Both the position numbers and the translations under genes were made by a program. This document shows, piece by piece, positions 1 through 64,000 of a stretch of DNA of 64,000 nt. Numbering within the stretch: the first letter of the stretch is position 1; each line of letters begins with the position of its first letter. The notes beneath the pieces are model-generated. The model was given only the letters and a program-made list of their open reading frames with translations, ran no database searches and was not told where the DNA came from. Location: positions 6,912 through 70,911 of the forward strand of contig CAZPGB010000014.1 in assembly GCA_964585945.1 (NCBI GenBank). Reading direction: 5' to 3'. The stretch is from an uncultured bacterium. GTDB taxonomy: Bacteria; Eisenbacteria; RBG-16-71-46; CAIMUX01; WJJG01.

Positions 1-857
1 CGCAGGGACTCCTCGCCCAGTCTGCGCTGGGTGATGTCGGTATTGGTGCCGATGATCCGCACCGGTCGTCCCTGCAGATCGCGGATCACACGTCCCTGGG
101 TAGCCATCCAGCGGACCGCGCCGTCCGGTCGGACACAGCGGTACTCCCATGCGATGCGCGACCGCGCCGAGGTCGTCCACTCCTGGGCGAGGGACTTGAG
201 GCGATGAGCGTCGTCCCGATGCACGTATTGGGTCCAAGCCTCCAAAGAACCCTCGAAGCTACCGGCGGGGATTTCAAAGAGCTTCTCCATTTCGGGGGTC
301 CAGTGGATCCTGCCCGTCACGAGGTCCCAATCGAAGACACCCACCCCTCCGGCGCGCTGAGCTAGAGCCAGGCGCTCTCGGCTTTCCTGCAGCTCCCTTT
401 CGATGATCTTTCGTCCCGTGATGTCCCACACGAGGCCCAGAAGTCTCGGACCCTGATGCGTCGGGCGCATTCGAGCCTGGGCGCGGATCCATCGGGTCGC
501 GCCGTCGGGATGGCGAATGGGGAATTCCGACTGATAGGCGTCGCCCTTCTCCACCGCGTGGCGCAACTGCTTCGCTACACGCCGCCTGTGGGTGAGGCTG
601 ATGCGCCTCAGGGCGCGCTGCATGTCCAGCGTCTCGTGGGCGGGCCAGCCGAACATCGCCAGCGCCTCTGCGGTGGCCTGGATGGCGCCGGTCTTCGGGT
701 CGAGGCACCAGAGTCCAGCCCCGGCGCCGGCGACCGCCAGAGCGAGAAGCTCCTCACTCAGATCCGTCGTGGGAAACCCACCGGCAGTGGCCGACCTCAG
801 TCCATCCGCCCGCGGCTTCTCACGCCCGGGATCACTATGGGCCCGTGGGTCGTTCAT
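1..857 (-). CDS. PAS/PAC sensor domain protein, partial (N-terminal part; runs off the window start)
   Basis: Open frame on the minus strand from ATG at about 857 to the window edge with no stop. My translation MNDPRAH...WDITGRKIIERELQESRERLALAQ...NTDITQRRLGEE shows two PAS/PAC-like repeats (WxxxxDxxxW ... DIT..K). Not in the ORF track because it is incomplete at the edge. Confidence 0.65.
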   Translation of the reverse strand, partial: MNDPRAHSDPGREKPRADGLRSATAGGFPTTDLSEELLALAVAGAGAGLWCLDPKTGAIQATAEALAMFGWPAHETLDMQRALRRISLTHRRRVAKQLRHAVEKGDAYQSEFPIRHPDGATRWIRAQARMRPTHQGPRLLGLVWDITGRKIIERELQESRERLALAQRAGGVGVFDWDLVTGRIHWTPEMEKLFEIPAGSFEGSLEAWTQYVHRDDAHRLKSLAQEWTTSARSRIAWEYRCVRPDGAVRWMATQGRVIRDLQGRPVRIIGTNTDITQRRLGEESL

Positions 858-996
858 CCGTCACTTCCTGCGCATACCGTCGGCGAGAGCGGTCGTCCGG
901 GCGCTCGGGTGGGTGGCGTCAAGCCTCGCGACTTGGCCCACGTAGTAGACCACATCGGGGTGTCCGGCGCCACCGCGATGTCTCCGGGCGTCGCCG

Positions 997-3813
997 TCAT
1001 GAGCGCCACAGCCCTTTCGTAACTTGCACCACCAGAAGCGGAACGGCGCTGAATCCCAGAATCAGACGCCACCCGAGAAACGTTGGCGGGGCGAGCTTCA
1101 GGACCGAGGCGAGGGGCTCGAGCAGGATAGCCGCCAAGAGAAGGCCGAGACTGATCAGGATCGCGATCCAGACATAGGGGTTTCGCGTGACCTCGTTCAC
1201 AAACAGGCCCGAAGCACGGTCGCGCATGTTCAAGACGTGCCAGGTGCGTGCAAAGGCCAGCGTGAGGAAGGCGGTCGCGACGGCCGACTCCTGGCTCATG
1301 TCGTACCGATCGAGCGCCAGCCAGAACGCGGCCAGGACCGAGGCACTGATCAGCAGGCCGTAACCCAGGATTCCCAGCCAGTGTTGGGAGGTGATGATGG
1401 GCTCGTCACGGTCCCGCGGAGGACGGTTCATCACACCCGGCTGACCCTTTCCCAATCCCAGCGCCAGCGCGGGGAAGACGTCGCTGATGACGTTCAGGTA
1501 GAGGATCTGTAGGGGCAGCAGCGGGAGGGGCGCTCCCGCCAGCATGGCGAAGGCCACGATCATGATCTCACCGACGTTGCCGGAGAGCAGGTAAATGACG
1601 AACCGGCGGATGTTGTTGAAGATCGTCCGGCCGTGCTCCACCGCGGCGGAGATCGTGCGGAAGGAGTCGTCGCGCAACACGACGTCGGCGGCTTCGCGGG
1701 CCACCTGGGTGCCGCGGCGTCCCATGGCCACGCCGATGTCCGCCTTCTGCAGGGCAGGGGCGTCGTTGACGCCGTCGCCCGTCATCGCCACGATCGAGCC
1801 GCTCTCCTGGAATAGCGACACCAGATCCAGCTTCTGCTCGGGTGAAATGCGCGCGAAGACCGCCGTGTCGAGAAGCTCTCGTGCCTGACGTCGGTCGAGC
1901 TTCTCGGGCGGCTGAAGCTCTTCACCTTGAACCACCGAAGCGTCCTCATCCTCGATCAAGCCCAAGCGAAGCGCGATGTTGCGAGCGGTCATCGCCTGGT
2001 CGCCCGTGACCATGATCACCCGGATGCCCGCGCCGCGAAGCCGCGCGATGACCTCTTCGATGCCCCGTCGCGGCGGGTCCAGGAACCCGACCAATCCGAC
2101 GAGTGTGAGGTCCTCGAACGGCTCGACCGATTCTTGTTTCGAGCGCTTCTCCGCCATGGCCAGCATGCGCAGGCCCTGAGCGGCGGTCTCCTCCGTCGCC
2201 GTCAACCATGAACGGCGCTCGGAATCCGATAGCTTGCGTTCCTCCCCGTCGGGGGTGCGCATGCCACGGCACGCATCCAGAACGGCCTCCGGCGCGCCCT
2301 TGACGGCCACCCGCAGGCCCGATCGGTTTCGGTGGAAGGTGGCCATCATCTTCACGTCCGGGTCGAAGGGCCGTTCGTCGACGCGTGGGTTTTCCTCGAG
2401 CAGATCGTCCCGGCTCAGGCCCGCCCAATCCGCCGCCTTGAGCAGGGCCACCTCTTCCGGGTCGCCTTCCTCGCGTTCGTCATCCATCGAGGCGTTGTTG
2501 CACAAGCAGCCGATCTCCAGGACGGTGGCCAGAAGACGATGGTCCGACGCGTCGACGGATTGCCCCTCCTGCTGGAACGTCGCTTCTTCGTCCGAGCGAT
2601 CGATCCGGATCTGTTGAGCGTCTTCGCCGGCAGAGGAGAGGAAGAGCAGCCGTGAGACCTCCATGCGATTTTCCGTCAGCGTTCCGGTCTTGTCGGTGCA
2701 GATGGTGTTGGTCGATCCCAGGGTTTCAACCGCCGAGAGTCGGTTGACCACCGCCTGATGGGCCGCCATGCGCCACATCCCGCGCGCCAGCGCGATGGTG
2801 GCCACGATCGGCAGGCCCTCGGGGATCGCCGCCACGGCCAGTGCGATCGCCGTCTCGATAATCAGCAGGGTGTCTCGGTGGTGCAGGAGACCGACCACGA
2901 TGACCGCGGCGGCGATGCCCAACGTGACCCATATCAGCTTGCGACCCAGGTCGTTGAGCCGCTGTTCGAGCGGGGTCTCCTCGGGCTCGGCCTCTGCCAC
3001 CAGGGCCGAGATGCGGCCCAGTTCCGTGGCCATTCCCGTGGCGACGACGATCCCTTTGGCCGAGCCCTGCAAGACCGAAGTGCCTTTGTAGGCCATGTTT
3101 CGTTTGTCCGCCACGGCCGCTTCCGCGTCTACGGCTGCGTCTTGCTTGTCGACGGCGGCCGATTCGCCCGTGAGGGCCGATTCATCGGTCTGGAGCCGGC
3201 GGGTCTCGAGCAGACGGATGTCGGCCGCGACCACGTCGCCGCTCTGCAGCACGACCAGGTCACCCGGTACCAGTCGATGCGAGGCAACGCGGCGCTCGCG
3301 TCCGTCGCGCACCACCGTGGAGCGGGTTTGGCCGAGCTTCTGCAACGCTTCCATGGAACGGACGGCGCGCAGTTCTGTGAAGAAGCCGATCAGCACGTTG
3401 ATCAGGAGGGCGACAAGAATGGAAGCGCCTTCGAGCCATTGCCCGAAAATGAAGGAGAGGCCCCCCGCGGCCGCCAGCAGCAAGACGATCAGATTCTTCA
3501 TCTGATCCACGAAGATACTCACGGTGCTCCTCTGTCGACGGCGTTGGATGCGGTTTGGTCCGTGTCGCCGTCTCCTGCGGCGCACCTGTCCTGCGTCCAG
3601 GCCTTGATCGGCAGAGCCGTCCAGGGCGTCGAGAACCTCCTCGCCCGTCATGCTCCAGGGCGAGTCGACGGGCAGGTCCTCATGCGGGCGGGACGAATGG
3701 CTGGGATCTGGAGTGGATTCGATCTGTGATCCTCCGTTCATCCGTGCCTCGAGTTGCGGAAAGCCGAAGCTGTTCCGGGAGCTGCGGTGTGGTCGCAGAC
3801 CCGATGTGCCCAC
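997..3813 (-). CDS. Cation-transporting P-type ATPase (type II, Ca2+/Mg2+-like)
   Basis: ICTDKTGTLT phosphorylation motif, TGES, PEGLP in TM4, MTGDGVNDAPAL hinge, about 10 TM. The true start may be the internal Met at 3741 or 3651 (the ...GLDAGQVRRRR..GPN N-terminus is typical). Confidence 0.9.
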   Translation of the reverse strand: MGTSGLRPHRSSRNSFGFPQLEARMNGGSQIESTPDPSHSSRPHEDLPVDSPWSMTGEEVLDALDGSADQGLDAGQVRRRRRRHGPNRIQRRRQRSTVSIFVDQMKNLIVLLLAAAGGLSFIFGQWLEGASILVALLINVLIGFFTELRAVRSMEALQKLGQTRSTVVRDGRERRVASHRLVPGDLVVLQSGDVVAADIRLLETRRLQTDESALTGESAAVDKQDAAVDAEAAVADKRNMAYKGTSVLQGSAKGIVVATGMATELGRISALVAEAEPEETPLEQRLNDLGRKLIWVTLGIAAAVIVVGLLHHRDTLLIIETAIALAVAAIPEGLPIVATIALARGMWRMAAHQAVVNRLSAVETLGSTNTICTDKTGTLTENRMEVSRLLFLSSAGEDAQQIRIDRSDEEATFQQEGQSVDASDHRLLATVLEIGCLCNNASMDDEREEGDPEEVALLKAADWAGLSRDDLLEENPRVDERPFDPDVKMMATFHRNRSGLRVAVKGAPEAVLDACRGMRTPDGEERKLSDSERRSWLTATEETAAQGLRMLAMAEKRSKQESVEPFEDLTLVGLVGFLDPPRRGIEEVIARLRGAGIRVIMVTGDQAMTARNIALRLGLIEDEDASVVQGEELQPPEKLDRRQARELLDTAVFARISPEQKLDLVSLFQESGSIVAMTGDGVNDAPALQKADIGVAMGRRGTQVAREAADVVLRDDSFRTISAAVEHGRTIFNNIRRFVIYLLSGNVGEIMIVAFAMLAGAPLPLLPLQILYLNVISDVFPALALGLGKGQPGVMNRPPRDRDEPIITSQHWLGILGYGLLISASVLAAFWLALDRYDMSQESAVATAFLTLAFARTWHVLNMRDRASGLFVNEVTRNPYVWIAILISLGLLLAAILLEPLASVLKLAPPTFLGWRLILGFSAVPLLVVQVTKGLWRS

Positions 3814-3965
3814 CCCCTGCGTCCGAATGCGGCACCATTCTCAACCAGGGAGCGGAGCCGGCCCACCGGCGCATGCACCAATGCCCAGTCAGGGATGTCC
3901 CCCGACCTTCCCAGGGCGCAACCCGAATCTGCGGTGCCGTGAGAAGGAGAATGGAAGGGCGCCAC

Positions 3966-3989
3966 GGCCTGGGGGCTCACCCCCAGGCC
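3966..3989. promoter_or_regulatory. Perfect 10-bp-stem hairpin (GGCCTGGGGG-CTCA-CCCCCAGGCC) in the divergent intergenic region
   Basis: Read directly from the sequence. It lies between the divergently transcribed P-type ATPase and the eRF1-like gene. Confidence 0.3.
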
Positions 3990-4174
3990 GGATGGTGGAG
4001 ACACCCAGGCTACGCAAGCAATCGACCGGGTAGGTATGAGATCGGGTTTGATTCATTCTGACAGCACTTCACCGGGCCAGCGTGTGGCCGAAGCCGCTGG
4101 GCCGGTGAAGGGAGGAAGGCGTCCTCCAAGTGCAGTCCAAACCTGGGTGAAGCAGAGATGGAGGCGAGACGGCA

Positions 4175-5338
4175 ATGACGAGGATGCACAACGCACCGAG
4201 CAAGGACGAGTTTCAAGCGCTCTTTCAGGACCGAGGTTGGCCGCGCCTCTCGGTTTACACCCCAACGGGCCGCACGTCGGCGGAAGCCGAAGAGAGCCGC
4301 ATCCGGTTCAAGAACCAGATCCAGGAAGCGGCCGGACGGCTGCTGGCCGGGGGCCTGCGCATATCGGAGGTGCAGTCATTCCTGGCACCCGTGCGCACGA
4401 CGATGGAGGATGCGCTCTTCTGGCAGCACCAGACCGAGGCGCTCTGCATGTTCCTTTCCCCGAACGCGCTCCGGTACTATCGATTGCCCTACCGCGTGCC
4501 CGAGGTCGTCGTTGTTTCCGGCCGCTTCCATATCAAGCCCTTGATCCCCGTCTTGAAGGACGCGGAGCGCTTCTTCCTCCTGGCCGTTGGGCTCCGCAAC
4601 GTGCGCCTTTACGAAGGCACGTCGTTTGAGCTCCGTCCGTTGCCGCTGAACGACGACCTGCCGGCGGGTGTCGAGGAGCTTCAGCCGCGCGAGGATACCG
4701 AAACCGCTCTCCAGCTCCACACGACGAAGGGCCAAGGGGCTGGCGGTATCTTCCACGGGCACGGCGAGACCAAGGACGCCGCCCGTCAGAAGGAGCGCAT
4801 CCTGCGGTACTTCCAGATGGTGGACCAAGCGGTGTCCAAGAAGGTGGCCGGGCGACAGGAGCCACTCATCCTGGCGGGCATCGAGTATCTCTTACCGATC
4901 TACGAGCAGGCCAACAGCTATCCCCGCATTCACAAACACGGGATTCGAGTGAACGCGGACTCCATAAATGAACAAGAGTTGCATCGTCGCGCCCTTGAGA
5001 TCATGAAACCCATGCGCAGACAGAGGCACCAGGCACGCATCGAACAGTATCAGCAGATGCGGCTTCGCAAGCGCACGACCTCCAAGCTGGAGGAGGTGCT
5101 GCAGGCTGCGTCCGCCGGGCGCATCGAGACGCTCTGGGCCCGAGCGGACGAATACTGCTGGGGACGCTACGATCCCGAGACCGGTCGCTTGGATACGCAC
5201 CGGCAGCCCCAGCCTCGTGACGAGGATCTGATCGACGCGGCCACAGCCGAAGCCCTGCGGACAGGCGCCGAAGTGGTGTTGTCGACCAGGGAGCGGATGC
5301 CGGCCGAAGCGACCGTCGCCGCCGTTCTGCGGTATTGA
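4175..5338 (+). CDS. Hypothetical protein with eRF1/Pelota-like (baeRF-type) features
   Basis: 387 aa. Central segment FFLLAVGLRNVRLYEG resembles the start of the eRF1/Dom34 central domain. C-terminus ...AEVVLSTRERMPAEATVAAVLRY resembles the eRF1/Pelota domain-3 terminus (...AILRY). GGIFHGHGE loop. GGAGG about 11 nt upstream. Confidence 0.5.
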   Translation: MTRMHNAPSKDEFQALFQDRGWPRLSVYTPTGRTSAEAEESRIRFKNQIQEAAGRLLAGGLRISEVQSFLAPVRTTMEDALFWQHQTEALCMFLSPNALRYYRLPYRVPEVVVVSGRFHIKPLIPVLKDAERFFLLAVGLRNVRLYEGTSFELRPLPLNDDLPAGVEELQPREDTETALQLHTTKGQGAGGIFHGHGETKDAARQKERILRYFQMVDQAVSKKVAGRQEPLILAGIEYLLPIYEQANSYPRIHKHGIRVNADSINEQELHRRALEIMKPMRRQRHQARIEQYQQMRLRKRTTSKLEEVLQAASAGRIETLWARADEYCWGRYDPETGRLDTHRQPQPRDEDLIDAATAEALRTGAEVVLSTRERMPAEATVAAVLRY

Positions 5339-5443
5339 GACTGCCGCGGAAGCGCGACGGGGGTCGGCCGGGCCACCGCCCGCGGTTTCACGACGGGACG
5401 CAGGGGGTAGATTGGGCTTTGGAGAGAACAAGGGAGGTTATGA

Positions 5444-5644
5444 ATGTCAGTCGCGAAGATTATCGAGATCACATCCGAGTCGTCCAAGGGGTTTGAGGAC
5501 GCCGTCCAGCAGGGCGTGAAGAGGGCCGCCGAGACGGTCAACAATGTTCAGGCTGCATGGGTCAAGGATCAGGAATGCTTCGTCAAGGACGGCAAGATCA
5601 CCGGCTACCGGGTGAATCTGAAGGTCACCTTCATTCTCGAATAG
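5444..5644 (+). CDS. Dodecin (flavin-binding) family protein
   Basis: 66 aa. KIIEITSESSKGFEDAVQQG...GYRVNLKVTFILE matches the dodecin fold signature. Strong RBS AAGGGAGG. Confidence 0.85.
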   Translation: MSVAKIIEITSESSKGFEDAVQQGVKRAAETVNNVQAAWVKDQECFVKDGKITGYRVNLKVTFILE

Positions 5645-5670
5645 GACGGCAAGGCGCACGCCGGTGGACG

Positions 5671-5700
5671 AGCGGCCGGGGTCGCAGGGCTCCGGCCGCT
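5671..5700. terminator. Hairpin (AGCGGCCGG-N12-CCGGCCGCT) downstream of dodecin, between convergent genes
   Basis: 9-bp GC stem read from the sequence. No U-tract. Confidence 0.3.
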
Positions 5701-5733
5701 TGTTGTAGGCCAAGGCCGCTTGCAGTAGGCCAA
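5694..5733. repeat. Tandem 2x20-nt direct repeat (GGCCGCTTGTTGTAGGCCAA / GGCCGCTTGCAGTAGGCCAA)
   Basis: 18/20 identity, head-to-tail, in the convergent intergenic region. Confidence 0.45.
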
Positions 5734-5748
5734 CCGAGCGGCGGAGCG

Positions 5749-6042
5749 TCACTCCATGGGTGGGGACTGAGGGCGGGATATCCCGCTCAGGTAAGTGGCC
5801 AGCTCATCGACGTGCCGTGGATTGCCGACAATGTGAAAGACCTGATCCGACACGTGAACATCGGCCACGATCGCCCGTTCGACGTCCTGCGGCGGCGACT
5901 TCTTGATGATGTCCACCTGCTTCGCCTCGAGATTCTCTTCCTCCAGGGTGGCCAGCATCTCCTCGTTGACCGGCAGTCCATCCCCGTCAACGATGTCATA
6001 CCCGGCTGTGCGCACCGTGTCCATCAACTCAGCAAACTGCAT
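5749..6042 (-). CDS. Small acidic hypothetical protein (97 aa)
   Basis: Strong RBS GAGGAGGAAGGA. 24 nt downstream of the UPF0182 gene on the same strand. Confidence 0.55.
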   Translation of the reverse strand: MQFAELMDTVRTAGYDIVDGDGLPVNEEMLATLEEENLEAKQVDIIKKSPPQDVERAIVADVHVSDQVFHIVGNPRHVDELATYLSGISRPQSPPME

Positions 6043-6066
6043 CCTTCCTCCTCAACGTGTTCCGCC

Positions 6067-8919
6067 TCAACGTGCGGTCGCGGCGGTCGTGTCGGGGACC
6101 AGACGCTCGAGAGAGCGCTGCAGCGTCTCGAGGGCGCCCGCCGCGCGGTCGAACTCTCCGTCGCCGACCGCCGCCAGGTAGTTGTCGAATGCCTGACTGG
6201 CCTGCCGGGCGATGCGGGCTACCTGCGTCGCCGGGGCTGCGGCCGGGCCTGGCGCGCGGGCGGCGACGTCGGCCTCATCCCCCAAGAGACCGGCCAGGGC
6301 CTCGTCGAAGGATTCGGCATAGCTCATGTTGTCCCCGTGCATGATGACCACCAACCGCAACTCAGGGTATGCGGCGGTATCGGCCTGGAGATAGATGGGC
6401 TCGACATAGACCAATGTCTCACCGATCGGAATCGCGAGCACATTGCCGCGGATCACGTTGGAGCCCCTCTGGTCCCAGAGCGTGAGCTGTCCTGAGAGGT
6501 GCGGGTCCTGGTCGATCTTGGTCTCCACCTGCTGCGGACCGATGACGCGTCTCTCCTTCGGGAACTTGTAGGCCAGCAGGCGGCCGTAATCCTCACCGTC
6601 GCACATGCCCGCGATCCAGCCGATCAGCACCTGACGGTTCTTAGGTGTAAACGGAAGCATGAGGACGAAGTCGGGCTTGTCGACGTCCGGCAGCTCCCAG
6701 ATCACGTAGTAGGGCTCCACGGGTTGCACCGCGCCATGGTACTTCTCCGTGGCCCGGATCCACAGGTCCTCCTGATTGTAGAAGACGGTCGGATCAGTCA
6801 TATGGTACTTGGCGTAGACGAGACCTTGGACCCGGAGGAGGTCGACCGGATAGCGCACATGAGTCCGCAGCTCACCAGGCATCTCGGACTCCTGCTTGAA
6901 GAGGCCCGGAAAGATGCGCTCCCACACGCGAATCAAGGGATCCTGGGGCTCGAAGACATACAGATCAACCGTTCCCTGATAGGCGTCGACAACCGCCTTG
7001 ACGGCATTGCGCATGTAGTTGATCCCGCGCAGGTGTCTTCCGGTGGAGGTCTGCAGACTGCGAGTGCCTGCAGAATTGCGGTACTCGATGAACTCGCTGG
7101 CCGAGAAGGGCTCACTGTACGGATAGTAGCTCGAGGTGGTGTAGGCATCGAGAATCCAGTACAGCCGCCCATCGACCAGAACGATGTAGGGATCGGCGTC
7201 GAATTGCAGAAACGGCGCCAGCTTGTTCACCCGCTGGCGGATCTGGCGGTGGAATTGAATGCGGCTTTCGGAACGGGGGTAACCGGAGAGAAGAAAGCGG
7301 GTGCCATCGAATTTCCAGCCGAAGAGAACCTTGCGCCAGAAACTCGAGATCGGCACGCCCCCGTCGCCCTCGTAGCGCGCATAGATATTCTCTTCACCGC
7401 TGGGATAGTCGAACTCCGTCTCAGCGCTGTTGACGACCACATGGGTGCGGGTGAGCTCGCCGTAGTAGATCTCGGGGCGCTTGACCTCGAGCTCGGGAAG
7501 GCGGCTGACCGGCGGAATGTCCTTGATGAGCAGGTTGGGGAGGCCTTCTTCGGTGAACTCGTGCACGGGCGCCAGGGTGAGACCGTAGCCGTGGGTGTAC
7601 TTGAACCGCCGGTTCACGAAAGTCTGGCTCTGCTCAGGGAGATTGGCCAGTTCCATTTCCCGGGCAGAGACCATCACCTGCCGGTACTGGGACGCGATAT
7701 CATAGCGATCGATGTCGACGTCCGCGAACTCATAGTAGAGGCGGATCTCTTGAAACTGCTTGTAGACGGCGTCCAGGGCCCGCCAATCCCACAAGCGGAT
7801 GTTACGGAAGATGGCCGGATACTCCTCCACGGTTTCCCGACTGAAGGCCGACACCGCCGGGAACTCCTGTTCCTCGACGGCATCGAGGCCGAATGCCTTG
7901 CGGGTGAAGGCGATGTTGTGAGCGATGTAGGGGCGCTCCAGCGTGATCTCGTTCGGCTCGACTCGCAGCCACTGGATAAGACTGGGGACAATGGTAAGCG
8001 CGACGAACCAGAGAACCAGAGTGCCGACTCCGATGACGCCGAGAAGCGGGGCCGCGGCATGGCTCGGCGCTTGGCGCATATGTCCCACGCGCGTGACCAG
8101 CGTCTGCAAACGGTCGCGCACCGGCGGCAACAGGACCGCCAGGCCGGCCACGAGCGTGAGGGCGGCGATGATCGCATAGGCCGGAAGACGGACATGCACG
8201 TCGGTCCAACCGGGACCCGCCACCGCGCCCCACTTGGAGTAGAGCAAGTGATAACGGGCCAGGAACTTGTCAAAGGCCAAGGCGAGCAGGAACAATCCTG
8301 CGCTGGCATAGAGCGTTCGGTAGGGGTGGGATCTGGGGTCCTCCGCCTCGACGGGTTTCGCGATGTCCAGCGTTTCGTCCCGTACCCGGATGAACAGGCC
8401 GACGGCGTTGCCCAGCAGAGCGGCGAAGGCAAGAAGCGCGACGAGCGTGTAGATGGCGTCATAGAAGGGGAGCGTGAAGAGGTAGAAGCCCGCGTCGCGG
8501 CCCAGAATGGGCTCGCGGACTCCAGCGGGAACGCGCTCCAGGTAGCGCAGAACGGTTTCCCAGTGCGACAGGCCCCATGAAAGACCGATGGAGGCGCCGA
8601 CAAGCACGGTTCCCACGCGAACGCTCCGCCGGCGGTTCTTCAGTGAGAGCGTGAGAAGATAGGCGGCCCCACCGCCCAGCAGCAGCCCGCCGACACCCAG
8701 GAGGGCCTTGGCCAGGATCTCGGTCCAGATGCGGTCGCCGTAGCCCAGCGAATGAAACCAGAGCACCTCTCCCCAGAGGTCCATGATCGAGAAGAGCAGG
8801 ACCGTCGCGCCCGCCAGAACGGCGCCGCCGATCCATCGACCTCGCCTACGGTGCCGGGCTCCCTGGAACAGCAACCAGCCTGACGCGGCCAGAAGCAGGA
8901 TCAGCACAGCCACATACAT
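6067..8919 (-). CDS. UPF0182 family membrane protein
   Basis: About 950 aa. N-terminal multi-TM region with FYLFTLPFYD, followed by a large soluble region typical of UPF0182. Start set at the internal Met (MYVAVLILLL) with AAGGA RBS. The upstream part of the ORF-track ORF overlaps the STAS gene. Confidence 0.8.
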   Translation of the reverse strand: MYVAVLILLLAASGWLLFQGARHRRRGRWIGGAVLAGATVLLFSIMDLWGEVLWFHSLGYGDRIWTEILAKALLGVGGLLLGGGAAYLLTLSLKNRRRSVRVGTVLVGASIGLSWGLSHWETVLRYLERVPAGVREPILGRDAGFYLFTLPFYDAIYTLVALLAFAALLGNAVGLFIRVRDETLDIAKPVEAEDPRSHPYRTLYASAGLFLLALAFDKFLARYHLLYSKWGAVAGPGWTDVHVRLPAYAIIAALTLVAGLAVLLPPVRDRLQTLVTRVGHMRQAPSHAAAPLLGVIGVGTLVLWFVALTIVPSLIQWLRVEPNEITLERPYIAHNIAFTRKAFGLDAVEEQEFPAVSAFSRETVEEYPAIFRNIRLWDWRALDAVYKQFQEIRLYYEFADVDIDRYDIASQYRQVMVSAREMELANLPEQSQTFVNRRFKYTHGYGLTLAPVHEFTEEGLPNLLIKDIPPVSRLPELEVKRPEIYYGELTRTHVVVNSAETEFDYPSGEENIYARYEGDGGVPISSFWRKVLFGWKFDGTRFLLSGYPRSESRIQFHRQIRQRVNKLAPFLQFDADPYIVLVDGRLYWILDAYTTSSYYPYSEPFSASEFIEYRNSAGTRSLQTSTGRHLRGINYMRNAVKAVVDAYQGTVDLYVFEPQDPLIRVWERIFPGLFKQESEMPGELRTHVRYPVDLLRVQGLVYAKYHMTDPTVFYNQEDLWIRATEKYHGAVQPVEPYYVIWELPDVDKPDFVLMLPFTPKNRQVLIGWIAGMCDGEDYGRLLAYKFPKERRVIGPQQVETKIDQDPHLSGQLTLWDQRGSNVIRGNVLAIPIGETLVYVEPIYLQADTAAYPELRLVVIMHGDNMSYAESFDEALAGLLGDEADVAARAPGPAAAPATQVARIARQASQAFDNYLAAVGDGEFDRAAGALETLQRSLERLVPDTTAATAR

Positions 8920-8950
8920 GGTGCAGTCCTTTCCGTTCGTCGCACCTCGC

Positions 8951-9349
8951 TCAATGCTCGGGGGGAGGCTTCCCGGCCGGGGACGGAAGTCCGGCCAGAA
9001 CCCATTTCCAGGCCTCGTCGGCCTGCTCGAGCGTGAAGTGGCGGGCTTGGGCGCCGGCAAACGGCTGGATGAAACGAGACAATCCGGTCTTCCAGTCTGG
9101 GTGACTCACGATCGCCAGGCGATCCACATCGCGGGAGTGCTTGAATTCGAACTTCAAGTCCTCCCACAGGGCCGCGGCGGACCACCCGGCAAAATCGTGC
9201 AATTCCACCAGAATCCGAATAGCTCCGTGTTGCCGGATCTGCTCCTCGGCCACGGATGCAAAGCGCTCGAGATCCTCCTGCTCCAGTTTGCCGGAGACAT
9301 GGATCTTGAGAATGCGGCCATCGGCCATGGGGCTGGCTTCCAGACTCAT
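8951..9349 (-). CDS. SpoIIAA-like / STAS-fold (DUF3478-type) protein
   Basis: 132 aa. Homologous to the second copy at 55015..55401 (shared G[FW]..LW...RLAI[VI]..W...AQ.R....WV pattern). Confidence 0.65.
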   Translation of the reverse strand: MSLEASPMADGRILKIHVSGKLEQEDLERFASVAEEQIRQHGAIRILVELHDFAGWSAAALWEDLKFEFKHSRDVDRLAIVSHPDWKTGLSRFIQPFAGAQARHFTLEQADEAWKWVLAGLPSPAGKPPPEH

Positions 9350-9360
9350 TTCTCCTCCCT

Positions 9361-9996
9361 CTAATCCAGATGGCCTGGGGACGGTCCCGACTCCTTGCCC
9401 GGCGCGGTTCCCACGGAGGTGCGCTCAGGGGCCATGACGGCGCGTTTCGGATCCGGCTCCGGCAGCATCCCCAGCTCGGCGAGGCGCAGGTCGATCCACT
9501 CCGCCGCGGCCTCGGGCGTCAGGAATTCGCTTTCCACCCGCACCTCTGGATCGAGGGGGGGCTCATAGGGAGCATTGGCGCCCGGAAGGTCCGTGATCTC
9601 GCCCCTATCGGCTCGACTCCACAGACCCTTCGGGTCGCGCCGGCGGCAGATATCAGGCTCGCAGGCCACGTAGACTTCGGCGAAGCGGCGGATGCGAGTC
9701 CGGGCGACCTCGCGATACCGGCGGAGCGGCGCGGTCGCCGCGATGATCACACTGACGCCGTGTAGGGTGCAGAGCACCGCCAGCTCGGCGAGCTCCGCGT
9801 AGAACAAGTCCCTGCCTTCGCGGGAGTACCCTGCCTGGGGCGCCAGCTTCTTGCGCAGGCTGTCCGAATCCAGCAGGGGCGCGCGGATCCCTCGGCTCGC
9901 CAACCGCTCTTGCAGGCGTTTGGCGATGGTCGTCTTCCCCGATGCGGGTAGTCCGGTGAGCCAGACCGCCATGCCGGTGCCGCAGCCGGTGTTCAT
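9361..9996 (-). CDS. cysC: Adenylylsulfate (APS) kinase
   Basis: VWLTGLPASGKTTIA P-loop and ...FAEVYVACEPDICRRRDPKGLW. The start ATG overlaps the upstream kinase stop (ATGA). Confidence 0.85.
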   Translation of the reverse strand: MNTGCGTGMAVWLTGLPASGKTTIAKRLQERLASRGIRAPLLDSDSLRKKLAPQAGYSREGRDLFYAELAELAVLCTLHGVSVIIAATAPLRRYREVARTRIRRFAEVYVACEPDICRRRDPKGLWSRADRGEITDLPGANAPYEPPLDPEVRVESEFLTPEAAAEWIDLRLAELGMLPEPDPKRAVMAPERTSVGTAPGKESGPSPGHLD

Positions 9997-11174
9997 GATG
10001 CCCCCTCCAGGTACGCCTCCGGATGGGCGTAGTCGTATTCCTCGGAGGCGAGCACGTTCTGAGCGAACGTGATCAGGGTCGTCCGCAGCGCGTCGGGGAT
10101 GTCCGGATACCACTGCGGACTGGCCAGAACCAGGGCCCGCCAGGCGAGCCAGGGTTGCACCAGGCGCGCGATCTCCAGGTCGGGACGCAGCTCGAGATAT
10201 CGGGCCCAGAAGTGGTCGTGCATCTCATCGAAGGGAGTGGCCAGCGCGCTCGTGCCGGTCTGCTGCAGTCCGAAGAAGATGTAATTCATGGCCATGGAGC
10301 TGACGTCATCGGCGGCTTCCCCCCAACGGCCGCGGCTTCGGTCCAGGACGGTGAGGTTGTTCTGCTTGTCGAAGAGCACGTTGAACGGGTGGAAGTCCCC
10401 ATGGACCTGACAGAGACGGTGGTAGCGCGGCTTGAGCCGCCAGCGCCATCGATTGGCCTGCTCCTCGATGGCGATCAACTGCTCTGGTTCCACGAAGGAG
10501 GCGTCGGTTGGGTAGCTCTCGGTCAATCCCATGATGCCCTCACCGTGTCCTACCAGGTCACGCAGGCGCCTCCGCCAGAGATACGGATCGTAGTGCTGCT
10601 GCAAGTGGATGTGGGCGAGGTAGCCTGCGAGGATCTCGATCCGGTGCAGCTCCTCGGGACCTTTGTGGCCCTCATCGCGGACACGCTTCAGGTCATCCGC
10701 GTAGCGCTCGCCGTTGCGGAATTCGGTCACGAGCACAGCCTCATCACCGTCCGCGATGGACTGCAGGTTTCCCCCACAGGTGTGCAGCAGCAGGTCGATG
10801 GCCGGAACGTGGTTGGGCAAGTCATTGAACGTGCGGTAGTCCAGCCACAATGCGGCCAGGCGGTCGTCGCTGCGCTCCCGCCCGAAGGCGTTGCGCTTGA
10901 CGCGGCGGAAAACGAAGCGCTTGCGTTCGCGGCCGCTGGTGAAGTCGACCAGGACGGGACTTCCATAGCCGAACTGTTTGAGCGCGTCATCGCCGGTGGC
11001 TGCGCCGCCGATCTGTCGAATGTCGTTGATCCTCACTCCCGTGCCGTGTTGTTCCCGTAAGTACGCCCTGACGGCCTCGACACCGATGCCGCGCAGTCCG
11101 ACTGCGTCCTTGGGACCGAGGGTCTCTTCGCTCTGTGGGCATAGGTTGCCCTGCGTTTGGGTCATCTCGTCCAT
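9993..11174 (-). CDS. Aminoglycoside phosphotransferase (APH)/choline-kinase-like family protein kinase-fold enzyme
   Basis: HGDFHPFNVLF catalytic loop (HGDxxxxN) and DRSRGRWGEAADDV (D-x-E/D). Start at the internal ATG 11174 with AGGTGA RBS. The ORF-track N-terminal extension is probably not translated. Confidence 0.75.
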   Translation of the reverse strand: MDEMTQTQGNLCPQSEETLGPKDAVGLRGIGVEAVRAYLREQHGTGVRINDIRQIGGAATGDDALKQFGYGSPVLVDFTSGRERKRFVFRRVKRNAFGRERSDDRLAALWLDYRTFNDLPNHVPAIDLLLHTCGGNLQSIADGDEAVLVTEFRNGERYADDLKRVRDEGHKGPEELHRIEILAGYLAHIHLQQHYDPYLWRRRLRDLVGHGEGIMGLTESYPTDASFVEPEQLIAIEEQANRWRWRLKPRYHRLCQVHGDFHPFNVLFDKQNNLTVLDRSRGRWGEAADDVSSMAMNYIFFGLQQTGTSALATPFDEMHDHFWARYLELRPDLEIARLVQPWLAWRALVLASPQWYPDIPDALRTTLITFAQNVLASEEYDYAHPEAYLEGAS

Positions 11175-11177
11175 CAG

Positions 11178-11243
11178 GTCACCTGCTTCGTGCTCAGATC
11201 TCAGATCCAAGCCCGGATCCGTCACCTGCTTCGTGCTCAGATC
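11178..11243. promoter_or_regulatory. Two copies of a 23-nt direct repeat (GTCACCTGCTTCGTGCTCAGATC) 43 nt apart, immediately upstream of the APH-like kinase start
   Basis: Exact repeats at 11178..11200 and 11221..11243. A second tandem repeat, GTCGGCC(G)GCCGTTCA, follows at about 11247..11275. Confidence 0.5.
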
Positions 11244-11651
11244 CAAGTCGGCCGGCCGTTCAGTCGGCCGTTCAATATGCTCCACGCGGGGGACGTCCCA
11301 CGCCCCAGGACGGTAGACATGCAAGAAGCAGGGGGGAATGGGGAGAGTCCAGACGTTGAGGCCCGGTGGCCATCGAGGCCCGGGTGGGGGGATTCCCCAG
11401 AGCCGCTTGCCCAGAGACCAGAGGGTTGTTTCCGTGCCGCGGTTCGGGATAGTCCCCACGTCGTTGCCGTAGGTTGTCCCAGGCAAGCACAACGGCTGTT
11501 ACCCATTGGGCCGACGAGGCGCCTTTCATAGGCTGACCAGGAGAGACGTTGTAGGAGGAGACTCGCAGCGGAACGGTTCGCGCGAGGCTCCTGAATCCGG
11601 GGTGTTCACCACCCGGGAGAGGCAGCCACAAGAAGGGAAAGGAAGGACGAT

Positions 11652-13178
11652 ATGTCAAGGCAGACCAATCACGATCCAAAGATCGGTCGTCTGCTTGCCG
11701 CCATCGCATTGGGCGCCTTGCTGCTGGGCCTCGCGGCAAGCGGACCGGCATTGGCCGAACCGGACATGAGCGATACGAGCATCGCGGATGCGGTTGAAGA
11801 CGAGCTGGCCTACGACCAATCGGTACCGCTCAACGACATCGACGTTCGCGTCACCAAGGGCGTCGTGACATTGACCGGAAGCGTGAACAACCTGTTGGCC
11901 AAGGAACGAGCGGCACGGCTGGCACAAACTGTCAAGGGCGTGCGATCGGTGATCAACCGTATCGACGTCTCGCCCTACTGGGGCCGCATGGACTGGGAGA
12001 TCGAGCGGGACGTCGAGGACGCGATGGTGTTCGACTTGGCTACGGAGTCTTACGAGGTGGAAGCTGAGGTCATCGATCATGTCGCCTACTTGACCGGGAC
12101 GGTCGACTCGTGGCGGGAGAAGATGCTAGCTGAGAAGGTGGTCAAGGGGGTCAGAGGCGTTACGGACGTAACCAACAATCTCACCGTGAGCTATCCGGAG
12201 GAACGGCCCGATTTCGAGATGAAGGAGGAGATCGACAGCGCCCTGCGTTGGGACACACTGGTCGACGACCGATGGATCATCGTCGCGGTGAACAACGGCA
12301 AGGTCACTTTGGACGGACGGGTGGGCAGCGCTGCGGAGCGCCGACAGGCCCGCTACGACGCCTGGGTCTACGGCGTTCACTCCGTGGATACATCTGACCT
12401 CACGGTGGACCCGAATCTGCGGGACGAAGCTCAGCGCGAGAGCAAGTATGTCATCAAGTCGGAAGACGAGGTGAAGGAGGCCGTCGAGGATGCGTTGATC
12501 TATGACCCCCGCGTGCTCTCCTTCGACATCAACGTGGATGTGGTTGGGAATGTGGTGACGCTGCGGGGCGAGGTGGACAACCTCAAGGCGAAGCGCGCTG
12601 CTGCGCAGGTGGCCCGCAACACGATCGGTGTTGCTGCGGTCAAGAACAGGATCAAGGTGCGGCCAGAGACATATCTGGACGAGGACATTGCCAGAAACAT
12701 CCGCAATGCCATTGCCCGTGATCCGTATCTCGAGCGTTTCGAGATCGATGTGAGCGTCATCGATGGGACCGCGTACCTGAGCGGGACCGTCGATTCCTAC
12801 TTCGAAAAGGGTCGGGCCGAGGACGTCGCGGCGCGAGCGGGTGGCGTGACAGCGGTCAGGAACTCCCTGGATGTGGACTACCCCGGTTATTCGATCGCCT
12901 ACGACCCCTTCGTGTTCGACTACTATCCCTACGACTACGACTGGTACGACTATGTCCCGTATGCGACCTTCTACTCGGACGAGGAGATCGAGCGGGAAAT
13001 CGAGGACGAGCTCTGGTGGAGCCCCTTTGTGGACGCCGATGACGTCGAGGTGAGTGTCGAGGACGGGGTGGCAACGCTCACGGGCACGGTGGATAGCTGG
13101 TCCGAGCGATCGGATGCCACCGAGAACGCCTACGAAGGCGGGGCCGTCTGGGTCGAGAACCATCTGATGGTTGAGTAG
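11652..13178 (+). CDS. BON-domain (OsmY-like) periplasmic protein with multiple BON repeats
   Basis: Signal peptide. Repeated ...V.V.GVVTLTG.V....KE.A... units. RBS GGAAAGGAAGGA. Confidence 0.85.
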   Translation: MSRQTNHDPKIGRLLAAIALGALLLGLAASGPALAEPDMSDTSIADAVEDELAYDQSVPLNDIDVRVTKGVVTLTGSVNNLLAKERAARLAQTVKGVRSVINRIDVSPYWGRMDWEIERDVEDAMVFDLATESYEVEAEVIDHVAYLTGTVDSWREKMLAEKVVKGVRGVTDVTNNLTVSYPEERPDFEMKEEIDSALRWDTLVDDRWIIVAVNNGKVTLDGRVGSAAERRQARYDAWVYGVHSVDTSDLTVDPNLRDEAQRESKYVIKSEDEVKEAVEDALIYDPRVLSFDINVDVVGNVVTLRGEVDNLKAKRAAAQVARNTIGVAAVKNRIKVRPETYLDEDIARNIRNAIARDPYLERFEIDVSVIDGTAYLSGTVDSYFEKGRAEDVAARAGGVTAVRNSLDVDYPGYSIAYDPFVFDYYPYDYDWYDYVPYATFYSDEEIEREIEDELWWSPFVDADDVEVSVEDGVATLTGTVDSWSERSDATENAYEGGAVWVENHLMVE

Positions 13179-13206
13179 GCCCGCGGGGCACGCTAGCGCA
13201 CAGCGC

Positions 13207-13227
13207 TCCGCCCAGCGCCTGGGCGGA
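13207..13227. terminator. Hairpin TCCGCCCAG-CGC-CTGGGCGGA between convergent genes
   Basis: 9-bp perfect stem 30 nt after the BON gene stop. Confidence 0.4.
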
Positions 13228-13322
13228 ATCGAATCGACCGAGGGCTCATGGACCCGATTCCACCGGGATTCCATGGGCCCTCGCAGCACTGCCGCATACG
13301 TTGCGCTGTCGGTCAGGCAGCG

Positions 13323-13769
13323 CTAGCGATCGTATGTGCCGATCAGCACGCTGACCGCCAGGACGTGGCCGGAGAGAGCCTCCTGCAGCTCCGTCCGCGA
13401 CCTGGCCGGGGGCAGCCGCAGCTTGGTGTCGAGCGCATAGAGCGTGAAGTGATAGCGGTGCGTTCCGTGGCGTAGTGGCGGCATAGGCCCGGTGTAGCCA
13501 CGATTGCCGAGGCTGTTGACCCCCACGGTGCCGCCGTCGACGTTGCCCGCGTCGAGCGCGAGAATCTCCCGGGGTACGTTGTAGAGCACCCAGTGCACCC
13601 ACGACCCGGCCAGAGGGGCGTCTGGATCCTCGCAGATGAGCGCGTATTCCTGGGTCCCCTCGGGAGGATCCCGCCATGTCAGGGGCGGGGACTGATTGCT
13701 TCCCTCCTGCGTGAAGTCCTTCGGAATGCGCGTACCCGACAGAAAGGCCGGGCTGGTCAACGCGAACAC
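13323..13769 (-). CDS. YbhB/YbcL family (PEBP-like) protein
   Basis: LICEDPDAP...H.RY.F..YALD motif set. Confidence 0.85.
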   Translation of the reverse strand: MFALTSPAFLSGTRIPKDFTQEGSNQSPPLTWRDPPEGTQEYALICEDPDAPLAGSWVHWVLYNVPREILALDAGNVDGGTVGVNSLGNRGYTGPMPPLRHGTHRYHFTLYALDTKLRLPPARSRTELQEALSGHVLAVSVLIGTYDR

Positions 13770-13781
13770 GGCGATCCTCCC

Positions 13782-15164
13782 CTAGCCGCCCGCGGGTGCG
13801 CGGGCAGCCGGCTGAACGTCGGCAGCAACCTGGTCCCGATATGCGGTGAGCGCCCGGCTGAGTCCCACCGAGTAGGGTGGGTCGGCCGGCCCTATGGCCC
13901 GCACGCGGTCCGGCAACCGGCCGATCTCCCGGCCGGCCCGCCGGCGAGCCGCGTTGTGATCGTCGAAGTCCCCCGGCAGGCGACGCCCATCCTTCATGAC
14001 TGCTTGCAGGAGCGGTCGGCCCGGCTGCTGCTCGCCGTCGCGGCCCACGATGTCCTCGACCGCCACGCTGTTGTCTTCGATGCGGAAGACCTGCTTGCGC
14101 CCCGGCAGGATGTCCTTGCCCGAGGACAGCTTCAGTCGACCCCGACCGGCGTAAGAGGTCAGCTTGTAGGCCATATCCAACGCGGGCGCGTCCCGCGAGA
14201 CACCCATCCCCGTGCCCACACCGAGTCCGTCGATGGGCGCGCTCTGGGCCGCGATGTCCGCGATGCTCTCCTCATCGAGGCCGCCGCTGGCGAAGATCTT
14301 CACCCGGTTCAGACCGGCGTCATCCAGGATCCTGCGCGCGCGGAATGCCAAGTCGATGAGGTCGCCGGAGTCCAGACGGATGGCGCGCACCTGAAAACGA
14401 TCGCCCAGCTCTGCGGCCAGCTCCACCACGCGATGCACGCCGTCGAGCGTGTCGTAGGTGTCGACCAGCAGCACCGTATCGGGATAGAGCTTGGCGAAGG
14501 CCCGGAAGGCATCGAGCTCGCTGTCGTGCGCCTGGATGTAGCTATGAGCCATCGTCCCGCTGATGGGAACACCATAGACCGCTCCCGCCAGAACGTTGCT
14601 GGTAGCCGTCAAGCCGGCGACATGGAAGGCCCGCGCGGCCTTCAAGCCCGCGTCGGTACCGTGCATGCGGCGCAATCCGAAATCGACCACCGCGCGGCCC
14701 GCCGCCGCCGTGACCACGCGGGCCGCCTTCGAGGCCAGCACCGTCTGGAAGTGGACCTGGTTCATCACATAGCTCTCGGCGATCTGGGCGGCGGGGAGCG
14801 GCGCAACGACCTCGAGCAAAGGCTCATGGGCGAAGACCGGTGTGCCTTCGGGAACGGCGTACACATCGCCGTCGAAGCGAAAGTCTTCGAGCCACCGAAC
14901 GAACTCCGGCGAGAACTCCTCGCGGTCGGCCAGGAACTCGAGCGATGCGCGGTCGAAGCGGAGATTCTCGAGGTAGCTCAGCGCATCATGGAGACCGCAG
15001 GCCAGCAGGTAGTTTCGGTGCGCGGGCAGGCGGCGCGCAAAGAGACTGAACACGGCTTCGTCGTCGTAGCCCTCGCGCCAGTAGGCCTGCATCATGGTCA
15101 GCTCGTACAGGTCGGTCAGCAGGCCTGTGTTGGTCGCGGAGATATGTGGCCAGGGCTGGGACAT
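13782..15164 (-). CDS. pncB: Nicotinate phosphoribosyltransferase
   Basis: LLTDLYELTMMQAYW N-terminus. Start taken at the internal Met (MSQPW). Confidence 0.85.
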   Translation of the reverse strand: MSQPWPHISATNTGLLTDLYELTMMQAYWREGYDDEAVFSLFARRLPAHRNYLLACGLHDALSYLENLRFDRASLEFLADREEFSPEFVRWLEDFRFDGDVYAVPEGTPVFAHEPLLEVVAPLPAAQIAESYVMNQVHFQTVLASKAARVVTAAAGRAVVDFGLRRMHGTDAGLKAARAFHVAGLTATSNVLAGAVYGVPISGTMAHSYIQAHDSELDAFRAFAKLYPDTVLLVDTYDTLDGVHRVVELAAELGDRFQVRAIRLDSGDLIDLAFRARRILDDAGLNRVKIFASGGLDEESIADIAAQSAPIDGLGVGTGMGVSRDAPALDMAYKLTSYAGRGRLKLSSGKDILPGRKQVFRIEDNSVAVEDIVGRDGEQQPGRPLLQAVMKDGRRLPGDFDDHNAARRRAGREIGRLPDRVRAIGPADPPYSVGLSRALTAYRDQVAADVQPAARAPAGG

Positions 15165-15363
15165 CTGCGTTCCCGGTTGAGGTTCAAGAACTCTACAGGA
15201 GCGGTGCGCCGGGTTTCGAGGCGTGTGGCTCCTCACAACTGTGCTTCCACGATCGACGATGACCCCCGATCGCGCCAGCCGTGCCGTCTAGGAAACCGGC
15301 CTGGGGAATCCCCCCAGGACGAGGTGGTGCGCGTGATTGACGGACGAGGAATCGGCCCCGGCG

Positions 15364-16629
15364 CTAGAAGTAGACCCGGAACGAGAGGTAGGAGACATCC
15401 GGGTACGCCCCGAACTCCGAACGCCAGATCACGGTGTATGCGTTGCCGGCGACCGGCTCGCGTCCGTCCTCGGGGCCCGGGCCGAAGCCCCAGAAAGCGC
15501 CGGCCGAGATATCCGTGTTGTCCGACAGGCTGCGCCGGATCTCAGGTCCGGCAAGCAGGGAGCCGTCGCTGACGTTGAGCAGCACTTGGCCGGCAAGCTC
15601 CGTAAGGGGGTCGATCCGGTGGGATCCGCCGCAGACCAGATAGTGACGCCCCAGAAGGTAGACGGCGCCGTCACGGTAGGCTACCTGGTCCTGCAGGTCC
15701 ACATAGCCACTAGAAGATGCCGCACCGGCGCCATTGAAGTGGTACTCGAAGAAGCCATAGGTTCCGCCGGTCAGACTGTAGTCGGCCCCGGTGCTCAGCC
15801 GCCAGTAGCTGCCGCCGTTCCCCACGTCCGAAGCAGAGAAGGCCCCTGGCCGCACCCAGGCGATCTCGAGCCACGTTCCCGCGCCACCGAGGGATCGGGC
15901 GGCGTCCAGGCCCACGAGGAGGTGCTCACGGAAGTCCATGGCCAGTAAGGCGAGATCGGTGCGCTGCCAGTACGTTCTCATGCGAGCATAGTAGGCGTTG
16001 TTCTCGGTGCGTCCTTCGTGGCCCGCCAGGGCGCCGAGGTCGAGCTCACCCATGAAGCCGAAAGGGATGCGCACCCGCAGGGCGTCCACGCCGCGGCGAT
16101 GCTCCGTGTCCAGGGCGTTGAAGGTGAAGGGGGCGATGACATCCAGGGCGTGCACCCCGCGGGCGCTGCCCCAGCCGATGGCCTGCCGCCCGACGATGAT
16201 GTCACCTGGAGCGGTGCGGATCTCGAGCAGCAATCGATCGAGATTCTGCCGCACCCCCACGGTCTCATCCTCTTTCGGCGCCAGAAGGTCGGCACCGAGA
16301 TCGTCCCAGCGATACGGTCTGCGTAGGGGCGTGTTTCCGCCCCCGGCCGGGTAGCCTGCCGGCGGTTCCCCGATCCAAGGCACGCAGTCGTACGCGGCAG
16401 TGAACATCAGGCGCCGGTTGAGCTGGAGGTTCCCCTCCAACCGAAAGCGCGTCGAGGACAATCCGCTGCGGTTGGAATCATAGGGCCGGCCCTCGGGGGC
16501 CGCGAAGAATGCCGACACGTGCTTGGCCATCCCGGCGACGGACACATCGGCGCCAAGTGCGTCGCAGGCCGGCGTCAGAAGCGTGCCCAACGCCAGGCTC
16601 AAGAGCTTGCTGTGGCCGCGTGCATGCAT
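15364..16629 (-). CDS. Outer-membrane beta-barrel protein (putative exit channel of the adjacent ABC export module)
   Basis: Signal peptide. Alternating amphipathic strands. C-terminal ...SFRVYF (terminal Phe). Confidence 0.55.
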   Translation of the reverse strand: MHARGHSKLLSLALGTLLTPACDALGADVSVAGMAKHVSAFFAAPEGRPYDSNRSGLSSTRFRLEGNLQLNRRLMFTAAYDCVPWIGEPPAGYPAGGGNTPLRRPYRWDDLGADLLAPKEDETVGVRQNLDRLLLEIRTAPGDIIVGRQAIGWGSARGVHALDVIAPFTFNALDTEHRRGVDALRVRIPFGFMGELDLGALAGHEGRTENNAYYARMRTYWQRTDLALLAMDFREHLLVGLDAARSLGGAGTWLEIAWVRPGAFSASDVGNGGSYWRLSTGADYSLTGGTYGFFEYHFNGAGAASSSGYVDLQDQVAYRDGAVYLLGRHYLVCGGSHRIDPLTELAGQVLLNVSDGSLLAGPEIRRSLSDNTDISAGAFWGFGPGPEDGREPVAGNAYTVIWRSEFGAYPDVSYLSFRVYF

Positions 16630-16632
16630 GGG

Positions 16633-17328
16633 TCAGTCGGCCTCGCGGTCCTCGACGATACGGCCGTCGCGCATGATGAGCAAGCGACGCGCGCAGTCCA
16701 TCACCTGCGGATCGTGGGTCGAGAACAGGAAGGTCATCCCGCTGCGCCGATTGAGATCGTGCATCATGTCCAGCAGCGCCTGCCCGGTCTCCGAGTCGAG
16801 ATTGGCGGTGGGCTCGTCGGCCAGAATGAGGTCGGGTCGGGAGACCATGGCGCGCGCGATCGCCACCCGCTGCTGCTGGCCGCCCGAGAGCTGCAGCGGC
16901 TTGCGCTTTTCCATCTTCTCCAACCCCACGGCGGACAGCATGTCCAGAACACGCTCGTGCCGCTCGTCCTTCGGCACCCGCTGGAGCATCATGATGTACT
17001 CGACGTTTTCCTCGACGGTCAGCACCGGAATGAGGTTGTAGGCTTGGAAGATGAAGCCGATGTGGTCCCGTCTGAAGTCCGAGAGCGCGCGACCGCTCAT
17101 CTCGTGGATGGAGCGGCCGGCCAGGCGCACCGTGCCTCGAGAGGGCTGGTCGAGGCCGGAGATGATGTTGAGCAGCGTGGTCTTGCCGGAGCCGGAAGGA
17201 CCGACCACGGCGGTGAATTCCCCCCGCTGGATGCGTAGATCGGCGCCTCTCACCGCGTGCACGGGTACGCCGTCATCCTGATAGGTCTTGTGCACGCCGT
17301 CGGCAAGAACCAGGTCGTCGGTGCTCAT
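16633..17328 (-). CDS. ABC transporter ATP-binding protein (LolD/MacB-type)
   Basis: GPSGSGKTT Walker A, LSGGQQQRVAIARA signature, ILADEPT Walker B. Confidence 0.9.
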   Translation of the reverse strand: MSTDDLVLADGVHKTYQDDGVPVHAVRGADLRIQRGEFTAVVGPSGSGKTTLLNIISGLDQPSRGTVRLAGRSIHEMSGRALSDFRRDHIGFIFQAYNLIPVLTVEENVEYIMMLQRVPKDERHERVLDMLSAVGLEKMEKRKPLQLSGGQQQRVAIARAMVSRPDLILADEPTANLDSETGQALLDMMHDLNRRSGMTFLFSTHDPQVMDCARRLLIMRDGRIVEDREAD

Positions 17329-17338
17329 GGAGCCTCCA

Positions 17339-18565
17339 TCACAAACTGCGCCGAATGGCGTCGGCGGGTTGGATTCGGGCGGCGTGCGCGGCGGGGTAGC
17401 AGCCCACCAGCACCGTCAGGCCGAGAACCCAAAGCGGATAGGTCACGAAGGAACCAGCCTGTAGCTGGGGATGGATGCGCGACTGAAAGGTCACGCCGGC
17501 GAATTCGATGCCTCGGTAGTCAATCCCTACGGATCCGGTCAAGAGCACCAGCGCCGAGCCGAAGAGCGCCCCGATCACGATGCTGACCAGGGCCAGCGAG
17601 GCGGCTTCGAGAGCCAGGAGTTGGAAGAGGCCGGTAGGACGCGTCCCCACCGCCCGCAGGACCCCGAACTCGAACTGACGCTCGTGAAGAGCCATGAAAA
17701 GGGTATTGACGATGGAGAGGGCCACGACGCCGAAGAGGATGATGCCGGTGACATACGTGCTGAAGTCGCTGACGTCGAGGGCGGCCTTCAATTGCGGCAA
17801 CAGCTCAGGCCAGCCGAGGGCCACGTTGCCGTGGCGCGAGTATTCGTCCCAGAAGGGCGCCTCCGAACGGCGGGCGAAGTTACCGGATGCGAAGCGTAAC
17901 GCGATCTGGTGGATGCCCTCGATCTGCAGCATCTCCTTGGCCTGATGAACGGGGATGAACGCCATCGCCCGGTTCAGGGCTCGTTCATGAAAGAAGAAGA
18001 TGCCCGCCACGTGGAAGAGGTCCTGCGAGAGCTCGCCCGACTCGGCCGCCGACACGGTGAGCACGACGCGGTCACCCACCTTCACCTCCAGAAGCTCAGC
18101 GAGCTTCCTCCCGATCAGGACCGCACGACGGTCGTCTTGCTTCAGGTACTCACCCTTCGACATCGCTTCGTCGACCATGGACAAAGGCTTTTCCCGATCC
18201 GGGTCGATGCCCACGATCTCGACCGCGCGCACCTGGGCCGCAGACGTGATGGTGCCCCGCGTGAGCACCCTCGGCGCCGCGTGGGCCACGACCGCTTCTT
18301 CCCGCACGCGCGCGAACACGCGAGCGCCGGCGTGCAGAGTGTCGGCGGGCAGGCGGCTGGTCCGGAAATCGACGTTCTGGATCTGGGCCTCGCCCAAAAA
18401 CGTGGCGGTCGCCGAGCGCACCATGTTCTCCTTCATGCCGACCAAAAGAGCATCGACGAAGATCATGGCCGCCAGGCCCAGACCGATCGCCGCGGCCGCG
18501 ATCAGGGAACGGCGCGCGTTGCGGAACAAGTTCCTCCAGGCCAGCTTGATGAACACGGCGATCAT
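17339..18565 (-). CDS. ABC transporter permease, FtsX-like (LolC/E family)
   Basis: N-terminal TM, large periplasmic domain, C-terminal FtsX 3-TM. The start at the internal ATG overlaps the upstream permease stop (ATGA). Confidence 0.8.
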   Translation of the reverse strand: MIAVFIKLAWRNLFRNARRSLIAAAAIGLGLAAMIFVDALLVGMKENMVRSATATFLGEAQIQNVDFRTSRLPADTLHAGARVFARVREEAVVAHAAPRVLTRGTITSAAQVRAVEIVGIDPDREKPLSMVDEAMSKGEYLKQDDRRAVLIGRKLAELLEVKVGDRVVLTVSAAESGELSQDLFHVAGIFFFHERALNRAMAFIPVHQAKEMLQIEGIHQIALRFASGNFARRSEAPFWDEYSRHGNVALGWPELLPQLKAALDVSDFSTYVTGIILFGVVALSIVNTLFMALHERQFEFGVLRAVGTRPTGLFQLLALEAASLALVSIVIGALFGSALVLLTGSVGIDYRGIEFAGVTFQSRIHPQLQAGSFVTYPLWVLGLTVLVGCYPAAHAARIQPADAIRRSL

Positions 18566-19776
18566 GTCATTCTCATCGCGCGCGCGGGTCGGATGCGGGC
18601 GGCCCGCAGCGCCGGGTAGAGGCTGACAAGGGTGGCCGACAGCACGACGGTCAGTCCGGATAGGTAGAAGCTGCGTGCATTGACCTCTGTGTACATGGTG
18701 TCGAACGTCACACCGCCGTAGGAGAAGGGCTCGGGGAGGGCGATGCCGTGCCGAGCGAGGAGACCGTTGGCGGCCAGGGCCAGCAAGCTGCCCAGCACCA
18801 GGCTGAAGCCCGCCAGGATCTCCACCTCGGCGATGACCTGCCAGAAGATCTGACCCGGGTGCGTGCCGATCGCTTTCAGGGCCCCATACTCCCGGGTGCG
18901 CTCCAGCACCGACATCAGGACCGTGTTGAGCACGCCGATGGCCACGATCAGCATGATCACCAGAATCATGATCCACATGCCCTGCTTGTCGGCTTGCATG
19001 GCCTGGTAGAACGAACGGGCCAGTTCGCGCCAGGGATGGACCTCCAGATCGGCGCCCTCCAAGCGTTGCCGGATTTCGGCCACGATGTCATCCACGTTCT
19101 CCAGGGAAGGCGTGGCCAGCGCGATCTCGTGGACCCGCCCGGGAAGGACCATGAGCTCCTGGGCCGTCGCCAAGGGCAGAAACACGCTCATGCGATCCTG
19201 ATAGCTCTGGTCGCCGTCGATCACCCCGACGATCGGATAGAGATCATTGGCCAGCGACCCGTCCGCCGCTTGCGACAAGAAGACCAGCGTGTCGCCGATC
19301 GAGGCTCGCAGCCGGTCGCGCAGATCGTCTCCCAGCAAGACCGCTCGCTCTCCGGCGGCACGCAGCGGACGTCCCTGCGAAATCTTGCGCTCGATGTGGG
19401 TGAGGGCCTGCTCTTGCTGCGGATCGACGCCGATCAGACGCACCGCCACGCTCTGGCTGCCCACCGAGGACAGTCCCGCGGCATAGAGCCGAGGGGTCCA
19501 GGTGACCTCGCTGGTCAGCGCTTCCAGCGTGTCGCCGAGGGCGGCGACATCTGCGATGGTCTTATAGAGCGTGGGATTGTCCTGGTAGCCTTGCGCGTGG
19601 ATCTGCGCGTGGCCCAGCCAGTTGCGCGTGAAGGTGTCGATCATCCGATTGTAGGTGCCGTCCGACCAACCGATCGAGACCGCCGACAACGCGAAGCCCC
19701 CGAACATCGTCAGCGCCGTCAGGACGCTGCGGCGCTTGCGACGAAGGACGTTGCGGAAGGCGATCTTCAACATCAT
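18562..19776 (-). CDS. ABC transporter permease, FtsX-like (LolC/E family)
   Basis: Same architecture as its neighbour. The start overlaps the LolA-like gene stop. Confidence 0.8.
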   Translation of the reverse strand: MMLKIAFRNVLRRKRRSVLTALTMFGGFALSAVSIGWSDGTYNRMIDTFTRNWLGHAQIHAQGYQDNPTLYKTIADVAALGDTLEALTSEVTWTPRLYAAGLSSVGSQSVAVRLIGVDPQQEQALTHIERKISQGRPLRAAGERAVLLGDDLRDRLRASIGDTLVFLSQAADGSLANDLYPIVGVIDGDQSYQDRMSVFLPLATAQELMVLPGRVHEIALATPSLENVDDIVAEIRQRLEGADLEVHPWRELARSFYQAMQADKQGMWIMILVIMLIVAIGVLNTVLMSVLERTREYGALKAIGTHPGQIFWQVIAEVEILAGFSLVLGSLLALAANGLLARHGIALPEPFSYGGVTFDTMYTEVNARSFYLSGLTVVLSATLVSLYPALRAARIRPARAMRMT

Positions 19777-20549
19777 GGCTCGGGATTGCGTAGCCTTCGT
19801 AGGGTGAACGTATCGGGGGGAATATCGGGGCCGAAGTCCACCGTCTGATACTCGAGCACCGTTCGGCGATCCTCTTTGGTCTGCGGCTCGAGAATCAGGC
19901 GCGCCGGGATGCGGCGCCCGTCGAACGTTTGGGTGTCTTCGAAGCGCATGATGCGCATCACCCGATCGTGCTCGTCGTAGTAGACCTCACGTATCGGCAG
20001 GTGATCTCGGCGTCGCACCTCGAGGCGGACCTTGTTCCAGACAATGGGACGGTCCTTCTTGGGAGTACACCGGATGGCGATCATCGCGGAGTCACGCTCA
20101 ACAATGGCGAAGCGATAGTCTTCGAGAAACGTGAATTCGCTGACCAGATCGTCGTTCTTGAAGTCGGATCCCATCCAGGAGCTCATCATCATCGATGGGG
20201 GCACCTTGATGATGCTGTTGGTTTTGGGAAGGTAGTTCCACATCTCGTCGCCGACGCGCAGCGTGCCCACGTCTCGCTCTTTCGCTGGGGAGGTGATGCG
20301 AATGAGGGTCTTGTCCATTCCCTCCGTCCACACCCGTAGCTCGAGGGTCCGGGTCCAATGCGGATGCTCGACGACCATCTTCAGCTCGGCGTAGCTCGAC
20401 TCACTCCGGTACAGCTCGTCGATGGACTGGACGATCTCGCGGGCGCGCAAGCTGTCGGCGGCGCCGGTCTGCGCGCCCGCGGGAGGGGCGGTCACGCGCA
20501 CCGCGATGATCACCAAAAAGACCCCGACGCAGGCATCGACCACGCGCAT
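19773..20549 (-). CDS. Outer membrane lipoprotein-sorting (LolA-like) family protein
   Basis: Signal peptide followed by a LolA-like beta-barrel-fold family sequence. The start ATG overlaps the stop of the upstream PRTase gene (ATGA). Confidence 0.65.
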   Translation of the reverse strand: MRVVDACVGVFLVIIAVRVTAPPAGAQTGAADSLRAREIVQSIDELYRSESSYAELKMVVEHPHWTRTLELRVWTEGMDKTLIRITSPAKERDVGTLRVGDEMWNYLPKTNSIIKVPPSMMMSSWMGSDFKNDDLVSEFTFLEDYRFAIVERDSAMIAIRCTPKKDRPIVWNKVRLEVRRRDHLPIREVYYDEHDRVMRIMRFEDTQTFDGRRIPARLILEPQTKEDRRTVLEYQTVDFGPDIPPDTFTLRRLRNPEP

Positions 20550-21169
20550 CACGCCGACTCCATCAGCATGCGCACGTCCTGGTCGTCCAGGTCCCGCCAA
20601 TGGTGGTACGCCTCGGCCACCGCCCGGAAGCCGGCCGGCGTGTAAAGCACCACGACCTCATCCGCGTGCTGTCGCATCCGGCGCGCTGCGCGCGGCCCCG
20701 CCACCGGAGTGGCCACGATCACCTTTGCCGCGGCCTCGTTGCGGCAGCACCGGACCGCAGCGATCATGGTCGAGCCCATTGCGATGCCGTCATCCACGAG
20801 CACCACGGTGCGGCCGGCGAGGGAGGGCAGGGGGCGGCCGCCGCGCAGCGCCTCGCGCCGCTCAGCGGCCACGCGCTCCTGGGTCTCGATGATCTGGTCG
20901 AGCGCCGCGCGGGACACGCAGGCCTCCGCTTCGGGGATGAGATAGACGTTGCCGTCCTCGGCGATGGCGCCGAATCCCGCTTCCGGGTTGTCCGGGAAGG
21001 GGAGCTTCCGCGAGATCAGCAGATCGAAGTCGGCCTCCAAGAGGCGGGCGGCCTCGAAACCGACGGGCACGCCCCCGCGCGGGATCGCCAGGATCAGGGG
21101 ATCCTCCGGCTGGTATTGCCTGAGCGCCGCGCCCAGCTTGTTGCCGGCGTCTCTGCGATCGGCGAACAT
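20549..21169 (-). CDS. Phosphoribosyltransferase-domain protein (COG1926-like)
   Basis: MFADRRDAGNKLGAAL N-terminus. VVLVDDGIAMGSTM PRPP-binding motif. Confidence 0.7.
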   Translation of the reverse strand: MFADRRDAGNKLGAALRQYQPEDPLILAIPRGGVPVGFEAARLLEADFDLLISRKLPFPDNPEAGFGAIAEDGNVYLIPEAEACVSRAALDQIIETQERVAAERREALRGGRPLPSLAGRTVVLVDDGIAMGSTMIAAVRCCRNEAAAKVIVATPVAGPRAARRMRQHADEVVVLYTPAGFRAVAEAYHHWRDLDDQDVRMLMESA

Positions 21170-21219
21170 GGGTTCCACGTGACCAAAATGCATATGTGCA
21201 CCTTCTTGGACGCCGCCGT

Positions 21220-21729
21220 TCAGCGCAGCACGCGCAGACAGGCGTCTACGAATGCCGGGATGTCATCGGGCATCCGGCTCGAGATCAGATTGCCGTCACG
21301 GACAACCGGTTCATCGCGGTATTCGGCGCCGGCGTTCTCGAGGTCCTTGCGGATCGACTTCCATCCGGTCACGGTTCTGTCGCGCAGCACATCGGCCGTG
21401 ATCAGCAACTGGGGACCGTGGCAGATCATGAAGACCGGCTTGTCGGCCTGCACGAACTCTTTCACGAAGGAGACCGCTGAGTCAAGAACCCTCAACCGAT
21501 CGGGAGCATACCCTCCCGGAATGAAGAGAGCGTCGAACTCCTTGGGATCGGCGTCGTCCACCTTGCGGTCAAGCACGGCCGAGTCTTGATTGCGCTTGCC
21601 CACGATCTCGATGCCGGCCTCCGGGCCGAGCAGCGTCAGTTCGTGACCCGCCTTGCGAAATTGCTCCGCGGGCTGCGAATACTCCTTGTCCTCGAAGAGA
21701 CGATCGATGAGTACGGCGATCTTGGCCAT
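21220..21729 (-). CDS. DJ-1/PfpI family protein
   Basis: ...FIPGG... and ICHGPQLL nucleophile-elbow Cys motif. Confidence 0.85.
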   Translation of the reverse strand: MAKIAVLIDRLFEDKEYSQPAEQFRKAGHELTLLGPEAGIEIVGKRNQDSAVLDRKVDDADPKEFDALFIPGGYAPDRLRVLDSAVSFVKEFVQADKPVFMICHGPQLLITADVLRDRTVTGWKSIRKDLENAGAEYRDEPVVRDGNLISSRMPDDIPAFVDACLRVLR

Positions 21730-21801
21730 GAGCGACCTCCCTCTGAAATGGCCGTCGGGTGACGGTTCGTTGTTGCCCGCATCGCTCAGTGCGGCGGGCC
21801 T

Positions 21802-22485
21802 CTAAGGCGAGGCGGTCAGGGGCTCGGACACCGTCAGGCGGCTGTTGATCTGGCGCACCCCGGCCGTGTAATGGGCGATTTCGGTAGCTGCGCGCACCGA
21901 GGCCTGCGAAGGGAGCTGTCCCCACAACGTTACCACGCCCTGATCCACCTCGACCTTGACCATGGTGGCCGCGACGAGCGCATTGCGATCGAGCGCCGCG
22001 AGGATATCCTCCGCAATGGCCTGATCGGACGACAGACGGGTGGGGACAATCGTCAGACGGTTGTCGACCTTGCGAACCCCGCCGGCGTACGAGCAGAAGC
22101 GACCGGCGAGATCCTTCTTCCAGTAGCTCGTCACTGAGCCCGAGAGTGTCACGAACCCGTCGCGGACCGAGACCTCGATCTCCTGGTCGCTCAGGCTGGA
22201 GTTGGATGTCAGCAGCGACTCGACCGTGGCCTTGATCTGCTCATCCGTGACCGGGCTGGCGGGGCTACCGGCCTGCACGACGATGCTGTTCTCTACCGTG
22301 TGCACTCCGGGGACATTCCGGGCATCCTCTTCCGCGGCCCCGACGCTCTGGTAGACGGGGACGGTGCCGCTCAGGCGGGCGCGTCCCTGGCGGACCTCGA
22401 CGGTGATTCGGGACGCATCGACCCGATCGTCCCAAACGAGCTGTTCGACGATGGTTCTCTTGATCTGCTCATCCGATAATTGCAC
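21802..22485 (-). CDS. BON-domain protein (three BON repeats)
   Basis: Repeats of ...V.V..G.V.LSG.V... Confidence 0.8.
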   Translation of the reverse strand: MQLSDEQIKRTIVEQLVWDDRVDASRITVEVRQGRARLSGTVPVYQSVGAAEEDARNVPGVHTVENSIVVQAGSPASPVTDEQIKATVESLLTSNSSLSDQEIEVSVRDGFVTLSGSVTSYWKKDLAGRFCSYAGGVRKVDNRLTIVPTRLSSDQAIAEDILAALDRNALVAATMVKVEVDQGVVTLWGQLPSQASVRAATEIAHYTAGVRQINSRLTVSEPLTASP

Positions 22486-22533
22486 GATTCCTCCCTGCGC
22501 ATGCGACGCGCTCGGCGAGCTCGACCGATGCGC

Positions 22534-22929
22534 CTACGAGACCTCGATGCTCTTGGAGCTCTGCCACAGGCCGTGGATATTGCACAGACTTGTGGCGTAG
22601 AGCGTGCCCGGCTTGTCCGTCTTGAACTTGAGCGCCATCTCATGGTGGGTATAGACACCGCTGGTGTCCGGGCCCTTGGCGGACTCGCCGTGGGCATGAA
22701 ACTCGGCGCGCCCGATTTGGTAGGGGAACTTCTCCTTCTCCGGATGGAAGAACACCTGGATCCAGCGGATGTGGTGCGCGGTCTCGTTCGGGTGGGCGAC
22801 TTCCTTTCCCAGCGTGACCGTCACGGGGAACATCGCGCCCTTCTCCACCTTGTCCGGTGCGTCGATGACGGGCACGTGCTTTTCGGTCTTCCAGTCGTCG
22901 CTTTGATAGAGTTTGCTGATGTCGGCCAT
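22534..22929 (-). CDS. Superoxide reductase (1Fe-SOR / neelaredoxin-type desulfoferrodoxin)
   Basis: KHVPVI, HPxxxxHHIRWI, CNIHGLW Fe-ligand motifs. RBS AGGAGGAA. The ORF-track N-terminal extension is not used. Confidence 0.85.
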   Translation of the reverse strand: MADISKLYQSDDWKTEKHVPVIDAPDKVEKGAMFPVTVTLGKEVAHPNETAHHIRWIQVFFHPEKEKFPYQIGRAEFHAHGESAKGPDTSGVYTHHEMALKFKTDKPGTLYATSLCNIHGLWQSSKSIEVS

Positions 22930-23172
22930 CTGAGGTTCCTCCTGTTCGAGCCAAACGTCCTGCCTTCCGCGCGAGCGCGAGAGTTGGTTCGCCAACCAGG
23001 CGGCGGACTTCTCCTGCCTACGCTCTGACGCCCAAAGCTAGCGAGCCCGGCCGCGCCGTCCAACCGGGGAGCCGCCCAACAGGACCCTGGGGGATGCCCC
23101 ACACGCCGAGTCGATTGTTGCGGGAACCACGGATTCCGCTTCCCATACAAATCTCGGGCTCGGTGGGTGGGC

Positions 23173-23218
23173 GGGACCGGACGAGCTTCTCTCGCGAGGA
23201 CAACCCGTTTCCGGTCCC
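23173..23218. promoter_or_regulatory. Long inverted repeat GGGACCGGA-N28-TCCGGTCCC with an internal CTCGCGAG palindrome, between the Hsp20 and SOR genes
   Basis: Read from the sequence. It is about 95 nt downstream of the hsp20 stop and upstream of the SOR promoter region. Confidence 0.35.
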
Positions 23219-23311
23219 GCCCCGTGGCGCTGGGATGGGAGTGGAAGAACCTGGGCGACGTTCATTCGAAGAGCGAGTGTACGCCGACCCGGGTCCGGAG
23301 GAGATGGCTGC

Positions 23312-23752
23312 CTATTTGATTTCGATGCGACTCTGCTCCGTTTCGCGGCTCTTCTCCATCTTCATGCGCAGTACGCCGTCTTCGAGTTTCGCGTCGACTT
23401 GCTGAGGGTCGACGGCGGCGGGAAGGGTCAGCAATCGCTCCACGCGGGCATAGCGACGCTCGTTGAGGTGGCGCGTGCCCTTGGGAGGCTCGGACTCTCT
23501 CTCGGCCATGATGTGCAGCTCGTTGCCATCCAGCCGGACCTCGATCTCGTCCTTCTTGAATCCAGGCATCTCGGCGTCCACATAGACGTTCTTGTCGTCC
23601 TCATTGACGTCGACCGGGTATTCCCCCCGCGGGAGGTCCTCAGGCAACACGGTCCCCCGCCAGGGCTCGAGCATGCGGCTGAACGCGAGCGGAACATAAT
23701 CGAACGGATCCGACCAACGTGACAGAGCTCTACGCCGGGGTGCTGGCAGCAT
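23312..23752 (-). CDS. Hsp20/alpha-crystallin family small heat-shock protein
   Basis: Alpha-crystallin domain (...YVDAEMPGFKKDEIEVRLDGNELHI...G.L.M...). Start at the internal ATG preceded by AAGGAGG. Confidence 0.85.
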   Translation of the reverse strand: MLPAPRRRALSRWSDPFDYVPLAFSRMLEPWRGTVLPEDLPRGEYPVDVNEDDKNVYVDAEMPGFKKDEIEVRLDGNELHIMAERESEPPKGTRHLNERRYARVERLLTLPAAVDPQQVDAKLEDGVLRMKMEKSRETEQSRIEIK

Positions 23753-23912
23753 AGAGACCTCCTTTCCGTGCAAATGCGAGTCGGCAACCCTCAAGACCGC
23801 CCCGGCGCATCTCTCGCATCTCTATTCTCTCTCCGGCCTCATTGTTGCCTCCGGCCTGCAACCGGCTCCATCCGGCCCAGGCTGGTTGCGGCGAGGGAAA
23901 CCGTCCGAGCGG

Positions 23913-23932
23913 TCCCTCGGGGTTCCCCGAGG
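23913..23932. terminator. Hairpin CCCTCGGGG-TT-CCCCGAGGG just after the S2P-protease gene stop
   Basis: 9-bp GC stem. Position consistent with a terminator or insulator before the hsp20 promoter. Confidence 0.4.
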
Positions 23933-23938
23933 GGAGTC

Positions 23939-25096
23939 TCAGGCAGCGAAGTTCCGGGGCAGGTCGTCTTCGCCCTCAAGTTCCAGCTTGACCGACAGGA
24001 ACCGCAGGAGGTCCTTCAGCACCAGGATGCCGTGCAGCTTGCCGCCCTCGGCGACGATGAGGCGGCTGATGTGGTTGCGGCCCATTCTCGCCAGAGCCTT
24101 GGTGGCGTCCGTGTCGGGCGCAATCGTGTTCGCATCCGAACAGGACTGGGCGATCTCACCGACGGTGTGCTGGCTCCATTCGGTGCGGGGCACTTCCTTT
24201 ACGTCCCGCGTGGTGACGCAGCCCACCAGACGATCCTTATCCACGACCGGGTACAGCTTGAAGTGATGGCGGTAGACGTAGTCTTCGACGAATTCGCCGA
24301 CGGACAGCTCGGGAGGAACCGAGACGGGATCGTTGTTCATGAACCGCCGGACCGACTCGCCCTGCAGCGCGCGCCGCACGAGGAGCTGCTGGTAACTCTG
24401 CTGGGCGACCGAGCGGATGAACAGCCCGATGAGAATCCACCAGAGGCCCCCGATCGGATTCAGCAGCAACAGGTTGACGAACCCCAGCGCCACCAGGGCG
24501 ATGCCGAACCCCGATCCGACGCGCGAAGCAGAATGGGTCGCGGCCCGCAGATCACCCCTCTTCTTCCATAGGATTGCCCGCAAAACGCGCCCACCGTCCA
24601 AGGGGTACCCCGGAATCATGTTGAAGACGACGAGCACGCCATTGATGTATCCGATCCATTGCAGCACGGCGTTGACCGTCGCAGGCCATCCCCACGAACC
24701 GCCGAGGGCTGAAAGCGCCAGGAAGAGGCCCATGATAACGACGCTGGCGGCGGGCCCTGCGAGTGCCATGCGCAGCTCCGCCTGAGCGCTGGGAGGCTCG
24801 TCGGTCATTTCCGCCACGCCGCCGAAGAGGAACAGGGTGATGCCTTTCATCGGGAGCCCCGACCGCCGGGCGACGAGAGAATGAGACAACTCGTGGACGA
24901 TGATGGAGAGGAAGAGTCCCACGGCCGCGATCAGGCCCATCACGCCGTACTGCCACCACCGTAGTCCTTCGATCTGCTCGGGGAACACCCCTGCCGCGAG
25001 CGACCAGACCACCAGTCCCAGGATCAACAGCCAGCTCAGATCGATTCTCACGGCGAAGTCGAACATCTTGAAAAGCGTGATTCGCTTGCCGAACAT
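23939..25096 (-). CDS. Site-2 protease (M50) family zinc metalloprotease with a C-terminal CBS domain pair
   Basis: HELSH zinc motif in a TM helix. Multiple TM segments. Tandem CBS domains at the C-terminus. Confidence 0.85.
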   Translation of the reverse strand: MFGKRITLFKMFDFAVRIDLSWLLILGLVVWSLAAGVFPEQIEGLRWWQYGVMGLIAAVGLFLSIIVHELSHSLVARRSGLPMKGITLFLFGGVAEMTDEPPSAQAELRMALAGPAASVVIMGLFLALSALGGSWGWPATVNAVLQWIGYINGVLVVFNMIPGYPLDGGRVLRAILWKKRGDLRAATHSASRVGSGFGIALVALGFVNLLLLNPIGGLWWILIGLFIRSVAQQSYQQLLVRRALQGESVRRFMNNDPVSVPPELSVGEFVEDYVYRHHFKLYPVVDKDRLVGCVTTRDVKEVPRTEWSQHTVGEIAQSCSDANTIAPDTDATKALARMGRNHISRLIVAEGGKLHGILVLKDLLRFLSVKLELEGEDDLPRNFAA

Positions 25097-25302
25097 CCGT
25101 CACTCCCTTCCTCAGTCCTCATCGCGAGCGCAGCCCTCATTGGGAGCGCACCTTCCGTGAAGAGACCCGTCGAACAGCCATGAGAATCGGGAATCGGGCT
25201 GCGCTCGCGGCGAGGTTGTTGGTCTCTTCACCATCATCAAACAAGTTGGCAGTTGTCCGAAGCCCTCTCAATCGGTGTGCGGCCGCGCGCACCCATGGGG
25301 AA

Positions 25303-25328
25303 CGACCTGATCCACTGCGATCAGGTCG
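25303..25328. promoter_or_regulatory. Perfect 10-bp palindrome CGACCTGATC-N6-GATCAGGTCG in the divergent promoter region upstream of the response regulator
   Basis: Read from the sequence. Candidate operator for a dimeric regulator. Confidence 0.4.
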
Positions 25329-25595
25329 GAGAACAGAATGGGGCACCGCGGGCAAGGGGAAAGGGAGCGCCACGGGGTAGGGGAATCCCCCAAATCTGGC
25401 TCACCAGTGCTCTAAGTGACGAAATACGGTCCCATTGGCGGACCTACACGTCTCGCGCACTGGTTCTCGCGCCCCGGCTGCGGTAGACTGTGGCAACCGA
25501 GATAGGAGTGATGAGATTTCGGGCGGCCGCTCGCGCACGCATGTCCGAGTCGGCGGCCAAGCTCCGGTTGAGGGCTCTAGAAGGGAGATAGGGCG

Positions 25596-26258
25596 ATGCG
25601 CAGCCAAATTCAGAGTCGCACGAAGGTCTTGCTCGTCGACGATCATCCGATCGTTCGCAGGGGATTGGCCAAGCTGCTGGACGAGCGTACCGGGATCGAG
25701 GTCGTTGGTGAGGCCGGCGACGCCGCCGAGGCGCTCGACCACATCGCCAAGAACCGCCCCGATCTGGTCATTGTCGACATCTCCTTGAAAGACGTGGGCG
25801 GGATCGAGCTCATCAAGCAGATTCGCGCCTTGGACAAGGACATCCGTTTGCTCGTCTGTTCGATGCACGATGAGAAGCTCTACGCCGAGCGCGTGCTGCA
25901 GGCTGGGGCTCTGGGCTACATCAACAAGGAAACCGCGACTGAACGCATCTTCGACGCCATCGAGCAGGTGATGGCCGGCAGGGTCTACTTGAGCCCCGAG
26001 ATGTCCGAGCATCTTCTGAGCCGCATGGTCGGCGGCGAGCCGGCATCGGACAAGACCTCGATGGAAACGCTCTCCGATCGGGAGCTCGAGGTGTTCGAGC
26101 TCATCGGCCGCGGCATGACCACGCGCCAGATTGCGGAGAAGCTGCACCTGAGCGTCAAGACGATCGAGACGTATCGCGAGAACCTGAAGATCAAGTTGAA
26201 CCTGGCCAACAGTCCGGAGTTGATCCGCGCGGCCGTGCAATGGTTGGAGACCCGCTGA
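25596..26258 (+). CDS. Two-component response regulator, NarL/LuxR family (REC + HTH)
   Basis: LLVDDHPIVRRGL...DLVIVDISL... receiver. C-terminal LSDRELEVFELIGRGMTTRQIAEKLHLSVKTIETYR LuxR HTH. No cognate kinase adjacent. Confidence 0.9.
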   Translation: MRSQIQSRTKVLLVDDHPIVRRGLAKLLDERTGIEVVGEAGDAAEALDHIAKNRPDLVIVDISLKDVGGIELIKQIRALDKDIRLLVCSMHDEKLYAERVLQAGALGYINKETATERIFDAIEQVMAGRVYLSPEMSEHLLSRMVGGEPASDKTSMETLSDRELEVFELIGRGMTTRQIAEKLHLSVKTIETYRENLKIKLNLANSPELIRAAVQWLETR

Positions 26259-26325
26259 TCCGGCGTCCCTGAAGCCCGGAAGCGTTGCGGGCGGTTCCTT
26301 GGAGATCCCTGGAGAGTCGTGGCTG

Positions 26326-26526
26326 TCAGCCGGTTCTCTTCACGACGATGGCCTGGCTGGGGCATTCGGCCGCGACGCGGATGCAGTCACGCTCGAGCTC
26401 CGGCGGAATGCGATCCACCTGAACCCGCGCCTTCTTGCTGCCCTCCTGGAAGCGGAAGATGTTGGGCAGCCGCATCACGCACACGCCCGCGCCGGTGCAC
26501 TTGTTCTGATCAACCCTGACTTCCAT
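26326..26526 (-). CDS. Ferredoxin (single-cluster, 3Fe-4S/4Fe-4S type)
   Basis: 66 aa. CTGAGVC...CP cluster motif. RBS AAAGGAG. 45 nt downstream of the GH65 gene on the same strand. Confidence 0.7.
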   Translation of the reverse strand: MEVRVDQNKCTGAGVCVMRLPNIFRFQEGSKKARVQVDRIPPELERDCIRVAAECPSQAIVVKRTG

Positions 26527-26571
26527 TTGCCAACTCCTTTGTCCGGCGCCGGCCGAGATTGAAGTGTCGCG

Positions 26572-29034
26572 CTACGAGCTCCTGTTTGACGTGGACTCCG
26601 CCGCGGTGGTCACCGGCTCACCGCGACGTCCGGGCAGCTCGAACGTGATCGATTGCCCGGCCCGCAGGCGGGACTGCTCACCGCGACAGACAACCCGAAT
26701 CGCTCCCGCATCCTTATCTCGCGCGGTGATGGTAACCTCTCGTTGCGAGACGTGCACCCTCAGAGATTGCTTGCGATAGCGCATCGAGAACCTGAGCGAA
26801 TCGATGCCTTCCGGCAGTGCTGGATTGAGCCAGAGCGTGTCGCCCCGGGTTTCGATGCCCGTGTAGTTGCGCTGGACCAGGTCGACCGTGCCGGCCATGG
26901 CGCCCAAATGAATGCCCTCCGGCGTAGTCCCGCCCTGGATGTCGGCGATGTCGGCTTCCAGCGCTTCATTGAACAGCTCCCAGGCGCGGTGACGGTCGGA
27001 CCGGGCCAGGACCCACGCATGCACGACATGGCTGAGCGTCGAACCGTGCGGGGTGCGCTTCAGATAATAGTGAACATTGCGGGGAATCATCTCCGGTTCC
27101 CAGGGCAGATTGAGGCGTTCGAACATCTCCTCCAGCTCCTCGGCCGAGAAGAGGTAGAAGAGCATCAGGACGTCCGCCTGCTTCGACACCTTGTAGGCAT
27201 TGGGGGAATCCCCCTCGGCCTCCAGGATGCGATCCAAGCGCTGGATGTTCCCATAGCGCTTGCGGTAGCCTTTCCAGTCGAATTCCTTCAGGTCTCGGTA
27301 TCCCTCGAACTGGCTGATGATGCCGTCTTCATCGATGATGACGCGCAGCTTGCGGCTGATCTCGGCCCACTCCTCAATCTCGGCGTCGTCCAGCTTCAAC
27401 TTGTCGCGGATGGCGGAGCAGCACTCCTCGGGCAGAATGCCCAGGACCTCGAGCGCGCGGCAGAGCACCCAGGCCGCCATGACATTTGTGTAGGCGTTGT
27501 TGTCCAGCCCGGGCTTGTCCGAGCCAGGGAGCTTGTCATGGTATTCGTCGGGCCCCATCACTCCGCAGATCTCATACCGGTCGAGCGCCGAGTTGTACGT
27601 GGCCAGACTGGCGAAGAGCCGGGCGATCTCGAGAATCATCTCGGCGCCGGTCCAGATCAGAGATTCCCGATCGTCGGTGACCTGGTAGTGCTGCCACACG
27701 TTGTAGGCGATGGCCGCATTGACGTGCCGCTGGAGGTGGGTGTTGTCCCGGATCCAGTGCTTCGACTTGGGGTTCAGGTGCAACACCTGGCTCTCCTCGC
27801 GACCGTCGCTGCCGCTCTGCCACGGGTACATGGCCCCGCGCAGCCCTGCTGCGCGCGCCGCCGCCCGGGCTTCTTCGAGCCGCCGGTAGCGGTAGCTCAG
27901 AACGGCCCGAGTGATCTCGGGCATGCGGAGATTGAGGATCGGCACGATGAACATCTCGTCCCAGAAGATGTGCCCGCGGTAGGCCTCGCCGTGCAGGCCG
28001 CGGGCCGGCACGCCGACGTCGAGACCGACGATGTTGGGAGAGGCGGTCTGCAGCATGTGGAACATCTGCAGGTGGAGGACCATCGACGTGTGCATGGTCT
28101 GCTCTTCGTCCGACCCCCTGAGCTCCAGATCGAAGCGGTGCCACAGATGAAACCAGGCGGTGGCCTGCTCCCGAGCCAGCACGTCGAAGCGCTTCACGCG
28201 ACGCAGCTCCTTGACAGCCGCCAGGCTGCATTCCGAGATGGCGTGGTCACGAGACGTGTAGAGGGTCACCCGCTTCTCGACGACGAGCGTCTTGCCCTCC
28301 GCCACGTGTCCCTGGAAATACTGGGCCACGTAGGCTGCCTCTCCGGCAACGGTCTCGGGCCCTGAGAGGGATTGCCCGTCGACGTTCGCCCGTGTACGGG
28401 CCGCTTGAGCAATCTCGATACGGGACTGATTGGTGCGCACCCGCAGCAACATGCCGTCGTCCAGCGGCCGGGCCTCGAGGGGCTCCAGGTGCTTGCTCTC
28501 CAGCGCGCGGTAGCGCGCCACACCGTCGTTGATCACCCGACCGTCGAGCGCGGAGCGCACCTGTACCTCCCCGGACCAGTTCTCCGGGGTGAAGGCGATT
28601 TCGAGCGCGCCCACATGGGGGTTCTCCATGTGGACGATGCGCCGAGCTTCATAGCGCGTGATGCGTCCTCGGTCGTCACGGAAGCGAATCTGGCGGCGCA
28701 ACATCCCCTTGCGCAGGTCGAGGTCCTGTCGATAGGAGAGCAGCTCGACACTCTCGAAGTCGATCCACCCATCGCGCCCGATGCGAAAGGAGACCGGCAG
28801 CCAGTTGGGGAGGTTCACCAGGTCTTCGTTCTCGACGACGTGATTCTCGATCTCGGTCTGGCGGCGATTGTACCCCCCGGCCAGATAGGTGCCGGGGTAA
28901 TGGACGTCGTCGTTGCGAGACTCCTCCCCGGCGCCACGGGTCGCGAAATACCCGTTTCCCAGGGTGCAGAGGGCCTCACGCAGCTTCTCTTCCTCCGGGC
29001 GAAAGCCATCGTACGTCAGATGCCAGGTCGACAA
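26572..29034 (-). CDS. Glycoside hydrolase family 65 disaccharide phosphorylase (trehalose/kojibiose/maltose phosphorylase-like)
   Basis: About 820 aa with GH65 N-terminal, central catalytic (alpha/alpha)6 and C-terminal domains. Overlaps the upstream HAD fusion gene by 19 nt. Confidence 0.85.
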   Translation of the reverse strand: MSTWHLTYDGFRPEEEKLREALCTLGNGYFATRGAGEESRNDDVHYPGTYLAGGYNRRQTEIENHVVENEDLVNLPNWLPVSFRIGRDGWIDFESVELLSYRQDLDLRKGMLRRQIRFRDDRGRITRYEARRIVHMENPHVGALEIAFTPENWSGEVQVRSALDGRVINDGVARYRALESKHLEPLEARPLDDGMLLRVRTNQSRIEIAQAARTRANVDGQSLSGPETVAGEAAYVAQYFQGHVAEGKTLVVEKRVTLYTSRDHAISECSLAAVKELRRVKRFDVLAREQATAWFHLWHRFDLELRGSDEEQTMHTSMVLHLQMFHMLQTASPNIVGLDVGVPARGLHGEAYRGHIFWDEMFIVPILNLRMPEITRAVLSYRYRRLEEARAAARAAGLRGAMYPWQSGSDGREESQVLHLNPKSKHWIRDNTHLQRHVNAAIAYNVWQHYQVTDDRESLIWTGAEMILEIARLFASLATYNSALDRYEICGVMGPDEYHDKLPGSDKPGLDNNAYTNVMAAWVLCRALEVLGILPEECCSAIRDKLKLDDAEIEEWAEISRKLRVIIDEDGIISQFEGYRDLKEFDWKGYRKRYGNIQRLDRILEAEGDSPNAYKVSKQADVLMLFYLFSAEELEEMFERLNLPWEPEMIPRNVHYYLKRTPHGSTLSHVVHAWVLARSDRHRAWELFNEALEADIADIQGGTTPEGIHLGAMAGTVDLVQRNYTGIETRGDTLWLNPALPEGIDSLRFSMRYRKQSLRVHVSQREVTITARDKDAGAIRVVCRGEQSRLRAGQSITFELPGRRGEPVTTAAESTSNRSS

Positions 29035-30611
29035 CGCTTGGCCTCCATGAGCAGTCGTTCCAGCTTGTCCAGGTATTCACGCACGGAATCCGGGTCGTCC
29101 AAGGCGTGGGTGGCGTAGGTCCGCTCGGGCCCGCCCTTGACCGCGATCGCGACTCCGTCGTCGACCAGCATCTCAAAGACATCCTCATCGGTCACATCGT
29201 CCCCGATGTGGAGGGTGAGCGTGTGCTCGGGGTCGAGCTCCTGCACGTCGCGGATGTACTCCACGGCCTTGCCCTTGTGCCAATCCACATCGGGACCCAG
29301 GTCGAAGACTTTCCGGCCCGTCGAGAGCCTCAGATCCGGATGATCGGCCGTCACCTTGCGAACGTCTTCCGCCACCACATCGACCAGTTTCGGATCGACC
29401 TGTCGCACGTGCACGGCCAGCGAGAGGCCCTTGCGCTCGAGACTCGCTCCCGACACGCGGGCCACGACTCGGCGGAGCTGCTCTTCCGCCTGATCCAAAG
29501 ACGGCAGCGCGCCGCGGGCCTCCTCGTGGATGAAGTGCTTCGAGTCCGGCCCCTGGATCTCGAAGCCGTGGCTGCCGGCATACCAGATCTCCGCAATGCC
29601 CACGCGGGGCTTGACGTCGTCCAGGTCGCGGCCGCTGACTACCGCAGTGGGTGTGCAGCGCGCCAGGCGGGCGAGCACCGCACGTGTCGGCAGAGGTAGT
29701 TCCGCGTCCTGCGGGCGAGGGACGATGGGTGACAGCGTCCCGTCGAAGTCGAGGAAGACGGCGAGCCGTCGTTCGCCCAAAGTCTCAATGAGTTGGTCGA
29801 GGGCCTCCATCGCGTTCGGGAGATCGGCTTTGCGCCGGGGACGGTCGGCGCCATCGGGGTCTGCGAGACGCAGCTCTTCCAGGTCCTCGACCACGACATC
29901 GGCGCCGCCGCCGAGCAATTCCTCACGATTCGAATCGCGCGCCACCCCGATGACGCATCCGAAGCCGCCTTTTCGCCCTGCCGCGACGCCCGACACCGCA
30001 TCCTCGATCACAACGGCGCGCTCGGGCGGGGCCTTCAGACGCTTGGCTGCCTCCTCGAAGGTGTCGGGCTCAGGCTTCCCCGGAAGATGGAGTTTCTCGG
30101 CCTCGACGCCGTCGATCACCGCGTCGAACAGCGCGGAGACATCGGCGGCTTCGAGCAGCACCCGGGCATTCTTGCTCGAGGAGACCAGAGCCAAACGGAA
30201 GCCCCGATCACGAGCCTGCTTGAGCAGGTCCACGGAACTCTGAAAGACTTCGACACCTTCCTTGCGAATGCGCTCGCGGAACTTCTCGTTCTTGTGGTTT
30301 CCGATTCCGCAGATGGTCTCCCGGTCGGGGGGATCATCCTTTGACCCCCAGGGGAGCGAGATGCCCCGCGACTCGAGAAATGTCTTGACGCCTTCGTAGC
30401 GCGGGCGGCCATCGACGTATTTCAGATAGTCGGTTCGCAGATCAAAGGGCTCTTGCGACTGCCCGGTGCGACCTACATAGCTGGAAAGAAACTCATCAAA
30501 GACCTCCTTCCACGCTGCCGCATGCACGGTGGCCGATTGCGTGATCACACCGTCGAGGTCCGCGACGATGGCGTCGTAGGCGTCGCGTGAGATGGCTGGA
30601 TCATCGGACAT
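29016..30611 (-). CDS. Fused beta-phosphoglucomutase-like HAD domain + trehalose-phosphate-phosphatase-like HAD-IIB domain
   Basis: N-terminal ADLDGVITQS...KPEPD... (beta-PGM-type HAD-IA). C-terminal AVFLDFDGTLSPIV...GDD.TDE (T6PP/OtsB-type). Confidence 0.75.
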   Translation of the reverse strand: MSDDPAISRDAYDAIVADLDGVITQSATVHAAAWKEVFDEFLSSYVGRTGQSQEPFDLRTDYLKYVDGRPRYEGVKTFLESRGISLPWGSKDDPPDRETICGIGNHKNEKFRERIRKEGVEVFQSSVDLLKQARDRGFRLALVSSSKNARVLLEAADVSALFDAVIDGVEAEKLHLPGKPEPDTFEEAAKRLKAPPERAVVIEDAVSGVAAGRKGGFGCVIGVARDSNREELLGGGADVVVEDLEELRLADPDGADRPRRKADLPNAMEALDQLIETLGERRLAVFLDFDGTLSPIVPRPQDAELPLPTRAVLARLARCTPTAVVSGRDLDDVKPRVGIAEIWYAGSHGFEIQGPDSKHFIHEEARGALPSLDQAEEQLRRVVARVSGASLERKGLSLAVHVRQVDPKLVDVVAEDVRKVTADHPDLRLSTGRKVFDLGPDVDWHKGKAVEYIRDVQELDPEHTLTLHIGDDVTDEDVFEMLVDDGVAIAVKGGPERTYATHALDDPDSVREYLDKLERLLMEAKRCRPGI

Positions 30612-31123
30612 GAGTCGCACACCCCATTCCTGGTAGGCGGCGCGCCGACGAGCGGGCGGGGGGCTCTGAGAGTCGAGCTGCCCCCGTGCGCCCAGAGCGC
30701 GCTGCGGTGAATCGAGTTCGAAAGTCTCATTCACGCTAGGATCTGCGAACGAGGACAGCAACCGGGGTGAGCCGCCCTCACGGCTTGGGGGATCGCCCTA
30801 GGACCGAGGCCCAGCCGACGGACGCCGCTCGTTGGGGCGAAGGACTGGTCGTTTGTCGGCGGCCATGCGTGCAGAGGTCACAGTCGCGGAACCGCGCGCG
30901 CTGCCGCCGGAAGTGGGGGAGCACATGCGAACGGTGTCGGGGAAAGTCCCAATTGACGGCCGCGCCGAACTCTTGCCACGCGGGTCGGTTGTTAATGCTG
31001 TAAGTTCGGTGATGGGTGTTAAGCTCGATGACGATGTGCAAGACCCGAAGAGCTTCCCCTCCAGTTGGGTGGCGGACAACACCTCCCGAACCGAAAACGA
31101 TGCAATTGGAAGGAGGTTGGACG

Positions 31124-31729
31124 ATGTTCCGTAGGACGCAGTGGAAGCGTAGAGCGGCCGCACTGGCGTTCTTGCTCGTGACGGCGATTCTGGTCGGTGT
31201 CGCTTGCGAAGACGAGGAGACCGCGAAACCGGATGATCAGCTTCCCACCGTCCCGGATTTCGCGCTGGAAGACATCAATCCCCACTCGCCGACCTATGGG
31301 CAGATCGTGTCGGTGCAGGATTTCCCGGGACAGATGCTCTTGATCTTCTACGCCCCGGTCAAGGACTCCCTCGGCCGGTCGACGTTCGACAGCCTCGCCG
31401 TGATCGTCGATCAACTGGCGCAGCAGGGGGTGCCGAATGTGACGCCGATCATGATCAATCCCTGGTCGTCGCGGACCGAGCTCGATACGCTTTATCTTCG
31501 TGAGAACGTGACCTCTCCATTTCCCGTTCTGCAGGATGTCTGGGACGAGGTCAACGAGGCAAACCTCGTGGGCCACATGCTGCAACTCGAGGACTACCAC
31601 GACTTCATGATTGCCGACCGCCGTCACAACATCTGGAAGAAGGTGCGCATCGGGGAAGACGGCGATCTGGATCTGCGCGACCGGGATGACATGGGCATGT
31701 TGCGCAGGTGGATTCAGGGTGCCTACTGA
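31124..31729 (+). CDS. Putative lipoprotein, thioredoxin-fold-like but lacking a CxxC
   Basis: Signal peptide with lipobox-like LVGVAC. RBS GGAGG. No catalytic cysteines. Confidence 0.5.
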   Translation: MFRRTQWKRRAAALAFLLVTAILVGVACEDEETAKPDDQLPTVPDFALEDINPHSPTYGQIVSVQDFPGQMLLIFYAPVKDSLGRSTFDSLAVIVDQLAQQGVPNVTPIMINPWSSRTELDTLYLRENVTSPFPVLQDVWDEVNEANLVGHMLQLEDYHDFMIADRRHNIWKKVRIGEDGDLDLRDRDDMGMLRRWIQGAY

Positions 31730-31740
31730 TTCAATAGAGG

Positions 31741-32616
31741 CTACTTGCCCAGAGACTCGCGGCTGGCGATGATGTCCAGCAGTTCGGCGGTGATGGCCTG
31801 CTGGCGCTGCTGGTTGTGCCGTTTGGTCAGCTCCTCTAGGCGCTCGCCGATGTCCTTTTCGGCCACCTGCATGGAGGCCAATCGGCTGGCCTGTTCGCTG
31901 GCCAACGATTCGGCCAGGGCGCGGAAGACCACCACGAAGAGATACTGCTGGATCAGGCGTCCGGTGAGCTTGCCCCTGTCCATGCGATACATGGGCAGCG
32001 AGCGGGACTCCCAGGGCCGTTGGGCGAGCTCCTGCAGCCATGTCATGTCGAGTGGCCACAGGGGAACTCTTTCAGGTTCGTAGGATGCTCCCGAGCGCCG
32101 GCGGTTGTGGAAGAGCAGAATGCGACCCGCGCCGTTTTCCCGGCGCCACTTCTCCGCCTGCACCAGGATTCGGGCTACCGAATCGGTGATGCCTGTCGCC
32201 GAATGGGGCACCTCCAACCGGCGCTCTGTCTCGAGCCCGGCGTTGTGCAGCCGAGCGGCCACACGCTCGCCGACGGCCAGAACGACCGCCGGACCACTGC
32301 GATCCTGGGTTAGGTGACGCTCCGCGAAGGCGGCGATGTCGTCGTTGAATTGCCCGCACATGCCCTGGTCGGAGCCGACGACGATGGCGGCCACCTGCGA
32401 CCCGGTGGGCTCCAGTTCGCGCGGGCGGCCGGCGTGTGAGTCGCGTAGGACGATCTGGAGCCCCATCTCCACCGTCTCGCGCCAGAGTCCGACGGCGTCC
32501 GCGGCGCGCTCGTACTGACGAATGCTCGCGGCGGCCAGCGCCTTCATGCTCTTGACGACCGACTGCAGGTCCTCGGTGCTCTCCAATCGTCTCTTGAGAG
32601 CGTTGAGCGTCTCCAT
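31741..32616 (-). CDS. atpG: F-type ATP synthase gamma subunit
   Basis: Gamma N- and C-terminal helices (...LKRRLESTEDLQSVVKSMKALAA...; ...ITAELLDIIAS). Confidence 0.9.
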   Translation of the reverse strand: METLNALKRRLESTEDLQSVVKSMKALAAASIRQYERAADAVGLWRETVEMGLQIVLRDSHAGRPRELEPTGSQVAAIVVGSDQGMCGQFNDDIAAFAERHLTQDRSGPAVVLAVGERVAARLHNAGLETERRLEVPHSATGITDSVARILVQAEKWRRENGAGRILLFHNRRRSGASYEPERVPLWPLDMTWLQELAQRPWESRSLPMYRMDRGKLTGRLIQQYLFVVVFRALAESLASEQASRLASMQVAEKDIGERLEELTKRHNQQRQQAITAELLDIIASRESLGK

Positions 32617-32623
32617 GGCCGCC

Positions 32624-34171
32624 TCATCGATCCATCTCGCCGAGGACTCGGCGTGCCTGGTTCAGGACCGCTTCCTGGTCCTCGGAGGCGAAATCCTCTC
32701 CGGCGAGAATGCGCTCGCTCTGATCCTCCAGGCGACGCGGTACTTCGGTCTGAATCTCCTCCACCGCGTCGGCCACGCGCTCGAGCGGCAGGTCGTCGAA
32801 GAGCCCCTGATTGAGCGCCAGCAGAACCGCGATCTGCTCCGGAACGGAGCGAGGGTGGTACTGGGGCTGTTTGAGCACCTCGCGCACGCGTCGTCCACGG
32901 GCCAACGTGCGCTGCGTGTCTTCATCCAAGCGCGCGCCGAACCGGGCGAAGGACTCGAGCTCTTCGAACTGGGAATATGCCAGCCGAAGGTCCCCGGCCA
33001 CGGCCCGGTACGCTTTCAACTGGGTCTTGCCGCCCACGCGCGAGACCGACCGGCCCACATCGACCGCGGGGAGCACCCCGCGGCGCATCAAATCGGGCGA
33101 CAGATAGATCTGCCCGTCGGTGATCGAGATCAGGTTGGTGGGAATGTAGGAGGAGATGTTCTGGGCCTGGGTCTCGATGATCGGCAGGGCCGTGACCGAG
33201 CCTCCGCCCTTCCTGTCGCGCACGTGCGTGGCCCGCTCGAGCAGGCGCGCGTGGATGTAGAAGATGTCCCCGGGGTATGCTTCGCGGGCGGGCGGGCGCC
33301 GCAGCAGGAGAGAGAGCTCCCGGTAGGCGCGCGCGTGGCGCGAGAGGTCGTCGAAGACCACCAGGGCATCTTCACCGCGCTCCATGTAGTACTCGGCCAT
33401 GCAGATGGCTGCATAGGGGGCGATGTACTTGAGGCCCGGCGGCTCCTCCCCTGCCGCGAAGACCACCGTGCAGTGGTCCATGGCATGGTGGGCACGTAGG
33501 TCCGCGACCACGCGCGCCACGGCGGTCGCCCGCAGACCGATGGCGCAGTAGATGCAGCGCACGTTCTTGTCACGTTGATGGATCATCGTATCGACGGCGA
33601 TGGCCGTCTTGCCGGTCTGGCGGTCGCCGAGGATCAGCTCGCGCTGGCCGCGTCCGATGGGGATCAGCGCATCCACGACCCGCAGTCCGGTCTGCAGGGG
33701 GACCGAGACCGGCGCGCGGTCGAGGATGGCCGGGGCATCACGCTCGATGGGCCGACGCTCGTCAGCATCGACCGGCCCGCCATGGTCGAGCGGCCGACCG
33801 GTGGGATCGACCACGCGGCCGAGCAGACCGTCGCCGACGGGGACGTCGACGACGCGGCCCGTGCGCCGCACCGTGCTCCGCGCGCGGATCTGGTCCCACG
33901 TGTCCAACAGAACGACGCCCACCCGGTCGGGACGAAGATTGAGCGCCATCCCGCGCAGGCCGCCCTGGAAGCGAACCAGCTCTTCGGCGCCGACACCGGG
34001 CAGCCCGTCCACATGCGCCACCCCGCGGCCCACGTCACGCACGACGCCGACCTCCTCCACGCGCAGCCGGGGCGGATCGCCTTCCAGGGCTTCTTCCAGC
34101 GAAGCGGCCACGGGCGGCAGCACGCGCTCCAGGGCGCCGCGGTCGGGATTCCTTCGCCCGGCGTCAGCCAT
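32624..34171 (-). CDS. atpA: F-type ATP synthase alpha subunit
   Basis: [11 protein letters not shown] Walker A. Start at the internal ATG with GAGGAG RBS, overlapping atpF by 8 nt. Confidence 0.9.
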
Positions 34172-35003
34172 CGCGCTGCTCCTCGTCTCGGGACTCGTCC
34201 TCCTGGTCGGACCGCTCGCGGGGCCCGGCCTGGTGCTTGGAATCCTGCATTGCGGAGAGCTTGGAGCCGACCCGCTGCTCCAGGTCATCCAGGTAGCGAT
34301 CGAGGCTCCATGAAAGTCGATGTCCGGCCGCGGCGACCTCGATCCCGCAGATCAGATCCTGGTCACGCGTGAATTCGATCTCGGCCGATGCACCCATCGT
34401 CTCCTTGAGAGCCGCACGGATCTCGTCGGCCGATTCCTGGGGGAGTTTCGCGGAGCTGCGCACGAGAAGCTTGCCCTCCTTCTCTCCGGCCGCCCGTACA
34501 AAGGCCCGGGTCTGCTCATCATCGGCTTCCTTCAGCTTCCGAACGAATGCGCCCGACATGCGGCGCTCCACCTGGCTGTCGGCCATCTCCCGCAGCGCCC
34601 GGCGTGCGATGGCGATCACCTGCTGTGCCGTCTCGCGCCTCAGGTCCCCGAGGAACCGATCCTGCTGGCGCTTCAGGGCTTCGACCCAGCGCTCGCGCTG
34701 TGCAGCGATTTCCTCTCGCGCCCCGCGGAGTAACCGTTGGCGCTCCTCTTCGGCCTCCTGGCGGGCCTCGCCCAGAAGGTCCTCACGCTGCTCGTCCAGC
34801 TCCCGCTGCTGACGCTGGTATTCGGCCTTCTCCTCGTTGGCCTCGTCCACCCGGCGCTTGGCCTCCTCGCCACGATCGGAGATCCGCCGTTCACGTTCAT
34901 CCATGGCGTGGACGATGCGATCGTAGAGGAGGCGCTTGAGCAAGAAGACCAGAATCGCGAAGTTGACGATTTGGGCCGCGAATGTGAGCCAATCGATCTG
35001 CAC
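34164..35003 (-). CDS. atpF: F-type ATP synthase b subunit, extended (N-ATPase type, delta-like C-terminal region)
   Basis: N-terminal TM helix, long charged coiled coil, extra C-terminal domain. No separate delta gene in the operon. Confidence 0.75.
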
Positions 35004-35014
35004 GTTGGGCCGTC

Positions 35015-35284
35015 CTATTGCTGGGTGAAGAAGCTCCAGAAGGGATTGGCGAAGATCAGGATCACCGCCACGACGAAACAGTAGATGGCGGTCGATTCGA
35101 TCATGGCCATCCCCACGAACAGCGTCCGCGTGATGGTGTTGGATTCATCGGGCTGCTGGGCCAGGGCGGTCAGGGCCTGGGCTAGCGCGCGACCCTCGCC
35201 CAACGCCGGTCCGATGGACCCGATGGCGATCGTGAGTCCGCTGATGACAATCGATCCCAGCGCCACGATATCTGTGCTTTCCAT
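35015..35284 (-). CDS. atpE: F-type ATP synthase c subunit with Na+-binding signature
   Basis: 89 aa. GPALGEG in helix 1 and MIESTAIY in helix 2 (ESTxxY as in the I. tartaricus Na+ c-ring). RBS AAGGAGG. Confidence 0.85.
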   Translation of the reverse strand: MESTDIVALGSIVISGLTIAIGSIGPALGEGRALAQALTALAQQPDESNTITRTLFVGMAMIESTAIYCFVVAVILIFANPFWSFFTQQ

Positions 35285-35313
35285 CTGCAAGCCTCCTTGA
35301 GGGTGTTTCCCGC

Positions 35314-35985
35314 CTATGCGTTCTGTGTTCGCGCGGCGGAGGCGATATAAACCATGGCCAAAACGGCGAAGATGTAGGCGTGGATCTGCCCGATCAGCAG
35401 CTCGAGCGCCTGCATGACCGCCGGAAAGATGAAAGGGGTCACGCTGAGGAGCACGGCGACGATCAGCGTGCCGCTCATCACATTGCCGAACAGCCGGACG
35501 GCGAGCGCCAAGGTGCGCGACAACTCGCCGAGCACGTGAAAGGGGAGCATCAACGGCGAGGGTTGAACGTAGTGCCGTAGGTAGCCACCCACGCCGCGCT
35601 CGGCGATGCCGTAGGCCGGCACGGCGAAGAAGACGCACATCGCCAGGGCGGCCGTGGTGGAGAGCGAGCCGGTCGGCGGGTGGTAGCCGGGCACGATGGC
35701 CAGCAGATTGGAGAGCGAGATGAACAGGAACAGCGTGCCCAGGAACGGGAGGTACCTGGCCGTGCGGCCGCCGGTCACCTCCTCAATCTGATCGCGCATG
35801 TACCCGATGACGGCTTCCAGAAGGGACTGCCAACGGGACTGCGGGGCCTCCACTTCCAACCGACGAGTGGCGAGATAAGCCAACAGGACGAGCAATGCCA
35901 TCACGAGCCAACTGAAGAGGATGGTTGCGTTCAGGCGCAGCGGACCCCACTGGGCGATCAGAATGGCGTCGGGATCGATCTCCAT
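35314..35985 (-). CDS. atpB: F-type ATP synthase a subunit
   Basis: Conserved ...LAVRLFGNVMSG... (stator Arg) and LLIGQIHAYIFAVL. Start taken at the internal Met (MEIDPDAIL). Confidence 0.8.
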   Translation of the reverse strand: MEIDPDAILIAQWGPLRLNATILFSWLVMALLVLLAYLATRRLEVEAPQSRWQSLLEAVIGYMRDQIEEVTGGRTARYLPFLGTLFLFISLSNLLAIVPGYHPPTGSLSTTAALAMCVFFAVPAYGIAERGVGGYLRHYVQPSPLMLPFHVLGELSRTLALAVRLFGNVMSGTLIVAVLLSVTPFIFPAVMQALELLIGQIHAYIFAVLAMVYIASAARTQNA

Positions 35986-36026
35986 CTGCGACTCCCACTT
36001 GTGGTTGGGCCGGACCTGGTCCGGCG

Positions 36027-36317
36027 CTAGACTCTGGGCGCCCTGGGCGCCCAGCGGCGCATCAAGACGATGCGGGCCAGCACGAACCCGGCCAGAACGG
36101 CCAGCACTTCCGGCCATCCCCATCGAATGGCGATGATTGCGATGATCCAGATCACGACCGCAAAGCGGAACAACAGGGCGCCGGCGGTCATCAGAGCGGG
36201 CCAACGCATGGTCGGCAGCGAGCGCGCGGTGAGATAGAGCACACCGAAGTAAAATCCGCCCAGCGCCATGCCGATGACCGCGGAAAGGACCAGCAGCAGC
36301 ACGTCAAGCATCGTCAC
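36027..36317 (-). CDS. atpR: N-ATPase accessory membrane protein AtpR
   Basis: 96 aa, 3 TM with membrane-embedded Arg. Position between atpQ and atpB as in N-ATPase operons. Confidence 0.55.
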   Translation of the reverse strand: MTMLDVLLLVLSAVIGMALGGFYFGVLYLTARSLPTMRWPALMTAGALLFRFAVVIWIIAIIAIRWGWPEVLAVLAGFVLARIVLMRRWAPRAPRV

Positions 36318-36643
36318 CCGGCTCCTCCTCCCGGTGAATCTCCCGGCGTTCGCGCCGCACCCAGAACCAAGCGTTCAAACAGCCGGCAATGACCCCGATG
36401 ATCAGGAAGGTCAACGTCCAGGAGATGGTGGTGCCCGTCCCGGTGACACGGGAATCCAGCCAGATTCCGACAATGACCCCGATCACCGTGGGGATGGCCA
36501 CAGCCCAACCGACGGTACCGAAGGTGCCCAGACCGAACCAGAGGCTGCGGTGCTTGCGTCGCAGGGCGCGAAGCTTCCGCTCCCGCTTTTCATGCGCTGC
36601 CTTGCGAAGCTGCTGCCCAGGGGTGTCGTTGTGACCCGCTGCG

Positions 36644-36651
<8 letters not shown>
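36304..36651 (-). CDS. atpQ: N-ATPase accessory membrane protein AtpQ
   Basis: Small 2-3 TM protein directly after atpC. Start overlaps the atpC stop. Confidence 0.5.
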
Positions 36652-38564
<1,913 letters not shown>

Positions 38565-38790
38565 TTACACGAGCGTCGTTCGATCCTGCACTCCACCGAA
38601 GGATTGTGGCGGTTCGCGCGCCGCCGGTGTAACAGGCGGAGCACGGTTGAGAGCGTGGGGATGCTCCCCACACGGCGCTCAAGGAATCTCGCAGGAGATC
38701 TTGCTCCCGGCCCGGGTGAGCGGCGCGCACAGGCGCTGCTATCGTCACTCCACATTGTGCGGCATTCGCGCGGGAGGTTTGGACGGTCGT

Positions 38791-38928
38791 ATGGAGTTGC
38801 CCTTCACCCAGCATGAGTTCTTCCAGGTCTTCGCGGCATACAACGAAGCCGTCTGGCCCATGCAATGGGTGCTCTACGCACTCGCGGCGGGTGGACGCGC
38901 GGACGTGCATAGAGAGGACGACCCATGA
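38791..38928 (+). CDS. Possible 45-aa upstream ORF (MELPFTQHEFFQVFAAYNEAVWPMQWVLYALAAGG...) translationally coupled (ATGA) to the RTPR gene
   Basis: GGGAGG 13 nt upstream. Stop overlaps the RTPR ATG. Hydrophobic/aromatic peptide. No homology support. Confidence 0.3.
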   Translation: MELPFTQHEFFQVFAAYNEAVWPMQWVLYALAAGGRADVHREDDP

Positions 38929-40880
38929 TTCTCGATGTGGAGAAACAAGGAACGTTCGAGCTGAGCGAGCACTTCCTCGCCGGCTACCACGATCGGCCGG
39001 TGCCGTGGGGATTCGGCGACCTCTCGCGAGCCGCATTCCTGCGCAGCTACAGCCGGGACGGGGAGGCGTGGTGGCAGACGTGCCGGCGCGTTATCGAGGG
39101 CACCGTCACCATCCAGCGGATCCACTGCGCGGCCCACGGCCTCTCGTGGGACGAGGATGGAGCGCGCCGACAGGCCCAGGAGGCCTACGAGCGCATGTTC
39201 TCCTTCAAGTGGACCCCGCCCGGTCGCGGACTCTGGATCATGGGGACGCGCTTCATGTACGAGCACGGCGGGGCGGCCCTCAACAATTGCGGCTTTGTCT
39301 CGACCGAGACCATCGAGCGGGACTACGCCGCGCCGTTCGTCTGGCTGTTCCACATGTCGATGCTGGGCGTGGGGGTGGGCTTCGACACCCGCGGTCAAGG
39401 TCGGGTGGAAATCCGCCCGGCGACCGAGGGCGACGACGTCCACGCCGTTGCGGACAGTCGCGAAGGTTGGGCGGCGGCGCTCGAGCGGTTGCTTTCCGCG
39501 TATACCGGGCGCGGATCGCTCCCGCGCCGCTGGGACCTCGCGCACATTCGGCCGCAGGGCGCGAAGCTGGAGAGCTTTGGTGGGCACGCCGGCGGTCCCG
39601 AGCCCCTGGAGCGGATGCTGGCGACCTTGAGGGAGCTGTACGATTCGTACGCCGGCCGCACGTGCGACGCCCGCCTGATCGTGGACACCATGAACATCGT
39701 GGGGAGCTGCGTGGTCGCCGGGGGCGTGCGCCGCTCGGCCCAGATCGCGCTCGGGTCGCCGCACGACGAGCAGTTCCTCGATCTGAAAGTGGACGCGGAG
39801 AAGGTGGCGGAGTACCGGTGGGTCTCCAACAACTCCGTGCTCGCTCGCGCCGGCATGGATTACGACCAGGTCCTGCGCCGCACGATCGAGAACGGCGAGC
39901 CGGGATTCTTCTGGCTGGAGAACGCGCGCCGCAGAGGGCGCATGTCGGACCCCGTGGACGGACGGGACGAGGCGGCCCTCGGCACCAACCCGTGCGGCGA
40001 GCAGACGCTGTGGGACCGCGAGCTCTGCTGCCTGGTGGAGACCTACCCGGCGCATCACGCCTCCCGGCGCGACTACCTGCGCACGCTGGAGCTCGCCTAC
40101 GTCTACGCCAAGACGGTGACGCTGGTGCCCACCGAGGACGCGGTGACCAACGAGGTGATGGCGGCCAACCGGCGGATCGGCTGCTCCATGACGGGAATCG
40201 TGCAGGCGATCCACAAGCACGGACGCGGCGAGTTTTTCTCCTGGTGCGATGAGGGCTACGAGCATCTGAAGCATCTTGACGCGGGCTACGCGCGCTGGTG
40301 GCGTGTTCCCCTCGCGATCAAGCTGACCAGCGTCAAGCCATCCGGGACCGTCAGCCTCCTGGCGGGCGCGACGCCCGGCGTTCACTGGGCCTACGCCCCC
40401 TATTACCTCCGCCGTGTGCGCGTGCCGGAGGACCACGAATTGGCGGGGATGTGTCGGCAGGCCGGATACCAGGTCGAGCGCGACGAGTACTCCGAGAACA
40501 CGGTCGTGATCGCGTTCCCGGTGCACACAGGGGGGCAGGAGCGCAGCCGGCGCGAGGTCGCCGTGGGGGAGCAGGTGGAACTGGCCGTCCAGATGCAACG
40601 CCGCTGGTCCGACAACCAGGTGAGCTGCACGGCCACATTCGATCCACAGCGCGAAGGGAAAGCGCTGGCCGGCCTGCTCAGACAGCACGACGAGGAATTG
40701 AAAGCGGTATCGCTCCTTCCGTGGGGGGCGGAGAGTTATGCCCAGCCGCCCTATGAGGAGATCAGCGCCGAGCGCTACCGCGAGTTGACCGCGCACCTCG
40801 AGCCCTTGCGCGGCCCGATGCGTCACGAGCCGGAGCAGGAGCCTCGGTTCTGCGAAAGCGACGTGTGCCGAATCCCCTGA
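38925..40880 (+). CDS. Adenosylcobalamin-dependent ribonucleoside-triphosphate reductase (monomeric class II RNR, L. leichmannii RTPR-like)
   Basis: N-terminus aligns with RTPR (W..L.....Y.R.....E.W...V.RV.EG). LNNCGFV. TNPCGEQTL...C. C-terminal ...FCESDVCRIP thiol pair. Confidence 0.85.
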   Translation: MILDVEKQGTFELSEHFLAGYHDRPVPWGFGDLSRAAFLRSYSRDGEAWWQTCRRVIEGTVTIQRIHCAAHGLSWDEDGARRQAQEAYERMFSFKWTPPGRGLWIMGTRFMYEHGGAALNNCGFVSTETIERDYAAPFVWLFHMSMLGVGVGFDTRGQGRVEIRPATEGDDVHAVADSREGWAAALERLLSAYTGRGSLPRRWDLAHIRPQGAKLESFGGHAGGPEPLERMLATLRELYDSYAGRTCDARLIVDTMNIVGSCVVAGGVRRSAQIALGSPHDEQFLDLKVDAEKVAEYRWVSNNSVLARAGMDYDQVLRRTIENGEPGFFWLENARRRGRMSDPVDGRDEAALGTNPCGEQTLWDRELCCLVETYPAHHASRRDYLRTLELAYVYAKTVTLVPTEDAVTNEVMAANRRIGCSMTGIVQAIHKHGRGEFFSWCDEGYEHLKHLDAGYARWWRVPLAIKLTSVKPSGTVSLLAGATPGVHWAYAPYYLRRVRVPEDHELAGMCRQAGYQVERDEYSENTVVIAFPVHTGGQERSRREVAVGEQVELAVQMQRRWSDNQVSCTATFDPQREGKALAGLLRQHDEELKAVSLLPWGAESYAQPPYEEISAERYRELTAHLEPLRGPMRHEPEQEPRFCESDVCRIP

Positions 40881-40899
40881 GGTCATCCGGGAGGCCGTT

Positions 40900-44735
<3,836 letters not shown>

Positions 44736-44796
44736 TGAGTAGAGGGTTGCGGCGCCGGCGCGCGAGTGCAGCGGGCGATGTGGGAGACACCGGCGG

Positions 44797-45975
44797 ATGA
44801 ATTCAGAGGGTTGGAGCCTGGTCATCCTGGGGGCCTTTCTGCTGAGCGGGTTCCTGGCGCATCTCACCGGCAAGCGCTTCTTCGTGCCGCGCGTCACCAT
44901 CCTGCTGGTCTTGGGCGCGCTCTTCGGCCCATCCGCGCTGGACGTCATTCCCGCCGAGGTGTCCAACTGGTTTCCGCTCATCACGCACATGGCGCTGGCT
45001 ATGGTGGGCTTCCTGCTGGGCCGCAACTTCGTGATTTCGAAGATAAAAGAGATCGGGCGAGACGTTCTTTGCTTCTCGATCGGCGAGATCGTCCTGGCCG
45101 CCGCCGTTGTTCTCGCGGCCCTCCTGGCGGTGGGCGCATCGGTTGAGCTGGCTTTGGTGCTGGCCGGGATCGCGCCGGCCTCCGCGCCGGCCGCGATCTT
45201 CGAGACGGTTCGTCAGTACAAGGCCAAGGGGCCGTTGACGGAGACGGTGCTCGGCATCGTGGCCATCGACGACGCTTGGGGCGTTCTCATCTTCACCGCT
45301 CTGTTTGCAGTGGCCCAGACCGTGGCCGGGCAGGGAGTCAGTCTGCACGAGTTCGGCCGCGTTCTCTGGGAAATCGGTGGGGCCGTGCTGCTGGGAGCGG
45401 CGATCGGCTTCCCCATGGGCTGGATCACCTCACGCATTCGCGACGGGGCCATCACGTTGGTCGAAGCGGCCGGCTTCGTCTTCCTCTGCAGCGGCGCCGC
45501 CACGGTGCTGGGCGTTTCCTATCTGCTGGCCGCCATCGTTCTGGGCATGGTGGTTGCCAACACCGCCCATCCGGCCAAGCGGCCTTTTGCGGCCATCGAG
45601 AAGGTGCGCGAGCCATTCCTCGCAATCTTCTTCATCCTCTCGGGGTTTCGGCTCCATCTCGGCGCGCTCACCGCACTGGGCCTCGTCGGTCTTGTCTACG
45701 TTCTCGGTCGCGCCGCCGGGCTCATCAGCGGCGCCTGGGTCGTGGGACGGTTGATCGGCGCACGCGATGTGGTGCGCGAGAACGTCGGTTGGTGCATCCT
45801 CCCTCAGGCGGGGGTTGCGCTGGGCTTTGCACTCCTCGTTCAGGAGGAGATGCCGGCGATCGGGGACCAGACGCTGACATTGGTCGTTGCGACCACGGTG
45901 CTCTTCGAGATGGCCGGCCCGCCGATCGCCCGCTGGCGGCTGGGTCGCGCCGGTGAGCTGGGCGAAGGGAAGTGA
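44797..45975 (+). CDS. Cation:proton antiporter (Na+/H+ exchanger family, transmembrane domain only)
   Basis: About 11-12 TM segments with the CPA-family pattern. Confidence 0.8.
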   Translation: MNSEGWSLVILGAFLLSGFLAHLTGKRFFVPRVTILLVLGALFGPSALDVIPAEVSNWFPLITHMALAMVGFLLGRNFVISKIKEIGRDVLCFSIGEIVLAAAVVLAALLAVGASVELALVLAGIAPASAPAAIFETVRQYKAKGPLTETVLGIVAIDDAWGVLIFTALFAVAQTVAGQGVSLHEFGRVLWEIGGAVLLGAAIGFPMGWITSRIRDGAITLVEAAGFVFLCSGAATVLGVSYLLAAIVLGMVVANTAHPAKRPFAAIEKVREPFLAIFFILSGFRLHLGALTALGLVGLVYVLGRAAGLISGAWVVGRLIGARDVVRENVGWCILPQAGVALGFALLVQEEMPAIGDQTLTLVVATTVLFEMAGPPIARWRLGRAGELGEGK

Positions 45976-46004
45976 TCGGCTCGATCCCATCCGGCGGTTG
46001 CGGT

Positions 46005-46742
46005 TCATCGAATCAGAGTGGCCGCGAAGAGCACGGCAAGCCCCAGGCACCAGACCGCGGTCGCGGCGAACTGGGGCTGCTCGCTTCGGGTGCCCTTGAA
46101 CTCGGGCACCAGGTCGACCATGCCGATGTAGAGGAAGTTCCCGGCCGCGAGGGCGATGAGGAAATCGATCGAGATCTGCGCGGAGAGCGCATACGCGAGC
46201 AGCCCGCCGAGCGGAAAGCTGGCCCCCGAAACGGCGTTGAAGAGAAGCGCGCGCGACGGGCGCCACCCGCCCTGGACCAGGATGCCGAAATCACCGATTT
46301 CCTGGGGGATTTCGTGCGCCACGGCTGCGAACCAGGCGGTCAGCCCCAGGCGGAAGTCGGCCACGAACAGCGCCCCGACCGAGATTCCGCCGACCAGATT
46401 GTGCAATCCGTCGGCGAGGAGGATCAGGTGGGTGACCGGCCGAGCGTGCTCCGATTGGGCGCGATGGCAGTGGTGCCAGTGGAGCAGTTGTTCCAGAACC
46501 AGCATCGTCAGCATGCCGAGGGCGACCCAGAGATAGACGGGCATGCGGTTGCCCATCTGTCGCACCGCTGCCGGGATCATGTGGAACAGGGCTCCGCCGA
46601 TCAGCGCCCCCGAGGCCAGGGCCACCATCAGGGGCAGGATCCGGTCCAGGACCGACTTCCTCAGGATGAGGGTCAGGCTCCCGCTGAAGGCAATCGCGTT
46701 CATCAGGATCCCAAAGACGATGATCGCCGGCAAAGCTGACAT
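46005..46742 (-). CDS. ZIP family metal (zinc) transporter
   Basis: HEIPQEIGDF metal-binding motif. 8 TM segments. Start at an internal ATG with AGGAGA RBS. Confidence 0.8.
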   Translation of the reverse strand: MSALPAIIVFGILMNAIAFSGSLTLILRKSVLDRILPLMVALASGALIGGALFHMIPAAVRQMGNRMPVYLWVALGMLTMLVLEQLLHWHHCHRAQSEHARPVTHLILLADGLHNLVGGISVGALFVADFRLGLTAWFAAVAHEIPQEIGDFGILVQGGWRPSRALLFNAVSGASFPLGGLLAYALSAQISIDFLIALAAGNFLYIGMVDLVPEFKGTRSEQPQFAATAVWCLGLAVLFAATLIR

Positions 46743-47127
46743 GAGCATTCTCCTGAGCACCCTCCGGAACAGCCGGGTTCTGGCCCATCGATGGTCGCGA
46801 CCGATCCTCCTGCGCAGTGTGTCCTTGCGGCGCCAGCGCCGCCACCCAGCGGGATCTTCAGCCCGCGTGGTGATCTCCCCAGCCCAGGGCCTGGGGTATC
46901 CCCCCAGCGTCAGTTCGTAGCCGCCGGGCCCGGCGGTTCCCATTACCCCGGATTCCGCCGCTCCTGCCCCCGGCCTCAGTGTCGAGGGATGCCGTGGGCA
47001 CCAACCGATCCGCGCTTCGGGGTCGGAGAATGCGCTGTTTACGAACGATCCCAGGATTGCGCGCGCAATCGGCTGGGAGCACGAAGCTCGCCGGCGCCTC
47101 CGCGAGGTTCTGTGAGGAGCTGCCGCC

Positions 47128-47856
47128 ATGAAGCTGACATTCCTCGGCACACGCGGGTACATCGAGGCCCGCACGCGTCGTCACTACCGGCATGCGAGCC
47201 TCCTGGTGAGCTACCGCGGCGGGCGTCTCCTGGTCGACTGGGGCCAGGATTGGCTGGGACGCTGGCGTCGCGTCCCCAGGCCGCACGGGGTCCTGGTGAC
47301 CCATGCGCACCCCGACCACGCCTTCGGCCTGGAGAACGGCGCCCCGTGCCCGGTGTGGGCCACGGGGCCGTCCTGGGACGTGATGACCGATTTCGCCATC
47401 GAGGACCGCCGTGAGATCGGGGTGCACCACCCGATCACCATCGCCGGCATCACCTGTGAAGCGTTCACCGTGGAGCACTCCACGCGCGCGCCGGCGGTGG
47501 GATACCGCCTCGAGGCCGGCCGCGCCCGCATCTTCTATGTCCCCGACCTGGTCTACATTCACGAACGCGCGGAGGCCTTGCGCGGGGTCGACCTCTACAT
47601 CGGCGACGGGGCAACGATCGACCGCGACTTCGTCCGGCGACGTGGCCAGGCGCTCATCGGCCACGCCCCGGTGCGGACACAGCTCACCTGGTGCGGAAAG
47701 GAAGACGTGCCGCGTGCAATCTTCTCGCACTGTGGTTCCCAGATCGTCAGCGGCGACGAGCGGAGGATCGGGGCCCGCCTGCGCCGGATGGCGGCCGAGC
47801 GCGGGGATGTAGTGGTCGAGATCGCGCACGATGGCATGGAGGTCGTGCTGCGCTGA
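47128..47856 (+). CDS. MBL-fold metallo-hydrolase
   Basis: THAHPDH motif. Confidence 0.8.
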   Translation: MKLTFLGTRGYIEARTRRHYRHASLLVSYRGGRLLVDWGQDWLGRWRRVPRPHGVLVTHAHPDHAFGLENGAPCPVWATGPSWDVMTDFAIEDRREIGVHHPITIAGITCEAFTVEHSTRAPAVGYRLEAGRARIFYVPDLVYIHERAEALRGVDLYIGDGATIDRDFVRRRGQALIGHAPVRTQLTWCGKEDVPRAIFSHCGSQIVSGDERRIGARLRRMAAERGDVVVEIAHDGMEVVLR

Positions 47857-47923
47857 GGTACGGGCGCGGACGGGCGGCCTAGAGAGACGAGCCTCGAGGC
47901 GCGGAGGAAAGGGATAGGAGCCG

Positions 47924-49105
47924 ATGTTCTGGGAAAAGATGTCCGCTTGGACTGACATCAGTCTGGAATCGTTACGTGGTTGGGGCATCGCTGCGGGATT
48001 CGCGGTCGGCGCTGTGCTGGTCGGTCTAGTTCTGCACAAGATCCTGACCGGTCTGCTGCGCCGCTGGGGCGACCGCGAGGCGCCTCTGTTCGGAGGGCTT
48101 CGTCTGCACCTGGATCCTCTGGGCGGACCGTTGAAGTGGCTCCTGCCGGGTCTGTGCTTGACGGCTGTCGTGCCCGTCATGCCCTTGTCCGGCGGCGTGC
48201 GGGACGCCCTGGCGCATGCCGTTACGCTCTGGGTGATCGCGGCCGCAGCCGCCACGCTGATCGCCGGTTTAGCCGTGCTGCGTGAAGCGATCGCCGGTCG
48301 CTACACCGTGGACGTCAAGGACAACCTCCGCGCGCGCCAGGTGCAGACCCAGCTCCGCGTGATTCACCGCGTGGTGGCCGCCGTCATCATCGGGGTCACC
48401 CTGGCGGTCATGTTGACGACCTTCGAGCAGGTCAAGGAGGTCGGCGTCAGCCTGCTGGCCTCGGCGGGCGTGCTCGGGATCATCCTCGGCTTCGCGGCCC
48501 AACGCTCTGTGGCTACCCTGCTGGCCGGCGTCCAGATCGCCCTCACCCAGCCGATCCGCTTGGACGACGTCGTCATCGTGGAGGGCGAGTGGGGATGGAT
48601 CGAGGAGATCACGCTGACCTACGTGGTCGTCCGGATCTGGGATCAGCGACGCCTGATTGTGCCCATCCAGCAGTTCATCGAGAAGCCGTTCCAGAACTGG
48701 ACCCGGGTCAGCGCGGACATCCTCGGCACGGTTTACATCTACGCCGACTACACCTTGCCGGTGTCCGGGCTGCGAACCGAGCTCGAGCGGATCGTCCGGG
48801 AGTCGTCCGATTGGGACGAACGGGTGGTGAACATGCAGGTCACCGGCGCCGGCGATCAGACGGTGGAGATCCGCGCCCTGATGAGTGCCGCGGACTCTCC
48901 GGCAGCGTGGAACCTGCGGTGTCGCGTGCGCGAGCAGCTCATCGAGTACCTGCAGCGGGAACACCCCCGGAGCCTGCCGCGCACGAGGGTATCGCTCGAG
49001 TCGCGGGCGGAATCGCCGCGGCCGACGTCAGCGGGCGAACGAGCGACGGGCGCGACCGAGCAGATCGAAGCGCCTGGCGAGGTGGATCGAGCCCAGAACG
49101 AGTAG
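47924..49105 (+). CDS. Mechanosensitive ion channel, MscS family
   Basis: TM helices followed by the conserved beta-domain ...VIVEGEWGWIEEITLTYVVVRIWDQRRLIVPI... Low-complexity tail. Confidence 0.85.
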   Translation: MFWEKMSAWTDISLESLRGWGIAAGFAVGAVLVGLVLHKILTGLLRRWGDREAPLFGGLRLHLDPLGGPLKWLLPGLCLTAVVPVMPLSGGVRDALAHAVTLWVIAAAAATLIAGLAVLREAIAGRYTVDVKDNLRARQVQTQLRVIHRVVAAVIIGVTLAVMLTTFEQVKEVGVSLLASAGVLGIILGFAAQRSVATLLAGVQIALTQPIRLDDVVIVEGEWGWIEEITLTYVVVRIWDQRRLIVPIQQFIEKPFQNWTRVSADILGTVYIYADYTLPVSGLRTELERIVRESSDWDERVVNMQVTGAGDQTVEIRALMSAADSPAAWNLRCRVREQLIEYLQREHPRSLPRTRVSLESRAESPRPTSAGERATGATEQIEAPGEVDRAQNE

Positions 49106-49252
49106 CACCATGATCGGCCCGGTGTAGAGCATGAAGCGGGTTTGGCGCTGGTTTTCGTGTTCGGCGCGCAGCCGTGCGGCTTCGTCACGAATGCGCGTGA
49201 GATGGCCTAGCACGTCGGCATAGCCGTACCACCAGGCGTAGTCCGGACTCAT
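49028..49252 (-). CDS. Possible small single-TM protein, ATGA-coupled to the multiheme cytochrome gene
   Basis: Start ATG overlaps the cytochrome stop (ATGA). One C-terminal TM helix and a basic tail. Overlaps the MscS 3' end by 78 nt on the opposite strand. Confidence 0.35.
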   Translation of the reverse strand: MSPDYAWWYGYADVLGHLTRIRDEAARLRAEHENQRQTRFMLYTGPIMVLLVLGSIHLARRFDLLGRARRSFAR

Positions 49253-50487
49253 GTGGAAGGCGCCCTTGTAGGACTTGAGTGTCCCCGCTTGGCGCGATGC
49301 TCCTCAGTGTCGGTGATGTCCTCCAACTGCCCGACGGCGGGCTGGACGCCCATGCCCCAGATGATCTTGCGGGTCATGTTGTGGCTGGATGATCGGGCCC
49401 CGTCGGGGGCCACGTAGAGCATGTGGCAATACGCGCAGGTGGGGCCCTCGTAGGCGGCATCCGCCAGCGGAAGGCTCCAATCCCACCGGCGCCCGTCCGA
49501 AGCGAAGATCGCCCCGTGCTTGGAGGTGCTGTAGGCCTCCCAGTTCGGATGGTCGGGCCCCATATGGCAGGTCATGCACGACTGCGCCTGGCGCGCCTCG
49601 GAGGCCGTGAAGCGGTGCCGCGTGTGGCAGGCGATGCAGCCGTTGCGATAGGTGAGGCTCGACATGTCATCGTACTGCTGGCTTTCGATGTCCCAGTACT
49701 TCTGCATGGTGGCGCCGGCTTGGGCATGACACGGGTCGCAACCCACCTCCATGACCTTGCGGGGCATTTGATCGTAATGGGGCACGCCGATGTTGCGCTC
49801 CCAATTCCCCCCGATCTCTCCGGGGCCATAGCTGTGTCCGAGATCGAGCACGTGCTCCTGATAGATCTGGACGTGGCAGGTGGAGCAGACCACCTCGGCC
49901 ACCCGTCCCTTGGTTTGCGTGATCAAGGTGTGGTCGAGGCCATGGCAGTCGGAGCATCGATCGGCTTGGTCGATATCCGTCGCGATGCGCGGGTTCTGCC
50001 TTCCGGGGCGATGCATGAACGAGGTCACATACTGCGAGACAATGGTTGGGTTGTGCTTTCGGTGGCACTCGAGGCACTTCGCCGGTTCCTGCTCGCCCGT
50101 GGGAGGTGAGAATCGATGCGCCGGGCCGGCCGGGGCGGTGTCGACATACGCGTAGACCTGGGAAAGCTCCTTTTCGTCGATGGCCTGTTCGGGGAACGGC
50201 GGCATCTTTGCGCGGGGATTGCGCACCTGGTCTTTGAATGCGCCTGGCAACAGATCGGTGGACGCCAGGTCCGGACCAACGCCGCCGCGACCGCCGATGC
50301 CATGGCAGCCGATGCAACCCTTGGAGATGTAGAGCCGTTCACCTGCGGCGACGCCCCACGGGGGATTCTCCGCCCGGAGCGGGGATCCGTTGGCAACCAC
50401 GAGCACGACGAGGAGCGCCAACAGGCAGGCGAGGGCCGAGCGCCGCGGGGGGAGCGTTGTTGGACGAATCGGCATGGCGCATTCCAT
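49249..50487 (-). CDS. Multiheme c-type cytochrome (8 CXXCH): N-terminal class-I mono-heme domain + 7-heme domain
   Basis: CIGCH...MPPF first domain. Then CLECH, CSDCH, CSTCH, CDPCH, CIACH, CMTCH, CAYCH. Signal peptide. Confidence 0.8.
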   Translation of the reverse strand: MECAMPIRPTTLPPRRSALACLLALLVVLVVANGSPLRAENPPWGVAAGERLYISKGCIGCHGIGGRGGVGPDLASTDLLPGAFKDQVRNPRAKMPPFPEQAIDEKELSQVYAYVDTAPAGPAHRFSPPTGEQEPAKCLECHRKHNPTIVSQYVTSFMHRPGRQNPRIATDIDQADRCSDCHGLDHTLITQTKGRVAEVVCSTCHVQIYQEHVLDLGHSYGPGEIGGNWERNIGVPHYDQMPRKVMEVGCDPCHAQAGATMQKYWDIESQQYDDMSSLTYRNGCIACHTRHRFTASEARQAQSCMTCHMGPDHPNWEAYSTSKHGAIFASDGRRWDWSLPLADAAYEGPTCAYCHMLYVAPDGARSSSHNMTRKIIWGMGVQPAVGQLEDITDTEEHRAKRGHSSPTRAPST

Positions 50488-50855
50488 GGCTACGGTTGAG
50501 CTTGTCAGACTTGTACCGCAGTGCTCGAAGGCCGTGAATCCGGGAAGTCCGGTAACACATATCCGGGCTTGCCCCTGCGCCGTGGCCTCCCGGGTCGAGG
50601 ACGGCAGGGCGATGGTTATTTCCGCTTCTCGGTGGGCGACGGAAGCCGGGGTGCCCAGCGGCTTGTCGCGAGCTGGAGGTACTCTGGGTTGAAACCCCAG
50701 GACCCCATCCGGGATTGACCGAAGGGTTGGTCTGCACGGGGCCGGATGGCCCGGCGCACGGCCGCGGGCTAGAGTAACGATCCGTGCTCACGCACAAGAG
50801 CACCGGGCACCTAGGTCGAGTGCATCTCTAAGGGCCCCCAACGGGAGCACACGCG

Positions 50856-52475
50856 ATGCGGGTCGGAATCGCCGCCGATCATGCGGGCCTCGCCCTGAAG
50901 GCGAAGCTCAGCGCGCTCATCGAAGAGCTGGGTCACGAGACCGTGGACTTCGGCGCCTACCGGCCTGAGCCGCAAGACGACTATCCGGACTACGTGGCTC
51001 CGATGGGAAAGGCGCTGGCCTCCGGGGAGATCGAACGAGGCATCGCGATCTGCGGCAGTGGGGTGGGCGCATGCGTGGTGGCCAATAAGTTCCCGGGCGT
51101 GCGCGCGGGGCTGATCACGGAAGCATACTCCGCTCAGCAAGGTGTCGAGCACGATGACATGAACGTCCTCTGCCTGGGCGGACGGGTCACCGGCGAGGAC
51201 CTCGCCTGGGATCTCGTCAAGATCTTCCTGGACGCGGTGTTCACGGAACACCCGCGCCATGTTCGCCGCCTGGAGAAGATCCGGGCACTGGAAAAGGAGA
51301 TCGGCGCAATGAACACGAATCCCTTGCACGGCATCACGGAGCTGGGGCAGAGCATCTGGCTGGACTATCTACACCGGAACATGTTGGAGGACGGTGAGCT
51401 GCAGCAGTGGATCACACGAGATGGGATTCGCGGCGTCACCTCGAATCCGACCATCTTTCAGAAGGCCATGGGCGATGCCGACGCCTACGGTGAAGCGATT
51501 GACAGACTGCACGGCGAGGGCCACACGGGTCGCGAGATCTATCGGCGCCTGAGCGTGGAGGACGTCCAAAGAGCTGCGGACGCCTTCCATCCGTGCCACG
51601 TCCAGCACCAGGGACGCCACGGCTTCGTGAGCCTCGAGGTGGATCCCGGGCTTGCCCACGACACCGAGAGCACCATCGCCGAAGCCCGCGAGCTCTGGCA
51701 GATGGTGGGCAGGTCGAACCTCTACGTCAAGGTGCCCGCAACCGAAGCGGGCCTTCCGGCCATCCGGCGTCTGACGGCCGAAGGCATCAATGTGAACGTG
51801 ACCCTGCTCTTCGGATTGTCGCGCTATCGGAAGGTGGCCGAAGCCTATCTGGAAGGCCTGCGCGAACGGCTGCGGGATGGTCAACCCATGAACGAGCTCT
51901 CCTCCGTGGCGAGTTTCTTCCTCAGTCGAATCGATGCCCTGGTGGATCCGGTGCTGGAAGCCAAGAGCGCCGAGAACGACTTGACCGCGCGCTTGGCCGC
52001 CGAGCTCCGCGGACAGGTTGCGATCGCGTCCGCCCGACAGGCTTATCAGATCTACCGGGAGCTCTTCACCAGCGAGGGCTTCGCCGATTTGGCGGAGGCG
52101 GGCGCGCGACCGCAGCGGCTGGTTTGGGCGAGCACGGGGACCAAGAACCCGGACTACTCGGATGTGAAGTACGTGGAGGCGCTGATCGGTCCCGACACGG
52201 TGGTGACCGCCCCGCGCGAGACACTGGATGCGTTTCGCGACCACGGCGAGCCGGCCGCGCGTCTGGAGCACGACATCGATCGCGCGCGCGACGTATTCGA
52301 GCAACTGCCCGTGGTGGGCATCGACATCGATGTCGTGACGCGGCAGCTTGAAGAAAAGGGCGTCGAGACGTTCGCCGCGTCTTTTCAGAAGCTCCTGCGG
52401 ACGATCGAAGAGCGGCTCGAGAGCGTGGCGACGCGTTCGACAGGCTCCGCACGAGCACGCGCCGGCCGGGGTTGA
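50856..52475 (+). CDS. rpiB/tal: Fusion protein: ribose-5-phosphate isomerase B (N-terminal about 150 aa) + transaldolase (C-terminal about 385 aa)
   Basis: N-terminal MRVGIAADHAG...ICGSGVGACVVANKFPGVRAG (RpiB/LacAB). C-terminal NPLHGITELGQSIWLDYL...TSNPTIF...KVP (transaldolase). Confidence 0.85.
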   Translation: MRVGIAADHAGLALKAKLSALIEELGHETVDFGAYRPEPQDDYPDYVAPMGKALASGEIERGIAICGSGVGACVVANKFPGVRAGLITEAYSAQQGVEHDDMNVLCLGGRVTGEDLAWDLVKIFLDAVFTEHPRHVRRLEKIRALEKEIGAMNTNPLHGITELGQSIWLDYLHRNMLEDGELQQWITRDGIRGVTSNPTIFQKAMGDADAYGEAIDRLHGEGHTGREIYRRLSVEDVQRAADAFHPCHVQHQGRHGFVSLEVDPGLAHDTESTIAEARELWQMVGRSNLYVKVPATEAGLPAIRRLTAEGINVNVTLLFGLSRYRKVAEAYLEGLRERLRDGQPMNELSSVASFFLSRIDALVDPVLEAKSAENDLTARLAAELRGQVAIASARQAYQIYRELFTSEGFADLAEAGARPQRLVWASTGTKNPDYSDVKYVEALIGPDTVVTAPRETLDAFRDHGEPAARLEHDIDRARDVFEQLPVVGIDIDVVTRQLEEKGVETFAASFQKLLRTIEERLESVATRSTGSARARAGRG

Positions 52476-52509
52476 TGGCCACGGTTCATCCAGATCCGGC
52501 GGAGCGCAC

Positions 52510-52953
52510 ATGGTAGACTTCTTGGCCAATCGAGTGCTCTGGGTGGCGATCCTTGCGGATGCCATCGCGCAGCTCCTCAAGGTGTTGCTCGTTCTCATCA
52601 TCGAGCGGCAGTGGGTACCGGAGCGCTTGTTCGGCTCGGGCGGGATGCCCTCCTCGCATTCGGCGCTGGTGAGCGCCCTGGCGACGGGGGTCGCCATCCA
52701 AGAGGGTTTGGGAAGCTCGCTGTTCGCGGTCACGACGGTTGTGGGCCTGGTCATCATCTACGACGCCATGGGTGTTCGCCGAGCGGCCGGGCAGCAGGCA
52801 CACATTCTCAACGAGCTGATCGTGGAGCTCGGACATGTTCTGGATGAGGGCTTCAAGCCCGAGCGGCTCAAGACCCTCCTGGGTCACACCCTGCCACAGG
52901 TCGTCGCAGGTGTGATCCTGGGCGTGAGCATTGCGCTCCTGTTGGTTCCATGA
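52510..52953 (+). CDS. Divergent PAP2 family membrane protein (DUF212/YuiD-like)
   Basis: SGGMPSSHSA motif. Start at an internal ATG. Overlaps the 3' end of rpiB/tal. Confidence 0.75.
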   Translation: MVDFLANRVLWVAILADAIAQLLKVLLVLIIERQWVPERLFGSGGMPSSHSALVSALATGVAIQEGLGSSLFAVTTVVGLVIIYDAMGVRRAAGQQAHILNELIVELGHVLDEGFKPERLKTLLGHTLPQVVAGVILGVSIALLLVP

Positions 52954-53248
52954 GGATGATCTTGTAGGCGCAGGACTTAGGTCCGCGCTCGCCCGGCCCA
53001 TGGGCGCACTGCGCTTGTTGAGACCGCGCATCGCAATTGGGGGCTTCTCCCAACTCCGACCCCCTGGTCTCGCCTATAGCGGTCCGCCTGCGACCCGGGG
53101 ATGATCTCATGCGTCGGCGTCAAAGGACGTACTCGGCGGATGCGGTCCGTTCAGCATCCACGGTGCAAGGGTTGACGAACAATCGCGTGAAGGCTCGGAC
53201 GCGCGCCGGTGCGATCCCGGGCGAAGAACCAGAGAGCGAGGTGAATTC

Positions 53249-53668
53249 ATGGAGATCATGGTGAAGGATTTGGCTCTCATCGTCATCGCCCTTGCCATGG
53301 TAGTTATCGGCTACCAGGTCACGCGCGCCGGCCAGAAGATGCAGCAATTCCTCGAGCGATCGGAGAGGACCGTGGAGCGCTTCCAGATGATGGCGCCCCG
53401 CATCGAGAGCATCCTCGAGCGTAGTGATGAAGAGATGGCGGAAGTGCAGACGATCACCAGGAAGTCGCACCTCATTGTTGATCGCGTCGAGCAGACTAGT
53501 AGGGACATCCACGTCATGGCAGACGACCTGATCGGTCAGCTCCGGCTGGTCACCGACGGTTTCCGCCAGGTGCGCGCTGTCTACGCTGGAGCACGAGCGG
53601 GTTGGGAGACCCTCACGCATTCGAGCCCGGGGACGCGGCGTGATTCGTCTCTTGAGTCGGACGATTGA
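53249..53668 (+). CDS. DUF948-like membrane-anchored helical protein
   Basis: N-terminal TM (LALIVIALAMVVIGY) followed by a helical/coiled region. Confidence 0.6.
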   Translation: MEIMVKDLALIVIALAMVVIGYQVTRAGQKMQQFLERSERTVERFQMMAPRIESILERSDEEMAEVQTITRKSHLIVDRVEQTSRDIHVMADDLIGQLRLVTDGFRQVRAVYAGARAGWETLTHSSPGTRRDSSLESDD

Positions 53669-53728
53669 GCCTGCGATGACGTATCGGAGTGTGGGTGAAG
53701 CCCACGTCGCCACGCCATCGCCCGGAAG

Positions 53729-54055
53729 ATGAACTGGAAGACGAGAGGAGGCACTACCGTGTCGCGAGATGGCGATACTGCATTGGCGTTCTTGTTGGGA
53801 GCCGCTGTGGGCGGGATTGCCGCATTGCTGATCGCTCCCGCCAGCGGCAGGGAAACCCGCGCCAGACTGACCGAGAAGAGCGAAGAGTTCTATGGCAAGG
53901 GCAGGGAGACGGCCGAGAATCTCAAGGGCACTGCGGAAGAGCGGGTGCGTGATGTGGGTGACAAGGCGCGGGTGCGCGTCGACGCCGTCAAGGAGGCCGT
54001 GTCCGAAGGGCGCGACGCCTATCAGAAGGAGCTGCGCCGGAACGCGAGCTCGTAG
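53729..54055 (+). CDS. YtxH-domain protein
   Basis: LLGAAVGGIAALLIAPASGRETR followed by an amphipathic helix. Confidence 0.65.
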   Translation: MNWKTRGGTTVSRDGDTALAFLLGAAVGGIAALLIAPASGRETRARLTEKSEEFYGKGRETAENLKGTAEERVRDVGDKARVRVDAVKEAVSEGRDAYQKELRRNASS

Positions 54056-54073
54056 CTCATGAAGCCGCGCCCG

Positions 54074-55018
54074 CTAGTCCGCATTCGGACGGACGATCTT
54101 CAGGGCGCCCCTCCGTATCATGATGGTTGCGGGGGTGGCGCCCAGAGGTTCGCCGTCAACCTGGACGCCCAACGCGGGAGCGGCTGAGATCCGGAGTTGC
54201 TCGATACTGCGGGCCAACAGCCAACGCGGCGCCCGAGGGCGACCGAGGATCGCCGCTAGCAGTCCGAGGAGCACGTCCAAGAGGGTTCCGGGTCGGGGCA
54301 CGAGCAGCTCCAGCTTGCCGGGCACGTCCTCGATCATGTCGGCTGCAATCTGGGATACGAACCGCGTCGCCCCGGTATTCATGACCGCGACCGTGTGACA
54401 GCGAACCTGCTCGTCATAGCCGTCTTCGGCCTCGATCCGGATCTCGGACGGCACGGTGGTCAGCGCCCGGCGCAGCGTGTTCCAAGCGTAGGCCAGCGCG
54501 CCGAGCCTGCGTTTGAGGGTACGCTCGGTGGACCGGACGACGTCCGCGTGCAATCCGGCCGTGAACGCCAAGAGGAAGTAGCGCCCGGCGCCCGATTGCA
54601 GGCGAATGTGACCGACGTCGAAATCGTGGGCGTCTCCATGCACGGCCAGGCGGAAGGCCTCGCTGGGATCGGCGGGCAGCCTCAGGAAGTGCGCCAGCAC
54701 GTTGGCGGTCCCGAGCGGCACGATTCCCAAAGGAACGCCCGTGCCGGCTTCGATCAGTCCGTTGCCCACCGCCGCTACCGTGCCGTCCCCACCGGCGGCC
54801 ACCACACGGCGAAAGCCCTCGTCGGCCGCGCTCGCGGCCCATTGGGTCGCATCGTCCGGATCCCTCCACTCGCGCAACTGACCGCCCTGCTCGTCGAGCT
54901 CTGCCTCCACCTCGCCGCGCAAGTCCTCCTGCTCGGCCGCGCCTCCGGCAACGGGATTCCAGACCACGAGGATGCGCCGGTCGGCCGTGGCCTGCTCGGA
55001 TGCATGGTGAGGCGTCAT
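54074..55018 (-). CDS. YegS/BmrU-like lipid (diacylglycerol) kinase catalytic-domain protein
   Basis: DAGK_cat motifs: ...AAGGDGTV... and LGIVPLGTANV... Confidence 0.8.
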   Translation of the reverse strand: MTPHHASEQATADRRILVVWNPVAGGAAEQEDLRGEVEAELDEQGGQLREWRDPDDATQWAASAADEGFRRVVAAGGDGTVAAVGNGLIEAGTGVPLGIVPLGTANVLAHFLRLPADPSEAFRLAVHGDAHDFDVGHIRLQSGAGRYFLLAFTAGLHADVVRSTERTLKRRLGALAYAWNTLRRALTTVPSEIRIEAEDGYDEQVRCHTVAVMNTGATRFVSQIAADMIEDVPGKLELLVPRPGTLLDVLLGLLAAILGRPRAPRWLLARSIEQLRISAAPALGVQVDGEPLGATPATIMIRRGALKIVRPNAD

Positions 55019-55401
55019 GCACATGGGTGATCTTCAGTGACCCAGGCGCGTGCAGTGTCGATGTCGGTGTGTCCGTAGTAGCGGATCTGCGCCCGGGTGG
55101 ATTGGCGACAGCGCCGGATCAGGTACTCCTTCCACTCGTCGGCCCCGATGATCGCCAGCCGCTCCAGTCCGGTGAAACGCAGCACGTTGAGTGCAATGGC
55201 GCCCCAGAGACGCTGGGCGCTGCAGCCGTGGAAGCCGTAGAGGATGATGAGGAGATTCCAGCCGTGCTCGAAGCAAGGCGGTGACGCGACGCGGGCGTCG
55301 GCCCGGGCGCCCATGCGGGGACTCCAGGGCCCGCTGGTGGAGGCATGGACTTCGAAGACCGTGCCGCCGCCCGAAGGGACTCTGTCGCTGCGGAATACCA
55401 T
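55015..55401 (-). CDS. SpoIIAA-like / STAS-fold (DUF3478-type) protein, second copy
   Basis: C-terminal 129 aa of a longer ORF-track ORF. Homologous to 8951..9349. Stop overlaps the lipid-kinase start (ATGA). Confidence 0.55.
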   Translation of the reverse strand: MVFRSDRVPSGGGTVFEVHASTSGPWSPRMGARADARVASPPCFEHGWNLLIILYGFHGCSAQRLWGAIALNVLRFTGLERLAIIGADEWKEYLIRRCRQSTRAQIRYYGHTDIDTARAWVTEDHPCA

Positions 55402-55777
55402 GATTCGACCACCTGCCGATCGGCCCGTGGTGCGCACCCATGCCCGTTTCGTGAAGCTGGAAGCTGCAGGCGCCGGCGTGCGTTGGTTACCCCTCGTGTA
55501 GATTGTACCTATGCGACGGCAGGATCCTACCCGGTTGCTCGGGGTCACGCGACCGGGAGTGCCGAGGAGTGCTCCCTCCGGGATTCCTCCAGGAAGGCGA
55601 CCGCGCGCACATGAGGTGACCTTGAAGAGAAGACCGGCCTGCGACTCGACAGCCACCGCTTCCTGGGGAATGGACCCAAGACCCGGACGGGATTGCACCC
55701 CTTCCAACCGGTCCTGGCGCGGCGTAGACCCGGTGATGGTACCACAGGTCGGAACCAGCCGCACCGGGAGGTGAAGC

Positions 55778-56575
55778 ATGCCCGAGCTTCCGGACGTCCA
55801 GATCTTCAAGGAGTATCTCGATGCGACCGCGCTCCACCAGCGCATCAGCGAGGTGAGCCTTCACGAACCCGATCTCCTCAAGGGTGTCTCGAAACGCCGC
55901 CTGATCTCCAATCTGCGCGACAGTGCTTTCAAGCGAACCCATCGGCACGGCAAGCACATGTTCATCGAGGTCTCTGGAGGCGAGTTTCTACGCCTGCATT
56001 TCGGGATGACCGGCTTCCTCCGCTACTGGCGGCGCAATGGCCGGGAGCCCGATCACGTAGGCGTCGAGTTCGACTTCTCCTCCGGCTTCTCTCTGGGCTA
56101 TGTGACCCAGCGCAAGCTGGGCGAGGTGGGCTGGACCCGCGATATCGAGGCCTTCTTGAAGCGCAATCATATCGGCCCCGACGCCCTCGATCCCGACTTC
56201 GACGCTGGCCGATGGCGGGAGGCCCTGGAAGGCCGCCGCGGGTCCATCAAAGGCGCGCTGATGAACCAGGAGATCCTGGCGGGCATCGGCAATGTCTACG
56301 CCGACGAGATCCTGCTACGGGCCGGCATCCATCCCAAGGCCTCAGTGGAACGGTTGGGCGAGAGGTCGCTCGACTCGATCCACCGCGCCATGCGCACGGT
56401 GCTGAAGGCCGCCATCGAGGCGCGCGTACGGGAGGACAGCTTTCCTTCGTATTTCATCCTGCCGCACCGCGAGGAGGGCGCTGAATGTCCCCGCTGCGGC
56501 CGGCGCCTGAAGACCATCAAGGTCTCGGGACGCACCACCTACTACTGCCCCGATGACCAGAGACGCAAGACGTGA
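55778..56575 (+). CDS. mutM: Formamidopyrimidine-DNA glycosylase (Fpg/Nei family)
   Basis: MPELPDV N-terminus (Pro2 catalytic). H2TH GIGNVYADEIL. C-terminal zinc finger CPRCG...YYCP. Confidence 0.9.
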   Translation: MPELPDVQIFKEYLDATALHQRISEVSLHEPDLLKGVSKRRLISNLRDSAFKRTHRHGKHMFIEVSGGEFLRLHFGMTGFLRYWRRNGREPDHVGVEFDFSSGFSLGYVTQRKLGEVGWTRDIEAFLKRNHIGPDALDPDFDAGRWREALEGRRGSIKGALMNQEILAGIGNVYADEILLRAGIHPKASVERLGERSLDSIHRAMRTVLKAAIEARVREDSFPSYFILPHREEGAECPRCGRRLKTIKVSGRTTYYCPDDQRRKT

Positions 56576-57450
56576 GCGGACGCCTATACATCGGGGTTTC
56601 CGGATGGAGCTACGACGGATGGAAAGGTCCGTTCTATCCTCGCGACCTTCCCAACACGCGGCGGTTGCACTACGCCAGTCGGCGTTTCTCCTCGCTGGAG
56701 ATCAACGGATCGTTCTATTCGCTCCTGAAACCGTCAACCTACGAAGCGTGGTGCGGCGAGACGCCCGCAGGGTTTCGCTTCGCGGTCAAGGGCAGCCGCT
56801 TCATCACCCACAACAAGAAGCTCAAAGATCCCGAGCGACCACTGGCCAACTTCTTGGCGTCCGGCGTCTTGGCGCTTCAAGATCGGCTGGGTCCCTTCGT
56901 CTGGCAGCTTCCCGCGGGCGTGCGGTTCGAAGCGGACCGCCTGGAGGCCTTTTTGGGGCTCCTGCCGCATGACATGCGCGCGGCCCGCGCGCTGGCGCGC
57001 AAGCACGACGAGCGCGTGACCGGGCGCAGCCGGATTCCCCGGGGGGACAACCACCGCTTGCGCCACGCACTCGAGGTGCGTCACCCGAGCTTTCTGGTGT
57101 CCGAGTGTGTTCGGCTCCTGCGGCGCCACGGCACGGCGTTGGTTTTTGCCGACAGCGGCGACTGGCCCTACGTGGAGGAGCTGACCGCCGGGTTCGTCTA
57201 TCTGCGGCTGCACGGATCGCCCCACACCTACGCCAGCGGATACGGCCGCCGAAGGCTCGATCACTGGGCGCGCCGGATTCGATCCTGGCGCGCCGGCCGG
57301 CAGCCGCGGGACGCGCACACCATCACCTCGCGCAAGCCGCCCCGGCGGCAGTCACGCGACATCTACATCTACTTCGACAACGACCAGCACGCCCACGCGC
57401 CCAGAGATGCGCAGCGTCTGCAAGAGGTCCTGGGGGTGGGACCTGATTGA
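56572..57450 (+). CDS. DUF72 family protein
   Basis: IGVSGWSYDGWKG.FYP N-terminal motif. Start overlaps the fpg stop. Confidence 0.8.
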   Translation: MSGRLYIGVSGWSYDGWKGPFYPRDLPNTRRLHYASRRFSSLEINGSFYSLLKPSTYEAWCGETPAGFRFAVKGSRFITHNKKLKDPERPLANFLASGVLALQDRLGPFVWQLPAGVRFEADRLEAFLGLLPHDMRAARALARKHDERVTGRSRIPRGDNHRLRHALEVRHPSFLVSECVRLLRRHGTALVFADSGDWPYVEELTAGFVYLRLHGSPHTYASGYGRRRLDHWARRIRSWRAGRQPRDAHTITSRKPPRRQSRDIYIYFDNDQHAHAPRDAQRLQEVLGVGPD

Positions 57451-57841
57451 TTAGGGATGATTCCGAGCGTGCGACTCGACGCCTGGAGCGCCAGGGTTGG
57501 GCATCGCGTTTGGGCGGTTCCCCTACATCGGAATGCCGCCCGCGCCCGATGGCTCGGGGACTCGCCCCGGCGGATCATGACGGCGGAATGACGGGCTGCC
57601 TCGGGCGTGGATGCCTACGCTCCATGTCGCGGGGCTCGACGGACCCGGGCGGCCCGCGATTCCGTGCCGGTCCCCGGACCCGTACGTTGGGCGGGGCTTT
57701 CAGCCGGAGCCAGGAGAACGGCTGAAGGCCGGCCCCCGGAGGGAACGGGAGCCACAGGAATGGGCGTCGGGAGGCGCGCCATCAGCGATCCCGGCCCGGC
57801 CAACTCGTCTCGCCGCAGCGCGAGACTCGAGATAGACGCTC

Positions 57842-60800
57842 ATGGACACCGAACCTGAAAGCCCCGGCCGGCGTATGCGGCGCATCGCGCTGCTCATCGT
57901 CTGCTTCGTCGCCCTCCTGTGTCCGGCCGGGGCCCAGTACTTCGGACGCAACAAGATCAAGTACGAAGAGTTCGATTTCGCTCGCCTGCACAGCCAACAC
58001 TTCGAGATCTTCTTCTACCCCACCGAAGAACCCCGCGCGCCCGAGATCGCGCGCATGGCCGAGCGCTGGCACGCTCGCCTGAGCCTCTTCTTCGAGCACG
58101 AATTCGAGAGCGCCCAGCCGATCATTCTGTACGCGGACCGGGCCGACTTCCGGCAAACCAACGTCCTGCCGGGGTTGATCAGCTTGGGAACGCGGGCCGT
58201 GACCGAGGGCATGAAGAACAGGGTCGTCCTCCCTCTGAGTGGCGTCCTGGGCGAGACGGATTTCGTCTTGGGCCACGAGCTGGTGCACGCCTTTCAGTTC
58301 GACATCCTGAAATCCGACCGGGAGCTTTCGTTCGCGGCCGCCAATCGGCTGCCGCTCTGGTTCGTGGAAGGCATGGCGGAGTACTTGTCCCGGGGTCGGT
58401 CCCACCCGCTGACGACCATGTGGCTTCGGGACGCGGTGCTGCGCGACGCGCTGCCGGCGCTGGACGCATCGTTTCAGGCCCGGCGTCACTCCCCCTACCG
58501 GCTCGGCCATGCCGTCTGGGGTTATGTTGCTGATCGTTGGGGCGATGACGTCGTGCGACGGCTCTTCCGATCCTCGTCACGACAGGGCTGGCGGGAGGCG
58601 TTTCGGCGCGAGTTGGGTCTGTCGCCCGACTCGCTGTCACGGGCCTGGGCCGAGGATGTCCGCGCTCGGCACGGAGCCGTGGGCCGGGACCGCGTGCCGC
58701 CCGATTCCGTAGGCCGCCCACTGCTGACCGGCGCCGGCGGCTACCATCTCTCGCCGGCCCTGAGCCCCGACGGGCGGCGGATCGCCTTCTGGTCCCAACG
58801 CGACATCTTCACGATGGACCTGTACCTGGCCGACACGCGCACCGGAAAGGTGGAGCGGAAGATCGCCAGCGCCGTGCGGGATGAGCATCTCGACGCGCTG
58901 CGCTTCGCGGATTCGGGCGGCGCCTGGTCACCGGATGGCGGGCGTTTGGCGATCGTCGCGAGCGGACACGGCGACTTCCTGATCTCCATTCTCGATTTGG
59001 CAGGCGGATCGCGTGAGACGATCGCCCTCGACTCGATCCCGGACATCGTCCACCTCGCCTGGTCTCCCGACGGCGGGAGGCTGGCGTTCTTCGGCAACGC
59101 CGGGGGAATCGGCGATCTGTACCTGTACGACCTCGAACAAGGCACGGTCGATCGTCTGACCGAAGACCGCTTCGCGGAGCTGCAGCCGGCCTGGTCCCCA
59201 ACGGGCGAGCAGATTGCCTTCATGACCGAACGGGGAAGCGACACCGACCTCGAACAACTGGACGCCGGCATCATGAAGATCGGACTGCTGGATCTCTACA
59301 GCGGGGAGATCGAGTTGATTCGCCTGCCGGATGCCACGCATCATCTCAGCCCGCAATTCGCTCCGGACGGCCGCTCGCTCTACTTCATTGCCGACCCCGA
59401 TGGCTTCAACGATCTGTACCGTCACGACCTGGCGAGCGGACAGACCCAGCGCATCACGCGGGTCGCCACCGGCATCAGCGGCCTGACCGAGCTGTCGCCG
59501 GCGCTTTCGGTGGCTGCGGATTCGGGCCTCATCGCGCTGAACCTCTTCACCGGAAGGGGCCGAGCCATCCACGTCCTGGAGCCCGACCGGGCGGGCGGCG
59601 AGACGCCGATTGCGTCGGCTGCGCCGGCGGCAAGAAGCGGTGACGGAGGCCCCGAACCGTATCCGGCCGGAGGCGAGGGGCTGGTGCACCGGCAGCTTCG
59701 GGATGAGACCGTCGGACTGCCCCCGGACACCAGCTTCGCTCGCTCGCCTTACCCTGGGCGCCTCGAGCTGCTTCGCATCGGGCAGGTGCACGTGGGCGTC
59801 GCCGCGGACCGCTACTCCACCTACCTGGGGGGCGGGATCCATCTGCTCTGGGGCGATCTGCTCGGCAACCGCAGGCTCGCCGTGGCCGCGCAGGCCAACG
59901 GCGGCCTGAGCGACATCGGGGCGCAGGTGACCTACCAACTCCTGGAGGGCCGCATCAACTGGGGCCTGTCGGCGGCGCACATTCCGTACCGATCGGTGCG
60001 CGTGGGCTACCGGCGCGACAGCACGATCGTCGGCGGCGAAACCGTTCACGGATGGCGCACCAGCCTCCTGCGCGAACGGGCGTTTCTGGAGCGCGCCGCG
60101 GTGATCGCGGAGTACCCGCTCAGCCTGAACCGGCGCGTCGAGGCCAGCCTTGGATACAGCCACATCAGCTACGATGTGGAGTCCGAAGAGGTGCTCATCG
60201 CCAACGGCGCCGTTGTCGAGTCCCGCACCCTGTCCCCGACCGCCGCCTCGCCGCTGGACCTGTTCCACAGCAGTCTGGCCTATGTCGGCGACTACTCCTT
60301 CACCGCGTTCACGTCGCCGGTTCGCGGGCGCCGGTTCCGCTTCGAGGCCGAGCCCACGCTCGGCTCCTTGCGCTATCTGTCGCTCACCGCCGATTACCGG
60401 CACTACCTGCAGTGGTATCCCGTCACCTTCGCGGTGAGGCTCCTTCATCAAGGACGTTACCTGCGTGACGCGGAAAGCGATCGGCTCAGCGCCTACTATC
60501 TCGGCTACCATACCCTGGTGCGAGGGTATGACATGAACACCGTCGACGCAGCCGAGGCCGGCCGGGACGAAGCGCAGGATGAAGCCAATGCCGTGGAGCG
60601 GTTGATCGGATCGCGCCTGGGGGTGATGAATCTGGAGGTGCGTCTGCCGGTTTTCGGCAACGATCGTTACGGATTGCTCAACATGCCCTACGTGCCCCTC
60701 ACCGCGGTGGCGTTCCTGGATGGCGGCGTGGCCTGGACGCGCGGCGATCCGCCTCTGTGGCGACTGTCCGATCGCGATCACGGCCGCATTCCCGTGTTCA

Positions 60801-60925
60801 GCACCGGTCTGGCGTTGCGCGCCAATCTTCTGGGCGCCATCGTGATGCAGGTCTACTATGCCCGTCCCTTCCAGCGGCCGGGGGAGCAAGAACAGGTCGG
60901 CTTCGTGATCGCTCCAGGATGGTAA
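57842..60925 (+). CDS. Large outer-membrane protein: gluzincin-like (HExxH...E) N-domain + TolB-like PD40 beta-propeller + Omp85/BamA-type C-terminal beta-barrel
   Basis: Signal peptide (probable start at the internal Met 57875, MRRIALLIVCFVALLCPAGA). HELVHAFQ...FVEGMAEY. At least 5 PD40-like repeats (SPDGRRIAF, SPDGGRLA, SPTGEQIAF, APDGRSLYF). C-terminus ...AFLDGGVAW...FVIAPGW resembles the Bac_surface_Ag barrel end. Confidence 0.75.
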   Translation: MDTEPESPGRRMRRIALLIVCFVALLCPAGAQYFGRNKIKYEEFDFARLHSQHFEIFFYPTEEPRAPEIARMAERWHARLSLFFEHEFESAQPIILYADRADFRQTNVLPGLISLGTRAVTEGMKNRVVLPLSGVLGETDFVLGHELVHAFQFDILKSDRELSFAAANRLPLWFVEGMAEYLSRGRSHPLTTMWLRDAVLRDALPALDASFQARRHSPYRLGHAVWGYVADRWGDDVVRRLFRSSSRQGWREAFRRELGLSPDSLSRAWAEDVRARHGAVGRDRVPPDSVGRPLLTGAGGYHLSPALSPDGRRIAFWSQRDIFTMDLYLADTRTGKVERKIASAVRDEHLDALRFADSGGAWSPDGGRLAIVASGHGDFLISILDLAGGSRETIALDSIPDIVHLAWSPDGGRLAFFGNAGGIGDLYLYDLEQGTVDRLTEDRFAELQPAWSPTGEQIAFMTERGSDTDLEQLDAGIMKIGLLDLYSGEIELIRLPDATHHLSPQFAPDGRSLYFIADPDGFNDLYRHDLASGQTQRITRVATGISGLTELSPALSVAADSGLIALNLFTGRGRAIHVLEPDRAGGETPIASAAPAARSGDGGPEPYPAGGEGLVHRQLRDETVGLPPDTSFARSPYPGRLELLRIGQVHVGVAADRYSTYLGGGIHLLWGDLLGNRRLAVAAQANGGLSDIGAQVTYQLLEGRINWGLSAAHIPYRSVRVGYRRDSTIVGGETVHGWRTSLLRERAFLERAAVIAEYPLSLNRRVEASLGYSHISYDVESEEVLIANGAVVESRTLSPTAASPLDLFHSSLAYVGDYSFTAFTSPVRGRRFRFEAEPTLGSLRYLSLTADYRHYLQWYPVTFAVRLLHQGRYLRDAESDRLSAYYLGYHTLVRGYDMNTVDAAEAGRDEAQDEANAVERLIGSRLGVMNLEVRLPVFGNDRYGLLNMPYVPLTAVAFLDGGVAWTRGDPPLWRLSDRDHGRIPVFSTGLALRANLLGAIVMQVYYARPFQRPGEQEQVGFVIAPGW

Positions 60926-60969
60926 CAGCGGCTTGCGGATAAGGGGCGGCCGCAGGACGCGTCGATCGC

Positions 60970-62565
60970 CTATGGTTGCCGGTTTCCCGAGGCTTGCGTC
61001 AGAAGCACCAAGGCGAGTGCGTAGATCCTGATGTTCTCGAGGTGGCGTGCGACGGTCACGTGCTCGTCCACCTGGTGTGCCAGCTCGGTCTCGCCCGCGC
61101 TCTCGTCCAGGGGTCCGAAGGCGACCGCGAGCGGAAAGGCCTTGGCGTAGGTCGTGCCCGGGATCGAGCGGAGCAGCGGGTCGCGCCCGGTGACCGTTTG
61201 GTAGGCCTCCTGCAGGGTCCCGATGAACTCGGGGTGGTCCTGGGGGGATACGAAGAGCGGTTCCTGGGCGCGGCCTTCCAGACCGGCGTCCACATGCAGG
61301 CCCGGCGTCGCGCCGGTATCGCGCTGGGCGACCTCGCGGAAGCGCGCGGCCACCTCGGTGACCGTCGCGCCGAAGGGAAAGCGGACGTCGATCTTGGCGC
61401 CGCCGTGGGACGGACCCAGCTCGATCAGGCCCAGGTTCACGGTCGAGTCGCCGCAGTATTCGTGGTGGCGGTCCACGCCGAAGGCCGAACCGTCGAGCAC
61501 ACTGCACCTGCGGTGCAGGTCGCGCGCGAACGCGGTCAGCGCTCCGAAGTCCCCGAGCGCATCCAAGTAGGCCAGGGCGTCCAGGATGGCGTTGCGACCC
61601 TCCTGCGGGTAAGCGCCGTGCGCTGTACGTCCGCGGAAGAGGACCTCGAGCTGGACGCGATCTGACGATGTACCGCGCCGGATCCACTCGAGCTGCGCGG
61701 CGGGTACCGCGCGCGCGAAATCGGCCGCCACCCTTGCGCAGTGCCGCTCGACCGCCTCCAGCTCGCCGGTCGCGGCCTCCAGCACCAACCGCGCCTCCTC
61801 CGGCACCATGTTGCTCCGCTTGCCGCCGGTAATCTGCACGAAGGCCGGCCGCCCGGGGGCGGGCCCGTGCGGGGGCGGCCACGACCCGGTCCAAGCCAGG
61901 GTGATGCGACCCTTCTCGGCGTTGATTACCGGAAACGCCCCGTCGGGCACGATCGTCTGATCGGCGATCTCGTCCTCGGCCTCCAGCCGATCGACGTCCG
62001 GCCAGGTGGTGGTCTCTTCCCGCGTGCCCATGAGGAGCTTGATCCGCCGGCGGGGCTGCCATTCGAGGGCCCGCAGGACATCGAGCGCGGAGAAGGCCAT
62101 GGCCGCGGGGCCCTTGTCGTCCTGGGCGCCACGACCCCAAACGGCACCCTCTGCCACCGTGCCCCCGAAGGGCGGAAAGCGCCAGGGCTCTCCGGGCGGG
62201 ACCACGTCGAGGTGTGTCGCCACAGCGAGCGAGCCGGCGGCGTCCGGGGGATGACTCGGCATCACGGCGACGGCGGCCAGATCGTCGTAGGTCCGAAAGT
62301 CGAGATCGAGCCTCTCGGCCTCGTACTCCAGAAACCGGAAGCACCGCTCGATTGCCAGCCGAAACCGCCGGCGCGCATCGGTCGACCGGCCGCCGCTGAT
62401 CGTCTCGAATCGCAGCAGGCCGGTCAGGAACGCGATGTAGGCATCAGCGCGACGGTCGACCACGCGGTCGATCCGCCGGGCGAGCGCCCGCGCCGTTCGG
62501 GAGGTCGTGCGGGAATGCGGCCGACCGGTCGCCTCGTCTGAGCCGATGTCGTGTGGGGTAGGCAT
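60970..62565 (-). CDS. M20 family metallopeptidase (dipeptidase/deacylase-like)
   Basis: HLDVVP and GAQDDKG metal-ligand motifs. Confidence 0.8.
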   Translation of the reverse strand: MPTPHDIGSDEATGRPHSRTTSRTARALARRIDRVVDRRADAYIAFLTGLLRFETISGGRSTDARRRFRLAIERCFRFLEYEAERLDLDFRTYDDLAAVAVMPSHPPDAAGSLAVATHLDVVPPGEPWRFPPFGGTVAEGAVWGRGAQDDKGPAAMAFSALDVLRALEWQPRRRIKLLMGTREETTTWPDVDRLEAEDEIADQTIVPDGAFPVINAEKGRITLAWTGSWPPPHGPAPGRPAFVQITGGKRSNMVPEEARLVLEAATGELEAVERHCARVAADFARAVPAAQLEWIRRGTSSDRVQLEVLFRGRTAHGAYPQEGRNAILDALAYLDALGDFGALTAFARDLHRRCSVLDGSAFGVDRHHEYCGDSTVNLGLIELGPSHGGAKIDVRFPFGATVTEVAARFREVAQRDTGATPGLHVDAGLEGRAQEPLFVSPQDHPEFIGTLQEAYQTVTGRDPLLRSIPGTTYAKAFPLAVAFGPLDESAGETELAHQVDEHVTVARHLENIRIYALALVLLTQASGNRQP

Positions 62566-62568
62566 GGA

Positions 62569-63582
62569 TCAGAGTTGATAGCGCTTGCGCGCCGAGCGAA
62601 CGATGTGGTCGATCAGATCGTTGTAGTCGATCTCCTTCGCCTCGGCCGCCGTCGTCATCGGACTCTCCCGCCGCAGGCCGGGCAGGCCGTTGACCTCGAT
62701 CAGGTAGGGCGTGCCGTTCTCGTGGAGCCGGATATCCGCCCGGGCGAAGTCGGGGGCCTTGACGATCCGGAAGGCGCGGTCGGCCAGGGCCAGCACCTCC
62801 TGACGTACGCTGGGGTCCAGCTCCGGGGGGCAGTGCGTCTCCAGGAACTCCTCCTTGTACTGGGAGCTCTTGCGCTCGTAGTCGAAGATGTTGTGCGAAT
62901 CGCCTTCGATGGAGTACTCGACGATCTCCAGGACATGACCGGGATACTCTTCCAGCATCGGCACGGTCAGCTCGCGACCCGGGATGAACTCCTCGACGTC
63001 GACGCCGTGCGGGTATTCTGCAAGCAGCTTGCGAATCACCTCCCGGGCCTCGTCCGCCGATTCCACCAGCGATTCGGCGCTGATGCCCTTGCTCGATCCC
63101 TCGTAGTTCGGCTTGATGAAGAGCGGGTATCCCAGGTGTTCGGGGAGCGGGTCGTCTTCGTTCATGATCAAGACGCCTGCCGGCACCCGGACGTTGTTGA
63201 CCGCGAAGACCTTGGCCATCAGCCGTTTGTCCAAGCCCACGCGGAGCAAGGCCGGTCCGCCCCCGGTGTAGGCCAAGCCCAGTACCTCGTAGATGGCGGG
63301 GTAGTAGGCTTCTCTACGGGGAATGGCGGTCCCCTCGGCCACGTTGAAGACCAACTCGGGCCGGGCGTCGATCAGGCGGTCGACGATCTCCTCAGGGGTG
63401 CCGGTGACCTCGACGGGCACGACCTCGTGTCCCAGAGAAGCGAGCGCTCCCCGCAGGAGCTCGAGATAGTCCTCGCTCATACGCTCGGCCTGGTCCTCCG
63501 ATTCCTCCTGCCGGAGATTGTGGGCCAGCGCAATGCGCAGGCTTCTGGGGCGCTCGTTCTGGCTTTCGTTCCGAGTGCTCAT
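62569..63582 (-). CDS. ATP-grasp ligase of the D-alanine--D-alanine ligase family
   Basis: Ddl-like N-terminal domain (IALAHNL...). ATP-grasp motifs (FIKPNYEGSSKGIS, ...EVNGLPGL). Start at an internal ATG. Confidence 0.8.
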   Translation of the reverse strand: MSTRNESQNERPRSLRIALAHNLRQEESEDQAERMSEDYLELLRGALASLGHEVVPVEVTGTPEEIVDRLIDARPELVFNVAEGTAIPRREAYYPAIYEVLGLAYTGGGPALLRVGLDKRLMAKVFAVNNVRVPAGVLIMNEDDPLPEHLGYPLFIKPNYEGSSKGISAESLVESADEAREVIRKLLAEYPHGVDVEEFIPGRELTVPMLEEYPGHVLEIVEYSIEGDSHNIFDYERKSSQYKEEFLETHCPPELDPSVRQEVLALADRAFRIVKAPDFARADIRLHENGTPYLIEVNGLPGLRRESPMTTAAEAKEIDYNDLIDHIVRSARKRYQL

Positions 63583-63783
63583 GTGGGTGCCTTTCGCGAA
63601 GGGGTCCATCGTTGGGCGGTGGTCCATCGCGGGTCCATCGCAGGTCCATCGCGGTCTCCACAGCGAGGATCGCATGCACGTGACCGGCGGACCATGCGTG
63701 GCGGGCACCATTGGCTTACGGGGGATTCACCCATGGGGCGCGTCGCCGCGCGGCCGGCAATCTGCGCGGCGGCGGTGCGCCGT

Positions 63784-64000
63784 CTACTGTGGCGAAGAGA
63801 CCGGGAAGAAGCGCACGCGATCGAGCTGCAGCCGCACGCCCACCCGGTCGCCTTCCGGCCGGTGACTGCTGAGCGCCAGCACCTCCACCTCCGCGATCGA
63901 CGCGTGCACCAGGAAGCCGCTGCCCAGGCTCTCGATGACGCGGACCCGCGCGTTCGCGTGGCCCCGGTCGGGCTCCACCAGATCGACGTGCTCGGGACGA
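63784..64000 (-). CDS. ABC transporter ATP-binding protein, C-terminal TOBE-like domain (partial; runs off the window end)
   Basis: The frame stays open upstream to the window edge (...RPEHVDLVEPDRGHANARVRVIESLGSGFLVHA...). TOBE/MOP-like pattern. Confidence 0.5.
   Translation of the reverse strand, partial: RPEHVDLVEPDRGHANARVRVIESLGSGFLVHASIAEVEVLALSSHRPEGDRVGVRLQLDRVRFFPVSSPQ

Follow-up and report, generated by a model that had tools for sequence, protein, structure and literature searches.

What would a protein do that carries a zinc-peptidase-like domain and a β-propeller on an Omp85-type outer-membrane (OM) barrel? The question is raised by the open reading frame at positions 57842-60925 (+) of the window, by which we mean the whole 64-kb stretch of DNA that was analysed. 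Omp85 proteins have a central part in building the outer membrane, and of their ten or so architectural subfamilies only a few have a known function. The frame encodes 1027 amino acids, ends in a TAA stop, and has a GC3 of 0.83, in line with the adjoining genes; an antisense frame of 1138 amino acids (58928-62344, -) was discarded as a high-GC artefact. The reading toward which we lean is that the product is a periplasm-facing, OM-tethered metallopeptidase gated by its propeller and possibly turning over envelope polypeptides. The features of the gene are:

57842..57934, +: Sec signal peptide, aa 1-31, with signal peptidase I site AGA/QY between A31 and Q32
57935..57964, +: near-invariant mature N-terminal peptide QYFGRNK(I/V)xY, aa 32-41 (46-homolog alignment)
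57971..58687, +: gluzincin (clan MA(E)) metallopeptidase domain, aa ~44-282, made of a β-sheet subdomain, an active-site helix, a Glu helix and a helical bundle
58274..58288, +: HELVH, aa 145-149 on helix 136-158, predicted to hold two zinc ligands (H145, H149) and the general-base Glu (E146)
58367..58384, +: EGMAEY, aa 176-181 on helix 172-184 of the AF2 model, with E176 the predicted third zinc ligand and E180 predicted second-shell
58493..58501, +: P218-Y219-R220, invariant, with Y219 a candidate transition-state-stabilising Tyr
58715..59578, +: six-bladed PD40/TolB-like β-propeller, aa 292-579 (Pfam PD40 in five stretches, E 1.3e-20)
59579..59737, +: flexible linker rich in Pro, Gly and Ala, aa 580-632; it has a single short helix at 614-620, and pLDDT is below 50 at aa 591-610
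59738..60922, +: Omp85-superfamily outer-membrane β-barrel, aa ~650-1027, with pre-barrel strands at aa 633-646
60518..60529, +: VRGY of loop 6, aa 893-896, characteristic of Omp85 proteins; the loop is long (874-924) and joins strands 11 and 12
60713..60727, +: FLDGG (F958-x-D960-x-G962), the Omp85 FxDxG motif, on strand 13 (953-965)
60893..60922, +: last barrel strand and C-terminal β-signal ...QVGFVIAPGW

Most of this layout had been proposed in the initial annotation, which described a C-terminal Omp85 barrel preceded by at least five PD40 repeats of a TolB-like propeller and by a gluzincin-like domain with an HExxH+E site, in place of POTRA domains. The motifs it quoted (HELVH, EGMAEY and ...GFVIAPGW) are all present in the frame, and each of the domain assignments was borne out by the analyses described below. 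Its implied novelty was not, since the architecture was catalogued as the "WD40-Omp85" or "WD40-like" subfamily by Heinz and Lithgow (2014, Front Microbiol 5:370; PMC4104836). Their Table S3 gives BamA/TamA, TolB and M1/M9 aminopeptidase-type templates and leaves the POTRA columns empty, and their subfamily list, whose accessions include H1XQ58 and D0MEQ5, takes in Caldithrix, Rhodothermus, myxobacteria and Cloacimonas; the text discussed the propeller only, as a "BamA+BamB-like fusion" (PMC4104836). A 2024 paper described the subfamily as having "divergent WD40 and peptidase domains." Judged by domain order and templates, the window protein is a member. An M1/M9-template aminopeptidase-like region precedes the propeller in both, POTRA domains are absent, the phyla overlap, and the Pfam combinations (PF07676 × n with PF01103, with or without PF00930) agree with Table S2. 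The protein is thus a new sequence rather than a new kind of system, and what is analysed here beyond the 2014 survey are the catalytic residues, the obligate tie of this zincin subtype to the architecture and the conserved N-terminal peptide. Literature searches for experiments on family members returned just that survey and papers citing it, and a Myxococcus xanthus OM proteome paper contained nothing specific. Database names for the family are contradictory ("peptidase S9," "Tol biopolymer transport system component," "BamA/TamA family," "PD40 domain-containing"), and the S9 and Tol names are misleading.

The AF2 model of the N-terminal domain adopts a thermolysin-like two-subdomain fold whose nearest structural matches are M30, M9 and M1 peptidases, with 11-14% identity to M9 and M30. 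HExxH is present in 120 of the 120 top homologs, and an alignment of 46 sequences from across phyla shows no variation at H145, E146, H149, E176, E180 and Y219; the motifs lie far beyond chance. H145/E146/H149/E176/Y219 align with H492/E493/H496/E520/Y564 of the Grimontia collagenase Ghcol, and E180 aligns with Ghcol E524. The roles of Ghcol H492, E493 and H496 were established by crystallography and mutagenesis, E520 is a zinc ligand, and a Y564A mutant lost peptidase activity (PMC9304777). Together, these correspondences make an active zinc peptidase the most likely identity of the zincin.

In a whole-protein Pfam scan the peptidase signal was weak (BSP, 23.2 bits against a cut-off of 23.8; M9, 21.1 against 26). 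Across the family it appears solid, with N-domain matches to PF04450 in 26 of 26 members and to Peptidase_MA_2 (PF13485; best E 1.2e-10) and M9 in 17 of 26 each. For the window protein itself, scanning the domain alone raised BSP (PF04450) to 26.6-26.8 bits over profile positions 101-194 of 207 only, and Peptidase_MA_2 gave no match at E ≤ 0.01. Against PDB sequences, the window N-domain profile found a weak collagenase match (E 9.5e-4); N-domain profile A2 found nothing at E ≤ 1, nor did the N-domain of a second family member. The domain shares with the M9 collagenases (Ghcol, ColG) and with M30 lugdulysin and hyicolysin a gluzincin core, the pattern HExxH...W-x-x-E-G-x-A-E-Y-x-S-R and a downstream Tyr in Y-R-x-G. 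Membership in family M9 was nonetheless rejected, as Peptidase_M9 scored below its gathering cut-off (21.1-23.4 bits against 26, over profile positions 161-274 only) and the M9 activator domain is lacking, the zincin beginning ~12 residues past the signal peptide. M9 collagenases are also secreted and carry collagen-binding and PKD domains, whereas the window protein is without these and is predicted to be tethered in the periplasm.

TolB is the best structural and sequence match of the six-bladed PD40 propeller. However, the N-terminal α/β domain of TolB is missing, TIGR02800 reaches 106.9 where the cut-off is 343 and covers profile positions 192-348 only, and the locus is not a tol-pal operon; full-length TolB identity was rejected on these grounds. 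The name "peptidase S9" is likewise a misannotation, because the propeller drives the match: DPPIV_N and S9 structures match the propeller part only, and the C-terminus is an Omp85 barrel instead of an α/β-hydrolase with a Ser-Asp-His triad. Between propeller and barrel, aa 580-650 of the AF2 model serve as a linker, disordered apart from a single short helix and a pair of short strands. No POTRA family was matched by Pfam at E ≤ 1 over the whole protein, and the linker region of the model contains no β-α-α-β-β unit.

Omp85 family PF01103 matches aa 757-1021 with 45.2 bits (cut-off 24, E 1.2e-11), or 47.8 bits (E 1.9e-12) when the barrel region is scanned alone. The barrel was tested by fold comparison because its sequence profile (A3) matched nothing among PDB sequences at E ≤ 1. 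In the AF2 model the C-terminal region is a 16-stranded barrel that superposes on BamA, TamA and Sam50, and these were the barrels among the best 60 fold matches, with no TpsB among them. R894, G895, Y896, F958, D960, G962, G1026 and W1027 do not vary across 46 homologs; among 80 genome-derived homologs, FxDxG occurs in 72 and the C-terminus ends in GW in 65 and in GF in four. Unlike BamA, TamA and Sam50, the window protein has no POTRA domains and its sequence is strongly diverged. Membership among BamA/TamA-type insertases was rejected for the absence of POTRA both by Pfam and in the AF2 model, and membership among type Vd/patatin-like proteins (PlpD) for the absence of patatin or POTRA matches in Pfam.

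At a mean identity of 0.63, the barrel is as well conserved as the two enzyme domains (0.64 and 0.62), compared with 0.30 for the linker of ~50 residues. Within strands 826-1009, positions of the polar, lumen-type register have an identity of 0.82-0.94 and those of the lipid-facing register 0.49-0.69; over all strands the lumen/lipid difference was not significant (p = 0.09). Strands 706-787 stand out by their unusual length and lack amphipathic character. Because its Omp85 interior is conserved, the barrel may be more than an anchor, although the same conservation may reflect fold stability only.

The extreme N-terminus is conserved as well. In the AF2 model, aa 8-26 of the signal peptide region form a helix, and a true start at ATG 57875 (M12, MRRIALLIV...) may give a more typical signal peptide. 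In all 40 homolog N-termini listed, a small-residue (AxA-like) cleavage site stands directly before Q[YE] of a conserved FG[RK]NK motif, and none of these 40 has a lipobox there. Within the mature peptide, 46 homologs share F34, G35, N37, K38 and Y41 without exception, and Q32, Y33, R36 and V39 are at least 90% conserved; in the model, aa 26-43 have pLDDT below 50. This near-invariant peptide lies outside what the periplasmic-peptidase model accounts for.

The nearest relative of the window protein, from a metagenome-assembled genome, is 64% identical, and full-length homologs with 41-47% identity are found in Calditrichaceae and Rhodothermales genomes. The same architecture is encoded in at least 590 species genomes from many phyla, with carriers in Calditrichota, Rhodothermales, Balneolales, Gemmatimonadota, Fibrobacterota, Zixibacteria, KSB1 and others. 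A search for the zincin subtype returned 1099 cluster representatives at E ≤ 1e-30, and the zincin starts at aa ~20-45 among the 150 matches listed. Among 148 further representatives, 90 are 980-1150 residues long, and nearly all of the shorter ones are without the ...GW/GF C-terminus, as would be expected of truncated or frameshifted frames. The subtype thus appears essentially confined to this architecture, as an obligate fusion. The picture is of a subfamily that is widespread, mostly in uncultured phyla, with three domains about equally conserved and an active site that is complete and invariant.

Gene neighbourhoods do not point to a pathway. In the window, the gene lies near fpg, a DUF72 gene, an M20 peptidase gene and an ATP-grasp gene, and an Rfam scan of the 64-kb sequence returned no matches, rRNA included. 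No neighbour is conserved across phyla in 72 loci; the largest neighbour cluster, a generic ABC ATPase, occurs at 12 of the 72, and the others are lineage-local, at six to nine loci each. Because neighbours are not conserved across phyla, operon-based assignments of function were rejected; this applies also to any tie with the M20 peptidase and ATP-grasp genes next to it in the window.

From these folds, motifs, conservation patterns and distribution we infer the topology, catalysis, propeller role and substrate class as follows. N-terminal domains of Omp85 proteins are periplasmic, as are the POTRA domains of BamA and TamA. The window protein would be exported by Sec and cut by signal peptidase I between A31 and Q32, BAM would insert the C-terminal 16-stranded barrel into the outer membrane, and everything N-terminal to barrel strand 1 would stay in the periplasm, with zincin and propeller on a flexible linker of ~50 residues. 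This topology is proposed because of the signal peptidase I-type signal peptides without a lipobox, the aromatic C-terminal β-signal and the precedent of PlpD. Propellers bind substrate or limit access in S9 oligopeptidases and tricorn protease. By analogy with those enzymes, the propeller here is most likely a substrate-binding or access-limiting module. H145, H149 and E176 would bind zinc, E146 would activate water and Y219 would stabilise the transition state, and the zincin would work on the inner side of the outer membrane, degrading or trimming peptides or unfolded polypeptides in envelope-protein turnover or quality control. PlpD, the sole enzyme-Omp85 fusion tested experimentally, has an enzyme domain that stays periplasmic (Hanson et al., 2024; PMC11116518). 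With an N-terminal hydrolase on an Omp85 barrel, it is the best precedent for an enzyme tethered at the inner OM face, although PlpD joins a patatin lipase to one POTRA domain and forms dimers, whereas the window protein carries a zincin and a propeller on a long disordered linker and lacks POTRA. Of the functions suggested in the initial annotation, this precedent favours the periplasmic peptidase and makes the surface peptidase and the substrate-capturing transporter less likely.

The last two options would require either self-translocation of the type V kind, yielding a surface-displayed or secreted peptidase, or a peptide-conducting barrel. PlpD was itself once proposed to be a type Vd autotransporter, and TpsB members do translocate substrates, yet the PlpD enzyme domain proved periplasmic, and passage of a pre-folded passenger by way of a 16-strand barrel is regarded as implausible on energetic and steric grounds (PMC11116518). 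Here the passenger would be a pre-folded zincin and propeller of ~550 residues; type V passengers are β-helical, which the N-terminal part of the AF2 model is not; TpsB is missing from the best 60 fold matches, and the L6 lock motifs are intact. We regard this explanation as highly improbable. Somewhat less so, though still improbable, is the proposal of Heinz and Lithgow (PMC4104836), in which a non-catalytic "BamA+BamB fusion" would act as an assembly factor with the propeller as scaffold, the barrel as insertase and the zincin as a chaperone-like binding module. The structural closeness of the barrel to BamA, TamA and Sam50 agrees with it. However, the HExxH motif, the Glu ligand and the Tyr are invariant across phyla, and a pseudo-enzyme is not expected to keep its catalytic set complete; moreover, POTRA domains are absent, and the propeller is of the six-bladed TolB type, whereas that of BamB is eight-bladed (PMC11358297).

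A role at Tol-Pal or peptidoglycan, in which the propeller would bind Pal, an OmpA-type lipoprotein or peptidoglycan while the zincin cuts stem peptides or OM-peptidoglycan tethers, seems doubtful. The synteny that would bear on it is lineage-local and absent from the window, the nearest zincin folds (M30, M9, M1) are protein or peptide peptidases instead of peptidoglycan hydrolase families, and, as the TIGR02800 score (106.9 against 343) indicates, the TolA-binding N-terminal domain of TolB is absent. More credible, although tentative, is an OM protein (OMP) quality-control machine analogous to BAM with BepA, in which the barrel seam would engage the β-signal or edge strands of stalled OMPs for degradation by the zincin; the idea narrows the metallopeptidase reading that we favour. 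Two reports describe BepA, an M48 zincin, as docking on BamA for OMP quality control (PMC13478230; bioRxiv 10.64898/2026.07.01.735768), which offers a possible precedent by analogy. Invariant VRGY and FxDxG motifs, the conserved lumen register of strands 9-15 and the intact catalytic site all agree with such a machine, and the long flexible tether would bring the barrel rim within reach of the enzyme. Against it, substrate binding by the barrel is putative, the POTRA domains that deliver substrate in BamA and TamA are absent, and no bam, surA or skp gene is conserved near the family in the 72 loci. Like BepA, the window protein would be a periplasmic zinc peptidase acting at an Omp85 barrel, a functional analogy for which no homology is claimed: BepA is of family M48, has TPRs where the window protein has a propeller, and associates non-covalently, while the window protein is fused. 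We hypothesize, with little confidence, that the POTRA-less barrel captures stalled or misfolded β-barrels for the zincin to degrade, and that aa 32-41 link capture with proteolysis as an autoinhibitory plug or docking strand. If this is true, Gemmatimonadota, Rhodothermales, Balneolales, Fibrobacterota, Zixibacteria, KSB1, Calditrichota and others would possess a covalently fused functional analogue of BAM-BepA.

The analysis mends the annotation of the family and maps residues for mutagenesis (E146, H145/H149, E176 and Y219), with cultured hosts for genetics among Rhodothermus, Salinivenus/Salinibacter relatives, Fibrobacter and myxobacteria. A further pair, T121-E122, is invariant and lies on the edge strand; one idea is that it is an analogue of the GxMEN motif, which would suggest an M1-type exopeptidase.

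With the protein encoded at 57842-60925 (+ strand), WD40-Omp85, one of the ten subfamilies described for the Omp85/TpsB superfamily (Heinz and Lithgow, 2014; PMC4104836), gains a new and fairly divergent member. The text of that study describes a TolB-like propeller and speculates on a BamA+BamB-like fusion. In its Table S3, every WD40-like protein has BamA or TamA as barrel template (confidence 99.7-100) and TolB as a further template (confidence 99.9-100). A "best aminopeptidase hit" column carries 1z5h, 4kxd, 4fgm, 3qnf, and 4ar1 (confidence 98.7-99.4), and nothing stands in the POTRA columns. The "Metallo" subfamily of the same study (PF00149) is separate and unrelated, and a 2024 paper paraphrases WD40-Omp85 as having "divergent WD40 and peptidase domains." Given these tables, and since no experimental work on the family was found in the literature searched, the architecture was already known, only computationally. 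It will not surprise a specialist. New here are a residue-level map of a complete, invariant catalytic site, which makes function directly testable, the six-bladed, TolB-type geometry of the propeller, the obligate coupling of the zincin subtype to the fusion, a far wider distribution, and the absence of conserved synteny. In Table S3 the best aminopeptidase-column template is tricorn protease (1k32) for D0MCT8 and an M1 template for D0MEQ5, so the subfamily may include a second variant with another N-terminal module.

The gene has exactly the extent given in the initial annotation, encoding 1027 aa that end in ...GFVIAPGW before TAA, and its third-position GC (0.83) matches that of the adjoining genes, so the gene is native. 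Its start codon is ambiguous: ATG 57875 (M12, MRRIALLIV...) yields a more typical signal-peptide n-region than the annotated ATG 57842. An antisense ORF (58928-62344, - strand, 1138 aa) overlapping the gene and its neighbor was judged a high-GC artefact. Where at least five PD40 repeats had been claimed, five are recognized by Pfam (E 1.3e-20), along with Omp85 at aa 757-1021 (45.2 bits vs. a cut-off of 24); no POTRA or patatin match appears at E ≤ 1. NCBIfam matched TolB over the propeller part only (106.9 bits vs. a cut-off of 343), and a PDB sequence search returned TolB (E 3e-15) and, weakly, collagenase. From an alignment of 46 sequences, AlphaFold2 produced a confident model (pLDDT 82.6, pTM 0.79). 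It contains a 16-strand Omp85 barrel and no POTRA unit between propeller and barrel, bearing out the proposed POTRA-less architecture, and its N-terminal domain has a gluzincin fold, with these fold matches:

Lugdulysin (M30), 16.6 (228 of 262 residues aligned)
Grimontia hollisae collagenase (M9), 15.3
ERAP1 (M1), 14.0
PSA and APN (M1), 13.3
ColG (M9), 12.6
Tricorn factor F3 (M1), 12.2
Thermolysin (M4), 9.0

All 26 family N-domains tested match PF04450, and 17 of them match Peptidase_MA_2 (best 1.2e-10), as 17 do M9. Both motifs of the candidate HExxH+E zinc site are present:

aa 145-149, HELVH
aa 176-181, EGMAEY

With phmmer, HELVH...PLWFVEGMAEYLSRG...SPYRLGH aligns with HEYVH...VVWWSEGVAEYVSRV...RIYRWGY of Grimontia collagenase, so that H145/E146/H149/E176/Y219 correspond to H492/E493/H496/E520/Y564 (numbering offset checked). 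Crystallography and mutagenesis identify the latter as two His ligands (H492, H496), the catalytic Glu (E493), the Glu ligand (E520), and a Tyr required for catalysis (Y564) (PMC9304777). None of the five residues varies among the 46 sequences of the cross-phylum alignment, and HExxH is kept in 120 of the 120 top homologs, in agreement with the zinc site first proposed. The invariant T121-E122, also new here, lies on the edge strand preceding the active-site helix and might by analogy be a counterpart of the M1 GxMEN motif.

The established topology of Omp85 proteins would place the N terminus of strand 1 on the periplasmic side, and the patatin domain of PlpD, a patatin-Omp85 fusion, stays periplasmic by experiment (Hanson et al., 2024; PMC11116518). 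Together these suggest that zincin and propeller are periplasmic, where, by analogy, they would hang from the barrel by a tether of ~50 residues. What the analysis itself shows is the folds (on models), the motifs and how conserved they are, a signal peptide, and a C-terminal beta-signal. Among the functions initially suggested, the periplasmic placement favors a periplasmic peptidase and leaves surface display or a transporter highly improbable. The intact catalytic set points to an active zinc peptidase; an assembly scaffold lacking catalysis is correspondingly hard to credit. The propeller may, as in S9 oligopeptidases and tricorn protease, bind substrate or limit access.

We hypothesize, as the most economical guess, that the periplasmic peptidase acts on unfolded envelope proteins along the inner face of the outer membrane, in their turnover or quality control. 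A sharper form of this hypothesis, a fused BAM-BepA-like device for OMP disposal, is conceivable if rather unlikely, and an enzyme related to Tol or peptidoglycan is a more doubtful candidate. Homologs bear conflicting names ("peptidase S9," "BamA/TamA family outer membrane protein," "PD40 domain-containing protein," "Tol biopolymer transport system component," "DPP IV N-terminal domain-containing protein"); the propeller accounts for the "peptidase S9" and "Tol" names, both of them misannotations that mislabel the function.

The barrel is as conserved (0.63) as the enzyme domains (0.64 and 0.62); the propeller-barrel linker is poorly conserved (identity 0.30) and partly disordered, with a single short helix. 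For strands 826-1009, identity is 0.82-0.94 in the polar register vs. 0.49-0.69 in the hydrophobic one, a difference that is not significant over all barrel strands (p = 0.09). A preserved Omp85 interior with loop 6 docked would fit this pattern, in which case the barrel may be more than an anchor, but fold stability could equally explain it. Three consecutive strands at aa 706-787 (window 59957-60202), a further new feature, are 24-27 residues each and, unlike the other strands, not amphipathic; they probably project well past the membrane plane.

SPase-I signal peptides were found in 40 of 40 homolog N-termini examined, each with an AxA-like cleavage site immediately before Q[YE] and none with a lipobox at that site. 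The mature N terminus, QYFGRNK(I/V)xY (aa 32-41; window 57935-57964), directly follows the signal-peptidase site and is newly recognized as near-invariant across phyla. AlphaFold leaves it unstructured (pLDDT < 50). An autoinhibitory plug is one possible role for it and a docking strand another; for the latter, compare the TolA box at the N terminus of TolB.

The protein is far from unique: a search of a collection of 5.8 billion proteins gave >7,800 matches. The best 120 are full-length (1004-1125 aa; query coverage ≥97% wherever reported), with 38-64% identity and E < 1e-270. When one genome per species was scanned, the family turned up in at least 590 species; carriers among the matches listed include Gemmatimonadota, Longimicrobiales, Rhodothermales and Salinivenus, Balneolaceae, Fibrobacterota, Chitinivibrionales, Zixibacteria, KSB1, Calditrichaceae, Thermoanaerobaculia and other Acidobacteriota, Eisenbacteria, Glassbacteria, and some Spirochaetaceae. 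An exhaustive N-domain profile search yielded 1,099 cluster representatives (E ≤ 1e-30). Among the 150 listed, the zincin starts at aa ~20-45; 90 of 148 newly found representatives listed are 980-1150 aa long, and nearly all shorter ones listed lack the family ...GW/GF C terminus, as in truncated or frameshifted ORFs. Judged from these sequences, the zincin subtype is essentially confined to the WD40-Omp85 architecture.

In the window the gene lies between fpg/DUF72 and a convergent pair:

60970-63711 (-), M20/M25/M40 peptidase (531 aa) and D-Ala-D-Ala-ligase-like ATP-grasp protein (380 aa)

No neighbor is conserved across phyla among the 72 loci analyzed, these four genes included. Elsewhere the window encodes:

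4175-5338 (+), protein matching bacterial archaeo-eukaryotic release-factor-like families baeRF family 7 and 3 (E 9e-39, 5e-38)
11652-13178 (+), 508 aa protein with six BON domains (E 1e-90) and a hydrophobic, signal-peptide-like N terminus
38925-44735 (+), DNA-metabolism run: B12-dependent RNR-like protein, PolX with PHP domain, and probable NAD-dependent ligase (LigA, called from N-terminal sequence only)
26572-30761 (-), GH65 glycoside phosphorylase (820 aa), then HAD/trehalose-phosphatase fusion (581 aa)

The ends of the last two genes overlap, suggesting a trehalose/maltose-type operon.
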